Source: an uncultured delta proteobacterium
GTDB lineage: Bacteria; Desulfobacterota; Binatia; UBA9968
DNA length: 64,000 bases
Direction: 5' to 3'
Assembly: GCA_963840855.1 (NCBI GenBank)
Contig: CAWJBB010000002.1
Span: 64,001-128,000, forward strand
In this document: one piece after another, positions 1-64,000 of the stretch
How the letters are laid out: every line of letters starts with the position of its first letter
Position numbering within the stretch: position 1 is the stretch's first letter
The notes under the pieces: model-generated
Database searches by the model: none
The model's input: the letters and a program-made list of their open reading frames with translations, nothing else
What the model was told of the DNA's origin: nothing
Made by a program: the position numbers and the translations under genes

Positions 1-283
1 CCTGCGGTTCCCCAAGCTCGAAGGCAAACAAGCGCGCCCCGACGTGCTCAGCGGCAGCAATCAGCTGTTCGTCGCCTGCCAGACCGACGACGATCTTCCT
101 TACGTGCTCAAGTACGCCGGTGAAAATTGCCTGATGATTGGTTCGGATTATGGCCACGCCGACAATGCCAGCGAACTGCTGGCTCTGGCCAAACTAAAAG
201 AACAAGGCGACATCGATCCGAAGGTCATCGATAAGATTCTTTGCACGAATCCGGCGAAGTTTTACGGTTTGGATCTGGATTAG
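1..283 (+). CDS. Amidohydrolase_2 family protein, C-terminal part (runs off window start)
   Basis: C-terminal motifs LMIGSDYGHAD and KILCTNPAKFYGL. Confidence 0.8.
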   Translation, partial: LRFPKLEGKQARPDVLSGSNQLFVACQTDDDLPYVLKYAGENCLMIGSDYGHADNASELLALAKLKEQGDIDPKVIDKILCTNPAKFYGLDLD

Positions 284-350
284 AGAATCGTGATCGTGCT
301 CGTGCGAAGAACACTTCGAACGTGAAACTAGTGTTTGATCCCAATTTCTG

Positions 351-391
351 TTCCCTCGCCCACGCTTCGTGGGAGAGGGTTAGGGTGAGGG
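351..391. repeat. REP-like palindromic intergenic repeat
   Basis: ttccctcgcccacgcttcgtgggagagggttagggtgaggg hairpin motif. Confidence 0.6.
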
Positions 392-394
392 AAA

Positions 395-524
395 GAGATT
401 GTGTTGTAATCCGCGAAAGCGCGCTGATGTCATGCTGAGCGGAGCGAAGCATCTCGCATTTTCAAGGTGTTACGAAGACGAGATTCTTCGCCTGCGGCTC
501 AGAATGACATTACGACACAGTCTC
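395..524. mobile_element. MITE-like element with 16 bp terminal inverted repeats and an internal palindrome
   Basis: gagattgtgttgtaat (395-410) vs attacgacacagtctc (509-524), 14/16 match; aaa on both flanks; internal gtcatgctgagcg...gctcagaatgac. Confidence 0.6.
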
Positions 525-578
525 AAAGGGAGAAGGGGATGAACTCAAGAACGAGGGCGAGCAAGCTTGAGGTGGGAT

Positions 579-1727
579 ATGGCTGAGAAATTTGATTTGT
601 TATTGACCGGCGGGACGGTTCTCAATCCTGCGACGAAGTTAAATCAGATCCTCGATGTCGGCGTTACCGGCAATCGCGTCGCCGCAATCGGCGCGGGACT
701 TCCGCGCGCCCATGCGAAGAAAGTCCTCGAAGTCGCCGGTTGCTACGTCACACCCGGCCTTATCGACTTTCACGTGCACAGTTACTGGGGCGTAAATCCC
801 TACGGTTGTGAACTAGACGACGCTGTGCCTGGGGACCGGCGTGACGACGACAATGGATGCCGGCTCCGCCGGTCCGGTCAATTTGCATGGCTTTCGCAAA
901 CTTGTTTACGAGAAGTCCAAAACGCGCATGATCGGTTTTGTCGCCCTGGCGCAACATGGGGTGTTAAACGAGCCGGGAGAGTTGTTGAGCCTAGGCTTTG
1001 CGGATAGCGATGGCCGCTGCTCAAGCGGTGAGTCGACAACCGGATATCAGCATCGGCGTCAAAGTGCGGCTGCACAAGAAAGCCATGGGGGAGAACAGCC
1101 GCGCCGCGCTGCGCCTGGCGATCAAGGCGGGCGAGGCGACGCATACGCCGATCATGGTGCATGTCGGCAATACGGCAATCGGCATGGACGAGATCGCGGC
1201 TACGCTTGCGTCCCGGCGATATCATTACGCACTGCTACACGCCGCAGAAGCCGTCGATTATCGATGAGCAGGGCAAACTGCTTCCCGAGGTGCGCAAAGC
1301 CAAAGAGCGCGGCGTGATCTTCGACGTCGGCCACGCCGGCGGCCACTTCGATTTCAATCTCGTGCGCCGTGCCATGGGCGAGGGAATAGTGCCGGATGTC
1401 ATCAGCTCGGATCTGCACGGCCGCTTGAGCCAGCCGGGCTTCGGCGTCGTCGGCGATTTACTCACGACGCTGACCAAGTTTTTGCCGTTAGGTCTGAGCT
1501 TCGACGAGATTATCGCGAAGTGCACGGTCGACGCCGCTCGCGTCGTCGGCTGGCAAGACCGCATCGGCACCTTGGAAGTCGGGCGCGAGGCGGACATCGC
1601 GGTTCTGCAAATTATCGACGAGCCGACCAAGCTGCGCGACTCGGTGGGCGGCGAGATGACCCACAAACAACGTATCGCCGCCAAGTGGACGATCCGGGCC
1701 GGCGAGATGTTTCAGGGCAGGGGATAG
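579..1727 (+). CDS. Dihydroorotase-like amidohydrolase/deacetylase (frameshifted across four ORF pieces)
   Basis: PGLIDFHVH, TTTMDAGSAG, GVKVRL, PIMVHVG, PGDIITHCY, FDVGHAGGHF and ISSDLH occur in order but in different frames. Confidence 0.8.
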
Positions 1728-1837
1728 AGACTATTTTCACCTTGGTCATCGAGCCAGTTAAACCGCTTAATCGATTAATATAATATCAAAATTAACACGG
1801 GCACAGCCTATTGTGCCCCTTAGCGGGAGGGTCGACG

Positions 1838-2869
1838 ATGGGTAGAGCATTTCTGGTTATGCTTTTGATTCTCACTGGGTTTATCACGCCCGCCGGGGCG
1901 CAGGCGCCGTACTATCAGGGCAAAACGATAGCTATCATCACCGGCAGCCAGACAGGAGATCTTTACGATATCTACGCGCGCATGATCGCGGCGCATATGG
2001 GGAAGTATATTCCTGGCAATCCTAATATGCTGGTGCAGAATATGACCGGCGCGGGTCATATCGTGGCGGCGAATTTCGTTTACAGCGTCGCGAAACCTGA
2101 CGGTCTGACACTGCTCGCTCCCAATCCGAATATATACATAGATCAGCTTATAGGACGGCCTGAGATCAAGTTTGATTGGGCCAAATTTATGTGGCTCGGT
2201 AACGCGTCGCGCACGACGGACCTGGTTTACATGCGTTCCGATACTCCCTTCAAAACCATAGAAGATGTGCGCAGCGCCAAAGAGCCGCCCAAATGCGGCG
2301 CCACCGGAACCGGCACCACCGGCTACCTCGTGCCGAGATTGTTGGAGGAGACGATCGGCGCGAAGTTCAACCTGGTGACCGGTTACAAGGGCGGCAACGA
2401 AGTCGACCTGGCGGTCGAGCGCGGCGAGATACAATGCCGCGCGTTCAGTCTTACCGCGTTCTTCGGTCGCGAACCGTTTCATACATGGCGAAAAACCGGA
2501 TTCGTGCGCGCGATCATCCAGCTGGGGGCGAAGAGAGACAGCCGGCTCGCCGAAGTGCCGACACTCAATGAGCTGATGGAAAAATATAAGACTCCGGAGA
2601 TCGGACGCCGGCTGGCCATGATCATCACGGCCTCGGAAATCTTTCAGCGGCCGTATATGGCCCCGCCCGGCGTGCGGCCGGAATATGTCAAATTGCTCCG
2701 TGAAGCGTTTCAGAAGACGCTCAAAGACGCGACGTTTTTGGAAGAAGTCAAAAGTAGGAAACTCGATGCCGAATACACTTCCGGCGAGGAAATGGAGACA
2801 TTGGCCAAAGAGATGATGTCACAGCGACCGGAGATCATCGAGCGGTTGAAAAAAGTTCTCGGGATGTAA
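1838..2869 (+). CDS. Tripartite tricarboxylate transporter substrate-binding protein (TctC/Bug family)
   Basis: Signal peptide; YYQGKTI, PGNPNMLVQNMTGAG, AKPDGLTL, GYKGGNEVDLAVERGE. Confidence 0.9.
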   Translation: MGRAFLVMLLILTGFITPAGAQAPYYQGKTIAIITGSQTGDLYDIYARMIAAHMGKYIPGNPNMLVQNMTGAGHIVAANFVYSVAKPDGLTLLAPNPNIYIDQLIGRPEIKFDWAKFMWLGNASRTTDLVYMRSDTPFKTIEDVRSAKEPPKCGATGTGTTGYLVPRLLEETIGAKFNLVTGYKGGNEVDLAVERGEIQCRAFSLTAFFGREPFHTWRKTGFVRAIIQLGAKRDSRLAEVPTLNELMEKYKTPEIGRRLAMIITASEIFQRPYMAPPGVRPEYVKLLREAFQKTLKDATFLEEVKSRKLDAEYTSGEEMETLAKEMMSQRPEIIERLKKVLGM

Positions 2870-2913
2870 ACTGGACTGATCGATGGGCGCGAGTGCAGGG
2901 GCAAGGTCCCTGT

Positions 2914-4071
2914 TTACGCCGGCACCAGCTCCGGGTCCATCGGGTAGGTGGAAAGAATCTCCGCGCCCTTGTCCGTCACGCGCAGCAGGTGTTCGAGTTT
3001 CACCGGGTAGTGGTTGATCTCCAAGGCGACGATCATGTTTTCTTCCAGACTGACCATGTACTCCTCGGGATCACCGCCGCGCAGCCATGGCGATTCGTAA
3101 ATGCACAGGCCGACGCCGTGGAAGCCATCGAAGCCCGGCAGGCGCGCTGTGGCGCCTTTGCCGAAGCGTTTGAACGCCTCCGTGCATGGGCCGGGCCGCA
3201 CGAAAGGCAATGCCTGCTGCATGGTTTCGTAAGCTTCTTTGTAGCGCTCGCGGGTCTGGGGCGTTGGTTGGCCCCGGCTAAAAGTGCGGCAGAAGTCGCT
3301 GTAATAACCTCCCGGTCCCGCCACCGTGGCGTCGGTGATGACGAGATCGCCTTCGACCACCACTAGATCGCAGCCCATCGGTTCGTTGTGCGGCCGGGTG
3401 TCGGCGCGCGACGAGTCATAGATCGAAATGAACTCGCTGCCGGCTTCGAAACCTTGATCCATGAGAACGTCCAGCATAATGCGGCTCAATTTGTCTTCGG
3501 GAACATCAGGCTCGCGGAGGGCTTTGCGCACGAAATCGTAGCCGCGCTCTTTGGCTTTGGTGGTCCAGCGGATCAGTTGGACCTCAGCCGCGGTCTTCAC
3601 GGCGCGCGCCTCGTTCACGGCGCGATTGCCGTCAACGAGCCGGATACCGGAGGCTTTCAACCCTTCCACCGCTTCCAGATTTAGACAATCCACACCGACG
3701 CGCTCGGTCGCCGCGCCGATTTCCCGCAAGCCCGCGGCGGCTTGCTTGACGAAATCTTGAGTGGCCACCGGCGGGCGCATGCCGAACATGAAGGCATCGA
3801 AACGCGAGCTGCGATAGATCGGTTTGCGTGATAATTCGCGCTGGCAGATGAAAGGGGCGCCCTCGGCGGGAATCAGCGCGAAACGCTGGATCGCCGTCGC
3901 ACGCAGGCCGAGCATCATGACCGTGTTGGTGGCGTACCGAATATTGATCCAGTCGGTGAGCAAAAGGGCGCCGAGACCATGTTGTTTCATTGTCGACTGC
4001 AGGCGGGCGAGCCGATCGCTGGCCAGCCGCCCGTTATCTACTCCGAAGGGAGTTAGGTCCGCGTAGAACAT
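2914..4071 (-). CDS. Xaa-Pro peptidase (M24) family protein
   Basis: Creatinase-like N-terminus; ARAVKTAAEV, GYYSDFCRTF, HGVGLCIYESP. Confidence 0.85.
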   Translation of the reverse strand: MFYADLTPFGVDNGRLASDRLARLQSTMKQHGLGALLLTDWINIRYATNTVMMLGLRATAIQRFALIPAEGAPFICQRELSRKPIYRSSRFDAFMFGMRPPVATQDFVKQAAAGLREIGAATERVGVDCLNLEAVEGLKASGIRLVDGNRAVNEARAVKTAAEVQLIRWTTKAKERGYDFVRKALREPDVPEDKLSRIMLDVLMDQGFEAGSEFISIYDSSRADTRPHNEPMGCDLVVVEGDLVITDATVAGPGGYYSDFCRTFSRGQPTPQTRERYKEAYETMQQALPFVRPGPCTEAFKRFGKGATARLPGFDGFHGVGLCIYESPWLRGGDPEEYMVSLEENMIVALEINHYPVKLEHLLRVTDKGAEILSTYPMDPELVPA

Positions 4072-4228
4072 CTGCCTCTCCTCTTTGGCATAATGGTATA
4101 TTTCGACCTACTCGCTATGCCGGTAAGAATCAAGCGCCTGCATGCCACCGACAGAGTCAAAAATCGTTGTTGACAAGCTCTGAGGCGTTGGAGAGAATCG
4201 CCCAGCCACGGATGAAGGAGGGCTTGAT

Positions 4229-5275
4229 ATGAGCATGATCAATGGTCGTGAAGGTCCCGATATCATGTCGCGTAAACGCGCCGGACGCTTTGCCCCCGTC
4301 GCTGTTCTCATTTCCCTGCTCCTGCTCACTTCATCACTTTGGGCGCAGCCGGCAAAAAAACTAGCATTCCCCTATTCCCCAATTGGCCTTAACTGTCTCC
4401 CCTGGTTTGTCGCCAAGGACGCGAAGATTTTCGAAAAACACGGGATCGAATTTGATCCGATATTTATCGGCGCGTCCTCGGCGCTGTTCAATGCGATGTT
4501 ATCAGGAGCGGCGGACCTGGCCGGATCCGGCGGGCCGGCGGTCATTTCAAATATATTGAAGGGCGGGGACATCATCCACATCACCGCCATGGTGCCGCGT
4601 TTTACCCAATCCATCATGGTCAAGTCGGAGATCAAAAAGCCCGAAGATATGGCGGGCAAGAAGATCGGCGTGAGCCGGCTGGGTACGGTGACGCATTTTG
4701 CGCTCCAAACCGCGTTGGACGGCTACGGCATCAAAGGCGTCACCATCCTGCAAATGGGTGGTCAGCCTGAAGCGTTCGCAGGATTGAGTCGCGGCTCGGT
4801 GGACGGCGCGGTATTCTCTCCGCCTTACAATTTTCAACTCAAGAAGATGGGCTTCACCGAACTCGTTTCTCCCAATGATTTGGCGAAACTCACAGAGTTC
4901 ATTACCAATGGCATCGTGGCTCGCAGGTCGGTTGCGGAGAAAGACAAGGAGACTGTGATCAAAACGATCAAAGGCACCGCGGAAGCGATCAGGCTCATTC
5001 AGACTGACAGGGAATTCACGAAAAAAGTGATGAATAAGTGGATGCCGATGAAAGACAACGAAATGGTGGAACTGGTTTACCGCTTTGCGACCGAAAATTT
5101 TTCCAAGGATGGCACCGTCCCGGAGGGCGCGCTGCGCGGGATGGTCAAACAAATGGTCCAGAGTAACCTCGTCGACGCCAAGTTGGCTGCAGCCACGCCG
5201 GTGACGGCCTATTATGACAATCGCTACGTCGAAGAAGTGAAGCGCTCCGGGTTCTTCGACCAGCTCTGGAGATAG
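4229..5275 (+). CDS. ABC transporter substrate-binding protein (NMT1/SsuA-like)
   Basis: Signal peptide; VAKDAKIFEKHGIE, DMAGKKIGVSRLG. Confidence 0.85.
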   Translation: MSMINGREGPDIMSRKRAGRFAPVAVLISLLLLTSSLWAQPAKKLAFPYSPIGLNCLPWFVAKDAKIFEKHGIEFDPIFIGASSALFNAMLSGAADLAGSGGPAVISNILKGGDIIHITAMVPRFTQSIMVKSEIKKPEDMAGKKIGVSRLGTVTHFALQTALDGYGIKGVTILQMGGQPEAFAGLSRGSVDGAVFSPPYNFQLKKMGFTELVSPNDLAKLTEFITNGIVARRSVAEKDKETVIKTIKGTAEAIRLIQTDREFTKKVMNKWMPMKDNEMVELVYRFATENFSKDGTVPEGALRGMVKQMVQSNLVDAKLAAATPVTAYYDNRYVEEVKRSGFFDQLWR

Positions 5276-5319
5276 AGGTTAATGACTCGCAGCCCGCAAG
5301 GCAAAAGAGGTGACGCCCA

Positions 5320-5604
5320 ATGTTAAACGCCATCGTCCTGTTGAACACGGAACGTGACAAAACCAACATAGTGGCTGAAGCGCTCGCCGACATGGACGGC
5401 GTGAGCGAGGTTTACTCCGTTGCCGGCCGTTACGATCTCGCCGCCATTGTCCGGGCAAGCGATAACGACCAGCTCGCCAAGATCGTGACGGAGCGCATCC
5501 GCGGCGTGCCGGGCATCACCACCTCCGAGACGCTTATCGCCTTTCGCGTCTACTCGCGCCACGATCTCGAACGGATGTTTTCCATCGGCATGGAAAAACC
5601 TTAG
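5320..5604 (+). CDS. Lrp/AsnC ligand-binding domain protein
   Basis: 94 aa; EVYSVAGRYDLAAIV, IRGVPGITTSETLIAF. Confidence 0.85.
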   Translation: MLNAIVLLNTERDKTNIVAEALADMDGVSEVYSVAGRYDLAAIVRASDNDQLAKIVTERIRGVPGITTSETLIAFRVYSRHDLERMFSIGMEKP

Positions 5605-5732
5605 CAGGTTGCTGAAAAAGCCTCATAGGCTTCGTTGCGCTCAATCGCCTCGCTCTAACGTACTTCCAATGTACGCCTCCGCTCATCGACTTATCGCGCG
5701 CCTTGCCTCTGAGATCTTTTTGAGCAACCTGC
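5604..5732. mobile_element. MITE-like element between convergent genes
   Basis: Terminal IRs gcaggttgctgaaaaag / ctttttgagcaacctgc. Confidence 0.7.
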
Positions 5733-7352
5733 AATATCTTCAACGGATAACTTGGCGCCATTTTGACATTCGATTTGTCCTGCGAGCAATAGCACTCGTT
5801 CGAACAGCGCGGCTTTAAACCGGCGATTTTCGACCAATCCCTGTTTCGTCCACAAGTAGAGTTTATTCGTTTCCCTCAGTCGCGCGAGAAGCGCGATGCC
5901 GGCTTGAGTTCTTGAATGGCTCCAAGAGCGGCTCGGCAAATCCGCCAGTTCGGCGTCGGATCCGATCGGCAATCCTTTCAAAAAATTGATAATGCGCGTG
6001 GTGACGAAGAGCGTGTATAGGTCTTCACGTTTGAAGTCACCGGTTTCGACCGCCATGGCCGTGAGGCGGGAGCGCACGAAGTCTTCTTCGGTCCATTGCA
6101 TGCCGCGGGCGATGGGAGCGTTGGGAGTCCGATAGAACGGCGAAGCGCCGAGAAGTACCGGCAGGCGGGCGTTGAAGGCGAGGGTCTGGATCATGCTTTC
6201 GAGGCTTTCGTTAGGGAGACCGAGGATTTGATACGACACGATTTTGAAGCCGAGTGCATGCGCCTTGCTCACGACCTTCAGATAGGCTTCCAGCGTGTGC
6301 GGGCGCTTCGTCGTTTCGCGCACCGTCTTGTCAGAGGAGACCAGCGCGAGATTCAGGTGCGAGAATCCCGCCGCAAACATCAATTCCAGCAGTTCATCAT
6401 CGAGGCTCAAGTAACTGATGCCGTTCATGGCGACGAATTCCATTTCGCCATCGGGAAAGCGGCCGATGAGGCGCCGGCAGAGCTCTTTAAACGTCGGCTT
6501 GTAGTAGGTGAGGTTGTCGTCCTCGAAATCGATGACGCGGTAGCCTTCTTGATGGCGCAGTTCGATTTCCGCCAACACGCTTTCGAGCGCGCGGCGGCGA
6601 TAGTCGCGGCCGAAGGTAGTATGGACGGAGCAAAAAGAGCATTTGTGCGGACAACTGCGCGAGGTGATCATGAAGGTCATGGGTTTGCCCGCCACGGTAT
6701 AACGCGAAGGCGGTAAGTCGCTCAAATCGGGGAGCGGTAATTCGTCTATCGGGTAATTGCCGCCCATGGGATTGAAGCGCGGTTGGCGATTTTGCTTGAA
6801 GACCAGGTTCGGCGCCCGCTCAATCGGCGCTTCGCCTCTCAAGTGCCGCAGCAGCTCAACTAAAGGCTTTTCACCTTCACCGCGAACCACATAATCGACG
6901 TTGGGCGAGGACAGTAATGACTCCGGCGCCGCGGAGGCGTGGGAGCCGCCCATGACTACGGGAACATGAAGGCGCTTCTTTACCCGCGCGGCGACTTCGA
7001 GAGCCTCGCGATAGTAAGGCGTGAAGAGCGAGGAAATCCCCACCACATCCGGTTTGCATTCGCCAATTTCGGCTTCGATGTCATCGAATGATTTTCCAAA
7101 ATGATAGTATTGATGAAACGTGGAGAACGGCGACTTGTCCGCCACCGGATAGTAATCGCGGGTGTAAGCTAATTCTTTAGGAATTGGAACGGTTCTTCGC
7201 CCGCACCCGCCGTGAAAATCTTTGATCACGACTTCCACGTCAGGCAGGTGGTCTTTGACCGCGGCTTTCAAATAGCACAAGCCAATGGGTTGCAGCCGCA
7301 CGTCGGTGTCGTAGAAATCTCGAACCGGCGGTTGGACGAGGAGGAGTTTCAT
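5691..7352 (-). CDS. B12-binding domain radical SAM protein
   Basis: QPIGLCYL, PDVVGISSLF, MGGSHAS, VVRGEGE; CxxxCxxC = CPHKCSFC; FEDDNL. Confidence 0.9.
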   Translation of the reverse strand: MKLLLVQPPVRDFYDTDVRLQPIGLCYLKAAVKDHLPDVEVVIKDFHGGCGRRTVPIPKELAYTRDYYPVADKSPFSTFHQYYHFGKSFDDIEAEIGECKPDVVGISSLFTPYYREALEVAARVKKRLHVPVVMGGSHASAAPESLLSSPNVDYVVRGEGEKPLVELLRHLRGEAPIERAPNLVFKQNRQPRFNPMGGNYPIDELPLPDLSDLPPSRYTVAGKPMTFMITSRSCPHKCSFCSVHTTFGRDYRRRALESVLAEIELRHQEGYRVIDFEDDNLTYYKPTFKELCRRLIGRFPDGEMEFVAMNGISYLSLDDELLELMFAAGFSHLNLALVSSDKTVRETTKRPHTLEAYLKVVSKAHALGFKIVSYQILGLPNESLESMIQTLAFNARLPVLLGASPFYRTPNAPIARGMQWTEEDFVRSRLTAMAVETGDFKREDLYTLFVTTRIINFLKGLPIGSDAELADLPSRSWSHSRTQAGIALLARLRETNKLYLWTKQGLVENRRFKAALFERVLLLAGQIECQNGAKLSVEDIAGCSKRSQRQGAR

Positions 7353-7527
7353 GGCGCCGAAAGGTTTAGGTAGATTTGTTAGTTGACACTCAGCTTGTCA
7401 TATTTCTAGCAGATAACTCCAATCCGGGGAAACTGACTTGCAGGGGGACTGTCGGGTGTTGCGCCATCCGCTGCCTAGCTGTTTGTAGGGGGGTGTGATA
7501 AGCTGTCGGGGTAGAGGAGAAAATCGC

Positions 7528-7815
7528 ATGACGGAAGCGGGCAAGCGCTTGTTCGTAGGGATCAAAGTTTCTTCCGCGTTACAAAATGAATTGAACAGTC
7601 CCGCTCCAGGGACTGAGTCTTACTTCGAAGGAAATAACCCGGATTATTTGCAGGTCGTCAATTTAGGCGACGACAAGGTGATCGGCCGATATGTGAAAGA
7701 CGGGTATCCGGTTGCGGCCATCGGGGACGTGAGCCGTAACGTGTGTAGCATTATAAGGCTGATCACCCGCGGACGCCGCATCGAAGAAACAGAAGTTCAC
7801 ATCTACACATCGTAA
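7528..7815 (+). CDS. Hypothetical protein
   Basis: gaggaga RBS before ATG; 95 aa ORF. Confidence 0.6.
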   Translation: MTEAGKRLFVGIKVSSALQNELNSPAPGTESYFEGNNPDYLQVVNLGDDKVIGRYVKDGYPVAAIGDVSRNVCSIIRLITRGRRIEETEVHIYTS

Positions 7816-7943
7816 GTGGCGGCCCTTGGCATGTGCGCAACGGAATGGTGTCCGGCTTGCCGAGAGGCTGCCTTTTCCCCGACCTTCGTCAGATGCGGCA
7901 CATGGACAGCCGATTCGCTAACTGAAACGCGCCATGTTAGAGT

Positions 7944-8015
7944 AAAAGCTCGTTTAGAGCTTTTTAGGTCAACTGGGAATGCCTCTGAGCTTTAAACGAG
8001 CCAGAGGCTTTTTTT
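7944..8015 (+). promoter_or_regulatory. Attenuator-like leader with alternative hairpins and an intrinsic terminator
   Basis: aaaagctc-gttta-gagctttt hairpin; gcctctg..cagaggc + T7 terminator at 7981-8015; 7948-7961 complementary to 7988-8001. Confidence 0.6.
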
Positions 8016-8031
8016 ATAGGAGGGTGGCTCG

Positions 8032-8550
8032 ATGGCAATCAAGATGGAGGAAGCTCTGCTGTCCGATGGGACATTGGTACGGCACAGAGTCAACGGTTAT
8101 CTCGGTCGGATCGACGGTGTAACGGGGATCCAGAGCTGCTTCACCAACCGTGGCTCTCCGATCCCGATGGCGGCCAGCAAAGAGAGCTTCCAATACCGCG
8201 TGATTGTGCAGGGCGAAAAGATGCGGCGTATCGCGCCCGTGCGTGACCTAGAAGTCCTTGACACCGGGACCAGCATCGAGGTGACATGTTTCAGTTGCCA
8301 GTCGACGTTTTCCAGTAGCCCGAACGTGACCGACAAGCCGGGTGGAATCTGCGAATGCGGCGGTTGGATTTGCCCGGAGTGTTTGGCGTGCCAGCCGCCG
8401 CAGGAGATTTCCGCCGAGCGAGCTGCCGCCGGCTGTACAAAGCAGCGCATGCGGCTCGTCAAGAAGGCGGCGAATCAGAAACGTGCAAAGCGGGCGCAAT
8501 CTTCAATAACAACGATTTCGGCGCCGCTAGGGCCGAGGTTCCGAAATTGA
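8032..8550 (+). CDS. Hypothetical protein with a Cys-rich putative zinc-binding C-terminal domain
   Basis: aggagg RBS; CFSC...CECGGWICPECLAC...C. Confidence 0.7.
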   Translation: MAIKMEEALLSDGTLVRHRVNGYLGRIDGVTGIQSCFTNRGSPIPMAASKESFQYRVIVQGEKMRRIAPVRDLEVLDTGTSIEVTCFSCQSTFSSSPNVTDKPGGICECGGWICPECLACQPPQEISAERAAAGCTKQRMRLVKKAANQKRAKRAQSSITTISAPLGPRFRN

Positions 8551-8829
8551 ACCTCGATCTTCATCAGATCATGCCCCGCTATGATCACGCCGGAAAAATC
8601 CCTGGCGATGATTTTCTCTAACTTATCTTGATCTTTGTTCGACCCTAGTTTGTCAGGACGGGCTTCTTGACTCGGGCTTCGTTCGCGATCTTGCCGCGTT
8701 CATGCGGTTTTGTATGCGCGTGCGTTTGATCCACGCCGGACTGGCAGGGCTAATTTCATCCGGTGAATCCACCCGATCGCCGGTATGCTCGGCCGCTTGT
8801 AAATCTAGCGCCGCCGATATCATTCAGCA

Positions 8830-9094
8830 ACGAAATCGCAGCATCGCGATCAGAAAGATCGCGAACTCGTAGATGAACGGCATTCGCTGCGCCTTGTCGA
8901 ATACCGCCGGTTCTATGGTCGGCGATGCGGCGGCGCTGCATCTCGCCGTCAGCACGCCGGGAATAGCGCCACTGTGCGAGCTGGGCGAATTCGAGGTGAT
9001 AACAGGAGATCCGTTCTTCGGGCTGACGGTGGACAAGGGAGCGATCAGCGTGCCGGTGGGCAAGGGGCTCGGGGTGAGTTTGCGGGGCTTCTAG
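8830..9094 (+). pseudogene. C-terminal remnant of a mandelate racemase/muconate lactonizing enzyme family gene
   Basis: GDAAALHLAVSTPG...DKGAISVPVGKGLGV; no N-terminal part upstream. Confidence 0.6.
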
Positions 9095-9187
9095 AAAATT
9101 GGATAATGGAATGGTGGACTATTGGATTGATGGGCTGCGGATTTCCCAACACTCCGGCGTCATTTCGGAGGAAGGAGGTGCGTGACC

Positions 9188-10291
9188 ATGGCCAAAGCTG
9201 AAGCAAGGAAAACTCTCCAACAGTTCGACGAGGAGCTAAAACAGCTGCACCTCAGCGGGCAATGGATTTATGAAGGTTTGCTGACCCAGTGCATCGGCGG
9301 ACCAAGACCGAAAGGCGATGCGTTTATCTGGCCGTGGAAGACCGTGTTGGAGAAGTTGACCGAGGCCGGCGACGTTCTCGAGGAAAGCTTCACGGCGCGC
9401 CGCAGTCTTCTGTTCAACAATCCGGCTCTGCCCATGGGCGGCACGACGCACACCTTGCTCATGGGAATTCAGATGATCAAGGCCGGCGAAATCGCCTGGG
9501 CGCATCGCCACACGTTGGCGGCGATTCGCTTCGTCATCAAGGGCGACGGCAAGGTTTTTAGCGTCGTTGATGGCGAAAGATGTCCGATGGAGCCGTTCGA
9601 TTTAATTCTCACGCCGCAGTGGACCTGGCACGATCACCAAAACCCCACGAACGAAACGGCCATGTGGGTCGATGTGCTCGACGTGCCGTTCATGCTCGGT
9701 CTGAACCTGCCTTTCTACGAACCCTATCCGGGAGACAAGGTTCAAGCCGTGCGCCAGAAGCTGAGCGAGCACTTGCAGCAGAGAGCGGGCGTCGTTCGTC
9801 CAACCTGGGAAAAAGCCAAGCAGGAAAATCTGCCGTTGCGCTATCGCTGGAAGGATATCGAACCCCAACTGCGCGCGCTGTCCGACCAGGCGGGTAGCCC
9901 GTACGACGGCGTTGCGTTGGAGTATGTCAATCCGATCACCGGCGGGCCGACGCTGGCGACGCTAAGTTGCTGGATTCAGTTGCTGCGTCCCGGCGAACAT
10001 ACAAAGAAGCATCGCCACACTTCGAGCGCGGTTTATTTCGTGGTCGACGGGGAAGGCACGACCGTCGTTGGCGATAAGGCGATGGACTGGAACCAACATG
10101 ATTCGTTCGCAGTGCCCAATTGGGCGTGGCACGAGCATGTGAATCGTTCGAAGACGCAGGAGGCGATTCTTTTTTCAGTCAACGACACGCCGATCGTCAG
10201 CGCCTTCGGCCACTATCGCGAAGAACCGGAGAATTCACTACGCTCGGCCACAACTCCGGCAGTGCCGGTGCCAACCGCGGCGAAGGGATAA
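9188..10291 (+). CDS. Gentisate 1,2-dioxygenase-like bicupin
   Basis: AWAHRHTLAAIRF, LTPQWTWHDH, LEYVNPITGGPTL, HRHTSSAVY, VPNWAWHEH. Confidence 0.85.
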   Translation: MAKAEARKTLQQFDEELKQLHLSGQWIYEGLLTQCIGGPRPKGDAFIWPWKTVLEKLTEAGDVLEESFTARRSLLFNNPALPMGGTTHTLLMGIQMIKAGEIAWAHRHTLAAIRFVIKGDGKVFSVVDGERCPMEPFDLILTPQWTWHDHQNPTNETAMWVDVLDVPFMLGLNLPFYEPYPGDKVQAVRQKLSEHLQQRAGVVRPTWEKAKQENLPLRYRWKDIEPQLRALSDQAGSPYDGVALEYVNPITGGPTLATLSCWIQLLRPGEHTKKHRHTSSAVYFVVDGEGTTVVGDKAMDWNQHDSFAVPNWAWHEHVNRSKTQEAILFSVNDTPIVSAFGHYREEPENSLRSATTPAVPVPTAAKG

Positions 10292-10404
10292 AGTCATTCG
10301 CGCGCAATAGCCCTTGGATGGGCTCAGGGCGATGCTTCGACATAAGCTCAGGATGGTGAGCGAAAGTCGAACCATACGATACCCGGTCTTCGAGTGCACT
10401 CCAT

Positions 10405-11625
10405 ATGGATAACGCCCAATTTGCGGAGATCGCCGCCTGCATTACCGAAGCGGGTTTGGCTGGTCAATCTGAAACGGCGGCGCTTACCGGGTTCTGCGAA
10501 CGCGCTGTAGCTTTCGGATTACCGCTCGCTCGCGCAAACGTCGTCATCGACACGCTACATCCAGTTTATGAAGGCCGCGCCTTTACTTGGAAACGCCAAC
10601 AAAAGGAAACGACGCTCAGCGAGTATGGCCGAAACCCGGGGCGCTCGGAACGGTGGGAACGCAGCCCGTTTTACCGTCTCGAAGTCTCCGGCGAGTCGCT
10701 GCTCAAATGCCGGCTGACCGCGGCGACAGAGGCCATGTTTCCGATATTTTCCGAACTGCGTTTGGATGGCATCACCGACTATGTGGCGATCGCGAATCGG
10801 TTCGCCGCGGAGGGAATCATCGGCGAGATGGATTGCGTGTATTCGTCGTGGGCTACGGACGCGCCACAGGGGTTCGGCGATGCCGACGTCGCCGATCTAA
10901 GCCGACTCATGCCCTCATTCGCGCTCACGATGAAATCGGCGTCGCTGGCGCGGGTCGCGGAAACTTTGGTTGAGACCTATCTCGGGCGCGACGCGGGCCG
11001 GCGCGTGTTAGAAGGACGAATCGCGCGAGGCATCGCGGATCGGATTGAAGCAGTCCTGTGGTTTAGCGACCTGCGCAACTACACAAGGATCAGCGATTCG
11101 GCGGCGCCTGAGCAGATTATTCCTTTCCTTAACGACTACGCGGATGCGGTCATTTCGGCGATTCATCAGCAGGGGGGAGATGTCCTGAAACTGATGGGCG
11201 ACGGCGTGCTCGCCATATTCACAGCGGACGATCGTGGCCGCGCCTGCCTGGCGGCGCTCGCGGCCGCAGCCGATGCGCGCCGCGCCGTCGCGGCGGTAAA
11301 TCAGCGCCGAGCGGCGCAAAGTCTACCGACCACCGATATGTATCTCGGTCTTCACGTCGGCGAAGTATTTTACGGCAACATCGGGAGCCGCGAGCGCCTC
11401 GATTTCACGGTCGTCGGACCGGCGGTCAACGAAGTGAGCCGGATCGCCGGCTTGTGCCAATCCGTTGACCAGCCATTGCTCGTCTCCTCCGCCTTTGCGT
11501 CCGCGATCGGCGAACCGAAAAAACTGCTCGTCTCGGTCGGCCGATACGCCCTCCGCGGTGTCGGACGCCCCCAAGATTTATATACGCTCGAGAACAATGC
11601 GGGCGCCGCTGTCGTGGAGTCGTAA
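10405..11625 (+). CDS. Class III adenylate/guanylate cyclase
   Basis: WFSDLRNYT, VLKLMGDGVLAIF, GLHVGEVFYGNIG, FTVVGPAVNEVSRI. Confidence 0.9.
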   Translation: MDNAQFAEIAACITEAGLAGQSETAALTGFCERAVAFGLPLARANVVIDTLHPVYEGRAFTWKRQQKETTLSEYGRNPGRSERWERSPFYRLEVSGESLLKCRLTAATEAMFPIFSELRLDGITDYVAIANRFAAEGIIGEMDCVYSSWATDAPQGFGDADVADLSRLMPSFALTMKSASLARVAETLVETYLGRDAGRRVLEGRIARGIADRIEAVLWFSDLRNYTRISDSAAPEQIIPFLNDYADAVISAIHQQGGDVLKLMGDGVLAIFTADDRGRACLAALAAAADARRAVAAVNQRRAAQSLPTTDMYLGLHVGEVFYGNIGSRERLDFTVVGPAVNEVSRIAGLCQSVDQPLLVSSAFASAIGEPKKLLVSVGRYALRGVGRPQDLYTLENNAGAAVVES

Positions 11626-11660
11626 CCCACGCAACCGCGCGGGCCCGGTTGTCAATCACT

Positions 11661-12635
11661 TTACCGCAGAAGACTCGGCAACCGACCTTTGATGATCTCC
11701 TCCGCCTCCCTGAGTATATCCTGGACAACTTCACTGACGCTCTTAATGGCGTCGATCAAGCCTGCGTCTTGACCGAAGGAAAGCGAGGCGTTGTCGACAT
11801 CGCCGGCGGCGCGGGCGGCGGCGACCTGCTGGCCGACCTCGCGCGCGTTTTGCCGCAACGCCCATTCGCGCCCCGACCAGCGCTCGATAAACTTGTTGCG
11901 CTGAGCGCGCGACATCGCGCCTGGCCAGACCCGTTGGCTCGCTAGATCGGGAATTTCGGTCAACACGGTGTCGTGGCCGTCGCTTTTGACGATGGCTTCT
12001 TTGAAGTTCGAATGAATCGGCGCTTCCGGCGTAGCCATGAATCGGGTGCCAAGCAACACACCTTCAGCTCCAAGAGCCAGCGCCGCCGCCAGGCCGCGTC
12101 CGTCGGCGATTCCACCGGCGGAGAGAACCGGCAGCGGCGCCACCGCGTTGACCATCATCGGCACCAGCGGCAAGGACGCCATCCAAACCACATGCCCTCC
12201 GGCTTCCGTGCCTTGCGCCACAAGGACGTCAGCCCCGGCTTCCGCGGCGCGGCGAGCTTCGGGAACCTCCCCGGCCATATACATGACCTTGCAGCCGACA
12301 TCGTGGGCGCGCTGAAAATAGTCGCGCAGGTCCTGGTCCTTTCGCGCCCACGCAAAGGCGGCGACCGCCGGTCGAGCGCGGAGCGTGACAGCGAACATGT
12401 CTTCCTGAATTTGAAACAATAGATGATTGATGCCGAATGGTTTGTCGGTGCGCTCGCGAATGGCGCCGATCTCGGTGTCCAACGTCGCGGCGTTGAATGC
12501 CGAGGTGCCAAGGGTGCCGAAGCCTCCGGCATTGGATACGGCGGCGACCAGCGGAGCGGTGGTCGCGGTGCCCATGCCGCCAAGAACGATCGGATGGGGA
12601 ATGTCGAGCAGATCGCAGATGCGCGTGTGAATCAT
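11661..12635 (-). CDS. Nitronate monooxygenase family flavoprotein
   Basis: HPIVLGGM, AAVSNAGGFG, AQGTEAGGH, AGGIADGRG, LGTRF. Confidence 0.9.
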   Translation of the reverse strand: MIHTRICDLLDIPHPIVLGGMGTATTAPLVAAVSNAGGFGTLGTSAFNAATLDTEIGAIRERTDKPFGINHLLFQIQEDMFAVTLRARPAVAAFAWARKDQDLRDYFQRAHDVGCKVMYMAGEVPEARRAAEAGADVLVAQGTEAGGHVVWMASLPLVPMMVNAVAPLPVLSAGGIADGRGLAAALALGAEGVLLGTRFMATPEAPIHSNFKEAIVKSDGHDTVLTEIPDLASQRVWPGAMSRAQRNKFIERWSGREWALRQNAREVGQQVAAARAAGDVDNASLSFGQDAGLIDAIKSVSEVVQDILREAEEIIKGRLPSLLR

Positions 12636-12866
12636 GACGCCTCCGATTCTCTTTAAGACTTCAGCCGTGCTTTCTAGCCCTAGCCGAATCAGCGCGCTTT
12701 GTAAAATCGAGATGATGTGAGGAAAACGTTGTGTCCGTAGCTGAACTTGAGATTACTCGGAACTGTTCACGGCAGCTTTCGGCTAGGGTTAGACTACAAA
12801 GAGGAGCTGGATTAGCTTGCGGGTCATTACGCGGCTATAATACTGCCAAGTTCACAGGAGGTTATC

Positions 12867-13469
12867 ATGTCATATATTCCATACGTCGATCTCGAAAAGA
12901 TTATCGACCCCGAGATTCGCGGGTATCTCGAGCGGGCCCGCAAGGAAGGCACGCCTCGGCCCGAGAGCCAGGCAATTCGAGCCAACAATCCCAACGTGAT
13001 CCGGGCGTTTTCGCAGGCGTGGGACCTAACGTTTCGGAACGGCGCTGTCGATCATAAACTCAAGGAAATGTGCCGGGTCTACGTGTCGAAATCCATCGAC
13101 TGCGAATATTGAGGCGTGCAGCGATCCGTCCAGGCTGGACGGCAGGGACTGTCGGAAGAGAATTACGATGAGCTCCTCAATTTTCAGCGCTCGGATAAGT
13201 TCACCGAGCGGGAGAAAGTGGCGCTCACGTACACCAGTGCGATCATCTGGAATTCCGATATTGCCGATGACGCCCTCTGGGAGAAGCTGCACCGCCACTT
13301 CACGATTCCCGAGCTCGTCGAGCTCGGATTTTTCATAGCGCTGACGTTCGGTCAGCAGCGCTGGATCAAGACTCTGGGTATCGGCCACGGTGAAATCTTG
13401 GCCGATAACGCTGCCGGACTTGCGGGTTCCCATAGCGACAAGATCGGGCTGCGGGAGACTGGGGGTTAA
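12867..13469 (+). CDS. AhpD/carboxymuconolactone decarboxylase family protein, probable selenoprotein (CxxU, UGA at 13110-13112)
   Basis: ORFs 12867-13112 and 13116-13469 share one frame; the joined protein reads ...SKSIDCEY*GVQRS...FTEREKVALTY...ELVELG; downstream hairpin. Confidence 0.85.
13113..13145 (+). promoter_or_regulatory. Putative bacterial SECIS element
   Basis: Stem ccgtcca (13126-13132)/tggacgg (13136-13142), G-initiated loop ggc about 20 nt after the UGA. Confidence 0.7.
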
Positions 13470-13585
13470 TTCCTACATGGTCCCGCACTGAGTCCAGACG
13501 TGTTCTACTAGGGCTGAAAGTTTTCGCGGGTTGCGCAAATGTTACCGTTGGTCTTTGCCCTTTAGCCACAGGAACTTAGGAATAT

Positions 13586-13662
13586 TATCGCGCCAAGGCG
13601 CCAAGAACGCCAAGTTCGGAATTGTTTTTTTCCTTTGCGGCCTTTGCGCCTTTGCGCGAGAT
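13586..13662. repeat. Intergenic palindromic repeat (cgccaagg/ctttgcg family); related motif near 57975-58002
   Basis: tcgcgccaaggcgccaagaacgccaag ... ctttgcggcctttgcgcctttgcgcgag. Confidence 0.55.
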
Positions 13663-13764
13663 GTTCCGGCTTTTGGTTGCGGCTCTGTTGCGCTAGGGGC
13701 ACTTGTAATTGGGAGCGATAAATTGTCTTGAACTTCGTTTCCCGGGCTGTGATGGCTGGAGCCT

Positions 13765-14844
13765 ATGCCAAATCAAGAAAAAATATTTACCGGTGAAATC
13801 GGTATTCACTATCCTCTCCATGTGCTCAATCGTTACTCGCTTCCTGAGTTGATCGGGCTTGCCGAGCGGGCGTGGCAGACCATGGAAAAACTTGGCTTTG
13901 GCCAGGTTTGGACCAACGACAATCTGGAGTACCGCAGCGTGTTGGCGAGTTCGGCGGCGATCGCGGCGCGCGTACCGGTCAAGCTCGGCACTGCGGTGAC
14001 CGTCCCCTACTTCCGTAATCCCGTCGATCTTGCCATGGCCTTTGCGACGATATCGGAGCTCACCAACGGCCGGGAGATTTCTCTCGGCTTGGGTCCCGGA
14101 TCGAGGTCGATACTCAAGCATCAAGTAGAGCGCGCCAAGCCGCTCGCGATCATGGCCGAATTGGCGACCGGCTTGCGAAAACTTTTCGCCGGCGAGGCGC
14201 TCAGGAGCAGTGAAATTCCCATTCTCGCGTCCTATTTCCACATGAACGCGGAGCAATACACGCTCCGCTTCAAAACCCGGTCGCCGATCCGTCTTTACTA
14301 CGGTCCGAGTCTCCTCAAGCCTGCCGTATTGGATCTGGTGGCGCGCCACTTCGACGGCGTGATCCTGCAAACTCTCTACGGCGTCGCCGACATGGAAGCG
14401 TCGCTTGAGCGCCTGCGGTTGGCGCGGTCGCAATCCGCGCTGCGCGAACCGCTGCGCAAAGTCATGCTGCTCAACGCGTCGGTTTCGCGCGACGGCCAGG
14501 CGGCCAGGCAGCACGCCAAAAGATTCGTTTCCCACATCGTATCCGGCTGGCCGGACGAAGTTCTGAAGACAAAGGGCATCGACCCGCAGGCGATTCGAGC
14601 TGTACGGCAAGCCTACGCGGAAAACCGCGGCGTCGACTACGCCGCCTCTCTGACTCCGGACGAAGCGGTGGATCGTTTGATCATCGCGGGCACACCGGCG
14701 CAGTGTAAAGAACGGATCGCCGAACTTTTCGCGCTGGCAGCCCGCGACGGTTTCACACAGGTCACGCTTGGCGTTCCGCTCGGACCCGATATCCCGGAGG
14801 TGATCGATCTCTGGGGCACAGAAATCCTGCCGGCGTTGCGCTAG
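13765..14844 (+). CDS. LLM class flavin/F420-dependent oxidoreductase
   Basis: GFGQVWTND, KLGTAVTVPYFRNP, ELTNGREISLGLGPG, AGTPAQC. Confidence 0.85.
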   Translation: MPNQEKIFTGEIGIHYPLHVLNRYSLPELIGLAERAWQTMEKLGFGQVWTNDNLEYRSVLASSAAIAARVPVKLGTAVTVPYFRNPVDLAMAFATISELTNGREISLGLGPGSRSILKHQVERAKPLAIMAELATGLRKLFAGEALRSSEIPILASYFHMNAEQYTLRFKTRSPIRLYYGPSLLKPAVLDLVARHFDGVILQTLYGVADMEASLERLRLARSQSALREPLRKVMLLNASVSRDGQAARQHAKRFVSHIVSGWPDEVLKTKGIDPQAIRAVRQAYAENRGVDYAASLTPDEAVDRLIIAGTPAQCKERIAELFALAARDGFTQVTLGVPLGPDIPEVIDLWGTEILPALR

Positions 14845-14951
14845 ACGAAAGGCTCTGGTGTTTTAGAGGACCGAATAGTCATCCTGCGAGTCGCGACCTT
14901 GAATCTGGAGCAAGGTCACAAATGTTGGGAAGCGCGTTGGGCTTCGTCCGC

Positions 14952-15641
14952 TTAAAGCAGGTTGACGGCGCGGGCGGCGAGCAACGCAAGGATCAGCAGT
15001 GAGAGCAGGGATTGCAGCATGGTCAAAAGTTTCGCCCAGCGCGCCAGCACCGGCACGTCGGTGGGCGACAAGGCGGTACTGGTGTTGAACGCTAGAAACA
15101 AGTAATCAATGAAGTTGGGCGACCAGTCCTGTTGCCCCGCTTCCCTCAGCGCCTCTTCGCTCATCGTCATCTGCGGAAAAAGAAACGCTCCATCCGGATG
15201 TCCCGCGCGTTTATCCCGTTGGTGCGGGCCGCCGGCGTCCAGCCGCCAGTACCATAGAGCAAAAACCAAGATATTGGTGGCCCAGAGCGAAGCCGCCGAA
15301 AGCAACAGCGCCAGCGGAGGCTCGCGGTGTGTAGGCAGAGCGCCGATCAGGAGAATGACGGAAACGGTCAATCCGATGGTGAGCAGCGCGTCCACCAAAA
15401 ACACGAAGATGGTATTCAATCGATGCCTGCCGGTGTGATGTGATACGACGGTTGGAAATAGCAAAGCTAAAATGAGAGAAGGGAAGAGCCAGCGCGGACC
15501 CAAGGTGAGGGCATCGGGTAGCCCCATGTAAAGCCCGCCAACAGCGAGGACGGCGATGAAAGCCGGCCACCGCGGTTCAGCGTCAAGAATCTCAACGGAG
15601 TTCTCCACCCGTAAGAGTATTGCGAGGGCTTCCTTAAACAT
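14952..15641 (-). CDS. Integral membrane protein (DUF1345-like)
   Basis: Several TM segments; FALWYWRLDAGGP, FLFPQM, PNFIDYLFLAFNTSTALSPTD. Confidence 0.7.
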   Translation of the reverse strand: MFKEALAILLRVENSVEILDAEPRWPAFIAVLAVGGLYMGLPDALTLGPRWLFPSLILALLFPTVVSHHTGRHRLNTIFVFLVDALLTIGLTVSVILLIGALPTHREPPLALLLSAASLWATNILVFALWYWRLDAGGPHQRDKRAGHPDGAFLFPQMTMSEEALREAGQQDWSPNFIDYLFLAFNTSTALSPTDVPVLARWAKLLTMLQSLLSLLILALLAARAVNLL

Positions 15642-15869
15642 GATTACTCACAGCGCCGCGGATCAACTCGCTCGGTCAGTCGATTAAGCAGGTCCAAACG
15701 TTGTGCCGCGTCAGCGTATAATTCGAATTTGGCGATTTCAATCTGAGAGCGTGAAAACCTTGTCGCAGGAGACGTTTGCAGTTGCGAAAATTTGCGTCAT
15801 AAAGGTCGAAGAGGATCGTGATAGTGTGTTATCGCTACGTACCAAGAGCCGATCGAAAAGGATTGGACT

Positions 15870-16453
15870 GTGGCTAGGAAAGAGCAAAGGGTCTATTTAT
15901 TGCGCCATGGGGAGACCGAGTGGAGCCTCAATGGACGACACACCGGCGTGACCGATGTGCCACTTACCGAGAACGGGCGGATCGCCGCGCGGCGTCTAGA
16001 GCCCATTCTTGCCAAGGAGACTTTCGCGCTGGTCCTCACCAGTCCGCTTAGCCGCGCGCGCGAGACCTCCGAGCTAGCGGGATTAGGCAAGCAGGCGAAT
16101 GTCGAGGCCGACTTGATCGAGTGGAACTATGGAGAGTACGAGGGCCTCAAGACGAACAAATCCGCTTGACGAGGCCGGGCTGGTCGGTTTTTCGCGACGG
16201 CTGCCCCGGCGGAGAGACCCCGGAACAGATCGGCGCGCGCGCCGATCGCGTTCTCACCAAGGTCCATGCCAGCGAGGGAAACGTCGCCCTGTTCGCGCAC
16301 GGCCACATTCTTCGCGTACTCGCCGCGCGGTGGATCCATTTATCGGCTAGTTACGGCGAGCACTTCCTGCTCGATACCGCGACCCTGAACGTCCTTGGCT
16401 ACTACCGCGAGTCTCCTGCGTTCAAGATTTGGAACGCGCCGATCGCAAGATAA
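15870..16453 (+). CDS. Histidine phosphatase family protein (frameshift near 16155)
   Basis: LLRHGETEWS, EWNYGEYEG, then FAHGHILRVL in another frame. Confidence 0.85.
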
Positions 16454-16567
16454 GGGCTGCATATGTGATTCATTCGGCCATTGCTTCTGGAGTTAAGGCC
16501 GGGGCGGGAGAACTATGAGGAATTGAGAATCGAAGACGGGAACTACGAGGAGCACACCGAGTGTGCG

Positions 16568-16707
16568 GTTCAAGGTTCAATGGCTTCGCCTGTTCAACGT
16601 TCAATGGTCAATGTTCAACGTCCCCACCTCCCGACATTAAGCCTTGAAGTCGAAACCTTGAACCGCGCCGACGGCGCCACGTTGAACTTGAACCTTGAAC
16701 TTTGAAC
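16568..16707. repeat. Inverted arrays of ~7 bp gttcaa(n)/ttgaac(n) units
   Basis: gttcaaggttcaa..gttcaacgttcaa and ttgaacttgaaccttgaactttgaac; similar units at 33333-33356. Confidence 0.65.
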
Positions 16708-16739
16708 GAATATCCCCCGTTGACCACGCTTGGGCTATG

Positions 16740-18110
16740 CTATTTGGCTCCGTCGGTTGGCGGCGTGGCGCTCGCGATGGCCGAAACAGCCAGCGGCAGC
16801 TGCTTGGCCAGCGAGATCACGATGATTTGATTTTTCGTTCCTTTGCCGATGTTATTGCCGTCCGCGTCGTACTTGTTCTCGGCGGTGTCGAAGTCGTTGT
16901 CGTTGGCGACGGCGATGGTGTTGCGGTCGAGAATGACGAGCCCTTCGATCTTCTCCGGCATGTTTTCGAACTTGCTCAGATCGACAACCAGCGTTTTCGG
17001 CAGAACCGCCACGTTCTCCGTCGCTGGATTCTCCAGGGATTCCAGAGTGGGAACGGTTTTGGGATCGTTCCACTTGCTGTTGAGAATGTTGGTTGCCGTG
17101 CTCAGATCGACGCTGAATATCTTCGCCACCCCATCCGTGCGTTCGAGAATCAATAACGTCGTTGGATTCACGTAGGCCACGGCGGAGAGCTTCATCTCAT
17201 CAGGCTTCATTTTCGGATTGGGGTCAAATTCCTTGGCCACATCGAAGCGATAGACATATTCCGCCGTCACCTTCTCGCTCGCGACGTCGAATATCAAAAC
17301 CCTCGTGTTGCGGGAATCGTCGCCGGTTTTCCGGTCGGGATTGAGAAGCGGACTCTGGAGCACTATGTAAAGCGTCTTCTCGTCGCTGCTCATTGCCAGG
17401 CCTTCGAAGCCGCGATTGATCTTCCTCTTAACAAAAATTGGCGAGAAGACAGGCACCAGGGGATAATCGGCAGCGGCGAGCTTGAGTCCTTCGGGAATGT
17501 AGCGCTTTAAGACTTTACCGGACCGATCCAGTCGCATTAGCGATGGGCTGTATTCCTCGACGATCCAAAATTCCCCGGCCTTGGTCCGCACCAGACCTTC
17601 CGAATCGATGCCGCTGGGATTGAACGGCAATTCGTTTTTCCCCGTAACGTCGTAAGGAGTCTCGTCATAACCTTTGATATTCGAAATGCCGGACACCGAT
17701 TTTCCCGATTGGCCGAGGATCGGGAGCGTTTCGAGGATCCGAATGGTATCGCCCTCGGTTTTCACGCGCAAAATCATCGGGCTGAAAGTCGGAATGGGAA
17801 AAGTCCGGCGGTTTGCGCCGTCGATTCGCACCTGGCCGTTGGGGCCGCGGTCGGTCATCAGCCAAAATTCATCCTTGGGATCGTTGGGGCCCTGCCAGAG
17901 ATCGCTGCCGGTGCCGCCCAGTGAAATTTTGCGATCGTTGGTAACGCTACCGGGCAGCACGGCGTTATGGAAATCCTTGATAGCGATGAAGGGCAAGGTG
18001 TAGCGCGCGATGACCTTGTCGTCGCCGAAGACGGCGGCGGGCGCAGCCTGAGCCGCGAAGGCGAAGCCCAGGATGAGCAGAGACAGTTTTTTCAATGATG
18101 CGATGAGCAT
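16740..18110 (-). CDS. Secreted esterase-like activity of phytase family protein
   Basis: Signal peptide; TDRGPN, IDSEGL, EEYSPSL, NRGFEGLA, EKIEGL, NDNDF. Confidence 0.85.
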   Translation of the reverse strand: MLIASLKKLSLLILGFAFAAQAAPAAVFGDDKVIARYTLPFIAIKDFHNAVLPGSVTNDRKISLGGTGSDLWQGPNDPKDEFWLMTDRGPNGQVRIDGANRRTFPIPTFSPMILRVKTEGDTIRILETLPILGQSGKSVSGISNIKGYDETPYDVTGKNELPFNPSGIDSEGLVRTKAGEFWIVEEYSPSLMRLDRSGKVLKRYIPEGLKLAAADYPLVPVFSPIFVKRKINRGFEGLAMSSDEKTLYIVLQSPLLNPDRKTGDDSRNTRVLIFDVASEKVTAEYVYRFDVAKEFDPNPKMKPDEMKLSAVAYVNPTTLLILERTDGVAKIFSVDLSTATNILNSKWNDPKTVPTLESLENPATENVAVLPKTLVVDLSKFENMPEKIEGLVILDRNTIAVANDNDFDTAENKYDADGNNIGKGTKNQIIVISLAKQLPLAVSAIASATPPTDGAK

Positions 18111-18156
18111 GAGGATTCCTTTCGAGAGAAAATATCTGCACAACCTACCTGCCGGT

Positions 18157-18175
18157 TGTTACAAGAATGTTACAA
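18157..18175 (-). promoter_or_regulatory. Pho-box-like direct repeat
   Basis: Minus strand TTGTAAC-ATTC-TTGTAAC (11 bp period), upstream of the phytase-like gene. Confidence 0.5.
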
Positions 18176-18230
18176 CAAAGTAAACTGGGATTTACGTCTA
18201 GAAGTTCGTATGGGCGCTGAGAGCGCTGCG

Positions 18231-18259
18231 TTGACAGTCGCGGAGTGGCAACCTATATG
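18231..18259 (+). promoter_or_regulatory. Putative sigma70 promoter of the LLM gene
   Basis: TTGACA-17-TATATG followed by an atgtaaccc tandem repeat. Confidence 0.45.
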
Positions 18260-18318
18260 TAACCCATGTAACCCATAAGTTATCTGGGGGGAGGTTCATC
18301 GAAAGGGGCGCAATCCGC

Positions 18319-19344
18319 ATGAAATTTGGTTCTCACTACCTGCCAACTTATATTCCGGATTTGGACGGGCCGCTGCCGGAATTTTACCAGAAAATGTTTT
18401 CGCAGATGGAGGAAATGGACCGGCTCGGCTATGACCATATCTGGGTGACCGAGCATCACTTTGCTATGTACGGTGGCACCTTGCCGCATCCGCCCACTTT
18501 TATGGCGGCCGTCGCGCGCACGACGAAACGGATTCGCCTTGGGGTTGCGATCAATGTCTTGCCCTTGCACAACCCGATCGATGTCGCCGAGTCGTACGCG
18601 ATGGTCGACGTGATCTCCAACGGGAGATTGGAATTCGGCGTAGGCAAAGGCAGCGAAGGGCATGAGTACAAAAAATTCGGCTTCGACCAGAAAGAATCCA
18701 CCGGTCGCCTGTACGAGGGCGTCAAAGTTATGCTGCAGGCGTGGTCCGACAAGCCGGTGAATTTCACCGGAGAGTTTTTCAACTATCAGAACGTTCCGGT
18801 TTATCCCAAACCAGTGCAGCGGCCGCATCCGCCGGTCTGGGTGGGCTGCGCCCGCTCCGAGGATTCGTTTCGCTGGGCAGGGGAAAACGGCTTTCACTTG
18901 ATGACGCTGCCCTATCTCTACCGCGAAGCCCATATGCTCCCGGGTTTCATAAAAACCTATCGCGACGGATTGGCGAAGAGCGGCCATGATCCGATGGCAA
19001 CGGATATCCTGGGGAAGTTTCACATTTATGTTTCAAGCAGTCTTGAAAAGGCCATGGAAGAAGCCGGACCTTATATTACTTCCTATTATGACGTTCACAG
19101 GGACGCCGATCCGAACCGCAAGGAGCAGGGACTGCTGCTGCACCGCGACACCAAGACGCAACTGCAACAAGGATTTGTTCTTGCCGGGGATCCCGAGCGC
19201 GTTGCCGATAGCATTCGCAAATGGAGCGAGGAAGTCGGCCTGACGACGATTTCCGGCACCTTCTACTTCGGCGGCATGCCCCAAGACATGGCGATGAAAA
19301 ACATCCGCCTGTTCGCGGACAAGGTGCTGCCGCAGCTCAAGTAG
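18319..19344 (+). CDS. LLM class flavin-dependent oxidoreductase
   Basis: WVTEHHF, RIRLGVAINVLPLHNP, ISNGRLEFGVGKG, PKPVQRPHPP. Confidence 0.9.
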   Translation: MKFGSHYLPTYIPDLDGPLPEFYQKMFSQMEEMDRLGYDHIWVTEHHFAMYGGTLPHPPTFMAAVARTTKRIRLGVAINVLPLHNPIDVAESYAMVDVISNGRLEFGVGKGSEGHEYKKFGFDQKESTGRLYEGVKVMLQAWSDKPVNFTGEFFNYQNVPVYPKPVQRPHPPVWVGCARSEDSFRWAGENGFHLMTLPYLYREAHMLPGFIKTYRDGLAKSGHDPMATDILGKFHIYVSSSLEKAMEEAGPYITSYYDVHRDADPNRKEQGLLLHRDTKTQLQQGFVLAGDPERVADSIRKWSEEVGLTTISGTFYFGGMPQDMAMKNIRLFADKVLPQLK

Positions 19345-19425
19345 CGAGAAGAAAATGAGCCACAAAGGGCGTAAAGGTTGGAAGAACGGAGAGGGCCTGC
19401 CTAGGAGTTTGTCCAGCTAGTCACC
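19151..19425 (+). repeat. Direct repeat copy 1 (~275 bp; LLM 3' end plus downstream)
   Basis: Near-identical to 55484-55757. Confidence 0.9.
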
Positions 19426-19926
19426 GATGAGGGTGTTCATCGTCAGGTTTGTCATCGCCACACCCTCACATAATTATGTTGCCATTAACCCCTGACAGAA
19501 TCACTTTGCTACCACACCTAAAAAGGTTTTCAGTTGACACATCCTAAGTCGCTCTAGTACAAGGTTCTCGCGCTCGCCCATGCATAGCTTCGACACCCCC
19601 TAGGTGAATTTCGTTTTATTCAAAGTTCCCAAGGAGGTATCCTCCGTGAAAAAATCCTTTCTACAATCCGTTGACGGTGTAAAGCGTCATCTGCTTAACA
19701 AAAAAATCTCCCCATTCCGCACGAGTATCTGTGGGCCGCCGACACTGAAACAAACGAGGAGGAGCGAAGAGCTCTGCTAAAGGAGGAGTCTAAACAGAAA
19801 GGTTCCAACACCGGCAAGACAACAACGGCATGTTGAAAATATCGAACCTGCCAATTATTCGCGTCACACTGAACGACGGAAACTAATCACGGTAACATCA
19901 ACAGCAGTAGCGAAAGGAGTTTCAAA

Positions 19927-20484
19927 ATGGCTTGGATCAGAACATTTGACGAAAACGAGGCACGAGGACTGCTGAGTTGGGTCTATGGGGTTGCACGATG
20001 GAAGCGGGGGAGAGTCCCCAACATCGTCAAAGTTTCCAGTCTCAATCCGCGTCTTTTAGTCACTCTGGGTCCCCTCTTCCGCACGCTTATGGAGGGACCG
20101 TCGCCTCTGACCCGCGCACAGCGGAAGATGGTGGCCATTGTCGCTTCCAAAGTGAATAATTGCTTTTACTGAACTGAATCCAACGGAGAGTTTCTCCGTG
20201 AAGAGCTGAAGGACGTGGAAGTAGCTGATGCGCTCATGACAGATTATCGCGCCGCTTCCATCGAACCAGAGATGAAACATCTTTTATCCTTTGCGGAGAA
20301 GATGGCGCGGGATGCCAGCAAGATTACTCCGGAGGATATCGATAAAATCCGGACGGCCGGGTTCTCCGATCGAGCGATCCTGGATGCGGTCCACGTCACA
20401 GGCTTTTTTAGTTATATGAATCGAGTGGTACAGGCCCTAGGCGCTGACAGTAAAGGAGGTGATCCCCAAACCCTGAACGCGTAG
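19927..20484 (+). CDS. AhpD-like peroxidase-related protein, probable selenoprotein (CxxU, UGA at 20170-20172)
   Basis: In-frame join ...ASKVNNCFY*TESNGEFL...FAEKMARD...GFSDRAILDAVHVTGFFSYMNRV; aaggag RBS; downstream hairpin. Confidence 0.85.
20173..20200 (+). promoter_or_regulatory. Putative bacterial SECIS element
   Basis: Stem acggaga (20183-20189)/tctccgt (20193-20199), loop gtt starting 17 nt after the UGA. Confidence 0.7.
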
Positions 20485-20644
20485 AATAATAATGCGTCCA
20501 GTCTTCTTGGATTTGCATTGCTAACGTGACGCGTCCGCTTCTTTTTTGTTTTATATTGCGGCGGAAACTAAATCGTACGGGTATCGTGGCAACCGTGAAA
20601 GAGGAGGCGGTCCGGCCGAGCAAGACTAACGAAAAAGGCTGTTT

Positions 20645-22140
20645 ATGAACGTACTGCTTCTCTCAATGCCGGATTCATTTGAGCACACGCCGACTATTAG
20701 CATCCGAATGCCCAACGGGGCCTCACTTCCCTCGCGGGAAACGCCGACCCGCACCATCACATAGCCGTCGCCGATCTCATCTTGGTCCAGAGCTCTGTTC
20801 GAGCAACCCTCGAACACCTCATGAAAACATTACAGCCAGATCTGGTGGGTCTTTCGGTCATGACGTTTCAGCGTAAAACGGCCAAAAAAATCATCGATGT
20901 ATTGCGTTCGCTCAAGCCAAGCGTCCGCGTTGTCGTGGGCGGTTATGATCCGAGTGTGGCGCTGCAAGCTTATACCGACGATTCCGGTAGCCTGGTTGAC
21001 TTTATCGTCCGCGGCGAAGGTGAGATCACTTTTCGCGAACTGTTGCGGGCCATCGAAATCGGCGGCGGCTATGAGGGAATTCTAGGTTTGTCTTTTCGCG
21101 AGGACGGTCGTTTCCGACACAATCCCGATCGTCCGGTGAGCGGCCTTGATGGGGGTGAGATACGGCTCCCCAACCGCGACGCACGGGTCCTCAGCGGCTA
21201 CACGATGATGGGCCGCCAAGTCGACATCGTTGAAACCTCTCGTGGTTGTACTTTTGATTGCAGCTTCTGCTCGATCGTCACTATGCGGGGTCGTCAATTC
21301 CACACGTATTCGTTCGATCGGGTACTGGCGGATATACGGGATGCCCGCGATCACGGCGCACGATCAATTTTCTTAGTCGACGATAATATCACGCTGAACG
21401 TGCGACGATTCGAAGCTCTGTGCCACGCGATTATAGACACGCGGCTGCATCACTTGGATTACTTTGTCCAGGCGATGACCTCAGCTATCGCCAACTACAG
21501 CGACAAACTCGTGCCGTTGATGCGCAAAGCTGGCTTTCGCTATGTTTTCCTCGGCATTGAGAACATCCTCGAAGCTGATCTGAAGTTCCTCCGCGCCGCC
21601 TCTAAGAATGCGCAGCGCGAAAATGGCCGAAGCACCGGCAACGCCACCCTCAAAGCCATCGGCGCGCTGCGCAAAAATAAGATGTATGTCGTAGGAGGCC
21701 TTATCATAGGCAACCCGGGAGATACACGCGACTCGATTAAGGCCAACCTTGACTTCGCGCGACGGCATGTCGATTGGCCTTACATTCAGCACCCCACCCC
21801 TTATCCTCGAACAGCGATGACTCAAGATTTTCAGAAGCGCAGGTTGATTATCGACGAGCGGCCGGAAAACTATGATGGCATTACGGCGGTGGTCAGAAAC
21901 GATCATTTAACGGCCGAGGAGATCGAATTTCTCAGATGGCGCGCCGAGCGCTGGATGAAACTTCGACACATGCCGGCGGTTTTCTGTCACGACCCATTGT
22001 TTATCTTGCGCCATGGCGCAAGGATTCTCGCACATATTTTTCGCGGCGTGACCTTAAAGACTCTGTTTGGCCTTGAAAATGAACGTAAAGCGTTTGAACG
22101 CTACCGCGCGATTCGTCAGGCGGAGCGGATGTATGTTTAA
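20645..22140 (+). CDS. B12-binding domain radical SAM protein (frameshift near 20720)
   Basis: MNVLLLSMPDSFEH start in another frame; PDLVGLSVM, VRGEGE, TSRGCTFDCSFC, LVDDNI. Confidence 0.85.
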
Positions 22141-22254
22141 TATTCTGCTCCTTCGGCGAGGGGAGAAGTTCTCACGAGGCCCACTTAGGAGGCATAAAAG
22201 GGGATCGCGCCAAGCAAGCTTGGGAGAGGAGGAAGAGATGTAGAAAGCAGCTCG

Positions 22255-22450
22255 GAAACCTTTCAGTGAAACCTTGTCGGTAACCAAGCCGGCCCGGGAA
22301 GGCCTAACCCGCTCCCGGAAGCGAGTCTTGCGCAGCGGTGGGGCAACCCATGCGGCGAAGCGTAGACAGCGAGTGCCAAGGCCCGGCTATTGAGCTTCGA
22401 AAGTTTCCAAGTGTGAGCCTTCGTCGTTCCCCTCACGGGGGCCATGCGGA
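22255..22450 (+). mobile_element. Group II intron 5' (domain I) remnant without RT ORF
   Basis: gcgagtcttgcg...ggcaacc...gaagcgtagacagcg...gctattgagcttcgaaa resemble bacterial group II intron domain I motifs; boundaries approximate. Confidence 0.55.
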
Positions 22451-22640
22451 GCGCACCGCTAGGGCGAGCAGCGCGCCGCGCACCACCGAGCCGAAGAGAA
22501 AAGGGGTCGGACCCTGATCGTTTGCGGACGCTATAACCCTGAGGACCGCTTAAATTCTGTGCTCATAGCGAGCGATTGTGGCCTAAAGACCCGCTCGTGA
22601 CCGAATCGCACAAGCTGGATATCTCGATATCTAGACCAGG

Positions 22641-23720
22641 ATGCGATACAAGGGCAGGATGTTTGACTGGAAGCGCTGTGGTCCGATCGCAGCACGCGGT
22701 GTCCTTTTCCTCGCGGCGTTGACCGGTGCCAACAGTATCGCCACAGCTCAAACTGCGCCTTTTTATCAAGGCAAAACGATCCGTCTCGTAGTCGGCTCGC
22801 CGCCGGGCGGTTTCTACGATCGCGCCGCGCGACTGCTCGCGCGCTATATGGGGAAATATTTGCCTGGCAATCCTGAAATCATTGTGCAGAACATGCCCGG
22901 CGCCGGGTCCCTGGTGGCCACCAACTACATCTATTCTGTCGCTAAAAGCGACGGCCTAACGATCGGCATGCCGCTCAGTTACATCTATCTGGACCAGCTC
23001 ACCGGTAAGCCGGAGGCCAAGTTTGATGTGCGCAAGCTCACCTGGATCGGCGCCCTCGATAAAACCCCGGCGATTTTGTACATGCGCGCCGATACCCCCT
23101 ATCGGACGATTGAAGATGTCGCAAAAGCCAAAGAGCCGCCCAAGTGCGGCGCTTCCGGGATTTCGAGCGGGAGCAATATTTTGGTGCGCGCTCTGGAGGA
23201 AGCCCTGGGCATCAAATTCACCATGGTCTTGGGGTATCCAGGAGGTTCCGAAATTGATTTGGCCGTGGAAAAGGGCGAAATCGTCTGCGCAGGGATGACA
23301 TTATACGCGCACTTCGGGCGCGAACCCTTTGGCACGTGGCACAAAAAGAATTTTGACCGGCACCTTGTTCAGACCGGTCGCAAACGCGATCCGCGGGCGG
23401 CGGAGGTGCCGACTCTTTATGAGCTGATGGAAAAGTTCAAGACACCAGAGATCAGCCGCCGCCTGATTCGCGTGTTATTTGCCGGCGACGAGTACGGCCA
23501 TCCGATGATTGCGCCGCCGGAGACGCCGGCCGATCGCGTCAGACTTTTGCGCGAGGCATACGCCAAAGTGCTAAACGATCCCGATCTTTTGGCCGAGGCA
23601 AAAAAAGGCAATATGGAGCTCGATCCATCAACGGGCGACGAACAGGAAGCGATCATGAAAGAGGTTGTCAACCAGCCGCCAGAGATTGTGCAAAAGATCA
23701 AAAAGCTTTTCGGAGAGTAA
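22641..23720 (+). CDS. TctC/Bug family substrate-binding protein
   Basis: FYQGKTI, GSPPGGFYD, QNMPGAG, GYPGGSEIDLAVEKGE. Confidence 0.9.
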   Translation: MRYKGRMFDWKRCGPIAARGVLFLAALTGANSIATAQTAPFYQGKTIRLVVGSPPGGFYDRAARLLARYMGKYLPGNPEIIVQNMPGAGSLVATNYIYSVAKSDGLTIGMPLSYIYLDQLTGKPEAKFDVRKLTWIGALDKTPAILYMRADTPYRTIEDVAKAKEPPKCGASGISSGSNILVRALEEALGIKFTMVLGYPGGSEIDLAVEKGEIVCAGMTLYAHFGREPFGTWHKKNFDRHLVQTGRKRDPRAAEVPTLYELMEKFKTPEISRRLIRVLFAGDEYGHPMIAPPETPADRVRLLREAYAKVLNDPDLLAEAKKGNMELDPSTGDEQEAIMKEVVNQPPEIVQKIKKLFGE

Positions 23721-24090
23721 GGCGATTGAGAGCTTACAAATTCCCGTTCACTTTCCATGATGCTCAGCGCGAACGAGCTCTAATAGATCAAATTCAGCTC
23801 CTTCGTGGTCTTAGAGCGTACGTTTTAAGCGAAAAAACGCGCGGTGCATCAGCCATGATTCAATACCTCCGTTTCGTAATCATAGTCGAATCGATTCTTG
23901 CGATATTCATTAGCAACGGGAGGACTCCGCCGTCAAGCTTTCTGCGGCTTCGGCCCGAGAACTCCTCTAGTTGGTAATACCGGAGACTCTCCTCGCCCTC
24001 GAAACGATTGGAACTATTGTAACGTCTGGAACGATTGGAACAGGCTTCGTTATCTGTAAAATTGCCACTCCACGTGTGGCATCGCTCCGC

Positions 24091-24510
24091 CTATCCCCCC
24101 ATCGGCGGCATTTTTGGAAATTTGGGCAGCGTCGGATTCATGTGATCCCAAGGCTGGGCGCTGGCTGTGAAGATGTCCATGGTCGGCTTATACTGGCTCG
24201 GGTCATCGAGACTCCCGGCCGTGATCATCGCGAGTTCCGGCATAGCGCTGGTTTTTGCGAACAAACGCGCACCGCACTCCGGGCAAAAACCACGGCTTAA
24301 CGTATTGCCGCTATCTGCTTTGCTGTCGTAATACTTAACCGTGCCGGTGATCTTTAACGCGGCTGCCGGCAGTCCGATGTCAGGATCATACGCACTGCCG
24401 CTTGCCTTTTGGCAATCGCGGCAGTGGCAATTACCCATAAAAAGCGGATCGGCAGAACATTCGTAGCGCACCGCACCGCAAAGGCAGCCTCCAGTAAATC
24501 TATTAGCCAT
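24091..24510 (-). CDS. GFA family (CENP-V/glutathione-dependent formaldehyde-activating) protein
   Basis: GGCLCGAVRY, CHCRDCQKASG, FCPECG; ggagg RBS. Confidence 0.9.
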   Translation of the reverse strand: MANRFTGGCLCGAVRYECSADPLFMGNCHCRDCQKASGSAYDPDIGLPAAALKITGTVKYYDSKADSGNTLSRGFCPECGARLFAKTSAMPELAMITAGSLDDPSQYKPTMDIFTASAQPWDHMNPTLPKFPKMPPMGG

Positions 24511-24828
24511 AGTTTTTCCTCCTTGCTTGTCCGTCAATTCTTAATGCTACTATTACCGCTAGTAGCTCGAGAAATCGATGATATTCACGTCTACCGACTC
24601 TGCATTTCACAAACGCGCGAGTTAGGACATGCCCTCATGCGTCTGCCCACGACGCTAGACCCCGCGATGCACGCAAGGTATAAACGCTTTGACTGTGTCG
24701 GTTCTCGGTGCAACAACTCGGACGATCTAAGGGAGGTAAGGCATGGAGCAAGAGTTTGCCGGTACCAGCGAGGACTTGAAGATCGGCAGGATAGTCGGTC
24801 GTGTCGTGCTCAACTCCGAACCGATCCA

Positions 24829-26409
24829 ATGATTCCCTTTTCCTGGAGCAACCCCTACGCCTGGCCGCGAAAGCCGCTGCTCGCGCAGAACGTCGTCGCC
24901 ACTTCCCAGCCGCTCGCCGCGCAGGCGGGGCTGCAGATGCTCGCTGCCGGCGGCAACGCAGTGGATGCGATCCTTGCCACCGCAATCACGCTGTCACTGG
25001 TCGAACCGGTGTCAAACGGTATCGGCTCGGATGCCTACGCGCTCGTCTGGGACGGGCGCAAGCTGCACGGCCTGAACGCCTCGGGGCGCTCGCCGGCGGC
25101 GTGGACGCCCGACTACTTCTGCGGCAAGGCAGCCATGCCGGCGCGCGGCTGGGACACGGTCACCGTGCCGGGCGCGGTATCGGCGTGGGTCGAGATGCAC
25201 GGCAAGTTCGGCAAGCTGCCGTTCCGCAAGCTCTTCGAGCAGGCGATTTGCTACGGCCGCGAGGGCTTTCTCGTCTCGCCGACGATCGCGGGGCAGTGGC
25301 AGGCCCAGGTCGAGAATCTGAAGGATCTTCCCGGCTTCGCTGCGGCGTTCTTGCCTGGAGGACGCGCGCCTCGCGCTGGAGAAAAGTTCGTCTTCAAGAG
25401 CCATGCCTTGGCCCTGGAAAAGATCGCTGTCACGAAGGGAAAGGCGTTCTATCGCGGCGAGCTTGCTGAAAAGCTCGAGGCGGCGGCGAAGAAGCAGGGC
25501 GGCGCGCTGCGCGCGTCCGACCTGGCGGCGCACCGGCCCGACTGGGTGAAGCCGCTCGAAATTGACTATCGCAGCTACACGCTGCACGAGATCCCGCCCA
25601 ACGGTCAGGGCATCGTAGCGCTGATCGCGCTCGGCATCCTCGGTAACTTCGACCTGAGCTCGCACCCGGTGGACGGCGCCGATAGCCTGCACCTGCAGAT
25701 TGAGGCGGTGAAGCTCGCCTTCGCCGATGCCTGGCGCTACGTGGCCGACATTGACCACATGGACGTGCGCCCGCAGGCACTGCTCGACAAGGAATACCTG
25801 AAGTCGAGATCGAGGCTCATCGATCCGAAGCGCGCGCAGGATTTCGGCCACGGCAATCCACCGAAAGGCGGCACCGTGTACCTTGCCGCGGCTGACGCCT
25901 CCGGGATGATGGTCTCATTCATCCAGTCGAACTACATGGGCTTCGGCTCGGGCGTGGTGGTGGACGGCATCTCGCTGCAGAACCGCGGCGCCACCTTCGT
26001 GCTTCAGCCGGGCCACCCCAACTGCGTCGGGCCCGGCAAGCGCCCGTACCAGACCATCATCCCCGGCTTCGTCACGAAAGACGGCCGGCCCGTGATGAGC
26101 TTCGGCGTGATGGGCGGGACCATGCAGCCACAGGGCCACACGCAGGTGATGGTGCGCATCGCCGACTACGGCCAGAGCCCGCAGGCGGCATGCGACGGCC
26201 CGCGCTTCCGCGTGGTGCAGGGCATGGATGTGAGCGTAGAGGACGGCTTCCCCGCAGCCTCACTCGAGGAGCTGAAGCGTCGCGGCCACAGTATCGTGAC
26301 GGTAGACGACTACAACCAGTTCGGCTGCGGCCAGATGATTTGGAAGCTCGACGGCGGGTACTTCACCGCCAGCGATCCGCGCCGCGACGGGCAGGCAGTA
26401 GGTTTCTAG
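24829..26409 (+). CDS. Gamma-glutamyltransferase family protein
   Basis: VATSQPLA, GGNAVDA, LNASGRSP, TVPGAV, GGTVYL, LQNRG, GKRPYQTIIP, SDPRRDGQAVG. Confidence 0.9.
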   Translation: MIPFSWSNPYAWPRKPLLAQNVVATSQPLAAQAGLQMLAAGGNAVDAILATAITLSLVEPVSNGIGSDAYALVWDGRKLHGLNASGRSPAAWTPDYFCGKAAMPARGWDTVTVPGAVSAWVEMHGKFGKLPFRKLFEQAICYGREGFLVSPTIAGQWQAQVENLKDLPGFAAAFLPGGRAPRAGEKFVFKSHALALEKIAVTKGKAFYRGELAEKLEAAAKKQGGALRASDLAAHRPDWVKPLEIDYRSYTLHEIPPNGQGIVALIALGILGNFDLSSHPVDGADSLHLQIEAVKLAFADAWRYVADIDHMDVRPQALLDKEYLKSRSRLIDPKRAQDFGHGNPPKGGTVYLAAADASGMMVSFIQSNYMGFGSGVVVDGISLQNRGATFVLQPGHPNCVGPGKRPYQTIIPGFVTKDGRPVMSFGVMGGTMQPQGHTQVMVRIADYGQSPQAACDGPRFRVVQGMDVSVEDGFPAASLEELKRRGHSIVTVDDYNQFGCGQMIWKLDGGYFTASDPRRDGQAVGF

Positions 26410-26448
26410 AATGGGCAGCAATGGGGGTAGACATAACACTCTGTACAA

Positions 26449-26680
26449 CTAATTTCGTTCCGGTGCTGAAGCCCGCAACAGCATCATACTGATATGCGCC
26501 TGATCGCGCCGCAGAAACTTCGCTACCTCGCTTACGGCTTGACGACGAAAGCCCGAATCCTCTTTCAGCCTTTCCTCCGCTGGCCTCACGGCGTGACTCG
26601 CCGTGGACAACTCCTTGACCTGAAGAAACCGAGCCAATTCTGAGAGTCCCTGATCTCTCCATATCGCCGCGCGATGTAAC
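26449..26680 (-). pseudogene. C-terminal HTH remnant of a RAYT/IS200-like transposase
   Basis: LSELARFL..ELSTASHAVR..EERLKED resembles the DnaA-C-like tail of such transposases. Confidence 0.4.
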
Positions 26681-26912
26681 ATAACATCTCCCGGGGGAAC
26701 GTCACAGGGAGTGCGTGGCTCGCAGCCCTCGGGAGCGCGCAACTCCTCCAACTCGCTCGCGCTCTCCGAGTTGTTCACCCACGCAATCCACTGGCTTGGC
26801 CACTCTACAGGCCCAGTCGCTTAGAGCTGAAATTGTTTGTCCTTGCCGGAATTATTGTGTTAAAGATTTTGCATACCGCAGGTTCGAACACCTTTTGGGA
26901 GGTAACGGGCGT

Positions 26913-28031
26913 ATGAAAGCGATTTCGAGAAATTTCACTTTGGCCCTGGGGCTGTGGCTCACGGCTTTTGCTGGATATAGCGACGCTGCGAGTCCGGCGT
27001 TGCTTAAAGCCAAACAGGAGGCCGAGACGAAGGGATATGTTTTCGCGACGAGCCACGACCAGATCGTGGCCACAGCCAAAAAAGAGGGCAAGATGCGCGC
27101 CGTAAGCTTCCTGTCCGGGACGATGCTTGACGCGATGGTTCGCGCCTTTAGGGCGAAATACCCGTTTCTCGACGTCCATGTGGAGGAGCAAGGAGGATCG
27201 GTTGAAGCGGCGCAACGCTTTCTCCTGGAGATCAAGGCCGGCATCGTAAAGGACTGGGATGCCAATCGCCTCTGGACCGAGTTATACGATGAGTACCTGC
27301 CGCACCAGAAGAAGTTCGACATTCTGGGCATGGCCCAGAACAAGGTGCTAAATATCCCTCCGATGATGGTCGATCCCGTTCACCGCCACGTCGTGGCGCT
27401 TAGCAGCAACCTCCATGTGCTGGCCTACAACAACAAGTTGATCCCTCCCGAAAAGGTCCCCGTAAAGTGGGAGGATCTCTTGCGGCCCGAGTTCAAAGGG
27501 AAGAAGTTCGCCTCGGATATTCGGCCCGTAGCGGTTGCGGCGCTGGTCCCTGCGTGGGGCCTTGAGAAGACCCTCGACTTTGCCAGGAAGATCGCAGCAC
27601 AGCAGCCTTTCTGGGGAAGAGGCCATTCCATCGTGATTTCTTCTGTTCAGGCCGGAGAGATCCCCATGTTTATGGGGACCAACTTCGGAGCCGTCAAGAG
27701 AGCGCAGTCAAAAGACCGCGCCAAGGTGCTCGGATATAAGTTTTTGGAGCCGGTTGTGGGCAGGCTGCACCTCACCGACGGCGTATTGGCCGCGGCCAGA
27801 AATCCTTATGCCGCCCTTTTATGGCTGGAGTTTCAGGCATCGCCCGAAGGGCAAAAGTTACTGGATGAATACTGGCCTTTTGGCGCGTCCGTACTGTTGC
27901 CCGATTCGGTTCAAGCGCAAGAGACCAAAGGAAAGACACTCTCCCTGCTCGATTGGAACCACTATACAAAGCTCGACGAATACACCTCGAAGGTTGCGGT
28001 GGCTTACGGCTTTCCAAAGGCCGAGCGTTAA
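26913..28031 (+). CDS. ABC extracellular solute-binding protein (Fe/thiamine-like family)
   Basis: Signal peptide; AKKEGK, FRAKYPFL, PVKWEDLLRPEFKGK, NPYAALLWLEFQASPEGQ. Confidence 0.85.
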   Translation: MKAISRNFTLALGLWLTAFAGYSDAASPALLKAKQEAETKGYVFATSHDQIVATAKKEGKMRAVSFLSGTMLDAMVRAFRAKYPFLDVHVEEQGGSVEAAQRFLLEIKAGIVKDWDANRLWTELYDEYLPHQKKFDILGMAQNKVLNIPPMMVDPVHRHVVALSSNLHVLAYNNKLIPPEKVPVKWEDLLRPEFKGKKFASDIRPVAVAALVPAWGLEKTLDFARKIAAQQPFWGRGHSIVISSVQAGEIPMFMGTNFGAVKRAQSKDRAKVLGYKFLEPVVGRLHLTDGVLAAARNPYAALLWLEFQASPEGQKLLDEYWPFGASVLLPDSVQAQETKGKTLSLLDWNHYTKLDEYTSKVAVAYGFPKAER

Positions 28032-28049
28032 GTCGGGAGCAGATTTGAC

Positions 28050-28191
28050 ATTTATTCTCCTTCGCCGAATACCTCGCAGCTTGCTGCGAGGATGAAGGTG
28101 AGGAGAACCCTCCGTAGCCTTGGCGAAGGAGGGTTGAAGGGCTTCGAAGAATTTCGCAAAGATACCTCGGAGCTTTGCTCCGAGGAGCTTT
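28050..28191. mobile_element. IS200/IS605-end-like non-autonomous element
   Basis: Paired subterminal hairpins atacctcgcagcttgctgcgagg and atacctcggagctttgctccgagg. Confidence 0.55.
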
Positions 28192-28279
28192 ATTTGGAGT
28201 TGAATAGGCTACCGTGGGGATTGAGGCCGTTTTTAACAGTCGCGAGCGCCCGATAGCATGGTAATCAAAGGAGGTGTAA

Positions 28280-28759
28280 ATGGTACAGCCGAACAAGATA
28301 GCAGGTATCACCGTTGCACGGCAGCAACAAATAGACGTGTCGTCAGACCCGAGCAGAGGCAAGTGGAGCAGCCCGTTCCGTTTGCGTGCTGGAAACCTCG
28401 CCGTTGGCCTAATGAGAGTCAACAAGGACGGCGGCGAGAACAATCTCCACGCGCATCCTGATGTAGAGTCGATCTGGATTGTGCTGAAGGGAAGGGCGAG
28501 ATTTTATGGTATGAACGATGTCCTGGTCGCCGAACTTGGGCCCGGCGAAGGTGTCGCCATACCCAAAGGAGTTCCTTACTGGTTCGATAACAAAGAGGAA
28601 GAGCCACTGGAGGTTTACCACATCACCAGCCGAGACCCTTCGATCAAGGATGTCCACCGTGTAAACTTCGCTCCATACACCGTGGCGCAAGAGACCCGCG
28701 GACCGAGGCCGGGGCGCGAGGCTACGGAGCAGGAGAAAGAGGCGGCGGCTAAGTTATGA
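28280..28759 (+). CDS. Cupin domain protein
   Basis: GGENNLHAHPDVESIWIVLKG, IPKGVPYWF; ggagg RBS. Confidence 0.85.
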   Translation: MVQPNKIAGITVARQQQIDVSSDPSRGKWSSPFRLRAGNLAVGLMRVNKDGGENNLHAHPDVESIWIVLKGRARFYGMNDVLVAELGPGEGVAIPKGVPYWFDNKEEEPLEVYHITSRDPSIKDVHRVNFAPYTVAQETRGPRPGREATEQEKEAAAKL

Positions 28760-28968
28760 TAAATAAGTCCCGACAGGATGTTGATCTGATATTAATCTGA
28801 TAACGGTGTCATTTATTGACCGATTTCACGGAACGTACCCACCCAATTTCAACGAAGGGACCCACCTGATTTCAAGGAAGGGACCCACCCAATTTCAGGT
28901 GGTCCCCTTCGTTTCTGAGCGAGCCGACGAACGATGCTACCTTGGCCAACTGGAGGAGGATCCAGTTA

Positions 28969-30486
28969 ATGGCCAAAGAAAGGACCAGCGTTCGTATGCG
29001 AGCTCAAATCAAAACCCTGTCCGAACAGGGGCACTCCGTTCGCCGTATTGCCCGGATACTTCGGCTTTCGCGCAGGACGGTGCGGAAGTTTTTGGAGCCC
29101 ACCGCAGAGCCGCCCAGTGAGAGCGGTGGTTGGGTTGAGACGGTTGACTGGGAGTATGTCCGCCAGGAAGTCTATGGCAAAGGGACCACGGTCAAGCAGA
29201 TCCAGCGGGAGGTGGCCCCCGAGACAGGGTATGTAAAGTTTTGGCGTCAGTTTCGGGAAAAGGTTAGTGTGCAAGCCTCACCCGATCAAGTGACTATCCG
29301 GCTTCATCACAAGCCTGCGGAAAAAACCCAGATCGATTTTTCAGACGGTCTGTTTATCACCGAGCGAGGGACGGGAAACAAGACACTGACCCAGTTTTTC
29401 TTAGGGGTTCTGCCCTTCAGCTCGTATACCTTCGGGGAATTCGTTCTAGATCAGAAGCTTTCCACCTTCATCGGGGTCCAGCAGCGCATGTTCGCCTACT
29501 TTGGTGGGATAACCCCCTACGTAGTGGTGGACAATCTCAAGAGCGGTGTCCACAAGGCCGATCTGTACGACCCCGATGTAAATCCCACCTACTGTGATTT
29601 TGCCAATCACATGGGCTTTGCGGTACTGCCGGCCAGACCCTACAAGGCCCGGGACAAGGGCTCTGGGGAATGCCACATCGGAGTGATCCAAAGAGGGTTT
29701 TTCCAGGAGGTCCGTAACCGGGTCTTCTATTCTCTCCAAGATCTCAATCAAACCCTCAGGGAATATCTTCATCGGTTGAACCGCGAGGTGATGAAAGACT
29801 ACGGGGTGAGCCGCAACCAGCGCTTCGAGCAAGAGAAAAAGCAATTAAAGGCCCTGCCACCCTCTCCCTTCGAGTTAAGCGAGTGGCGCCAGGCTAAAGT
29901 CCATCCCGACTGCCATATCCAAGTGGAGAAAAACTTCTACTCGGTCCCCTTTGTCTACGTCAGCCAAAGGGTCCGGGTCAGGCTCACCGAGAAAATTGTG
30001 GAAGTGTTTAGTGAGGACAGCCAGCCCCTTACCGCTCACACCAGACTGATGGGGATCGGACAGTTCTCCACCTATGATTTCCATTATCCCGAAGCCAAGC
30101 TGAGCGTGGCGCGCTTTGAAGTCCGTCACGCTCAAGAACAGGCCAAAAAGCTTGGCCCCCATGTCGAGAAGTTACTCGATGATCTGCTCTCAGGCCAACA
30201 TCCCTTGCGCCATCTAAGACGGGTCCAAGGAATCTTGCGGCTTGCCAAACGCTATCCCATCACGGCTGAAGCTTTGGACCATGCATGCCAGCGGGCGATT
30301 GTCTTCAACAAGACACGGCTCGCCTACATCAAAGACTGCGCCCTTTACTTTGTTAGCCACGGCCAAAGACCCACGCTTCTTCCCCCGCAGAGAAAGCTGG
30401 ATACCGTGCATCTACACCAATACGCTGCCAACTCGGGCTCAGATTCTGAACTGTCGCTGCCGTCGGTGGAGGAGGAACTGCTATGA
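28969..30486 (+). CDS. istA: IS21 transposase IstA
   Basis: N-terminal HTH; QIDFS, VVDNLKSGV, ARPYKARDKG, VEKNFYSVP. Confidence 0.92.
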   Translation: MAKERTSVRMRAQIKTLSEQGHSVRRIARILRLSRRTVRKFLEPTAEPPSESGGWVETVDWEYVRQEVYGKGTTVKQIQREVAPETGYVKFWRQFREKVSVQASPDQVTIRLHHKPAEKTQIDFSDGLFITERGTGNKTLTQFFLGVLPFSSYTFGEFVLDQKLSTFIGVQQRMFAYFGGITPYVVVDNLKSGVHKADLYDPDVNPTYCDFANHMGFAVLPARPYKARDKGSGECHIGVIQRGFFQEVRNRVFYSLQDLNQTLREYLHRLNREVMKDYGVSRNQRFEQEKKQLKALPPSPFELSEWRQAKVHPDCHIQVEKNFYSVPFVYVSQRVRVRLTEKIVEVFSEDSQPLTAHTRLMGIGQFSTYDFHYPEAKLSVARFEVRHAQEQAKKLGPHVEKLLDDLLSGQHPLRHLRRVQGILRLAKRYPITAEALDHACQRAIVFNKTRLAYIKDCALYFVSHGQRPTLLPPQRKLDTVHLHQYAANSGSDSELSLPSVEEELL

Positions 30487-30645
30487 GCACGAGCTTAAAA
30501 TCCAGCCCCAACCTGATTTTTTACCTCCCAGAGCAGGGAGCAGAGAAAAACGACCTCCACAGAGGCCCTATAAACGACGATCTCGCTTTGACCCATACCT
30601 TGGGTACCCCCCAAAACAGCCGTTTCACCAGGAGGTCTCCCCGCC

Positions 30646-31401
30646 ATGATGCTTGATCAAGTCAGAAACCTTTCCCACCAGATGCGCCTGTTTGGCATCC
30701 ATGAAGCCTGCGAACGGCAAGCCCAGATCGCTTTGTCCCAGCAGCTCCATCCCCTGGAGTTTTTACGCTTGCTGCTCGAAGATGAACTGTTGTCGCGCAA
30801 AGACCGAACCGCCAAGGCGCTGGTGACCAAGGCCCGCTTTCGGTTCCGCGCCGATCTGGAAGACTTAGATTTAGCGTTCCACAAGGATCTGACCAAAGCC
30901 AAGATCAAAGAACTCTGCGAGCTCGGCTTCCTCCATAACCTGGAGAATCTTTTGATTTTAGGTAAAACCGGTTTGGGAAAGACTCATCTAGCGATAGCCT
31001 TGGGAAAACGGCTGTGCCAGGAAGGTCATCCCACGCAATTCTTGCCAGTCAACTTCCTGTTCGAGGAAATCCAAGCTGCCAGGGCCGCCGGCCGTTACCT
31101 CAACTACATCCGTAGTCTCATCAAGGCCAAGGTTTTGATCCTCGATGACCTGGGGTTAAGAAACTATACCCACGAGGAAGCCACTTCCCTGATGGACATC
31201 CTCGAAGAGCGCTACCGCAAGGCTCCCCTCATCGTTACTTCCCAGGTTGAGCCTCAGGGATGGCTCAAACTGTTTGAAGATCCGGTGATCGCCGAGGCCA
31301 TCGTGGATCGGCTGATTCATCCATCTCAGAAAATCACCTTGAAAGGAGAGAAGTCCTATAGAGAAAAACTCACAGAGAAAAAATCAGGATTGAAAAACTA
31401 G
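30646..31401 (+). CDS. istB: IS21 helper ATPase IstB
   Basis: Walker A GKTGLGKT, LILDDLG, AEAIVDRLIH. Confidence 0.92.
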   Translation: MMLDQVRNLSHQMRLFGIHEACERQAQIALSQQLHPLEFLRLLLEDELLSRKDRTAKALVTKARFRFRADLEDLDLAFHKDLTKAKIKELCELGFLHNLENLLILGKTGLGKTHLAIALGKRLCQEGHPTQFLPVNFLFEEIQAARAAGRYLNYIRSLIKAKVLILDDLGLRNYTHEEATSLMDILEERYRKAPLIVTSQVEPQGWLKLFEDPVIAEAIVDRLIHPSQKITLKGEKSYREKLTEKKSGLKN

Positions 31402-31530
31402 GGAGGCTTATTGTAGACAGTCAAGATAACTTCGTCGCTTCGCTCCGCTGAATTGGGTGGTCCCCTTCGTTGAAATCGGGTGGGTCCCTTCAGTGAAATC
31501 GAACAATTTATGCGTTGTCATGGAGTAACA

Positions 31531-31932
31531 TCATCGGATCTGGTCCGTCAGCGAAGAATCTATTAAAGGACAACGGTACTTGTGTTTATGCGTCTCCGCG
31601 TAGTCGTGCGCCCGAAAACATGCTGGAGTGGCACACTGCGACATGTAGCCGTCGCGTCGCAACTTTTGTCTGAAGTTCTCTACGATTTCTTTGTGCCGTA
31701 ATGGCAATTCCTCGAGATCTCCGAAAAGGCTGCACGATTCTATACCTACTTCCGGAAATATTTGTGCTGGAGCATCCGCTAGCCTGGAATACCCGAACGA
31801 CTGATATAAGCTCGCAACCGGAACGTCACATGAACCCAACACATACCTGACACCGTCCTCGCATGCGAGAGCCGCGATGCCGTCAATCAACCCGTAAGCT
31901 AATTTGCTACCCTGTAAGCTGTCGCGACACAC
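31531..31932 (-). pseudogene. Possible C-terminal fragment of a GNAT/N-acyl synthase-like gene
   Basis: ACEDGVRYVLGSC..VASLYQSFGY resembles GNAT motif B; no clear start. Confidence 0.3.
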
Positions 31933-32084
31933 GTTCGACTAAACTCCACCATGCCAGAGTGGTGGCTGCCGCTCGGTTTGAGTTTGCGCGAGCACCCCGG
32001 CGGGGAACAAGTCAAGTGCTTCCGACCGCCGCATCGCCCGAGCCAGCAGAAGCAAAACCCGATTTTCACTAAACGCTCGCGCGA

Positions 32085-32113
32085 TTGACACCTCGCCGGT
32101 TCGGCGATATAGC
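32085..32113 (+). promoter_or_regulatory. Putative sigma70 promoter
   Basis: TTGACA-17-TATAGC upstream of the hydrolase gene. Confidence 0.5.
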
Positions 32114-32248
32114 TCCGGTCAGAAAAAGTTGTTTAAATTTACTATACAGATGTGAATGACGGTGCCAGTAGCAGCCACGCCCGCCACAGGCAACGGGCAG
32201 GCGGATTTTGAATCTTATTTTGCCTTAATTTAATAAGGAGACCATGTC

Positions 32249-33109
32249 ATGGATACCGTGGAAAGAATCAAACCGAAAGACAAGTTCGTTAGCGTCGATG
32301 GATTGCAACTTCGTTATATCGAAGAAGGTTCAGGGCCATCGGTGCTGTTTCTGCACGGTGCGTCGCTCGGGAGCTCGGCGGACGTGTTTCTGCGCAATCT
32401 CGTCCCTTTTGCCAAGGCCGGATTTCGTGCGGTTTCGTTTGACCTTCCAGGTTTTGGCCTCTCCGACAGACCCGCCAAGCAAAGCGTGGCGCAGCAACGC
32501 AATTCCATCCCTAAATTCATCGATGCCGCGGGCCTGGGCAAGACCGCGCTGATCGCGCATTCACGCTCGGGCGGCTTCGCGATTCAGCTAGCATTGGAAG
32601 ACCCCAGCCGGTATTCGCACGTCATGATTCTTGGCACCGGCACGCTGCTGCCGCCGCAGACCGAAGCGCAAGTCGGCAGATACGAAGCGGTACAAGCGCG
32701 CGTCGACGAGGAGATGGCGCAAAAGGAACCGACGCTGGAGGATGCCCGCAAACTCTTGCAGGCGGACACCTTCAACCATGCCTTGATCTCGGATGAAGAC
32801 GTGGCCATGCGCCACAGCCGCATGATCGGCCGCAATTTCATTGCGCACCAGGAACGCCAGAATCCCGACGCCCGCGCGGGCGCTGCCGCGCCGGCCAAGC
32901 CGTTATGGGAGAGGCTCACCGACCTGAAGCTGCCGCTATTGATGATATTTGGTCGCGAAGACCGCGCACACGCGGGTGAACGCGCCGAATTGCTGAAAAA
33001 ATTGCGGCCGCAGATCAATCTCCACATTGTGAATGGCTGCAAGCACATGGTGCATTGGGATGCCTTCGACGACCTGATGCGCCTGGGCGTGCCGTTTTTG
33101 AAGAGCTAG
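32249..33109 (+). CDS. Alpha/beta fold hydrolase
   Basis: LFLHGAS, DLPGFGLSD, AHSRSG nucleophile elbow, FGRED, KHMVHWD. Confidence 0.9.
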   Translation: MDTVERIKPKDKFVSVDGLQLRYIEEGSGPSVLFLHGASLGSSADVFLRNLVPFAKAGFRAVSFDLPGFGLSDRPAKQSVAQQRNSIPKFIDAAGLGKTALIAHSRSGGFAIQLALEDPSRYSHVMILGTGTLLPPQTEAQVGRYEAVQARVDEEMAQKEPTLEDARKLLQADTFNHALISDEDVAMRHSRMIGRNFIAHQERQNPDARAGAAAPAKPLWERLTDLKLPLLMIFGREDRAHAGERAELLKKLRPQINLHIVNGCKHMVHWDAFDDLMRLGVPFLKS

Positions 33110-33784
33110 CGAGTCGCCTGGCAACTACTCCCGCTTGATTCCACCGCGCTTGCTGTCTTGCCGGGGTCAGATTGCTACGACTTGCCTACCTTGCGACGCC
33201 GTTCGATCTCTCCAGTCTGCTGGGAATCCGATTTCCATTGCCGCAATTATCTTCGCTCGTTAGGATCTTCGAAACCCCTCTGAGGTCGAGATTCCCAATT
33301 GGCGAGCGACCTCCGCGACCCCCGCCTGATGCTGTTCAAAGTTCAATGTTCAAAGTCCCGAGTCGGCCCTCCATCACATGGTTTATCCCTTTCCTGCTAG
33401 ACGAGGCGGTGCTGTGATCGAGGAGCACCCTTCCAATAAGGCAAGATCATAGTAGCCTATCGGTTCGCTTGGCCAACTCGGTTGCATTCGGGCCATGATG
33501 GCTGATGCAGCTTCGTCCGCCCCAAGTAGTGAGATCGATTTTGCCACGGTGGTAACGCCCCGACGACTTTGGCCGAGTTCCGCCGCTGTCGCCGCCCGGG
33601 TCAGAATTGAAAACGCTCTAGAATAGGGTCCGTTTGCGCCGCCGCTGCAGATTCTTTTGATAATCGAATCTTTTCCAATACCCGAAACGAGCCGGCGCGA
33701 AAGCGGATGCACGAAAATCGATCGAGCAACGGTCTGATCCTGTGTATTGATCAGATCGACGTCTTACGTCCGTTCAACGAAAGA

Positions 33785-33892
33785 AGTATTAGGTGGAGAT
33801 TTTTTGGGAGTGCCGGACGACCAGATTGCGTCGATTCCTGTCGACATGACCATGGTCGGCGGCACGGTCGTGCATGAGCGAGGAAGCCCTAA
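33785..33892 (+). pseudogene. C-terminal remnant of an amidohydrolase_3 (YtcJ-like) gene
   Basis: Translates VLGGDFLGVPDDQIASIPVDMTMVGGTVVHER. Confidence 0.5.
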
Positions 33893-34602
33893 GCCAACGT
33901 CGGTACGAAATCCAAAATAGCTTGCACGCTCTTCTTGGAGGGAAAAGACTGATTACGGCAAGATGCTAAATGCTGGGCTAGGGTCTTGACTCAGGTGCTT
34001 ACCCTCGCGAGATCCTGAAACCACTTTCGGATCTTCGGTTCAGTCTCGATCTTTTCCCGGATCGCTCTGCCAAACGTGACCCGGTAAAAAATTGGCGCGG
34101 ACAAGAAAGCGCCGCGCCCGAAAAGACCCTAAGCCGCCCATACCCCATCCCTCTGCCCGGGATCAATACGTTGCACATACCCGACCTAGCTTATCGGGCC
34201 GAGAAACGACGCGAAGAGCGGCTTCTTTCATTGTTCTTTTGTAACCCGGTGCAACTTCGGATACGGCCCAGTTCACGAAAAGATACGCATTCGTCAACGG
34301 AGGCTGCGGCTAACACCGATCTGTAAACGATGCTCAGCTCGCCTCAGGTGCTTTCGTCTCTCAATTCCCGCTCAAAGGAATATGCCTAAGATCCGGTTGC
34401 ACAATAACTTATCGCCCAAAGAATACCCTAGAGCCAACAGTTACCCGAAATTGCGATCACTTCCTTCGCTGGCAGGTGGCATTTCAATTGCTACTTCATG
34501 AGAAATCGAGCGATACATTGGGAAAACCATGGCACGGATTGCTTTATTGGGTAGGCCACCCTTCAACAAAACTGAAATCCCGCCGCGACCGGGGAGAGCA
34601 CA

Positions 34603-36258
34603 ATGCGAGATTCGGTAGTAAAGCAGATAAGGATCATGATCAGCAGCACGCGTGCTGACCTGGCTCAGTATCGAGAAGATGCTTCGAGCATCATCAAAAG
34701 GGTTGCCGCAGCAAATGAAAAGCGGGTGCAACTTGTCGAATTGTCCATGGAGAAGGAAACACAGAGCGGCGATCGAGAGTTCGCCGTTGCCGTCAGCAAG
34801 CGCTGGGTGCATGAGGCTGACTGGGTTGTCCTCATCGTCGGCTGGAACTACGGCACGATCTCCGATGAGGTGGGCGCTGGTGGTTTAAGTGTTACTGAGT
34901 GGGAGTACCGGCATGGGTTTGACCTTGGTAAAAAATTGTTCGTATTCATCGCCGGGAGTCCGGGAACCGCGAATAGATACCGCGTCTGTGATGAAGAAAA
35001 AGAAGACCTCAAGGACTGGATTCCCAAGCAAACCAAAGAGCAGGCTGAGAAACTTGAGAAGTTCAAACAGGAGCTTTGCAGACGCCATGTCGAGCTCTTC
35101 TGCAATCTTCACATGTTTCGCGAACGCCTGGAGAAAACGCTTAAGGAGGCGGTTGACGATCTCCCACCTGAGATTCAGCCGGGAACGCCGCTCGCTGAAG
35201 TTGTCGTTGCGGTCATGCCGGACATTCGAAACTGCATTTGGAAGGTGCGGTCGATTGCCGACTGCAAGCGGATTCACGATCGCCTGCACGAACTGCGCCA
35301 GCACGTAATCCGTCCGTTGCGCGAAGAGGTGCTCTCTATATGGAATCAAGAAGGGACGCTGAGTGTGTCGAGGGAGAGACTGATATGGAGTTGCATGAAC
35401 AAGGCGTCGCGCCAACTGGGCGGAATCACCGAGGTGAGGAAGTCAATCGATCCGGAGCATCAGGTACTGCGCGCCAGTGTGGACAAGGTTCTACAACGGC
35501 CGGCACTCTGGAATGTCGAATCGGACTCTCCCAATTGTCGGCCGTCGAGTGAGGAGTTCACCGAAATCCTCGATGCGTTTGCCGATGACGTACAGGAGGC
35601 TTTCAGCGAAGCCGACGGCAGTATGACAAGAGAGGAAAGTGATCTGCGCGAGCGCTATTTGGCATTGCTCGAAGGCCTCAAACACGCACGGCAACAGGGA
35701 AACCTGAGCCTATCCGACCATCAACGACTCGACGAGGAACTCGAAAACGTCGATGTCAACCGGTCGCGCGTGAAGGATTCATTAACCACTCACCATAGGT
35801 GGCAGGAAGCTCACGATAAGTTGCACGATTTGGATTCATTCCGTGATACGAGCCTGTTCGCAAAGAAGCTCAATCAATATCGCGAGACTTGGCTGGCCCG
35901 ACTAATTGATCTGATTGACAAGGAACTCAAGCACACGGACGAACAGCAGGCGGCGAGCGCTGAGACTGACCAAGGAGTTGGTCGAGAGGCTCCACCGCTA
36001 GGCTCGCCGGGCTTCTCTATAGCCGGGGAGTCTGTTCATAATCTGCGATGCCTCAAAGAGAGGCTTGCTTCGCTGCGCCAGGGCGATGGCTTGGTCCCTT
36101 TCGACGAGATGCGCAAGCCCTTCGATGATGCTTTCTACTACGTTGATAAGCGCACGTTAGATGAAGTTACCGGCGCTTTGCGGCGGGTTATCGCCCTTGA
36201 GGAATGGCTCGACGGCCTCGCCACAAGGACACAAAAGGCGCTGACAGCGCAGGGATAA
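34603..36258 (+). CDS. DUF4062 (TIR-like) domain protein with a long helical C-terminal region
   Basis: IMISSTRADLAQYRE, ADWVVLIVGWNYG, SVTEWEY..G...GKKLFVF. Confidence 0.8.
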   Translation: MRDSVVKQIRIMISSTRADLAQYREDASSIIKRVAAANEKRVQLVELSMEKETQSGDREFAVAVSKRWVHEADWVVLIVGWNYGTISDEVGAGGLSVTEWEYRHGFDLGKKLFVFIAGSPGTANRYRVCDEEKEDLKDWIPKQTKEQAEKLEKFKQELCRRHVELFCNLHMFRERLEKTLKEAVDDLPPEIQPGTPLAEVVVAVMPDIRNCIWKVRSIADCKRIHDRLHELRQHVIRPLREEVLSIWNQEGTLSVSRERLIWSCMNKASRQLGGITEVRKSIDPEHQVLRASVDKVLQRPALWNVESDSPNCRPSSEEFTEILDAFADDVQEAFSEADGSMTREESDLRERYLALLEGLKHARQQGNLSLSDHQRLDEELENVDVNRSRVKDSLTTHHRWQEAHDKLHDLDSFRDTSLFAKKLNQYRETWLARLIDLIDKELKHTDEQQAASAETDQGVGREAPPLGSPGFSIAGESVHNLRCLKERLASLRQGDGLVPFDEMRKPFDDAFYYVDKRTLDEVTGALRRVIALEEWLDGLATRTQKALTAQG

Positions 36259-36263
36259 ATGTG

Positions 36264-38966
36264 ATGAACAAAGAAAAACGCAAGAGCCTCGATGAATTCT
36301 CGGACGAGTCCGAGCTATTCGAGAGTCAGTTCGAACAGCTCGCCGCCGGACAAAGCGATGAACTAGCACGGGCCCGATTCATTGCCGAGACTACTGACTG
36401 GCTGCAAGACTGCGCCAAGCAAGGCCGTTTCATTCCTCTGGCATGTGCCGACCGTCGCGCGTTCAGATCGCTCCTTGAACGCTGGAGTTCTCGCCTTCGG
36501 GAGCAAGGCTTTTGCGTCGAGGGCATCGACTCTCTGGCTGAATTCGATCCGAGCGCTGGAATCGTCCTTACCGGAGATTGTCCGTATCCCGGGCTCGATC
36601 CGTACACGCAAAGCTGGCGCGGAAGCTTCTTCGGACGAGAGCCGCTGATTTCAAGCTGTCTTGCCCACATCGAGCAGCAAGGCAATCGAATACTGCTAAT
36701 TATCGGCGCATCGGGTTCCGGGAAATCTTCTTTGGCGTTAGCCGGAATCCTGCCCCGACTCGCGGAGCTTCATGAAGCGGCATGGCTCTTCGCCCCGCGC
36801 CTGACGCCGGGACCACACCCGATGGCGGAATTGGCTTCAGCCATCGCGCAAGCGGTTGGGCAAGCTCACCGGGCGCGCGATATCGAGCGGGACCTCGCCA
36901 CTAAACCCGACGAGGCGTTGGGGCAACTGGCTGCATTGTGCCAGGACCGGTCGCTCATGCTGTTCATCGATCAGTTTGAGGAACTACTGACCATCTGCCG
37001 TGATGCCGGCGAACAGAGCGCCTTTACTCAAGTGCTCTGCGCGCTTTCGGATTCCACCACTTCATCGACTGCCTTCTGTTGCCGAATCCTGCTGACTTTA
37101 CGCACGGACCACCTTGCGCGCTTCGAAACTAACAACGCCTTAAAGCCGTTGCATATGCGGCTAGTTGGCGAGAATAACCAACGTTACCTGTCGGCCATCG
37201 GTTTTGCCGATATCAAACGCGCGATCAAAGAACCGGCCGACGAAGCTGGCCTGCGCTTCATCCCAGCCACAATTATCGATCAACTCGCCAGCCAGACCGC
37301 GGGACTGTCGAATGGACTACCGCTGCTCCAGTTCGCTTTGCGACGCCTCTGGGACACGCGGCCGAGAAACGAATGCGATGAGCCGCTTGATCTGATCACG
37401 GAGGAGATGGTGAAGGGTTTGCCTGACGTGGAGCGGGCCTTGGGCACGGTAGCCGACGGCGTGTTTGCTACGTTCTCTGTCTCACAGCAGCGGATCTGCG
37501 AGCGTCTGCTCTTGGAGTTGTTAGTGCTTGATGACAGCTTCGAAGAGCCGCTCCGCCGCCGCCGCAATGAAACTGAGCTCACACAGGTGCTGCACGCACG
37601 GTTTTCGGCGCCAAGCGATGTAGGCAAGGTGATCGATGAACTTGTCGCGGCGGGGTTGCTGCGCCGCTTCGGTGAGAACCCGAACAGTCAACTCGAAGTC
37701 GCACACGAAGCGCTGCTACGCCATTGGGACCACATCTATGCGCTCGTGGCCGGCGCAGAGATCAAGGAACGCCTGCATCTCATTAAGCAGATCGGTCGAG
37801 AAGCGAGTGACTGGGTGGGACACGACAGGTCGAATGACTATCTCAGCCTGAGGGGCGAACGTCTTGCTCGCGCGATCTCTTATGCAGCGGACGGCTGGCT
37901 GGCCGAAGCCGAGGTGATGGCCTATATAGACGCATGCGTCGGCCAAGACGCGGCGGAGCGGCTCAACGAACAACGGGCTAAGGAAGAAAAAGAACGCGCC
38001 GATGCCGCGGAAAGAGCTCGCGAAATGGCCGAGCTTCGTGCAGAACGCTTCCGCGGGCGTATTTGGCAACTCGCCGGGAGCGCCGTGCTCATCTTGGCCG
38101 CTGTGCTGGCGGTGGGTTGGTATTATGCGGAAAAGCAGTCCGCCGCTCTGGAAGTCGCAATGTTCGAATCACGGGCAGTGACTAATTTGGTTTTGCACGA
38201 GCAGCAAAGGGAAGCCGTTTACGCCCAAGAGGCAGCCAAATACGCGTTGGAGGCACTTGAGCGAAACTCGGCTTCGGATGCGGCATGGTTTTATCTCGGA
38301 ATTGCGGAGGACGCACTCGGAAACAGAGAAAGCGCTGTTAAGGCGTTCGACAAAGTATCGCCCGGCGCCATGTTTTTTGCGTATGCTTTGAACAATTCAG
38401 CAGCGATCTATTTTGAGCACCTTGCGGACAACGACACCGCTCACCAGCGCCTGGTGCTCGCCACGAAGCGGGCGCCTGACGACCTGAGCGTGCTCGCGAA
38501 CTATGCCGAGGTCCTCCTCGCTAACAGGCACAAAGACGATGCTAAGTTGACCGCAGTCCGTGCGCGCACACACGCCGATGCGCAGCGGGAGGGCAATGCG
38601 TACATTCGGGCGGCGATGAGTTTCGTGGTGTTCAGCGCCGAGCTGCTTTCCGGGAATCTCAGTGCCGCGTCGCGGGAGCTGGACGATCTCGAACGTCACG
38701 TCAACTCGGCTGCGGACGAAGCCAAAGCAGTGGCTGTGGCAAAAGGAAAACACGCTCACAAGTGGGCATATCAAGGGATCAGACGCTCAATTGAGGCGAT
38801 GCAGGACCTCTCGACTCGGGACCGCAGCGTTCTGCTGACGGTTCTCACCTTCGTGGAAAGCAACGGGCAAGAGGGCGAGCTCGAAGACATGAGGCGACTG
38901 GTCGGATCCCAATTGCCGAAGGGATCGCCGCTGCTAACGGAAAGTGCGCTTTCTGGTATCCATTAA
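36264..38966 (+). CDS. nSTAND1-type STAND NTPase with a TM helix and TPR-like repeats
   Basis: CPYPGL..FFGRE, GASGSGKSS, LFIDQFEELLT, GLPLLQFALRRLW, EVAHEALLRHW; TM LAGSAVLILAAVLAVGWYY; AWFYLG TPR-like segment. Confidence 0.85.
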   Translation: MNKEKRKSLDEFSDESELFESQFEQLAAGQSDELARARFIAETTDWLQDCAKQGRFIPLACADRRAFRSLLERWSSRLREQGFCVEGIDSLAEFDPSAGIVLTGDCPYPGLDPYTQSWRGSFFGREPLISSCLAHIEQQGNRILLIIGASGSGKSSLALAGILPRLAELHEAAWLFAPRLTPGPHPMAELASAIAQAVGQAHRARDIERDLATKPDEALGQLAALCQDRSLMLFIDQFEELLTICRDAGEQSAFTQVLCALSDSTTSSTAFCCRILLTLRTDHLARFETNNALKPLHMRLVGENNQRYLSAIGFADIKRAIKEPADEAGLRFIPATIIDQLASQTAGLSNGLPLLQFALRRLWDTRPRNECDEPLDLITEEMVKGLPDVERALGTVADGVFATFSVSQQRICERLLLELLVLDDSFEEPLRRRRNETELTQVLHARFSAPSDVGKVIDELVAAGLLRRFGENPNSQLEVAHEALLRHWDHIYALVAGAEIKERLHLIKQIGREASDWVGHDRSNDYLSLRGERLARAISYAADGWLAEAEVMAYIDACVGQDAAERLNEQRAKEEKERADAAERAREMAELRAERFRGRIWQLAGSAVLILAAVLAVGWYYAEKQSAALEVAMFESRAVTNLVLHEQQREAVYAQEAAKYALEALERNSASDAAWFYLGIAEDALGNRESAVKAFDKVSPGAMFFAYALNNSAAIYFEHLADNDTAHQRLVLATKRAPDDLSVLANYAEVLLANRHKDDAKLTAVRARTHADAQREGNAYIRAAMSFVVFSAELLSGNLSAASRELDDLERHVNSAADEAKAVAVAKGKHAHKWAYQGIRRSIEAMQDLSTRDRSVLLTVLTFVESNGQEGELEDMRRLVGSQLPKGSPLLTESALSGIH

Positions 38967-39032
38967 GCATGGGCTGAGCCCCGCGCGACGCCAAAACCTT
39001 AGCGATATTTTCTCCGCTGCCGCTATCCCTTG

Positions 39033-40226
39033 TTATCTACGCCACAGCTCGCCGGTCGCCAATCGGGCGCCCTCCGCCAACGCGGCAAACTTGAGCCAGG
39101 CCACACTGGAATGGGTATCGTTGAACCTCAGGGCGGAGGCGGCAAAGCCGCAGTCGGCTCCCGCGATGACGTTCTCGCGCCCGACGATCTTGGCGAACCG
39201 CACGATCCGTTCGGCGACCAATTCCGGGTGCTCTACCAGGTTGGTGGTGTGGCTGATCACGCCCGGTATGAGGATCTTCCCGTCGGGGAGCTTGACCCGC
39301 TCGAAAACATGGTATTCGTGTTCGTGCCGCGGGTTCGCCGATTCGAACGAATAGGCGCCGGCGTTGATCTTTAGCATGATGTCGACGATGTCCTTCAGGG
39401 CCATTTCGTGGATGCGCGGACCGACATCGATGCTGTAGCAGGTATGGAAGCGGACCTTCTCGGACGGGATGCCGCGGATCGAGTCATTGATGACTTCGAT
39501 CTTCTGCGCCGCCCACTTCCTGCAGTCTGCGATGCTGAGGTCCGGGTTCATCACATAATAGGTGACCAGGCGCGGGTCGTCGATCTGGAGAATAAATCCG
39601 GCGCCGACGATGGCCTTGTACTCTTCGCGCATGGCGTCGGATACGGCCTGCTCGTACTCCTCGTGGGTGCGGTAGTATTCGTTGGAAAAGGTAGATGCGA
39701 CGTAGGAAGAAGCGATCGCAGGCATGAAGACTTCCTCGTGGATCTGGCCCTTCAGTGCCGCCTTGAGGTTGTCGATGTCCGCGTGGACCGCCTCTTGGCC
39801 CCTATAGCTGACCGGCCCGGTGCAGGTATCGACGCCGTGGCCCCGCCCTCCGCCTCGACCGCCAAACGGTTCGGCGATACGCTCGGACCACGCGTAGTAG
39901 TCGGGAAAAGCGAGGTACTCCCTGCCCCCTGCCCGCGGTCGGCCCTCCTTACCTGGAGCGGCCGGCTTGCGCTGGAAGCCGCTGAATCGTTCGACGATGT
40001 AGCCGTAGAAGCTCGATTTGCCCTGCTCGCCGTCGGCGACGATATCGATGCCCGCTTCGACTTGCTTCCGCACGACGTCGGTTACCGCCTCGCGCACCAG
40101 CCTTGCGAGCTCTTCGCGGTTGTAGGGCTCACCGTGTTCCCTCAGTCGAAGGAGCGGGATCAGGGAGTCGGGGCGGGCCAGGCTGCCCACATGGGTCGTG
40201 AGGATTCTTTCCGTGCTGCGCTTCAT
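39033..40226 (-). CDS. Cobalamin-independent methionine synthase II family protein
   Basis: ILTTHVGSLARP, DGEQGK, LQIDDP, FHTCY, NPRHEHE, ADCGF. Confidence 0.9.
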   Translation of the reverse strand: MKRSTERILTTHVGSLARPDSLIPLLRLREHGEPYNREELARLVREAVTDVVRKQVEAGIDIVADGEQGKSSFYGYIVERFSGFQRKPAAPGKEGRPRAGGREYLAFPDYYAWSERIAEPFGGRGGGRGHGVDTCTGPVSYRGQEAVHADIDNLKAALKGQIHEEVFMPAIASSYVASTFSNEYYRTHEEYEQAVSDAMREEYKAIVGAGFILQIDDPRLVTYYVMNPDLSIADCRKWAAQKIEVINDSIRGIPSEKVRFHTCYSIDVGPRIHEMALKDIVDIMLKINAGAYSFESANPRHEHEYHVFERVKLPDGKILIPGVISHTTNLVEHPELVAERIVRFAKIVGRENVIAGADCGFAASALRFNDTHSSVAWLKFAALAEGARLATGELWRR

Positions 40227-40269
40227 CGTATTTTTCTATTGTTGAATTTTCTGCCGTAGCACGTTGAGC

Positions 40270-40449
40270 AAGGACTCATCAAACAGTACGCGCCAGCAGC
40301 CGGATGGGCGTGCGTTGCATGGTTGAGATCATGATCCGCTCGAACGCGGAATAATCTTCAGGCTTATGAAACAGTTCGCTTCGAGCGTTCGCGCGATTGA
40401 GCACGTGATAAACTATTTCGCCTGGTGCGATGCGTGCTCCTCGGGGCAT
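40270..40449 (-). pseudogene. N-terminal fragment of a RAYT/IS200-like (Y1 HUH) transposase
   Basis: MPRGARIAPGEIVYHVLNRANARSELFHKPEDYSAFER...LLAYCLM, truncated before the HUH motif. Confidence 0.7.
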
Positions 40450-40530
40450 CGGCCAACGCTACCTCGATCGACTGGATCGAGTCAAGAAAGCGTATTGAAC
40501 CATCTAAAATGTAACCCAAGGAGGTATCGT

Positions 40531-41893
40531 TGACTCATTTAGAATGTAACCCACAGATGTTGGGGAATATCAGCCACCAGGGAGGGTTACAGCTTCATGA
40601 GTCAGAAATCCAAATGGGATTATCTCAAAGCAATTTATTTCCGCTATCAAAAAGCTTCCAAACCACTGAGAGCTCGCATCCTCGACGAGTTCTGCCAGGT
40701 CTGCGGCTACAACCGCAAATACGCTATCCGGCTGCTCAGCGGTCCAGCCCCACAAAAAACCAAGACCCACCCCAAAAGTCGTCGCCCTACTTACGGCGCC
40801 AAGATGATCTCGTCTCTCTGGCGGCCATTTGGGAGGCGGCTGGCTATCCATGCTCGGCCCGTATCAAGGCCCTTTTACCCTTATGGCTGCCGTGGGCTAT
40901 CAAGCGCTTGGCGCTCTCGGCCGAAACCCAAAAGCAGCTTTTGTCGATCAGTCCCGCTACCATCGACCGCCGCCTCAAGCCCAAAAAGCGCCAACTCAAA
41001 AACAGGCTCTACGGGCGCACCAAACCCGGCACATTGCTCAAACATCATATCCCCATCAAAACCGACTCCTGGAACGTCAAAATCCCAGGCTTTACCGAAA
41101 CCGATCTGGTCTCCCACTCCGGCAACTCCGAAAAGGGCGAGTTCATCCACTCACTCAACGTCACCGACATTCACACCACCTGGGTGGAAACTCGCGCGTA
41201 ATGGGCAAAGGACAAACCGGAGTGCTTGATGCCATGAAGCAAATCGAACAGGCCCTGCCCTTTAAGCTCTTAGGCATCGATTCCGACAACGGCTCGGAGT
41301 TCATTAACTATCACCTCAAAGCCTTCTGTGATCAGAAACAAATCCAGTTCACTCGTGGACGCCCTTATAAAAAGGATGACAACGCCCATATCGAGCAGAA
41401 AAACTGGACCCACGTGCGTAAAATCTTGGGCTACCTGCGCTACGACTCCCCAAAAGCTCTCCACGCCATCAACGATCTGTACCGCCAGGAGTTAAGAATT
41501 CTGCAAAATCTCTTCCTGCCTTCCATGAAGCTTAGCGAGAAAGTTCGGGTCGGCTCCAAGCTCACACGCCGCTATGACAAGCCGCTCACTCCCTTAGAGC
41601 GTCTCTTAGCTTGCCCCCAGGCTGATCCTGCCAAGCTCCTAGGTCTCAAAAGGCTCAGAGAGACTACCGATCCCTTTGCGCTGGCCAAGATCATCGAGCA
41701 AAAACTCGAGCGGATCTACCAACTCGCCAACCACCGTGTTAGCCCAAGCCCTGAAATCCCACAGCCAACCTCTCAACCCTTAACTCGTGCAGAACGGCAA
41801 GCAGTGCTGGAGATCTCTGAACTCTTGGGCATCAACGTGCGTATTGGAAATCAAAAAACTAACCAGCGCAGGGTTACATTCTTTAATGAGTGA
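40531..41893 (+). mobile_element. ISNCY/integrase-core (rve) insertion sequence
   Basis: IRs tgactcatttagaatgtaaccc (40531-40552) and gggttacattctttaatgagtga (41871-41893). Confidence 0.75.
40597..41893 (+). CDS. DDE integrase-core transposase (two frameshifts)
   Basis: ILDEFCQVCGYNRKYAIRLL; ISPATIDRRL; ETDLVSH; IDSDNGSEFIN; RPYKKDDNAHIEQKN. Confidence 0.8.
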
Positions 41894-41929
41894 TAGGATG
41901 CAATGCTAGACCTGACCCTATTTGCGCTT

Positions 41930-42541
41930 GCTATGAACCCAAGCGAAACGTTTTATTCCAATCAACGGCTGGAGCAATTCCTCGCGAGCAATCGCAGCTC
42001 TTCTCCCCGCCAAATTATAGGCGATCTCGTCAACGACGTCAGAACTTTTGCTGCCGGAGCCTCGCAGTCGGACGATATCACAGGCCTTGCACTCCAGTAT
42101 GTGGGCGCGCCAGAAGCGACGGGAGAAATCTTGGAGATCAAGCTCAAGAACAGTCTCTCTGAACTCAGCAGGGTGAGTCAAAGCCTCAATGAATTCGGGG
42201 TACGAAACCATCTGAGCCCCAGGGTGCTCCATGATCTCAACCTGGCCCTGGAAGAGATTCTTACCAACGTCATCTCTTACGGTTACGCAGACGACCGGGA
42301 ACATGAGATTAGGGTGCGCCTCAGCGCGCAATCGGGAGAGGTTAGGATCGAGGTGGAAGACGACGGTCAGCCGTTCAACCCGCTGGAAGCGCCGGAGCCT
42401 GACACAGCAAAATCTGTGGAGGAAGGGACTATAAGTGGACTCGGAATTCATCTCGTGCGCAAAGTCATGGATGGCCTGGAGTACGAAAGGCAGGGGAATA
42501 GAAATCTCCTTATCATGAAAAAGAAGACGGAGAAGGCTTAG
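41930..42541 (+). pseudogene. 5'-truncated SpoIIE/PP2C plus RsbW-like anti-sigma kinase fusion
   Basis: AMN...RLEQFL...QSDDIT (PP2C end), then LALEEILTNVISYG, VEDDGQPFNPL, GLGIHLVR. Confidence 0.75.
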
Positions 42542-42544
42542 CTC

Positions 42545-42877
42545 ATGGAAATCACTGAAGACAAAAAGGGCGATATTGTCATTTTGGCGTTGTCAGGAAA
42601 GCTCGATGCCTCGACGTCCAAAACATTCGAGGATAAGCTTCTGGCTGACATCGATTCAGGAGGCCAGAGGTTCGTAATCGACCTGGCGCAGCTAGAATAC
42701 GTCAGCAGTTCGGGACTCCGTGTTTTTCTTGTTGCGGCGAAGCGCCTGACTAGCTCCAAGGGGAAGATCGTGCTGTGCTCCCTAAAAGATCATATCCGCC
42801 AAGTGTTCGACTTGGCTGGTTTCTCATCGATTCTGGCGATTTTTGGCTCGCGCGACGAGGCGTTCAAAAGCCTATAG
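42545..42877 (+). CDS. STAS anti-sigma factor antagonist
   Basis: LSGKLDAS, DLAQLEYVSSSGLRV, VFDLAGF. Confidence 0.9.
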   Translation: MEITEDKKGDIVILALSGKLDASTSKTFEDKLLADIDSGGQRFVIDLAQLEYVSSSGLRVFLVAAKRLTSSKGKIVLCSLKDHIRQVFDLAGFSSILAIFGSRDEAFKSL

Positions 42878-43126
42878 CAATGCGCGGCATTTGCGGTGGT
42901 TCCCTTTCAAGGACGCGCTCGGAGCAACGGTCGAACCTGATAACAGGTGGAGCGGTGCGGATGTTAACGGCGTCACGGCTTGAACACCGCCCGGGACCGA
43001 CTATTGATACGCTGATCCGGCTTTGTTGACAACCACTCTTTCGATGGCTTAGTGTTGCCATCAAGGGATACGAAATTTGACGCCGTTTACCTCCCAACAC
43101 ATCAGTCCAATCATTAAAAGTGCGAC

Positions 43127-43435
43127 ATGAGTGATCTTGACGTCACAGTAGAGCAGTTGGAGATCGGAGTCGTCGTGCACGCCGCAGGTTCGGTGGATAG
43201 CAACACGGCTCAACAGTTGGAGGACCCGTTGCTGCGTGCCGCCGAAAACAGCGCCGTGCAGCTCGATCTTGCCAAGGTTCCGTACATGAGCAGCGCCGGT
43301 TTGCGCGTATTGATTCTCGCCGCCCAGGCGCTGCAAAAGCGCGGTGAACGCTTGCGCATCATCAACGTCGCACCGCAGATATACAACGTTTTGAACGTAG
43401 CCGGGTTTACTTCGTTTATGGATATCAGTTCGTGA
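43127..43435 (+). CDS. STAS anti-sigma factor antagonist
   Basis: GSVDSNTA, DLAKVPYMSSAGLRV, VLNVAGF. Confidence 0.9.
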   Translation: MSDLDVTVEQLEIGVVVHAAGSVDSNTAQQLEDPLLRAAENSAVQLDLAKVPYMSSAGLRVLILAAQALQKRGERLRIINVAPQIYNVLNVAGFTSFMDISS

Positions 43436-43467
43436 GCATCAGGCCAGGGTGCTGGCTTGAGAACGAC

Positions 43468-45189
43468 ATGAAAATCGACGCCAACGTATGGCAGAAGGTT
43501 CCAGGCACGAGCACCGTCGAATTTTTCCCCATCATCACAAAACCCAGCATTGTCTCTTCGAATTGTTATATCTTCGCTGGGCCCGATGCCATCATGATCA
43601 TCGACCCGGGTGCGAGCACCGAACAGACAAAGCAGATCAGCCGGGTCGTCAGTGACTCTTTGTCAGCTTCGTGGCGTCCGGTATGGGTATTTCTCACCCA
43701 TTGTCACCAAGACCATTCCCAGGAGTCCGGTAGGTTCGAGCTGCCCCCGAACACTGAAATCAAGCGCTTTGCCCATCATGCCGGCGTTGATGCCCTCGAG
43801 CGCGGCGACCGCAACCTGACTGTAGCGTATCTGTATCCCTGGCTGCCGGAGGTTTGCCGCGCGCGATTTGACTGCAAACTATTTGGCCCAGCGCAAAATT
43901 TGCCGTCGTTTGCGACGGGCAGCGAGCGCGCCGAGCTTCGTACCGAACCAGTGATAATGCCGGACGGAGCCAAATGGGATCGTCAATGGCTGCCGCTCGG
44001 CGGTAATGAGCGGGTCGATATTTTTCATACTCCCGGTCATTCGGCGTGCAGCATTTCATTGCAGGTAGGATCCTTGCTGGTTGTCGGCGATCTGCCCTTT
44101 GCCGCCAATCCCGGATTGTGTGGTCTCGACGGTTGGAATCATGCGCATCTGATGGAAACCCTCCGCAGAGTTGAGTGGTTGCTGAAATCCGCCGGCATCG
44201 CAGTTTGTTGTCCCGGTCACGGCTACTGCGTGCCCGGTGAAGCCATGCTGGAAAAACTCCGAGTGATGGCGGACGAAACACGCGGGCTCGCGGCGGTTGA
44301 TCTACTGAATGCCGATCGCATCGGCGATCTGAAAATTTATGTTGACGAGCTTCTCGAGGAAACGGCGGCGCTGCTCACGTTTTTGTCCGGCCGATTGTAT
44401 ACGGTCTCTTTCTACCTCTCGCTCTTGGATGAAGAGTCGGCAGCCCAACGCGTCGTCTCAACGGTCAATATGGAGCAAATCGACCGCACGCTCACTGAAT
44501 TTCGCCGGTTCTTCGAAGCGTTCAATGCTAGCGCAGTGCCCGAGCTGAACGCCGTATTGAAAGGCGTGCAGGTCGCCCGCGCATTGCAGCAAATTCTTGC
44601 CGAAGAGCAAGTGACCCAGCTCCTGGGCTTGTCACTGGTGCGCCGCGCGGAGCGTCGGCTAGACGACTTCTTGAGCGTCGTGCGCGGTTTGCAGTTTCTC
44701 AACGCCGAAACGGCCGGCGATGTAAACGACCTGATCGGCGGGATCTTACGGCGTGAAAAGTCCGCGCAAGAATCGGCGGGCGCGGATTTATTCGCCGCGG
44801 TAGACGATGATCCATTGTTCATTGAGACGCTCACACGGCGGCTGGCGGCACACTCACCTGCACGGGATATCATTTTTGAGTTTGTTCCGACCAGCGGGCC
44901 AACGCTTGCCAATATCGGGACCGAACGCCTGGACGATATCTTGACCGGCCTGATCGAAGGCATCGCGGGAAGCGGCGTAAAGAACATTCAGATCGCGACC
45001 GACGTGATCACGAACCAGGTAGTTGTCCGCCTATCGAGCCGTCAAACAATCACCGGCGCGGCCTTGGGCAGTCGCCGCCTCGATCTCTACAACAGAACGC
45101 TCGGCTGGCTCGGCGGCAAACTCGAGCGGCGCGAGCATGACGGCATCGCGGAAATCATCGTTAGGCTTCCCGCGCTCACCTTTACATGA
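43468..45189 (+). CDS. MBL-fold metallo-hydrolase fused to a helical, degenerate HATPase-like C-terminus
   Basis: IIDPG, THCHQDH, HTPGHS, VGDL, CPGHG; C-terminal ..LGWLGGKLE...IIVRLP. Confidence 0.75.
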   Translation: MKIDANVWQKVPGTSTVEFFPIITKPSIVSSNCYIFAGPDAIMIIDPGASTEQTKQISRVVSDSLSASWRPVWVFLTHCHQDHSQESGRFELPPNTEIKRFAHHAGVDALERGDRNLTVAYLYPWLPEVCRARFDCKLFGPAQNLPSFATGSERAELRTEPVIMPDGAKWDRQWLPLGGNERVDIFHTPGHSACSISLQVGSLLVVGDLPFAANPGLCGLDGWNHAHLMETLRRVEWLLKSAGIAVCCPGHGYCVPGEAMLEKLRVMADETRGLAAVDLLNADRIGDLKIYVDELLEETAALLTFLSGRLYTVSFYLSLLDEESAAQRVVSTVNMEQIDRTLTEFRRFFEAFNASAVPELNAVLKGVQVARALQQILAEEQVTQLLGLSLVRRAERRLDDFLSVVRGLQFLNAETAGDVNDLIGGILRREKSAQESAGADLFAAVDDDPLFIETLTRRLAAHSPARDIIFEFVPTSGPTLANIGTERLDDILTGLIEGIAGSGVKNIQIATDVITNQVVVRLSSRQTITGAALGSRRLDLYNRTLGWLGGKLERREHDGIAEIIVRLPALTFT

Positions 45190-45229
45190 CTGCTCATGGG
45201 ACATGAGCCAGCTCTCTCTCACTTTCTAA

Positions 45230-46474
45230 GTGAGCGCTAAACAAGTGGCGTCGATTTTGAAGAATTTGATTGTCTGGAGCCTTCTTCTCTTCATTCCCGC
45301 AAAGCTTTTTGCCGAAGACATCATTATCGGCATGTCGGCGGTATTCACCGGACCGTCCGAGAGCTTGGGCATCGAGCTTTACCGCGGCTCCATGGCCTAT
45401 CTCGAACACATCAATCGAGGCGGCGGTGTGCACGGCAGAAAGCTGATGCTTAAAGTCTACGACGACGGCTACAATCCTGCTCCCGCGATCCAAAATACCA
45501 TCACATTGATCGAGAAAGATCAGGCATTCGTTCTTTTCGGATATGTGGGAGCACCCACGGTGACACGGGTTTTGCCCCTGCTGAAAAGTTATAGCGATCG
45601 ATCAATGTCTTTGCTGTTTCCGCTTTCAGGAGCTCAACCTCACCGCCAGACGCCATACAGCGATCAAGTTTTCAATCTACGCGCCTCCTACCGGGAGGAA
45701 ACAGAAGGCCTCGTCAATCATTTCGTGTCTTTGGGACGGTCAAAGATCGGCGTATTTTACCAGGCGGATGCCTACGGCCGAAGCGGCTGGGATGGCGTGC
45801 GAAGAGCCCTTGCCAAGAACGGCAACCTGGAAATCACTGCGGAGGCAACCTATCGCCATGACGCCGGCTTTGATAAAAAATTCCACGAGCAGGTGAAGCT
45901 TCTCAAAACTGCAAATGCCGATGCGGTTATATCCATCGGAACGTATGCCGCCTCCGCCGCTTTCATCAGAGACGCGCGCGAGACGGGATGGCAAACTCCC
46001 ATCGCAAACGTTTCGTTGGTTGCCAGTCAGAGTCTCGCGGCGCTGTTATCTCAAAACAGCCAGTCAAAGGGGAAAGACTATACAGAGAATCTGGTTATCT
46101 CACAGGTGGTGCCGAGCTATGAGGATACGTCTTTGAATTCGGTTCGTGGGTATCGCGACCTAATGGAAAAATATAGCCCGACGGCGCCGTCGGTTGCAGA
46201 CAAAAATTACCGGCCTCAGCGCCACAGTTTTGTCGGCTTCGAGGGCTTTCTCAACGCTAAGCTGCTGGTCGAAATTCTTAGAAGGATGGGTGACAAGCCT
46301 GTTAGGACCAAGTTGAGACAGACCGTCGAAAGCATCAAGAATTTCGATCTCGGGATAGACGCTCCGATATCCTTCGGTCCCGACAAGCATCAGGGCTCGC
46401 AGAGAATCTATTACACCACGCTACAAGGCGGTGAAATTGTCCCGCTCACAAGCTGGCAGCAGTGGAAAAAATAA
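45230..46474 (+). CDS. Periplasmic binding protein (branched-chain amino acid/Peripla_BP_6 type)
   Basis: Signal peptide; IGMSAVFTGP, GGVHGRKL, DDGYNP, NLRASYREE. Confidence 0.85.
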   Translation: MSAKQVASILKNLIVWSLLLFIPAKLFAEDIIIGMSAVFTGPSESLGIELYRGSMAYLEHINRGGGVHGRKLMLKVYDDGYNPAPAIQNTITLIEKDQAFVLFGYVGAPTVTRVLPLLKSYSDRSMSLLFPLSGAQPHRQTPYSDQVFNLRASYREETEGLVNHFVSLGRSKIGVFYQADAYGRSGWDGVRRALAKNGNLEITAEATYRHDAGFDKKFHEQVKLLKTANADAVISIGTYAASAAFIRDARETGWQTPIANVSLVASQSLAALLSQNSQSKGKDYTENLVISQVVPSYEDTSLNSVRGYRDLMEKYSPTAPSVADKNYRPQRHSFVGFEGFLNAKLLVEILRRMGDKPVRTKLRQTVESIKNFDLGIDAPISFGPDKHQGSQRIYYTTLQGGEIVPLTSWQQWKK

Positions 46475-46475
46475 G

Positions 46476-48425
46476 ATGTCGCGACTGCTAAGAAAGACGC
46501 TTCTGCTCATGATCGTTTTGTTTGGAGTGATCGCCATCGGAACCTCGATAGTTTCGGGGTGGAACCTCTACAAACAGCTCACGCTGGAATACCGGAGCAA
46601 AGGCGCGGCCATCGCCAAGAGCATCGCAGACGCGAGCGTTGAAATCATCGTGAACCGCGACCCATCGACAGTTCAAGCCATTGTCGATCAATTTGATGGG
46701 ATCGACGGCGTTGCCTATGTATTCGTCGTCGATCGGTCCGGCGGTATTTTTGCTCACACTTTTGTTCCCGGTGTCCCGCCCGAAGTTCTCGCGATCCGGC
46801 GTAGGGCGACCGCCGCGGCAACCGATGATGGCCTTGTTTCAGTTGATCTTTATGTGCCGCGTCTCGGCGATGTCATCGACATCTCCGCGCCGATATTAAC
46901 AGGGGTGGGAGGCTACGCTCACGTCGGCATGGATCGAACTGTCATTCGCGCGAAAATTTGGAGTGCCGTTTTTCAACAGCAGGGCCTCATGCTTCTCATC
47001 TTTCTCGTCAGCGTCGTGATTGCCTACCTGCTGGTGAACCGCATATCACAACCTCTGAACCTGCTCGCGGACCATGCCCGGTCGTTGGCCGCGTCAGATT
47101 TTTCCGATGCCCCGAATGTTCCGGCAAGCATAGAAGCGCTGTCGCGAACGTCCAAAGATGAGATCGGCAATTTGGCGGGATCTTTCGTGCACATGGAACG
47201 TGCACTCCAGCGATCCATAGAACACCTCAAGCAAGCTACAGCAGCCAAACAAAGAATCGAGAGTGAATTAAAGATTGCTCACGATATTCAAATGAGTATG
47301 GTACCGAAAATCTTTCCGCCCTTTCCCGATCGGGAGGAATTTGATCTCTACGCGACTCTGGTTCCGGCAAGAGAGGTCGGTGGAGATTTCTACGATTTTT
47401 TCTTTCTCGACAAGGATCATCTGTGCCTGGCGATCGGCGATGTCTCCGGCAAGGGCGTGCCCGCATCGCTTTTTATGGCGGTAACTAAGACATTGTTTAA
47501 AGCGACGGCGAACGGCAACGATCATCCGGATGAGATCCTCCAACGCTTGAATGACGAAATGTGGAAGGACAACACGGCGTGCATGTTTGTCACTCTGTTC
47601 GCCGCGATATTGGATATCCGCACAGGGCGGATGGAATACAGCAATGGCGGGCACAACCTGCCTTACAAATTATCAAACGGACAGCCTAAGCAGTTTGAAA
47701 ACACCAAAGGCACGGTGGTGGGCGTGCTCGAAGGCGCCAGATTTGAAAAAAAAGCAATCGCTCTAGAGCCGGGCGATTGGATTATCTTTTACACTGACGG
47801 GGTAACTGAGGCGATGGATGAGCACAAGGAGCTTTTTTCGGAGCGCCGTTTGGAGCAGTTTTTGGCATCGCTCGACCCCAACGTTTCCGCTGAGGAGCTA
47901 ACCCATCGGCTGTCGAGTGAAGTAGGACAATTCTCCGCCACAACGGCACAGTCGGACGATATCACTATTCTTGTCCTGCGATATTGGGGCGTAGGAAATC
48001 ATGCCCACAGCAAAGTTACTCTCGAGCTGAAGAACGAACTTTCAGAGCTTGCGAAGCTCAATCATACGTTGGCTGAGTTTGGCCAGCGCCACCAACTTCC
48101 CGAGTCAACCTTGTTTGCCATGAAACTCGCCCTTGAAGAAATCGTCACCAACGCGATCTCCCACGGTTTCACCGATCGACGGGAAAACCGGATCAGTATC
48201 CGCCTCTCTTTGGAACAAAGCGTCCTACGCGCCGAGGTGGAAGATGATGGCCGGGCTTTCAACCCGCTCGAAATACCGGCGCCCGATCCCAAGCAGCTGT
48301 TAGAAGAAAGACCGGTTGGAGGTTTGGGCATCCATTTGGTGCGCACCCTTATGAACGAAGTCGCGTATCGACGGCAAAATGGTATGAATGTGCTGGTGCT
48401 AAAGAAAGAGATCACAGAACCCTAG
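46476..48425 (+). CDS. Membrane HAMP-SpoIIE(PP2C) phosphatase fused to an RsbW-like anti-sigma kinase
   Basis: Two TMs; HAMP (DEIGNLAGSF); EVGGDFYD, GDVSGKGVPA, YTDGVTEA, QSDDIT; EEIVTNAISHG, GGLGIHLVR. Confidence 0.9.
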   Translation: MSRLLRKTLLLMIVLFGVIAIGTSIVSGWNLYKQLTLEYRSKGAAIAKSIADASVEIIVNRDPSTVQAIVDQFDGIDGVAYVFVVDRSGGIFAHTFVPGVPPEVLAIRRRATAAATDDGLVSVDLYVPRLGDVIDISAPILTGVGGYAHVGMDRTVIRAKIWSAVFQQQGLMLLIFLVSVVIAYLLVNRISQPLNLLADHARSLAASDFSDAPNVPASIEALSRTSKDEIGNLAGSFVHMERALQRSIEHLKQATAAKQRIESELKIAHDIQMSMVPKIFPPFPDREEFDLYATLVPAREVGGDFYDFFFLDKDHLCLAIGDVSGKGVPASLFMAVTKTLFKATANGNDHPDEILQRLNDEMWKDNTACMFVTLFAAILDIRTGRMEYSNGGHNLPYKLSNGQPKQFENTKGTVVGVLEGARFEKKAIALEPGDWIIFYTDGVTEAMDEHKELFSERRLEQFLASLDPNVSAEELTHRLSSEVGQFSATTAQSDDITILVLRYWGVGNHAHSKVTLELKNELSELAKLNHTLAEFGQRHQLPESTLFAMKLALEEIVTNAISHGFTDRRENRISIRLSLEQSVLRAEVEDDGRAFNPLEIPAPDPKQLLEERPVGGLGIHLVRTLMNEVAYRRQNGMNVLVLKKEITEP

Positions 48426-49080
48426 CAATTTAATGGTAATCGAACTGTGGCGGTGCGCTTTTTTTTCACTCTAACGCAGCTGCGCCCGCATGTCGCCAGG
48501 ATGAACCGGCGTGGCGTCCTTCTCGCTTCGCGATGTCATGCCCGCGATGAATACGAGCATCCCACCGGTTACGGCAACGACCTGCGAGTGAGATTTGCGG
48601 ACTGGTAGGTCTGAAGGCTGCACGATTTGTTTGGATTCGCCATTTCTCCCCCTTAGCCGGATTAAATGTGCAGAGAAATATCAGATCCGGTGACAATGTA
48701 TAAGCCTAACCATAACAAAGTTTGCCGGCCGCAAGTCCTTAGCACGATTATTATTCACCGAAAAACCTTTTGACCCACCCAAGAGAAAAGTTTTCATGTT
48801 CGTGGATGGGATAGAGAATCGTCTATTGTCAACCCTATTGATAATAGGCAGCCCGGCTTTTGTCGTCTGACTGCACTTCAAAAATCCTTGACATCAATTT
48901 GTCGGAGCAGGAGAATCCTGATGGCTTGTTGGAATTTGGGGATCGTACTAGGTCGAACAATAGACTCAATAGTTCGGCATGCGTTCCACCGGGGTGGAAA
49001 GGAGGTGCGCCAGCAACAGTGGTCATGGACAAAAAAGCGTTTGCATTGCTTATACGCCCAGCATACCCAAGGAGGAATCC

Positions 49081-50775
49081 ATGGCGAAACTGACCCAGAG
49101 CTATGTGCATGGCGCTAGTGCCGTGCCACTGATCGGTGATACCATTGGCGTGCACTTCGACAAGGCCGTGGCACGCTGGCCCGAGGCCGAGGCGTTAGTG
49201 GTGCGCCATCAAGGGGTACGCTGGACATATCGCGACTTGCAGCACCACGTTGATGCCTTGGCCACCGGGCTCTTGGCCCTGGGGCTGGAGCCGGGGGACC
49301 GGGTGGGCATCTGGTCGCCCAATAATGCCGAGTGGGTAGTGACCCAATTCGCCACGGCCAAAGCGGGCATCATTCTGGTGAACATCAACCCGGCCTATCG
49401 TCTGGCAGAACTGGAGTATGCCCTGAACAAAGTGAGCTGCAAAGGACTGATCACCGCCGCCGCGTTCAGGCCCAGCGACTACGTTGGCATGCTACAACAC
49501 CTAGCCCCCGAACTCGCGACCTGCCACCCTGGGGAGTTGCAGGCTGCCAGGCTGCCAGCCTTGCGGACAGTGGTATGCCTGGGGGATGCCGCGCCACCCG
49601 GCATGGTGCACTTTGCGGCTGTGCCTACCCTCGCTGGCATCGCCCAACAGCAACGCCTCGCGGAACTGGCGTCAGTACTGCAGTTCGATGACCCGATCAA
49701 TATTCAGTTTACCAGTGGCACCACAGGCGCCCCCAAAGGCGCCACGCTCACCCATCACAACATTCTGAACAATGGCTTCTTCATTGGGGAGGCCATGCGG
49801 CTGACGGCGCGCGACCGGCTATGTATTCCAGTGCCGCTGTATCACTGTTTCGGCATGGTGCTCGGGAACCTGGCGTGTGTCACGCACGGCGCGGCCATGA
49901 TCTATCCTGCTGAAGCGTTCGAGCCCTTGGCCGTGCTGGAAACGGTCGCCGCCGAACGGTGTACCGCCCTGCATGGCGTGCCGACGATGTTCATGGCCGC
50001 ACTGGATCACCCCGAGTTTGCGCGCTTCGACCTCCGCAGCCTGCGCACCGGGATTATGGCCGGTGCTCCCTGCCCGATCGAGGTCATGAAGCGAGTGCAT
50101 CAGGCGATGCATATGGAGCAGGTGACGATTGCCTACGGCATGACCGAGACCAGCCCCGTCAGTTTCCAGAGCGCGGTGGACGATGCGCTGGAGCGGCGCG
50201 TGTCCACGGTGGGACGCATCCAGCCGCATATCGAGGTGAAAATTGTCGATACCGAGGGGCGTCTGGTCCCACCCGGCACACCGGGGGAACTCCTCACGCG
50301 TGGCTACTGTGTGATGCAAGGCTATTGGGACGACCCCGAGCGGACGGCTGAGGCCATTGACATCGCCGGCTGGATGCACACCGGCGACCTGGCAACGCTC
50401 GACCCAGAAGGCTACGGCAATATTGTCGGGCGCATCAAGGACATGGTGATTCGCGGCGGCGAAAACATCTACCCGCGCGAGATCGAAGAATTTCTCTATC
50501 GGTACCCCAAGATCCAGGATGTGCAGATCTTCGGCGTGCCGGACACGCGCTATGGGGAGGAGCTCTGTGCCTGGATCCGGTTGCGTGAGGGTATTGCCGC
50601 CACCCCAGACGAGATCAAGGAGTTTTGCCGTGGGCAGATTGCCCACTACAAAATCCCCCGCTATGTCAAGTTTGTCGAGGTGTTTCCGATGACTGTGACC
50701 GGCAAGGTCCAGAAATTTGTCATGCGCGAGCAGATGATGGCCGAACTCGGCCTGCAGGAGGCCCAGACGGCCTGA
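49081..50775 (+). CDS. AMP-binding acyl-CoA synthetase
   Basis: [47 protein letters not shown]; aggagg RBS. Confidence 0.92.
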
Positions 50776-50849
50776 GACGATGACCGGCACAGTGTCATCA
50801 GGGCAGACTCGGATGCACTAGCCCTCCAAGTCTTGGTGGCCGAGTTCGC

Positions 50850-50937
50850 GCCGAACAACGCACTGGAGCCGACGCCCAATAGCGTCCGCTCCTCCGTCGC
50901 TCCCGCCATTGGGCGCGGCTCACCGCGGGCGTTTCCG
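50850..50937 (+). other. Isolated integron attC-like site
   Basis: gccgaac-aacgcactggagccgacgcccaat...attgggcgcggctcaccgcgggc-gtt; imperfect palindrome with AAC/GTT core ends. Confidence 0.6.
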
Positions 50938-51049
50938 ACGCTCATTTTGCAGGCCGTATTCGTCATCGCCACGGGTGCGTGCTTCTTGCTTATTGGCGCC
51001 GCCCTCGGGGCGACGATATTTGCCGACCTTGGAGGCCATGTGCCCCGGC

Positions 51050-51081
51050 AAGGGTCTATTATCACAGCACAAGCGACCATC
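51050..51081 (+). repeat. 32 bp direct repeat, copy 1
   Basis: aagggtctattatcacagcacaagcgaccatc, identical at 53696-53727. Confidence 0.85.
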
Positions 51082-51100
51082 GAGCAGCCCGCTCATCGTG

Positions 51101-51200
51101 AATCACTTCATCGATGACAAAGGGTTCATCTGAGTCAGCGATGCGCCCACCAGCCGGATGCTCAAGTTCGATCTGAACGAGAATTTCCTGTATGCCGCGT
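51101..51200 (+). pseudogene. NHL-repeat gene fragment
   Basis: NHFIDDKGFI*VSDAPTSRMLKFDLN. Confidence 0.4.
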
Positions 51201-51358
51201 CGCTCCTTCGACATAATGGCGGTCCATGAAAACCGGCATAGTTGACATCATTGGTGTTTTCCTCCATGGGAGAGTTTGCAAGACGCAGGGCCGGCGAGTG
51301 GGAAAGGTTTCAGAGATGTTGATTCAGAATCGTGGAACAAAGACTCAGGAGAAGTGAA

Positions 51359-52411
51359 ATGAATCAAAAGAAAAATTTATCGAGCTCGATCGGATCCGCA
51401 ACCTTGATTTGGGCGATCGCCTTGGCTTTCATTATCTGGGCCGCTTCTGCCGGTAAGGTTTTCGCGGCCGCAGCAGATTCTCTGGATCAACTCTACGAGA
51501 AAGCAAAAAAGGAAGGAAAGATTACGCTTTACGCGCCGCTATCCCCTCACGCGATGTCGGTTATTCCGCCTGCGTTCATGAAGCGCTTTCCCGGCTTGAC
51601 GGTCGATCATATCGACGCCACGAGCGATAAACTGATCGCGCGAGTGCTCGCCGAGCAGAGGGGGGGACGCGTTCTTGCCGACGTCATAAGCGGAGCGCTG
51701 ACCTACTTGCCGCAGATCCTGGACCTGAAAATCGTGGAGCAGGTCGTCATACCCGAGGCAGCGGCGTATCCGGCCCAGTTGAAAGGCGATCTATGGGTCG
51801 CAACCGACACGCAATTCTATATTGCCGGATGGAACACCAATCTGGTCAAGAAAGGCGACGAGCCAAAAAGCTACGAGGAGCTCGCGAACGCTAAATGGAA
51901 AGACAGCATAATGGGCGAGCCGCGCGATTACCAAATGCTGGTCGGATTTGCCAAACGAAAATTCAATAGCGATGAAAAGGCGATCGATCTGTTCAAGAAA
52001 ATTGCCGCCAATCAAGTGGAGTTTCATCGGGGGCATTCGCAGTTAACCGAGTTTCTCATGGCCGGTCAGCGCGCCATTTGCTTTACTTGCTACTCGCACC
52101 ATTTTCCTGCGCGTATGAAAAAAGGCGCCCCGATTCAACCGCTCATGACGGAAGGTGTGGGCGAAGTTGGCGGCTCTGTAATGGTAATGAAGGGAGCACC
52201 CCATCCAAACGCCGCACTACTCTGGGTTCGTTGGGCCGTCAGTGAGGAAGGACAGAAGGTCTATGCTCAAGCAGGTGAAACTCCGGCTCATCCCAAAGTG
52301 GAACCCTTGGAAAAAATCCGGCCCGCGACGCCTTACATGCTGACCATCGACGACGTCAGAGAGTTTCCGAGGTATGAGAAAACGTGGAAGGAAATCTTTC
52401 AGCTCCGCTGA
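51359..52411 (+). CDS. ABC extracellular solute-binding protein
   Basis: Signal peptide; AKKEGKITLY, WNTNLVK, APHPNAALLW..SEEGQ. Confidence 0.85.
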   Translation: MNQKKNLSSSIGSATLIWAIALAFIIWAASAGKVFAAAADSLDQLYEKAKKEGKITLYAPLSPHAMSVIPPAFMKRFPGLTVDHIDATSDKLIARVLAEQRGGRVLADVISGALTYLPQILDLKIVEQVVIPEAAAYPAQLKGDLWVATDTQFYIAGWNTNLVKKGDEPKSYEELANAKWKDSIMGEPRDYQMLVGFAKRKFNSDEKAIDLFKKIAANQVEFHRGHSQLTEFLMAGQRAICFTCYSHHFPARMKKGAPIQPLMTEGVGEVGGSVMVMKGAPHPNAALLWVRWAVSEEGQKVYAQAGETPAHPKVEPLEKIRPATPYMLTIDDVREFPRYEKTWKEIFQLR

Positions 52412-52658
52412 AATGAAATTACCGGAACGATCCAGCACAGCGCGGCTCAGAATTTTCAGGGAGGATGATCGGCGTCAGACTTGTCTAAGTCTACTCTCGA
52501 CCGAAATCTCTCCAAACTCGACGGAGCCGAAGGACTGTAACTCTGCTCCCACTTCGTCCGTAAAGTGCGCCAGGATACTCAATGCGCAACGGCCGGGCCA
52601 TGACGTTGTGTTACAACACACGAGGATGGAAAAGTAGTCCGGTCTCTTTAATAGTTCG

Positions 52659-53667
52659 ATGCCGATTCAGATTGACCGGAACAGAGCAGAGAGCCTCGCG
52701 CCTCAATTCGACGAGGCGCTCGAACTCGTGCGCAACGAATTTGAGGGGCTCGACCTGCACCGCCAGTACCGCATACGCCTTCGCGCGGCTGCTGAAGCCC
52801 GATCCGCTTGGGCGGGTGCTGATGATGGGCACCGATCAGCGCGACATGTTCGTGCCGGAGCTTCGCCGCGCCATAGAAACGTCGGTGCCGAGTGACGGTC
52901 ACATCTTCGACTTCGGAGCGGGCGACGGTCAAACCTTCGCCCTGGTCGCCGATGCCGTGCCGCGGGGCACCCGCGTCTCGATCGAGGAGCCCAATCCCGA
53001 ATACCTCGCAAACTATGTTGCATTTCTAAAAACAAAGGCCCATTTGCGGCCCGGTATGGCGCTGGCGGCGGCATTCGATGAGATCGACGCAGCGGCCGCC
53101 CGCTCGGGGGAAAAGCTACCGTCAGACGGCAGCATCGACCTCGGCCTCGCGCTGCACATGATCTATTTCGTCAACGACCTTGCCGCCAGCGTTACAAGGA
53201 TGGTGCGCTTCTTGAAGCCCGGCGGTGTGCTGTTCGTCGTCGTCACCGACGAAACCGTCGGCTATACCGGCCTCGCGCTGAAAAGTTTTATCGAACACGG
53301 CGGCGACACGGGCGACAACGCGCGGCATCTCTCAGTCATCGCCGAGCGCCGCCGCTTGCTGGGACTGCCCGCGGAGGGCGGCGGCGCGATTGCCGAAGTG
53401 CTTGGTGCCGCGGGAACTCCGGTGGAAATCGACGTGCGGCGCCAGCCGAGCCGACTCTACGGCCACAATCTCGCCGACCTCATCGCGCTCTCCTCGATCG
53501 CCCTCCTCGCCAGCGTCGAAGGTCTCGAAAAGTTCGAGGCCGCCGCCGCACTGCTGCGTCATAGCCCCGAAGCCGTGGACCTGCGCATCGAAGACGACGG
53601 CCCCCGTAAAGGCATGTGGAGCGTCACCCAACCTCAATGGGTCGCCGCCTTCCGTCGAACGCGTTAA
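52659..53667 (+). CDS. Class I SAM-dependent methyltransferase (probable frameshift near 52770)
   Basis: IFDFGAGDG, IEEPNP, LALHMIYFV, RFLKPGG. Confidence 0.75.
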
Positions 53668-53695
53668 TCGGACAGAACAAAGATCGTGGAAAATT

Positions 53696-53727
53696 AAGGG
53701 TCTATTATCACAGCACAAGCGACCATC
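53696..53727 (+). repeat. 32 bp direct repeat, copy 2
   Basis: Identical to 51050-51081. Confidence 0.85.
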
Positions 53728-53760
53728 CGCTACCTTGTCATGCGGTTGCGCTCCCTCGCT

Positions 53761-54170
53761 TCATTGGCTGGCGCACAATTCGCCCCACTGTGGTGAAGTG
53801 AACGCCAAATTCCTTCGCGATTTGTTGATAGCTGTAGGCCCCGGTCTCGTACGCTGCCCGAATTGCGCCGTCCCGATTCTTGTGTTGCCGACGTATGGCG
53901 CTGAGCTTTGGTGCCGGCCCCGTTGTTGCACCCTCGGTATGTTAACATCCTCGTCGCGTTCGCCTAGCTTGTCCCGCATCTGCTCGACACAGTCGTCATC
54001 GCCCAAATAGATCTGTCCTTTGAGATCTTTCCAGATGCTCCCTGCGCTCATCCCCTCCTCGATAAATTGTTGGTACTTCCGTCTCGCGCCAGCACGTCTC
54101 TTGCTGAACTCTGCCAAAAGACCGTCGGTGGTGAGCCATACCGGAGCTGGGGACGTTCCTATCGTCGTGC
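53761..54170 (-). pseudogene. C-terminal remnant of a RAYT/IS200-like transposase
   Basis: ARRKYQQFIEEG...IWKDLKGQIYLGDDDCVE...IPRVQ. Confidence 0.6.
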
Positions 54171-54302
54171 CGTAACGCGTCCCTTTTTAGTCCGCCTTGC
54201 GTTCAGCGCACGACGCTATCGCCCGGTCCTGTAATGTTATATGAATGAGCAGCTCCGGACGGCGATGGTTTTCTTGCAAAGCGAACAGTCGAGGAACTTC
54301 GG

Positions 54303-55358
54303 TTGAAGGCCGTGCTTACTCTTCTAGGGTGGCTCGTGGTAGCGGTGACAATCATGCCGTTGTCGCGGTTCGGATTTTGGTGGATCAGGATATTTGATTT
54401 CCCGCGGGCTCATATTGCCGTGGCCGCCGCGCTTACGGCGCTGCTCTTAACGCTAGCGGAGACGCCCCCGACCTTCGCGGCTTGGATCTTACTTTTCGCG
54501 CTCGCGGCCAGCGTCGTCATTCAGGCATACTGGATTTATCCTTATACCATTCTGGTCGCGCCGGAGGTCCAGAACAACAGGCACAGCGCGGGCGAGGTTC
54601 GTCTGATGATCGCCAATATCCTCATCACGAACCGGCAATTTCCGCGGTTAGCGAACCACGTTGCGCAGTATGATCCGGACATGCTGTTGGTGCTCGAAAC
54701 CAATGAATGGTGGGCTCGTCAATTACAATCGCTGGACCCGCGGTTTCCTTACAAGGTTTCCTATCCGCTCGAAAACGCCTATGGCATTTCGCTTCATTCC
54801 AAACTTGACTTAACGGACACGGAGATCAGGTTTTTAGTCCAAGACGATATTCCCTCGATACGCACTAAAGTTAAGCTCAATGAGCGCTGCGTGGTGGAAT
54901 TTTATGGAGTCCATCCCAGACCTCCGACTCCCCCGGAGCATGACCGATCAACGGAAAGAGACGCGGAATTGATTCTGATTGGTCGAGAATGTGAGACGAG
55001 CAAGCTGCCGGTGATCGTTGCCGGTGATTTGAACGACGTGGCATGGTCATATGGCACTTTGCGCTTTCGCAAGATCAGCCGTCTGCTCGATCCCCGCATC
55101 GGGCGCGGTTTCTTCGGCACCTTTCACGCCAAGCTGCCGTTTTTTCGGTGGCCGCTGGATCATGTGTTTCATTCGGATCACTTTCGCCTCGTGGACATGA
55201 AGGTCCTGCCGCAGTTCGGTTCGGATCACCTGCCCGTTTTTGTCCATCTAAGTTACGAGCGAGATGCCGAGTTCACCCAGAAAGAACCCGAACGTCCTTC
55301 TTCCGAAGAGCGCGAAGAAGCGCAAGAGCTTGTCGAGGAGGCCCAAAAGGGCAATTGA
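54303..55358 (+). CDS. Endonuclease/exonuclease/phosphatase family protein (YafD-like, N-terminal TMs)
   Basis: IANILITN, PDMLLVLE, VHPRPP, VAGDLND, PLDHVF, GSDHLP. Confidence 0.85.
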   Translation: MKAVLTLLGWLVVAVTIMPLSRFGFWWIRIFDFPRAHIAVAAALTALLLTLAETPPTFAAWILLFALAASVVIQAYWIYPYTILVAPEVQNNRHSAGEVRLMIANILITNRQFPRLANHVAQYDPDMLLVLETNEWWARQLQSLDPRFPYKVSYPLENAYGISLHSKLDLTDTEIRFLVQDDIPSIRTKVKLNERCVVEFYGVHPRPPTPPEHDRSTERDAELILIGRECETSKLPVIVAGDLNDVAWSYGTLRFRKISRLLDPRIGRGFFGTFHAKLPFFRWPLDHVFHSDHFRLVDMKVLPQFGSDHLPVFVHLSYERDAEFTQKEPERPSSEEREEAQELVEEAQKGN

Positions 55359-55483
55359 ACTCATTCTGATGGATCTCCGGGCTAAGTATTTATCGACGCC
55401 ATAACGCGCTCAGGGGCGACGCATTATACGAGCAGCGTGAGTCATCAACGTTGGACGGGAAAAGCAGAGACGCGACTCCATTT

Positions 55484-55757
55484 CCAAGACGCAACTGCAA
55501 CAAGGATTTGTTCTTGCCGGGGATCCCGAGCGCGTTGCCGATAGCATTCGCAAATGGAGCGAGGAAGTCGGGCTCACGACGATTTCCGGCACCTTCTACT
55601 TCGGCGGCATGCACCAAGACATGGCGATGAAAAACATCCGCCTGTTCGCGGACAAGGTGGTGCCGCAGCTCAAGCAGTGAGAAGAAAATGAACCACAAAG
55701 GGCGCAAAGGTTATAAAAGCGGAGAGGGCCTGCTAGGAGTTTGTCCAGCTAGTCACC
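55484..55757 (+). repeat. Direct repeat copy 2 (orphan 3' fragment of the LLM gene)
   Basis: Near-identical to 19151-19425, with scattered substitutions and a 1 bp indel. Confidence 0.9.
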
Positions 55758-55804
55758 AGCGTCCCGATGAGCGGACGCGGGGCGAGTCCAGGCAGTCCCG
55801 AGTT

Positions 55805-56836
55805 TTACGTGTCTAAAGTTCCTTTGAAGAAAACTTCTTCAATGGCCGCGAGCTTTCGCGTCAAGCCTTCTTCATGAGAGTTCTGGAAAAGCATTTCCAG
55901 CATGGGACGATTGCGGCTGATGCCGAAGGGGAAGGGATCGTCGCCGTAGGTAGCCGCCTGGTTCGCGGGGTCAGTTCCTTCGAAGTATAGATAAGCCGGG
56001 CCGCGGCGCGCTTCTTTATCATAGGCGTTTTGTTTGCTCGCGCTGAACAGCCGGAACATTTCCGCCGCGAGGTCCGAGTGCTGCTCGAGTAAGCGGCGCT
56101 GCGCGACGATCACGTGATTGGCTGGAACGACGCCGGTCTTTTTGAAGAAGGCTTCGATAACGGCGCGGCCGCCATCGGCGAACAATTTCTTAAGCCGCGG
56201 GTTGCCTTCGAGGGCAGTGCCGCCATAGCGGTCGATGTTCAGGGAAAAGAGCTTTGGATCGTGGCGCGGCGCAAAGCCGTAGGCCGCGTCAATCTCGCCG
56301 CGGTCGAGCATCACGTCGAAGCTCTGCGCCGCCGTCAGCCAGGTGAGCGAGACGCCGGCCGGAGGAGCGGTGTCCGCGCCGAGCAGCCCGCCGTGGCTCA
56401 GGTCGCGGGTCCGGCCGATGTACCACGAGATTTCGTCGCGACGAATACTATAAAGTTCGCGGAGAATTGTCCTCATCCACAGCGCGGCGGTCATGACGTA
56501 GTCCGGCACGCCAACCCGTTTACCGCGTACATCTTTCAACTCGGCGATGCCCGCCGCGGTGTTTATGTACAGGCCGAGCCAGACGAATGCCTTGGCGGGA
56601 AAGATCGGCAGCGCGGACCATTGCCAGCGCTCGCCCTTAGCCTGCTCGCGGGTGATGAGGTATTCGGACATAGACATCTCAAAGATATCGAATTCATCGT
56701 TTTTCAGGTTGCGGTAAAATAGCTCGGGCGGCGTCGTTACGACAATTTCAAGATCGAGCTTCTCCGATTTGACGCTGCCGTCGATGAGCGGCTCGAAACG
56801 GGGATTCTTGGTCACACCGACTTTTAGTTTGAGCAT
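55805..56836 (-). CDS. 4,5-dihydroxyphthalate decarboxylase-like protein
   Basis: PLIDGSV, FDIFEMSMSEY, ALPIFP, GKRVGVPDYVMTAALW, DPFPFGISRNR. Confidence 0.75.
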   Translation of the reverse strand: MLKLKVGVTKNPRFEPLIDGSVKSEKLDLEIVVTTPPELFYRNLKNDEFDIFEMSMSEYLITREQAKGERWQWSALPIFPAKAFVWLGLYINTAAGIAELKDVRGKRVGVPDYVMTAALWMRTILRELYSIRRDEISWYIGRTRDLSHGGLLGADTAPPAGVSLTWLTAAQSFDVMLDRGEIDAAYGFAPRHDPKLFSLNIDRYGGTALEGNPRLKKLFADGGRAVIEAFFKKTGVVPANHVIVAQRRLLEQHSDLAAEMFRLFSASKQNAYDKEARRGPAYLYFEGTDPANQAATYGDDPFPFGISRNRPMLEMLFQNSHEEGLTRKLAAIEEVFFKGTLDT

Positions 56837-57014
56837 AGTTATATCTCTCGATTCGAGATGTTCTGCTCCTACATACGACGGCGTGGCGGACGACGTCAAA
56901 CTGGCCGACGACAACGATCTCTTTGCCATCAAGAACACAGCGGACATTGGACAATGGTCGGTGCTTCAGGTATGAGAGGAAAGTTCGAGATTTTGGGTCC
57001 GTGGAGGTACGGAA

Positions 57015-57902
57015 ATGAAGATTTGCCACTACAATAATAATCAAGCGGGTGTGGTCGTTGGCGACCAAGTGTTCAATATTGGCGACGCGTTGATCAAGGC
57101 CGGCCTGGCGCGCCAAGGCTATACGATGCTCGAAATCATCGACGCCCTCGCCAACAATCCCAAGGCGATGGATATCGCTCGGGACGCATCCAAGAGCGCC
57201 ACATCAGTCGCGCTGAGTTCGACCAAGTTGCTGGCGCCCATCCAAAACCCGGGATCGCTCTGGGCCGCGGCGGCCAATTACTACGCGCATCGGGCGGAAA
57301 TGGTCGAGCGCGTGGGCAGCGCGAACAAGGCAGTCGTAAACAAGGACGATTTGATGGCGGAATTCTTTCTCAAAACGACGTCATCGATTATCGGTCCAGG
57401 CGATACGATCATCTTGCCGAAAATTTCCAAGCTGGTGGACTTCGAATGCGAGCTTTGTGCGGTGATCGGCAAGCGGGCGCGAAAAGTGACTGAAGACCAA
57501 GCGCTGAATTACGTTTTCGGTTACACGATTTGCTGGGACATTAGCCAGCGCGACCCCTGGGGCAAAGGCATCCATAACACGCGCAACATACGAAAGGGCT
57601 TCGACACCTTCAGCGCCTTGGGTCCGTGGATCGTGACCCGGGACGAGATTGACGAGCCGCAGAATCTTTCGATCAAGGTCTTGCAAAACGGCAAGGAGGC
57701 GATGACCGCGCACACCAGCGACATGATCTGCGGTCTGCGCGAGCATATCCGCTTTCTCACCAGTTGCTTGACCCTTCGGCCGGGCGATTTGATCACCACC
57801 GGGACGCCGGCGGGCGTGAGCAAGCTGCGCGATGGCGACCGCCTGCACGGCACCATCGAGAAGATCGGCAGCATGGAACTCCACGTCAAGGACGAAGAAT
57901 AA
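57015..57902 (+). CDS. Fumarylacetoacetate hydrolase family protein
   Basis: FFLKTTSS, DFECEL, GYTICWDISQRD, KGFDTF, LRPGDLITTGTPAGV. Confidence 0.9.
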   Translation: MKICHYNNNQAGVVVGDQVFNIGDALIKAGLARQGYTMLEIIDALANNPKAMDIARDASKSATSVALSSTKLLAPIQNPGSLWAAAANYYAHRAEMVERVGSANKAVVNKDDLMAEFFLKTTSSIIGPGDTIILPKISKLVDFECELCAVIGKRARKVTEDQALNYVFGYTICWDISQRDPWGKGIHNTRNIRKGFDTFSALGPWIVTRDEIDEPQNLSIKVLQNGKEAMTAHTSDMICGLREHIRFLTSCLTLRPGDLITTGTPAGVSKLRDGDRLHGTIEKIGSMELHVKDEE

Positions 57903-58065
57903 GGCTTTGAGACTAGCAAATATATTTGAAATTTGGGCCTAATTTCGGATCAAGGAAATCGGAAATACTGTGACTCGCGCAAAGGCGCAAAGGCCGCCAA
58001 GGTGACGGACCAAGGCCCGCCATTCCGTTAAACATCAAATCTAAGAAGATATCGCGAGGTTTCTT

Positions 58066-59175
58066 ATGTCAGCGGCCGCCAAAGCCAATCCCCCGATCCG
58101 CATATTACTCGGACCGGGTCCAAGCCCGGTCCATCCGCGCGTGCTTCAAGCACTGGCGCTCCCCGTGGTCGGCCACCTCGATCCAAAGTTCCTTGAGATC
58201 ATGGATCAAAGCATGGCGATGCTGCGTGAAGTGTTCCAGACCAAGAATCGCCTGGCGTTGCCGATGTCCGGCACCGGCAGCGCGGGCATGGAGACTTGCT
58301 TCGTTAATCTGATCGAACCGGACGACGCCGTGTTGATCGGCGTGAACGGCGTCTTCGGCACGCGCATGGTAGACGTGGCGCAGCGCTGTGGCGCGCAGGT
58401 GGATACCGTCGAGGCAGACTGGGGCACGGCGCTCGATGCGCAGAATTTCAAAAACGCGCTGGCAAGGAAAAAATACAAACTGGTGGCGCTAGTTCACGCC
58501 GAAACATCCACCGGCGTGTTGCAGCCGTTGGATGACATCGCCAAATTCGTCCATGACAACGGCGCCCTCCTGCTGGTCGACGCCGTAACGTCGCTTGGCG
58601 GCGCGCCCGTGCGCGTCGATGAGCTTGGCATCGACGCCTGCTACAGCTGCACGCAAAAATGTTTGGGCTGCCTACCGGGACTTTCGCCGGTGACTTTCAG
58701 CGGCCGCGCGGTGGAAGCCATTCGCAACCGCAAGACCAAAGTGCGGAGCTGGTACCTCGATATCTCGATGATCGAAAAGTACTGGAGCAGCGAGCGCGTT
58801 TATCACCACACCGCGCCGATCTCCATGAACTATGCTTTACACGAGGCGCTGCGCATCGTGCTCGAAGAAGGGTTGGATGCGGCCTGGCAGCGACACACGC
58901 GCGTCCACGAAACGTTCATTCGCGAGATGCGCAAGTTGGAATTGGAGCCAGCGGTGGCCCAATCGATTCGCGCGCCGATGATCAATTCGGTCAAAATTCC
59001 CGAGGGCACCGACGACGCCAAGGTGCGCCAGCGCTTATATGACGATTTCAATATCGAAATCGGCGCTGGCTTGGGGCCGCTTAAAGGCAAAATCTGGCGC
59101 GTCGGCTTGATGGGCCACGGCGCGCGGGAAGAGAATATCGAGATTTTGGCCAAAGCGCTAAAGGCGCTGATTTGA
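58066..59175 (+). CDS. Alanine-glyoxylate/serine-pyruvate aminotransferase (class V PLP)
   Basis: LLGPGPS, SGTGSAGME, VHAETSTGV, VDAVTSLGG, TQKCL, YHHTAP. Confidence 0.9.
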   Translation: MSAAAKANPPIRILLGPGPSPVHPRVLQALALPVVGHLDPKFLEIMDQSMAMLREVFQTKNRLALPMSGTGSAGMETCFVNLIEPDDAVLIGVNGVFGTRMVDVAQRCGAQVDTVEADWGTALDAQNFKNALARKKYKLVALVHAETSTGVLQPLDDIAKFVHDNGALLLVDAVTSLGGAPVRVDELGIDACYSCTQKCLGCLPGLSPVTFSGRAVEAIRNRKTKVRSWYLDISMIEKYWSSERVYHHTAPISMNYALHEALRIVLEEGLDAAWQRHTRVHETFIREMRKLELEPAVAQSIRAPMINSVKIPEGTDDAKVRQRLYDDFNIEIGAGLGPLKGKIWRVGLMGHGAREENIEILAKALKALI

Positions 59176-59409
59176 TTTTGGTAGTTCCTGGTTCCAGGTT
59201 TCTGGTTGCTAGTTACACGCAACTTACTAAATCGATTCCATACTGACGTTGGTCCAATAATCTTCTCTTGTCCCCTTTTTTCAAAGGGGAATAGAGAGTC
59301 TCCCTTTGTAAAGGGAGAAGCTGTGAAAAAATTGAAAAAGGTCTTGTCATAGCTATATAACTATGCTATAGTCGCCTCCAAATCATTTCGTCGAGCGGAG
59401 GTGCTTTGC

Positions 59410-59613
59410 ATGGGATACCTAACCAAGGTCCAAGTGGTCGAACGGGCCAACGGGCAGCGACAATTCTATCTGATATGTCCGGCGCCTTTGGCTCAAGCTC
59501 TCGAGATGGAGAAAGGTGAGAGCATTGAGTGGGTGGTTGAGAATAAGTGGATCCTTCGCATAACACGCACTGAAGCTCGAAGGGCGTCGCGGAGCTCGCA
59601 TGCAAAACGATAA
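59410..59613 (+). CDS. Small AbrB/MazE-like protein inside the IS
   Basis: ggaggt RBS; FYLICPAPLAQALEMEKGESIEW. Confidence 0.6.
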   Translation: MGYLTKVQVVERANGQRQFYLICPAPLAQALEMEKGESIEWVVENKWILRITRTEARRASRSSHAKR

Positions 59614-61150
59614 AGCTCTGGAGAGATCTAAGACCCCGGAGGTGGCGGCTGGGGTGCGCTGCAAGCCCGTGGAGCGCAATCAACTGTTGTTGCGGGCGGT
59701 CGATGTGGAGAAGCTGGTGGGCGAAGAGCATGCGGTGCGAGCGATCTGGGAGTTGGTGGGTCAGTTGGATCTCACCCGGTACTACAGCGAGATTGGCGCC
59801 TTGGAAGGGCAAGCCGGCCGGCCGGTGTGGGATCCTCGGGTACTGATCAGTTTGTGGATCTATGCCTATAAGGACGGGGTCAGTTCGGCCCGTGAGATTG
59901 CGCGTTTGTGTGAGTTTGATCCGGCCTATCAGTGGCTGACGGGGATGGAGGTGGTCAATTATCACACGCTGGCGGATTTCCGCATTGACTACGAGCAGGC
60001 GCTCAACGGCTTGTTTGTCGAAGTGTTGGGAGTGCTCAGCCACCAGGGACTGGTCACGCTTAAGCGGGTCATGCACGATGGGACCAAGATCAAGGCTTGC
60101 GCATCGGAGAAGAGTTTTCGGCGCAAACAAACCCTGGAGACTCATCTTAAAGAGGCTCAGGAGCAGGTTAAAGCGATGGGAGATCCGCTCTCGGAAAAAC
60201 TCAGTCAGCGGGTTTTTCGGGCGCGCCAGCGAGCGTTGCGCGAGAAGCAGGAGCGGCTTAAAGAGGCCCTTCGGGAGTTGGCGCAACTTAAGGCTACGCA
60301 GTGCGAGACAGCGCAGGATGAGCCCACAGAACAGGCAAAGAAAAAAGCAGCACGTGCCAGTAGCACCGACCCGCAGGCGCGCGTGATGTTGGGGGCCAAA
60401 GGGGCTTATGGGCCAGGCTACAACATCCAGATTTCCACCGACGCTCAGGCTAAGATCATCGTAGCAATGGGCGTGACGCAGTCCTCTAGCGACGCGGGGG
60501 AATTGGCAGGAGCCGTAGAACGAATCGAAACTAATCTTGGGCAAAAGCCCGAGCAGATGGTGGTGGACGCAGCTTACCCGACGCACCAGGCCATTGAGGC
60601 GATGGCAGACAAAGAGATTGATTTGATTGGACCGCTGAGAGAGGGAAAAAAGATCCCGTGGAATGATCCATTGAAACGTCGCGGTATTAGTCCAGAGTTT
60701 TATCCCGAGGCCTTTGGCTATGATCCGAGTACCGACCATTACCGGTGTCCGGCAGAAAAGCTGCTTAGTTTTGAAACCGAGGAACGAAAGCCCGGTTGGG
60801 TGAGTCGTCGCTACCGGGCGCGACTGGCGGATTGTCGCAGCTGTCCTTTTCAGGCGCAATGTTGTCCCAAGACCAAAAAGGGACGTTCCTTGCTGCGTAT
60901 GGAGAAGACGGCTCCACTGATGGCCTTTGAAGCGAAGATGCAGACCGAACAGGCGCAAAAGATCTATAAGCAGCGAGCCGGGGTCGCGGAGTTTCCCAAT
61001 GCCTGGATTAAAGAGAAGTTTGGTTTGCGCCAGTTTCGCTTGCGCGGTGTGGTTAAGGTGGGACTGGAATCTCTTTGGGCCTGTCTCACCTACAATATTT
61101 GCCAGTGGGTGCGGCTTTGCTGGAAACCCCGGCGGTTGGCTCAAGCTTAG
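59600..61150 (+). CDS. IS1182-family transposase
   Basis: GRPVWDPRVL, SSAREIARLC, HDGTKIKA, STDPQAR, YNIQ, VVDAAY, CRSCP..C, RQFRLRG. Confidence 0.9.
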   Translation: MQNDKALERSKTPEVAAGVRCKPVERNQLLLRAVDVEKLVGEEHAVRAIWELVGQLDLTRYYSEIGALEGQAGRPVWDPRVLISLWIYAYKDGVSSAREIARLCEFDPAYQWLTGMEVVNYHTLADFRIDYEQALNGLFVEVLGVLSHQGLVTLKRVMHDGTKIKACASEKSFRRKQTLETHLKEAQEQVKAMGDPLSEKLSQRVFRARQRALREKQERLKEALRELAQLKATQCETAQDEPTEQAKKKAARASSTDPQARVMLGAKGAYGPGYNIQISTDAQAKIIVAMGVTQSSSDAGELAGAVERIETNLGQKPEQMVVDAAYPTHQAIEAMADKEIDLIGPLREGKKIPWNDPLKRRGISPEFYPEAFGYDPSTDHYRCPAEKLLSFETEERKPGWVSRRYRARLADCRSCPFQAQCCPKTKKGRSLLRMEKTAPLMAFEAKMQTEQAQKIYKQRAGVAEFPNAWIKEKFGLRQFRLRGVVKVGLESLWACLTYNICQWVRLCWKPRRLAQA

Positions 61151-61536
61151 AGGGGATACCACAAAACGAACCCTATGGCCGCCGTTGCAGCCGGAATAAA
61201 GAGTTAGTGAGGGAGCAATTGATGGCTTAAAACTCTTCATGACCGATAGAGTACCGTAAGTCCATCGCAAAAAAATCGCATGCAGCGAATCGAACCTCTG
61301 TTGCTCGTAAAATTTTTTCACAGCTTCGGAGATTTAGAGGGATTTTCATCCGCTCAAAGCGACTTTGACGCGACACTCTACTATCACCTGTAACGATCTG
61401 CGGCGTTCGAACAAAGCTGCGCTCTTGCTGGCGGCCATTTTCCGATCTAGTATGGCGGCGCTTCAGCGGGTCCGGCGCCGTCCTGCCGGCGCTGCCGTTC
61501 GAGGGAGTAAAATAGACATTTTATTATGGAGGAATA

Positions 61537-62565
61537 ATGAAGAGACTGTTCGGAATCATGTTTTTCTTGTTCGTGTCCGTGGGGGCGCTCCACGCCCAGG
61601 CGCCGTACTATCAGGGGAAAACGATTTCCTTTGTTGTCGGTTCCGGCGCGGGAACGGCTTATGATATTTACGCGCGGCTTTTGGGAAATCACATCGGCAA
61701 GTATATTCCCGGCAATCCCAACGTGATCATGCAAAACATGCCGGCGGCCGGCGGCATAGTGGCGGCAAATTTCGTTTATGCAGTGGCCAAGCCCGATGGC
61801 TTGACGCTCGCCTCGATCAATCCGGCGCATTATTTCAATCAGATTCAAGGCAACAAAGAGATAAAGTTCGATTGGCCGAAATTCACCTGGATCGCGAGCT
61901 CGGACAAATCGGAGCATATGCTCTACATGCGCGCGGATGCGCCGTATAAGACCATCCAGGATATCCGCAGTGCCAAGGAGCCGCCCAAGTGTGGCGCGAC
62001 TGGCACGGGAACCAGTGGTCACTACATTCCCAGGTTACTCGAAGAAACCCTCGGCACTAAATTCAACATCGTGACCGGTTATGCCGGGGGCAATGAGATA
62101 GACCTGGCTACGGAGCGCAACGAAGTCGTCTGCCGCTCGTTTACCACGGCAGCCTATTTTGGTCGCGAGCCGTACCATACCTGGCGCAAAAAGAACTTTG
62201 TGCGCATTCTCATGCAAACCGGTAAAACCCGCGATTCGCGGTTGCCGGAGACTCCTCTGTACGGTGATCTCATGAATGAATTCAAAACGCCGGAACTGGG
62301 ACGGCGGGTGGCGACCGTCATGTTGGGTTCCGGTGAGCTCGGCCGGCCCATCGTCGCCCATCCATCGACGGCACCGGACATTGCCAAAACGCTGCGCGAT
62401 GCCGCCATGAAGAGCATGGCCGATCCGCAGCTCCTCGCCGAGGCCGCCAAGCAAAACCTGGAGATCACGGCGGTCAGTGGCGAAGAGTTGGCAAAGATCG
62501 CCAGGGACGTGATCAATCAGCCGCCGGATGTGCTGGACCGGATCAGGAAAATATTGGCGCAGTAG
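61537..62565 (+). CDS. TctC/Bug family substrate-binding protein
   Basis: Paralogue of 1838-2869; YYQGKTI, QNMPAAGG, GYAGGNEIDLA. Confidence 0.9.
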   Translation: MKRLFGIMFFLFVSVGALHAQAPYYQGKTISFVVGSGAGTAYDIYARLLGNHIGKYIPGNPNVIMQNMPAAGGIVAANFVYAVAKPDGLTLASINPAHYFNQIQGNKEIKFDWPKFTWIASSDKSEHMLYMRADAPYKTIQDIRSAKEPPKCGATGTGTSGHYIPRLLEETLGTKFNIVTGYAGGNEIDLATERNEVVCRSFTTAAYFGREPYHTWRKKNFVRILMQTGKTRDSRLPETPLYGDLMNEFKTPELGRRVATVMLGSGELGRPIVAHPSTAPDIAKTLRDAAMKSMADPQLLAEAAKQNLEITAVSGEELAKIARDVINQPPDVLDRIRKILAQ

Positions 62566-62637
62566 CGGGAAGGCAATAGGCATCAGGCAATAGGCAATAG
62601 GTCGGAGCGCTCGTTGCGCGGTTGAACCAGGACGTAC

Positions 62638-63582
62638 GTGGCACTCCTTCTGCGCAGATCTGAAGTATCGGAGTTGCTCGATTTGCGCCGGGCGATGGGC
62701 GTGATCGAGCAGACATTACGTGAGCAGTCCGACGGTAACGTCAGACAAGTACCGCCGCTGCGTTTCATGGACCGCGGCATGCGCATGGTGGTCGGTGGCC
62801 TCGAAGCGCAGAACAAAAACGGCCTGAGAGTCAGCGTGACCGGCGGCGAGGCGCTGGCGCTGCTGTTCGAAATAGGCACCGGCAGGCTTTTGTCGTTGAT
62901 GGGTTATCCGTTCAGTAGTCTGCGCATCAGCGCGACGGTAGGGCTCGCTATCGACCGGCTGAGTAGCGCCGCCGCGAAAACCGTCGCGCTGATTGGCAGC
63001 GGCCGTTTGGCGCTGGCGGTTCTCGAACCGGCGATTGGGTTACGCCCAATCGAAAGAGCAATCGTCTACAGCCGAAGCGCGGCACATCGCGAAGCGTTCG
63101 CGCGCACCGCGGGTGATAAACTCGGAATTTCGGTTGAACCCGCCATGTCGGCTGAGCAGGCGATTGACGCGGCGGAGTTCGTTTTGGTCAGCACAAATTC
63201 ACCGGCGCCGGCGCTGCTCGGTCGGTGGCTGCGGCCGGGACTGGCCGTCTTCGGCGTCGGCCGGCCCAATGAATTCGACGACGAAGTTTATTTGCGCGCC
63301 AACTTGATCAGTGTGACCAGCAAGGCGCACGAGCTGGGATACTACGATACCAAACTCGATCAGCCGCTGATTCGGCTTTCGCAGCAAGAGGGCAAGATTA
63401 GCTGGAATTCCGTCATCGAACTTGGCGACATCGTTTCCGGAAAAAGCTCCGCGCCGGATTTATCGAGCAGCATTGTAGTCTTCCGCGACTCGCAGGGCGG
63501 CTATGGTGACTTGGCTTTGGCTGCGTGGGTTTACGAAGAGGCAAAACGCCGCGGCTTGGGACAGGAGATTAGTACTGAGTAA
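62638..63582 (+). CDS. Ornithine cyclodeaminase/mu-crystallin family protein
   Basis: LLFEIGTG, SLRISA, VALIGSGRLA, ELGDIVSG, FRDSQGG..DLALAAWVYE. Confidence 0.85.
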   Translation: MALLLRRSEVSELLDLRRAMGVIEQTLREQSDGNVRQVPPLRFMDRGMRMVVGGLEAQNKNGLRVSVTGGEALALLFEIGTGRLLSLMGYPFSSLRISATVGLAIDRLSSAAAKTVALIGSGRLALAVLEPAIGLRPIERAIVYSRSAAHREAFARTAGDKLGISVEPAMSAEQAIDAAEFVLVSTNSPAPALLGRWLRPGLAVFGVGRPNEFDDEVYLRANLISVTSKAHELGYYDTKLDQPLIRLSQQEGKISWNSVIELGDIVSGKSSAPDLSSSIVVFRDSQGGYGDLALAAWVYEEAKRRGLGQEISTE

Positions 63583-63609
63583 GAAGGCATGAGGCGAGAG
63601 GCATTAGGC

Positions 63610-64000
63610 ATGAGTAAGACGAAGACCGTTACTTGGCATCTTCCCTTGTGGATCATTATCATGTTCCTGAGCCCGCCACTTTTAGAGCTGTCAGAAACAG
63701 CCGCCGCAGCCGAGGCGGCAAGACCGTCTCCATCGCGTTGGGAAGATGTCGTCAAAGCGGCGGAGAAGGAAGGCGAGGTTACGGTTTACGCGACCAACTC
63801 CGTCGGCGACCTGCAAGTGATCTGGGACGCGTTCAAGAAGAAATTTCCCAAGATCAAACTGAACTCGGTCGGCATCAGCACGACCAGCGAGATCGTTACC
63901 AAAATCATGGCGGAGCGGCGCGCGGGCCAGTTTTTAGTCGACGCCATGCTCGGCGCGCCGGGCGCGACCTACAATAGTTTTTACCGCGGCAAGACCCTCG
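63610..64000 (+). CDS. ABC extracellular solute-binding protein, N-terminal part (runs off window end)
   Basis: WEDVVKAAEKEGEVTVY, FKKKFPKIK, IMAERRAG. Confidence 0.8.
   Translation, partial: MSKTKTVTWHLPLWIIIMFLSPPLLELSETAAAAEAARPSPSRWEDVVKAAEKEGEVTVYATNSVGDLQVIWDAFKKKFPKIKLNSVGISTTSEIVTKIMAERRAGQFLVDAMLGAPGATYNSFYRGKTL

Follow-up and report, generated by a model that had tools for sequence, protein, structure and literature searches.

Selenoproteins of the AhpD-like type, in which selenocysteine (Sec) takes the place of the second Cys of a CxxC motif, have been in print since 2005. Survey sequences from the Sargasso Sea yielded 27 AhpD-like (COG2128, CxxU) and 4 CMD-domain (pfam02627, CxxU) selenoproteins (PMC1088965), and in the GOS data the families "AhpD-like 1" and "AhpD-like 2", with 299 and 70 sequences, respectively, are among the most abundant of the bacterial selenoprotein families (PMC2398784). 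A table in a 2026 review gives AhpD-like selenoproteins as TIGR01926 and PF02627 (PMC13188914), with AhpD-like/CMD selenoproteins also listed in BSepDB (PMC13326102). The kind of gene considered here was therefore already known, as a sequence-only reading of the same DNA had stated. Bacterial SECIS elements are described as having a small apical loop with a G in it, positioned shortly downstream of the UGA codon (PMC1088965).

The window analysed here is a 64,000-nucleotide stretch of a contig assigned to an uncultured member of the Binatia, and our interest is in a single locus within it (Table 1). With a probability of roughly 93%, we read this locus as a single gene whose product is a selenoprotein of 200 residues from the AhpD/CMD superfamily, with Sec encoded by UGA at codon 82. 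It has in common with the published AhpD-like/CMD CxxU selenoproteins (i) the CMD/AhpD fold, (ii) predicted Sec as the second residue of the CxxC pair, (iii) abundant Cys-containing homologues, and (iv) a putative SECIS hairpin shortly downstream of the UGA, its apical loop being small and including a G. It differs from them in belonging to a subfamily with the motif C-x-Y-U/C-x-x-Q-R-S, i.e., without the His, and, whereas the marine AhpD-like selenoproteins came from plankton, record titles place the relatives of the window protein in soil, sediment, and groundwater lineages. No title related to the Binatota occurs among the listed literature matches on selenoproteins, nor does any word beginning with "Binat" occur in the available text of the 2026 selenoproteome papers PMC13188914 and PMC13326102; the exact subfamily may already be tabulated in the supplementary lists of PMC2398784 or PMC13188914.

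A reading frame interrupted by one TGA codon

Under translation table 11, the locus falls into two open reading frames, 12867-13112 (81 aa) and 13116-13469 (117 aa), which share a common frame and have the TGA codon as their sole separator. The only start candidate for the second of these is a GTG directly 3' of that TGA. Once TGA is read as U, a 200-aa protein results, with the motif C79-E-Y-U82-G-V-Q-R-S. All of the sequence elements behind the original proposal, namely two same-frame reading frames split by a single TGA at the position of the second Cys of CxxC, are thus present.

The sequence-only reading had also named a way in which it might fail, i.e., that reads would show TGC or TGT at this codon, and this was looked at in contigs assembled from other runs, which keep the TGA. 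A DNA contig from run X1 spans 13050-13187 with 0 differences, while a contig from an RNA (metatranscriptome) library, run X15, spans 12964-13204 and is unchanged at the TGA; among the RNA-library contigs (X15 and X16), that of X15 is a record of presence across the TGA and is no proof of transcription. A promoter and terminator scan of 12600-13800 returned nothing above shuffle expectation of relevance to the selenoprotein gene, the single terminator-like site in that interval falling within the gene itself.

Table 1. Positions of the probable selenoprotein gene, its elements, its neighbours, and the selB and selD genes (window coordinates unless a contig is given)
Feature	Position	Strand	Remarks
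Whole selenoprotein gene, CMD/AhpD-like family	12867-13469	+	200 codons plus TAA (13467-13469), translated with TGA = U
Shine-Dalgarno sequence AGGAGG	12856-12861	+	5 nt upstream of the ATG at 12867; read from the sequence
Redox motif C79-E-Y-U82	13101-13112	+	Predicted Sec codon TGA at 13110-13112
Codons Q85-R86-S87	13119-13127	+	Invariant in the subfamily; R86 in place of the AhpD-type His
SECIS-type hairpin	13126-13142	+	7-bp stem CCGUCCA/UGGACGG, loop GGC; inside the coding sequence; arms 13126-13132 (CCGTCCA) and 13136-13142 (TGGACGG), loop 13133-13135
NMO gene (Pfam)	11661-12635	-	Upstream neighbour
Luciferase-like monooxygenase (LLM) gene (Pfam)	13765-14844	+	Downstream neighbour
selD	C1:37592-38518	-	383 bits; in-frame TGA in ...K-A-A-G-U-A-A-K...
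selB	C1:38613-40500	-	Split in two frames, 208 and 193 bits

Conservation of the TGA codon

Three independent sets of sequences were compared: (i) 40 related genomes searched with stops read through, (ii) a scan with a single genome for each GTDB species, which returned 80 loci, and (iii) a metagenome scan, which also returned 80 loci. Among the related genomes, all seven close orthologues (79-90% identity, aligned from residue 1 to ~190-200) contain exactly one TGA each, and in all seven it lies at the same codon (C-E-Y-U-G-V-Q-R/K-S), flanked by conserved protein sequence both before and behind it; four further homologues at ~53% identity read C-E-Y-C-G-N-Q-R-S. Codon 82 is TGA in 62 of the 80 GTDB species loci (60 by pattern, plus L056 and L087, which were read individually) and a Cys codon (TGC/TGT) in the other 18, all by pattern. 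The metagenome loci have TGA at this codon without exception (80/80). The sequence-only reading had proposed a search for homologues with Cys aligned to the UGA, and the 18 genome loci together with the four ~53% homologues supply them. A quick maximum-likelihood tree built from 79 sequences calls for a minimum of two changes in the Sec/Cys state.

At the protein level, the Sec site in 120 database members of the family, homologues of which are named "alkylhydroperoxidase family enzyme" by JGI, is occupied by Cys in 109, by Trp in 11, and by a gap in 1. The Trp residues most likely reflect TGA translated by gene callers under a TGA=Trp code; the gene, which the sequence-only reading expected pipelines to split, is thus mishandled by gene callers. 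TGA is not generally a sense codon in this organism, since three of the orthologues themselves terminate in TGA and the adjacent genes with Pfam support are uninterrupted when translated with table 11. One database protein from JGI (P0002, 200 aa) is 96% identical to the window protein and has Cys at the Sec site (C-E-Y-C-G-A-Q-R); its DNA was sought in metagenomes, where all 80 loci returned with P0002 as the query have TGA. This protein may represent a very recent switch from Sec to Cys.

The SECIS-type hairpin

The hairpin that the sequence-only reading had picked out, CCGTCCA-GGC-TGGACGG, is exact; its stem begins 13 nt downstream of the TGA and the first G of its loop 21 nt downstream, close to the ~20 nt originally given. 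An alignment of the window with 60 TGA-bearing loci (61 sequences, 427 stem cells) shows standard pairing in 98.8% of the cells. Two-sided changes occur at four of the seven stem pairs, in 30 cells, a level reached by none of 500 shuffles, and the pairs swap from C-G to U-A or G-C, from G-C to C-G or A-U, from U-A to C-G, and from A-U to G-C. When the 3' arm is slid by 1-3 columns as a control, pairing drops to 18-44%.

The coding sequence is constrained at the same place. Across 133 distinct Sec-form sequences, synonymous entropy in codons 87-92 (S-V-Q-A-G-R), which hold the hairpin, is 0.20 bit versus 1.18 bit for 113 other conserved degenerate codons, and this is the lowest synonymous variation of the 75 six-codon windows compared. 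An identical 19-nt SECIS core is shared by 65 of the 80 metagenome copies, and the hairpin is restricted to TGA forms, the Cys-form sequences listed being without it.

Folding of the single sequence does not single the element out: neither the 71-nt stretch (z = 0.0) nor the 41 nt from the TGA (13110-13150; z = -0.17) folds better than shuffles, and for the isolated 25-mer of the hairpin z is -1.7, 13 of its 200 shuffled versions being equally stable. A rival stem, the minimum-free-energy fold of the 41 nt, was rejected, as it is paired in 77% of cells and two of its pairs are unpaired in 29-30 of the 61 sequences. An Rfam scan of 12600-13700 at E <= 10 returned two chance-level matches (rox2 and atpB) and no SECIS family. 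It is the comparative data, rather than single-sequence folding, that are decisive in indicating a hairpin conserved together with the TGA beyond chance. The putative SECIS thus combines a 7-bp stem and a GGC loop with pairing kept by selection, and, jointly with the conservation of the TGA, this backs the original proposal that the locus is one AhpD/CMD-family gene for a CxxU selenoprotein and that it carries a hairpin of the bacterial SECIS type.

Family membership and fold

The window gene is a member of the Pfam CMD/AhpD-like superfamily. Its match to Pfam CMD (PF02627) scores 29.7 bits against a gathering cut-off of 23 and covers residues 43-123, a domain that spans the TGA. Unlike the published AhpD-like/CMD selenoproteins, the window protein stays under the cut-offs of the NCBIfam models: the best match, NF053654 ("YciW-related (seleno)protein"), reaches 55.2 bits, far under its cut-off of 310, and TIGR01926 ("peroxidase-related enzyme") reaches 27.3 bits, under its curated cut-off of 81.8. 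Neither NF041047 nor NF041238 matches the window protein at E <= 0.01.

The closest PDB sequence is the Pseudomonas aeruginosa AhpD PA0269 (2ijc/2o4d/7xw1), in which C-A-Y-C-V-N-M-H aligns to C-E-Y-U-G-V-Q-R; on this alignment, the TGA stands for the second Cys of CxxC. The earlier observation that the usual His after CxxC is missing holds across the subfamily, Arg86 standing at that place, four residues beyond the second Cys, and being invariant in 61 aligned homologues. The same alignment shows C79, Q85, R86, S87, E67, and H63 to be invariant, with E67 located 12 residues N-terminal of C79, as is the corresponding Glu of PA0269 relative to its first Cys. With respect to the signature of AhpD proper, CxxU and Glu67 are therefore present, but the His position is Arg86, which places the protein outside AhpD proper.

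An AlphaFold2 model built from the 61-sequence alignment (pLDDT 92.6, pTM 0.87) matches 2prr, 7xw1, 6ohi, and 6k40 with a Foldseek probability of 1.00. The best full-length folds are found among Cys proteins of ~185-195 residues (2prr, 2pfx, 2oyo, 6k40, and the debrominase Bmp8, 6ohi/6ohj), at TM 0.67-0.80 though only 16-22% identity; the top matches of these are the AhpD-like "peroxidase-related" 2prr and 2oyo and the Deinococcus radiodurans alkyl hydroperoxide reductase 6k40 (TM 0.73-0.80). Further matches are to P. aeruginosa AhpD 7xw1 (TM 0.56 by query and 0.82 by target) and to Bmp8, the reductive debromination of which has no support for the window protein. With Mycobacterium tuberculosis AhpD (1gu9, 1lw1), the structural match is weak (TM 0.45-0.53, E about 0.5-1). 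The window protein shares with that enzyme and with PA0269 (2ijc, 2o4d, 7xw1) the all-helical AhpD fold and the place of the CxxC; it differs from AhpD in having Sec for the second Cys, Arg86 for the His, and no adjacent ahpC-like partner.

Other CMD genes were encountered in the same assembly. A second CMD/AhpD-like selenoprotein candidate lies at window 19927-20481 (+), with its TGA at 20170-20172 in the motif N-N-C-F-Y-U-T-E-S and a hairpin, GGAGA-GUU-UCUCC, beginning 13 nt after the TGA. At 132 bits on TIGR01926 (cut-off, 81.8), this candidate falls within the classical "AhpD-like protein" model, whereas the gene at 12867-13469 does not. Three distant CMD paralogues (24-25% identity) are found at C20:45675-46001 (+), which has one in-frame TGA, C2:150577-150933 (-), and C76:4534-4890 (-). 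The C2 and C76 copies score identically, which suggests duplicated sequence in the bin.

Genomic neighbourhood

The flanking genes had been correctly recognized as encoding a nitronate monooxygenase and an LLM, both identities being upheld by Pfam, but the role in flavin-dependent catabolism drawn from them does not survive comparison. When four neighbouring proteins were searched by tblastn against the 80 genome loci, the LLM and NMO genes recurred in only one, that of the closest relative (L036), where the NMO gene is downstream of the LLM gene, on the opposite side of the CMD gene compared to the window. Clustering of the two nearest open reading frames per side at 78 loci gave a largest recurrent family of 10/78, and the top clusters are functionally unrelated (adenylate cyclase, amidohydrolase, MurJ, glyoxalase, transketolase-like, and others). 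A function based on neighbours was rejected on these grounds, i.e., that the LLM/NMO pairing is not conserved and that no family occurs in more than 10 of 78 loci. With no conserved neighbour association in either comparison, the gene behaves as a stand-alone unit. No ahpC-like gene was found beside the window gene or among the clustered neighbours of related loci.

Within the window, a gene with an adenylate/guanylate cyclase domain is located at 10405-11625 (+), and it has no tblastn match in the 80 loci. The commonest neighbour of the orthologues (10/78) has a cyclase domain fused to a 2Fe-2S ferredoxin domain, e.g., at L041:3772-5478 (-).

Selenocysteine machinery and alternative readings

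The assembly (7.10 Mb in 93 contigs, 94% complete, 8% contamination) carries a selA-selB-selD cluster on contig C1, the window being on contig C2; this separation, together with the contamination, is a caveat on the selenoprotein reading. Of the Sec machinery that the sequence-only reading expected the genome to encode, both selA (616 bits) and selD (383 bits) are present and above cut-off, and selB is present though frameshifted; tRNA-Sec was not found. The in-frame TGA of selD makes the selenophosphate synthetase itself a predicted selenoprotein in this organism. In selB, one extra base near C1:39,985 interrupts the frame relative to the intact gene of a same-genus genome, G002 (415 bits, one frame), and there is no long homopolymer at that point; the break stems from faulty assembly or else from a very recent inactivation. 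As for tRNA-Sec, the best match to RF01852 in the 93 contigs (43 bits) is a tRNA-Ser, ARAGORN reports 39 tRNAs with neither a SeC tRNA nor a tmRNA among them, and blastn with the tRNA-SeC of G002 finds no match in the assembly. That gene in G002 is a 95-nt tRNA-SeC(tca) by ARAGORN, scoring 76 bits on RF01852, and tRNA-Sec matches of 64-79 bits are found in 16 of 24 relatives (14 of 22 when the unpublished G009 and G015 are set aside).

These two gaps bear on whether the gene could have been stranded, i.e., whether it is a selenoprotein by descent in an organism that recently lost Sec decoding, such that only the 81-residue N-terminal fragment would now be made. The extra base in selB, at a site free of long homopolymers, and the missing tRNA-Sec both point in that direction, and were the selB frameshift real, Sec insertion would currently fail in the organism. 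At least three more genes with in-frame TGA codons are nonetheless intact (selD, the CMD candidate at 19927-20481, and the C20 paralogue), and neither the SECIS of the window gene nor its downstream 118 codons show decay, both being 90% identical to G002. Several ordinary tRNAs are also missing from the 94% complete assembly, which has 39 in all, so the lack of tRNA-Sec may be an assembly gap, and the simpler account of the selB break is that one base was misassembled. We thus regard recent loss of decoding as improbable, and, given that the other TGA genes are intact, the selB break and the missing tRNA-Sec are taken as assembly defects.

Variant tRNAs that recode Sec codons to Cys are known, and the hairpin could in principle direct insertion of a residue other than Sec, whether Cys via a tRNA-Sec-like tRNA or Trp or Gly by read-through. 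The absence from the assembly of the tRNA that reads this UGA would fit such a reading. Against it, the genome has selA and a selD that itself contains Sec, a tRNA of the same-genus G002 is called tRNA-SeC(tca) by ARAGORN and scores 76 bits on RF01852, and the Trp of 11 among 120 database proteins is most likely due to callers using TGA=Trp; we hold such recoding to be very improbable. A reading as two separate genes, or as a sequencing error, with TGA a genuine stop codon or a misread TGC/TGT and the hairpin coincidental, would agree with the two open reading frames of standard gene calling and with the nonsignificant single-sequence folds but is already contradicted, and thus highly unlikely, given the TGA of 62/80 genome, 80/80 metagenome, and 7/7 orthologue loci in independent assemblies (with Cys in the other 18), the compensatory stem changes, the TGA kept in contigs of other runs, and a second reading frame that would have only a GTG directly after the TGA.

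Discussion

Our preferred reading of the locus remains that of one gene for a 200-residue selenoprotein. In this organism, SelB carrying Sec-tRNA(Sec) would bind the hairpin as a bacterial SECIS and deliver selenocysteine to the UGA, with translation then running on to the TAA at the end of the gene. AhpD-type proteins work by CxxC redox chemistry, in which the His of AhpD is the general base. By analogy with these CxxC proteins, the product is a predicted thiol/selenol oxidoreductase, in which Sec82, at the start of a short helix, would be the attacking nucleophile. Cys79 would resolve the reaction intermediate to give a selenenylsulfide, to be reduced in turn by a cellular reductant. Arg86, perhaps with Glu67 and His63, may take over from the AhpD His in adjusting the active site. 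A peroxiredoxin partner, a peroxide, or some other electrophile may be the physiological substrate, and the neighbouring genes offer no hint as to which.

By the record titles of metagenome-assembled genomes (MAGs), the subfamily is distributed across Candidatus Binatia, to which the window's own relatives belong, Ktedonobacterales, Actinomycetota, Burkholderiales, and Rokuibacteriota, from soil, sediment, and groundwater. The Sec form, with a near-invariant SECIS, is present in MAGs that carry the labels of five or more phyla (Binatota, Chloroflexota, Actinomycetota, Pseudomonadota, and Rokuibacteriota). Since both the labelling and the binning of MAGs can be wrong, this cross-phylum spread is a lead and not a result. 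We tentatively raise the possibility, itself rather doubtful, that C-x-Y-U-G-x-Q-R-S marks a functionally distinct and mainly Se-dependent clade of the AhpD superfamily, one that uses Arg for the His general base and that is without a curated model. Were this so, bacteria of soil and groundwater would have passed the gene and its SECIS jointly to one another through horizontal transfer, and the substrate would not be AhpC.

What is specific to the locus is the C-x-Y-U/C-x-x-Q-R-S motif with Arg for His, for which no curated model scores over its cut-off. For annotation, standard pipelines are expected to give either two fragments or a Trp-containing artefact in place of a predicted 200-residue selenoenzyme, and, since no NCBIfam model reaches its cut-off for the subfamily, many MAGs of Binatia and of other soil lineages are probably misannotated in the same way. 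The window gene leaves knowledge of Sec decoding and of AhpD chemistry unchanged. For the organism, it marks the lineage as a probable selenocysteine user with several predicted selenoproteins; for the family, it adds an abundant, terrestrial Arg-for-His subfamily to the AhpD-like selenoproteins.
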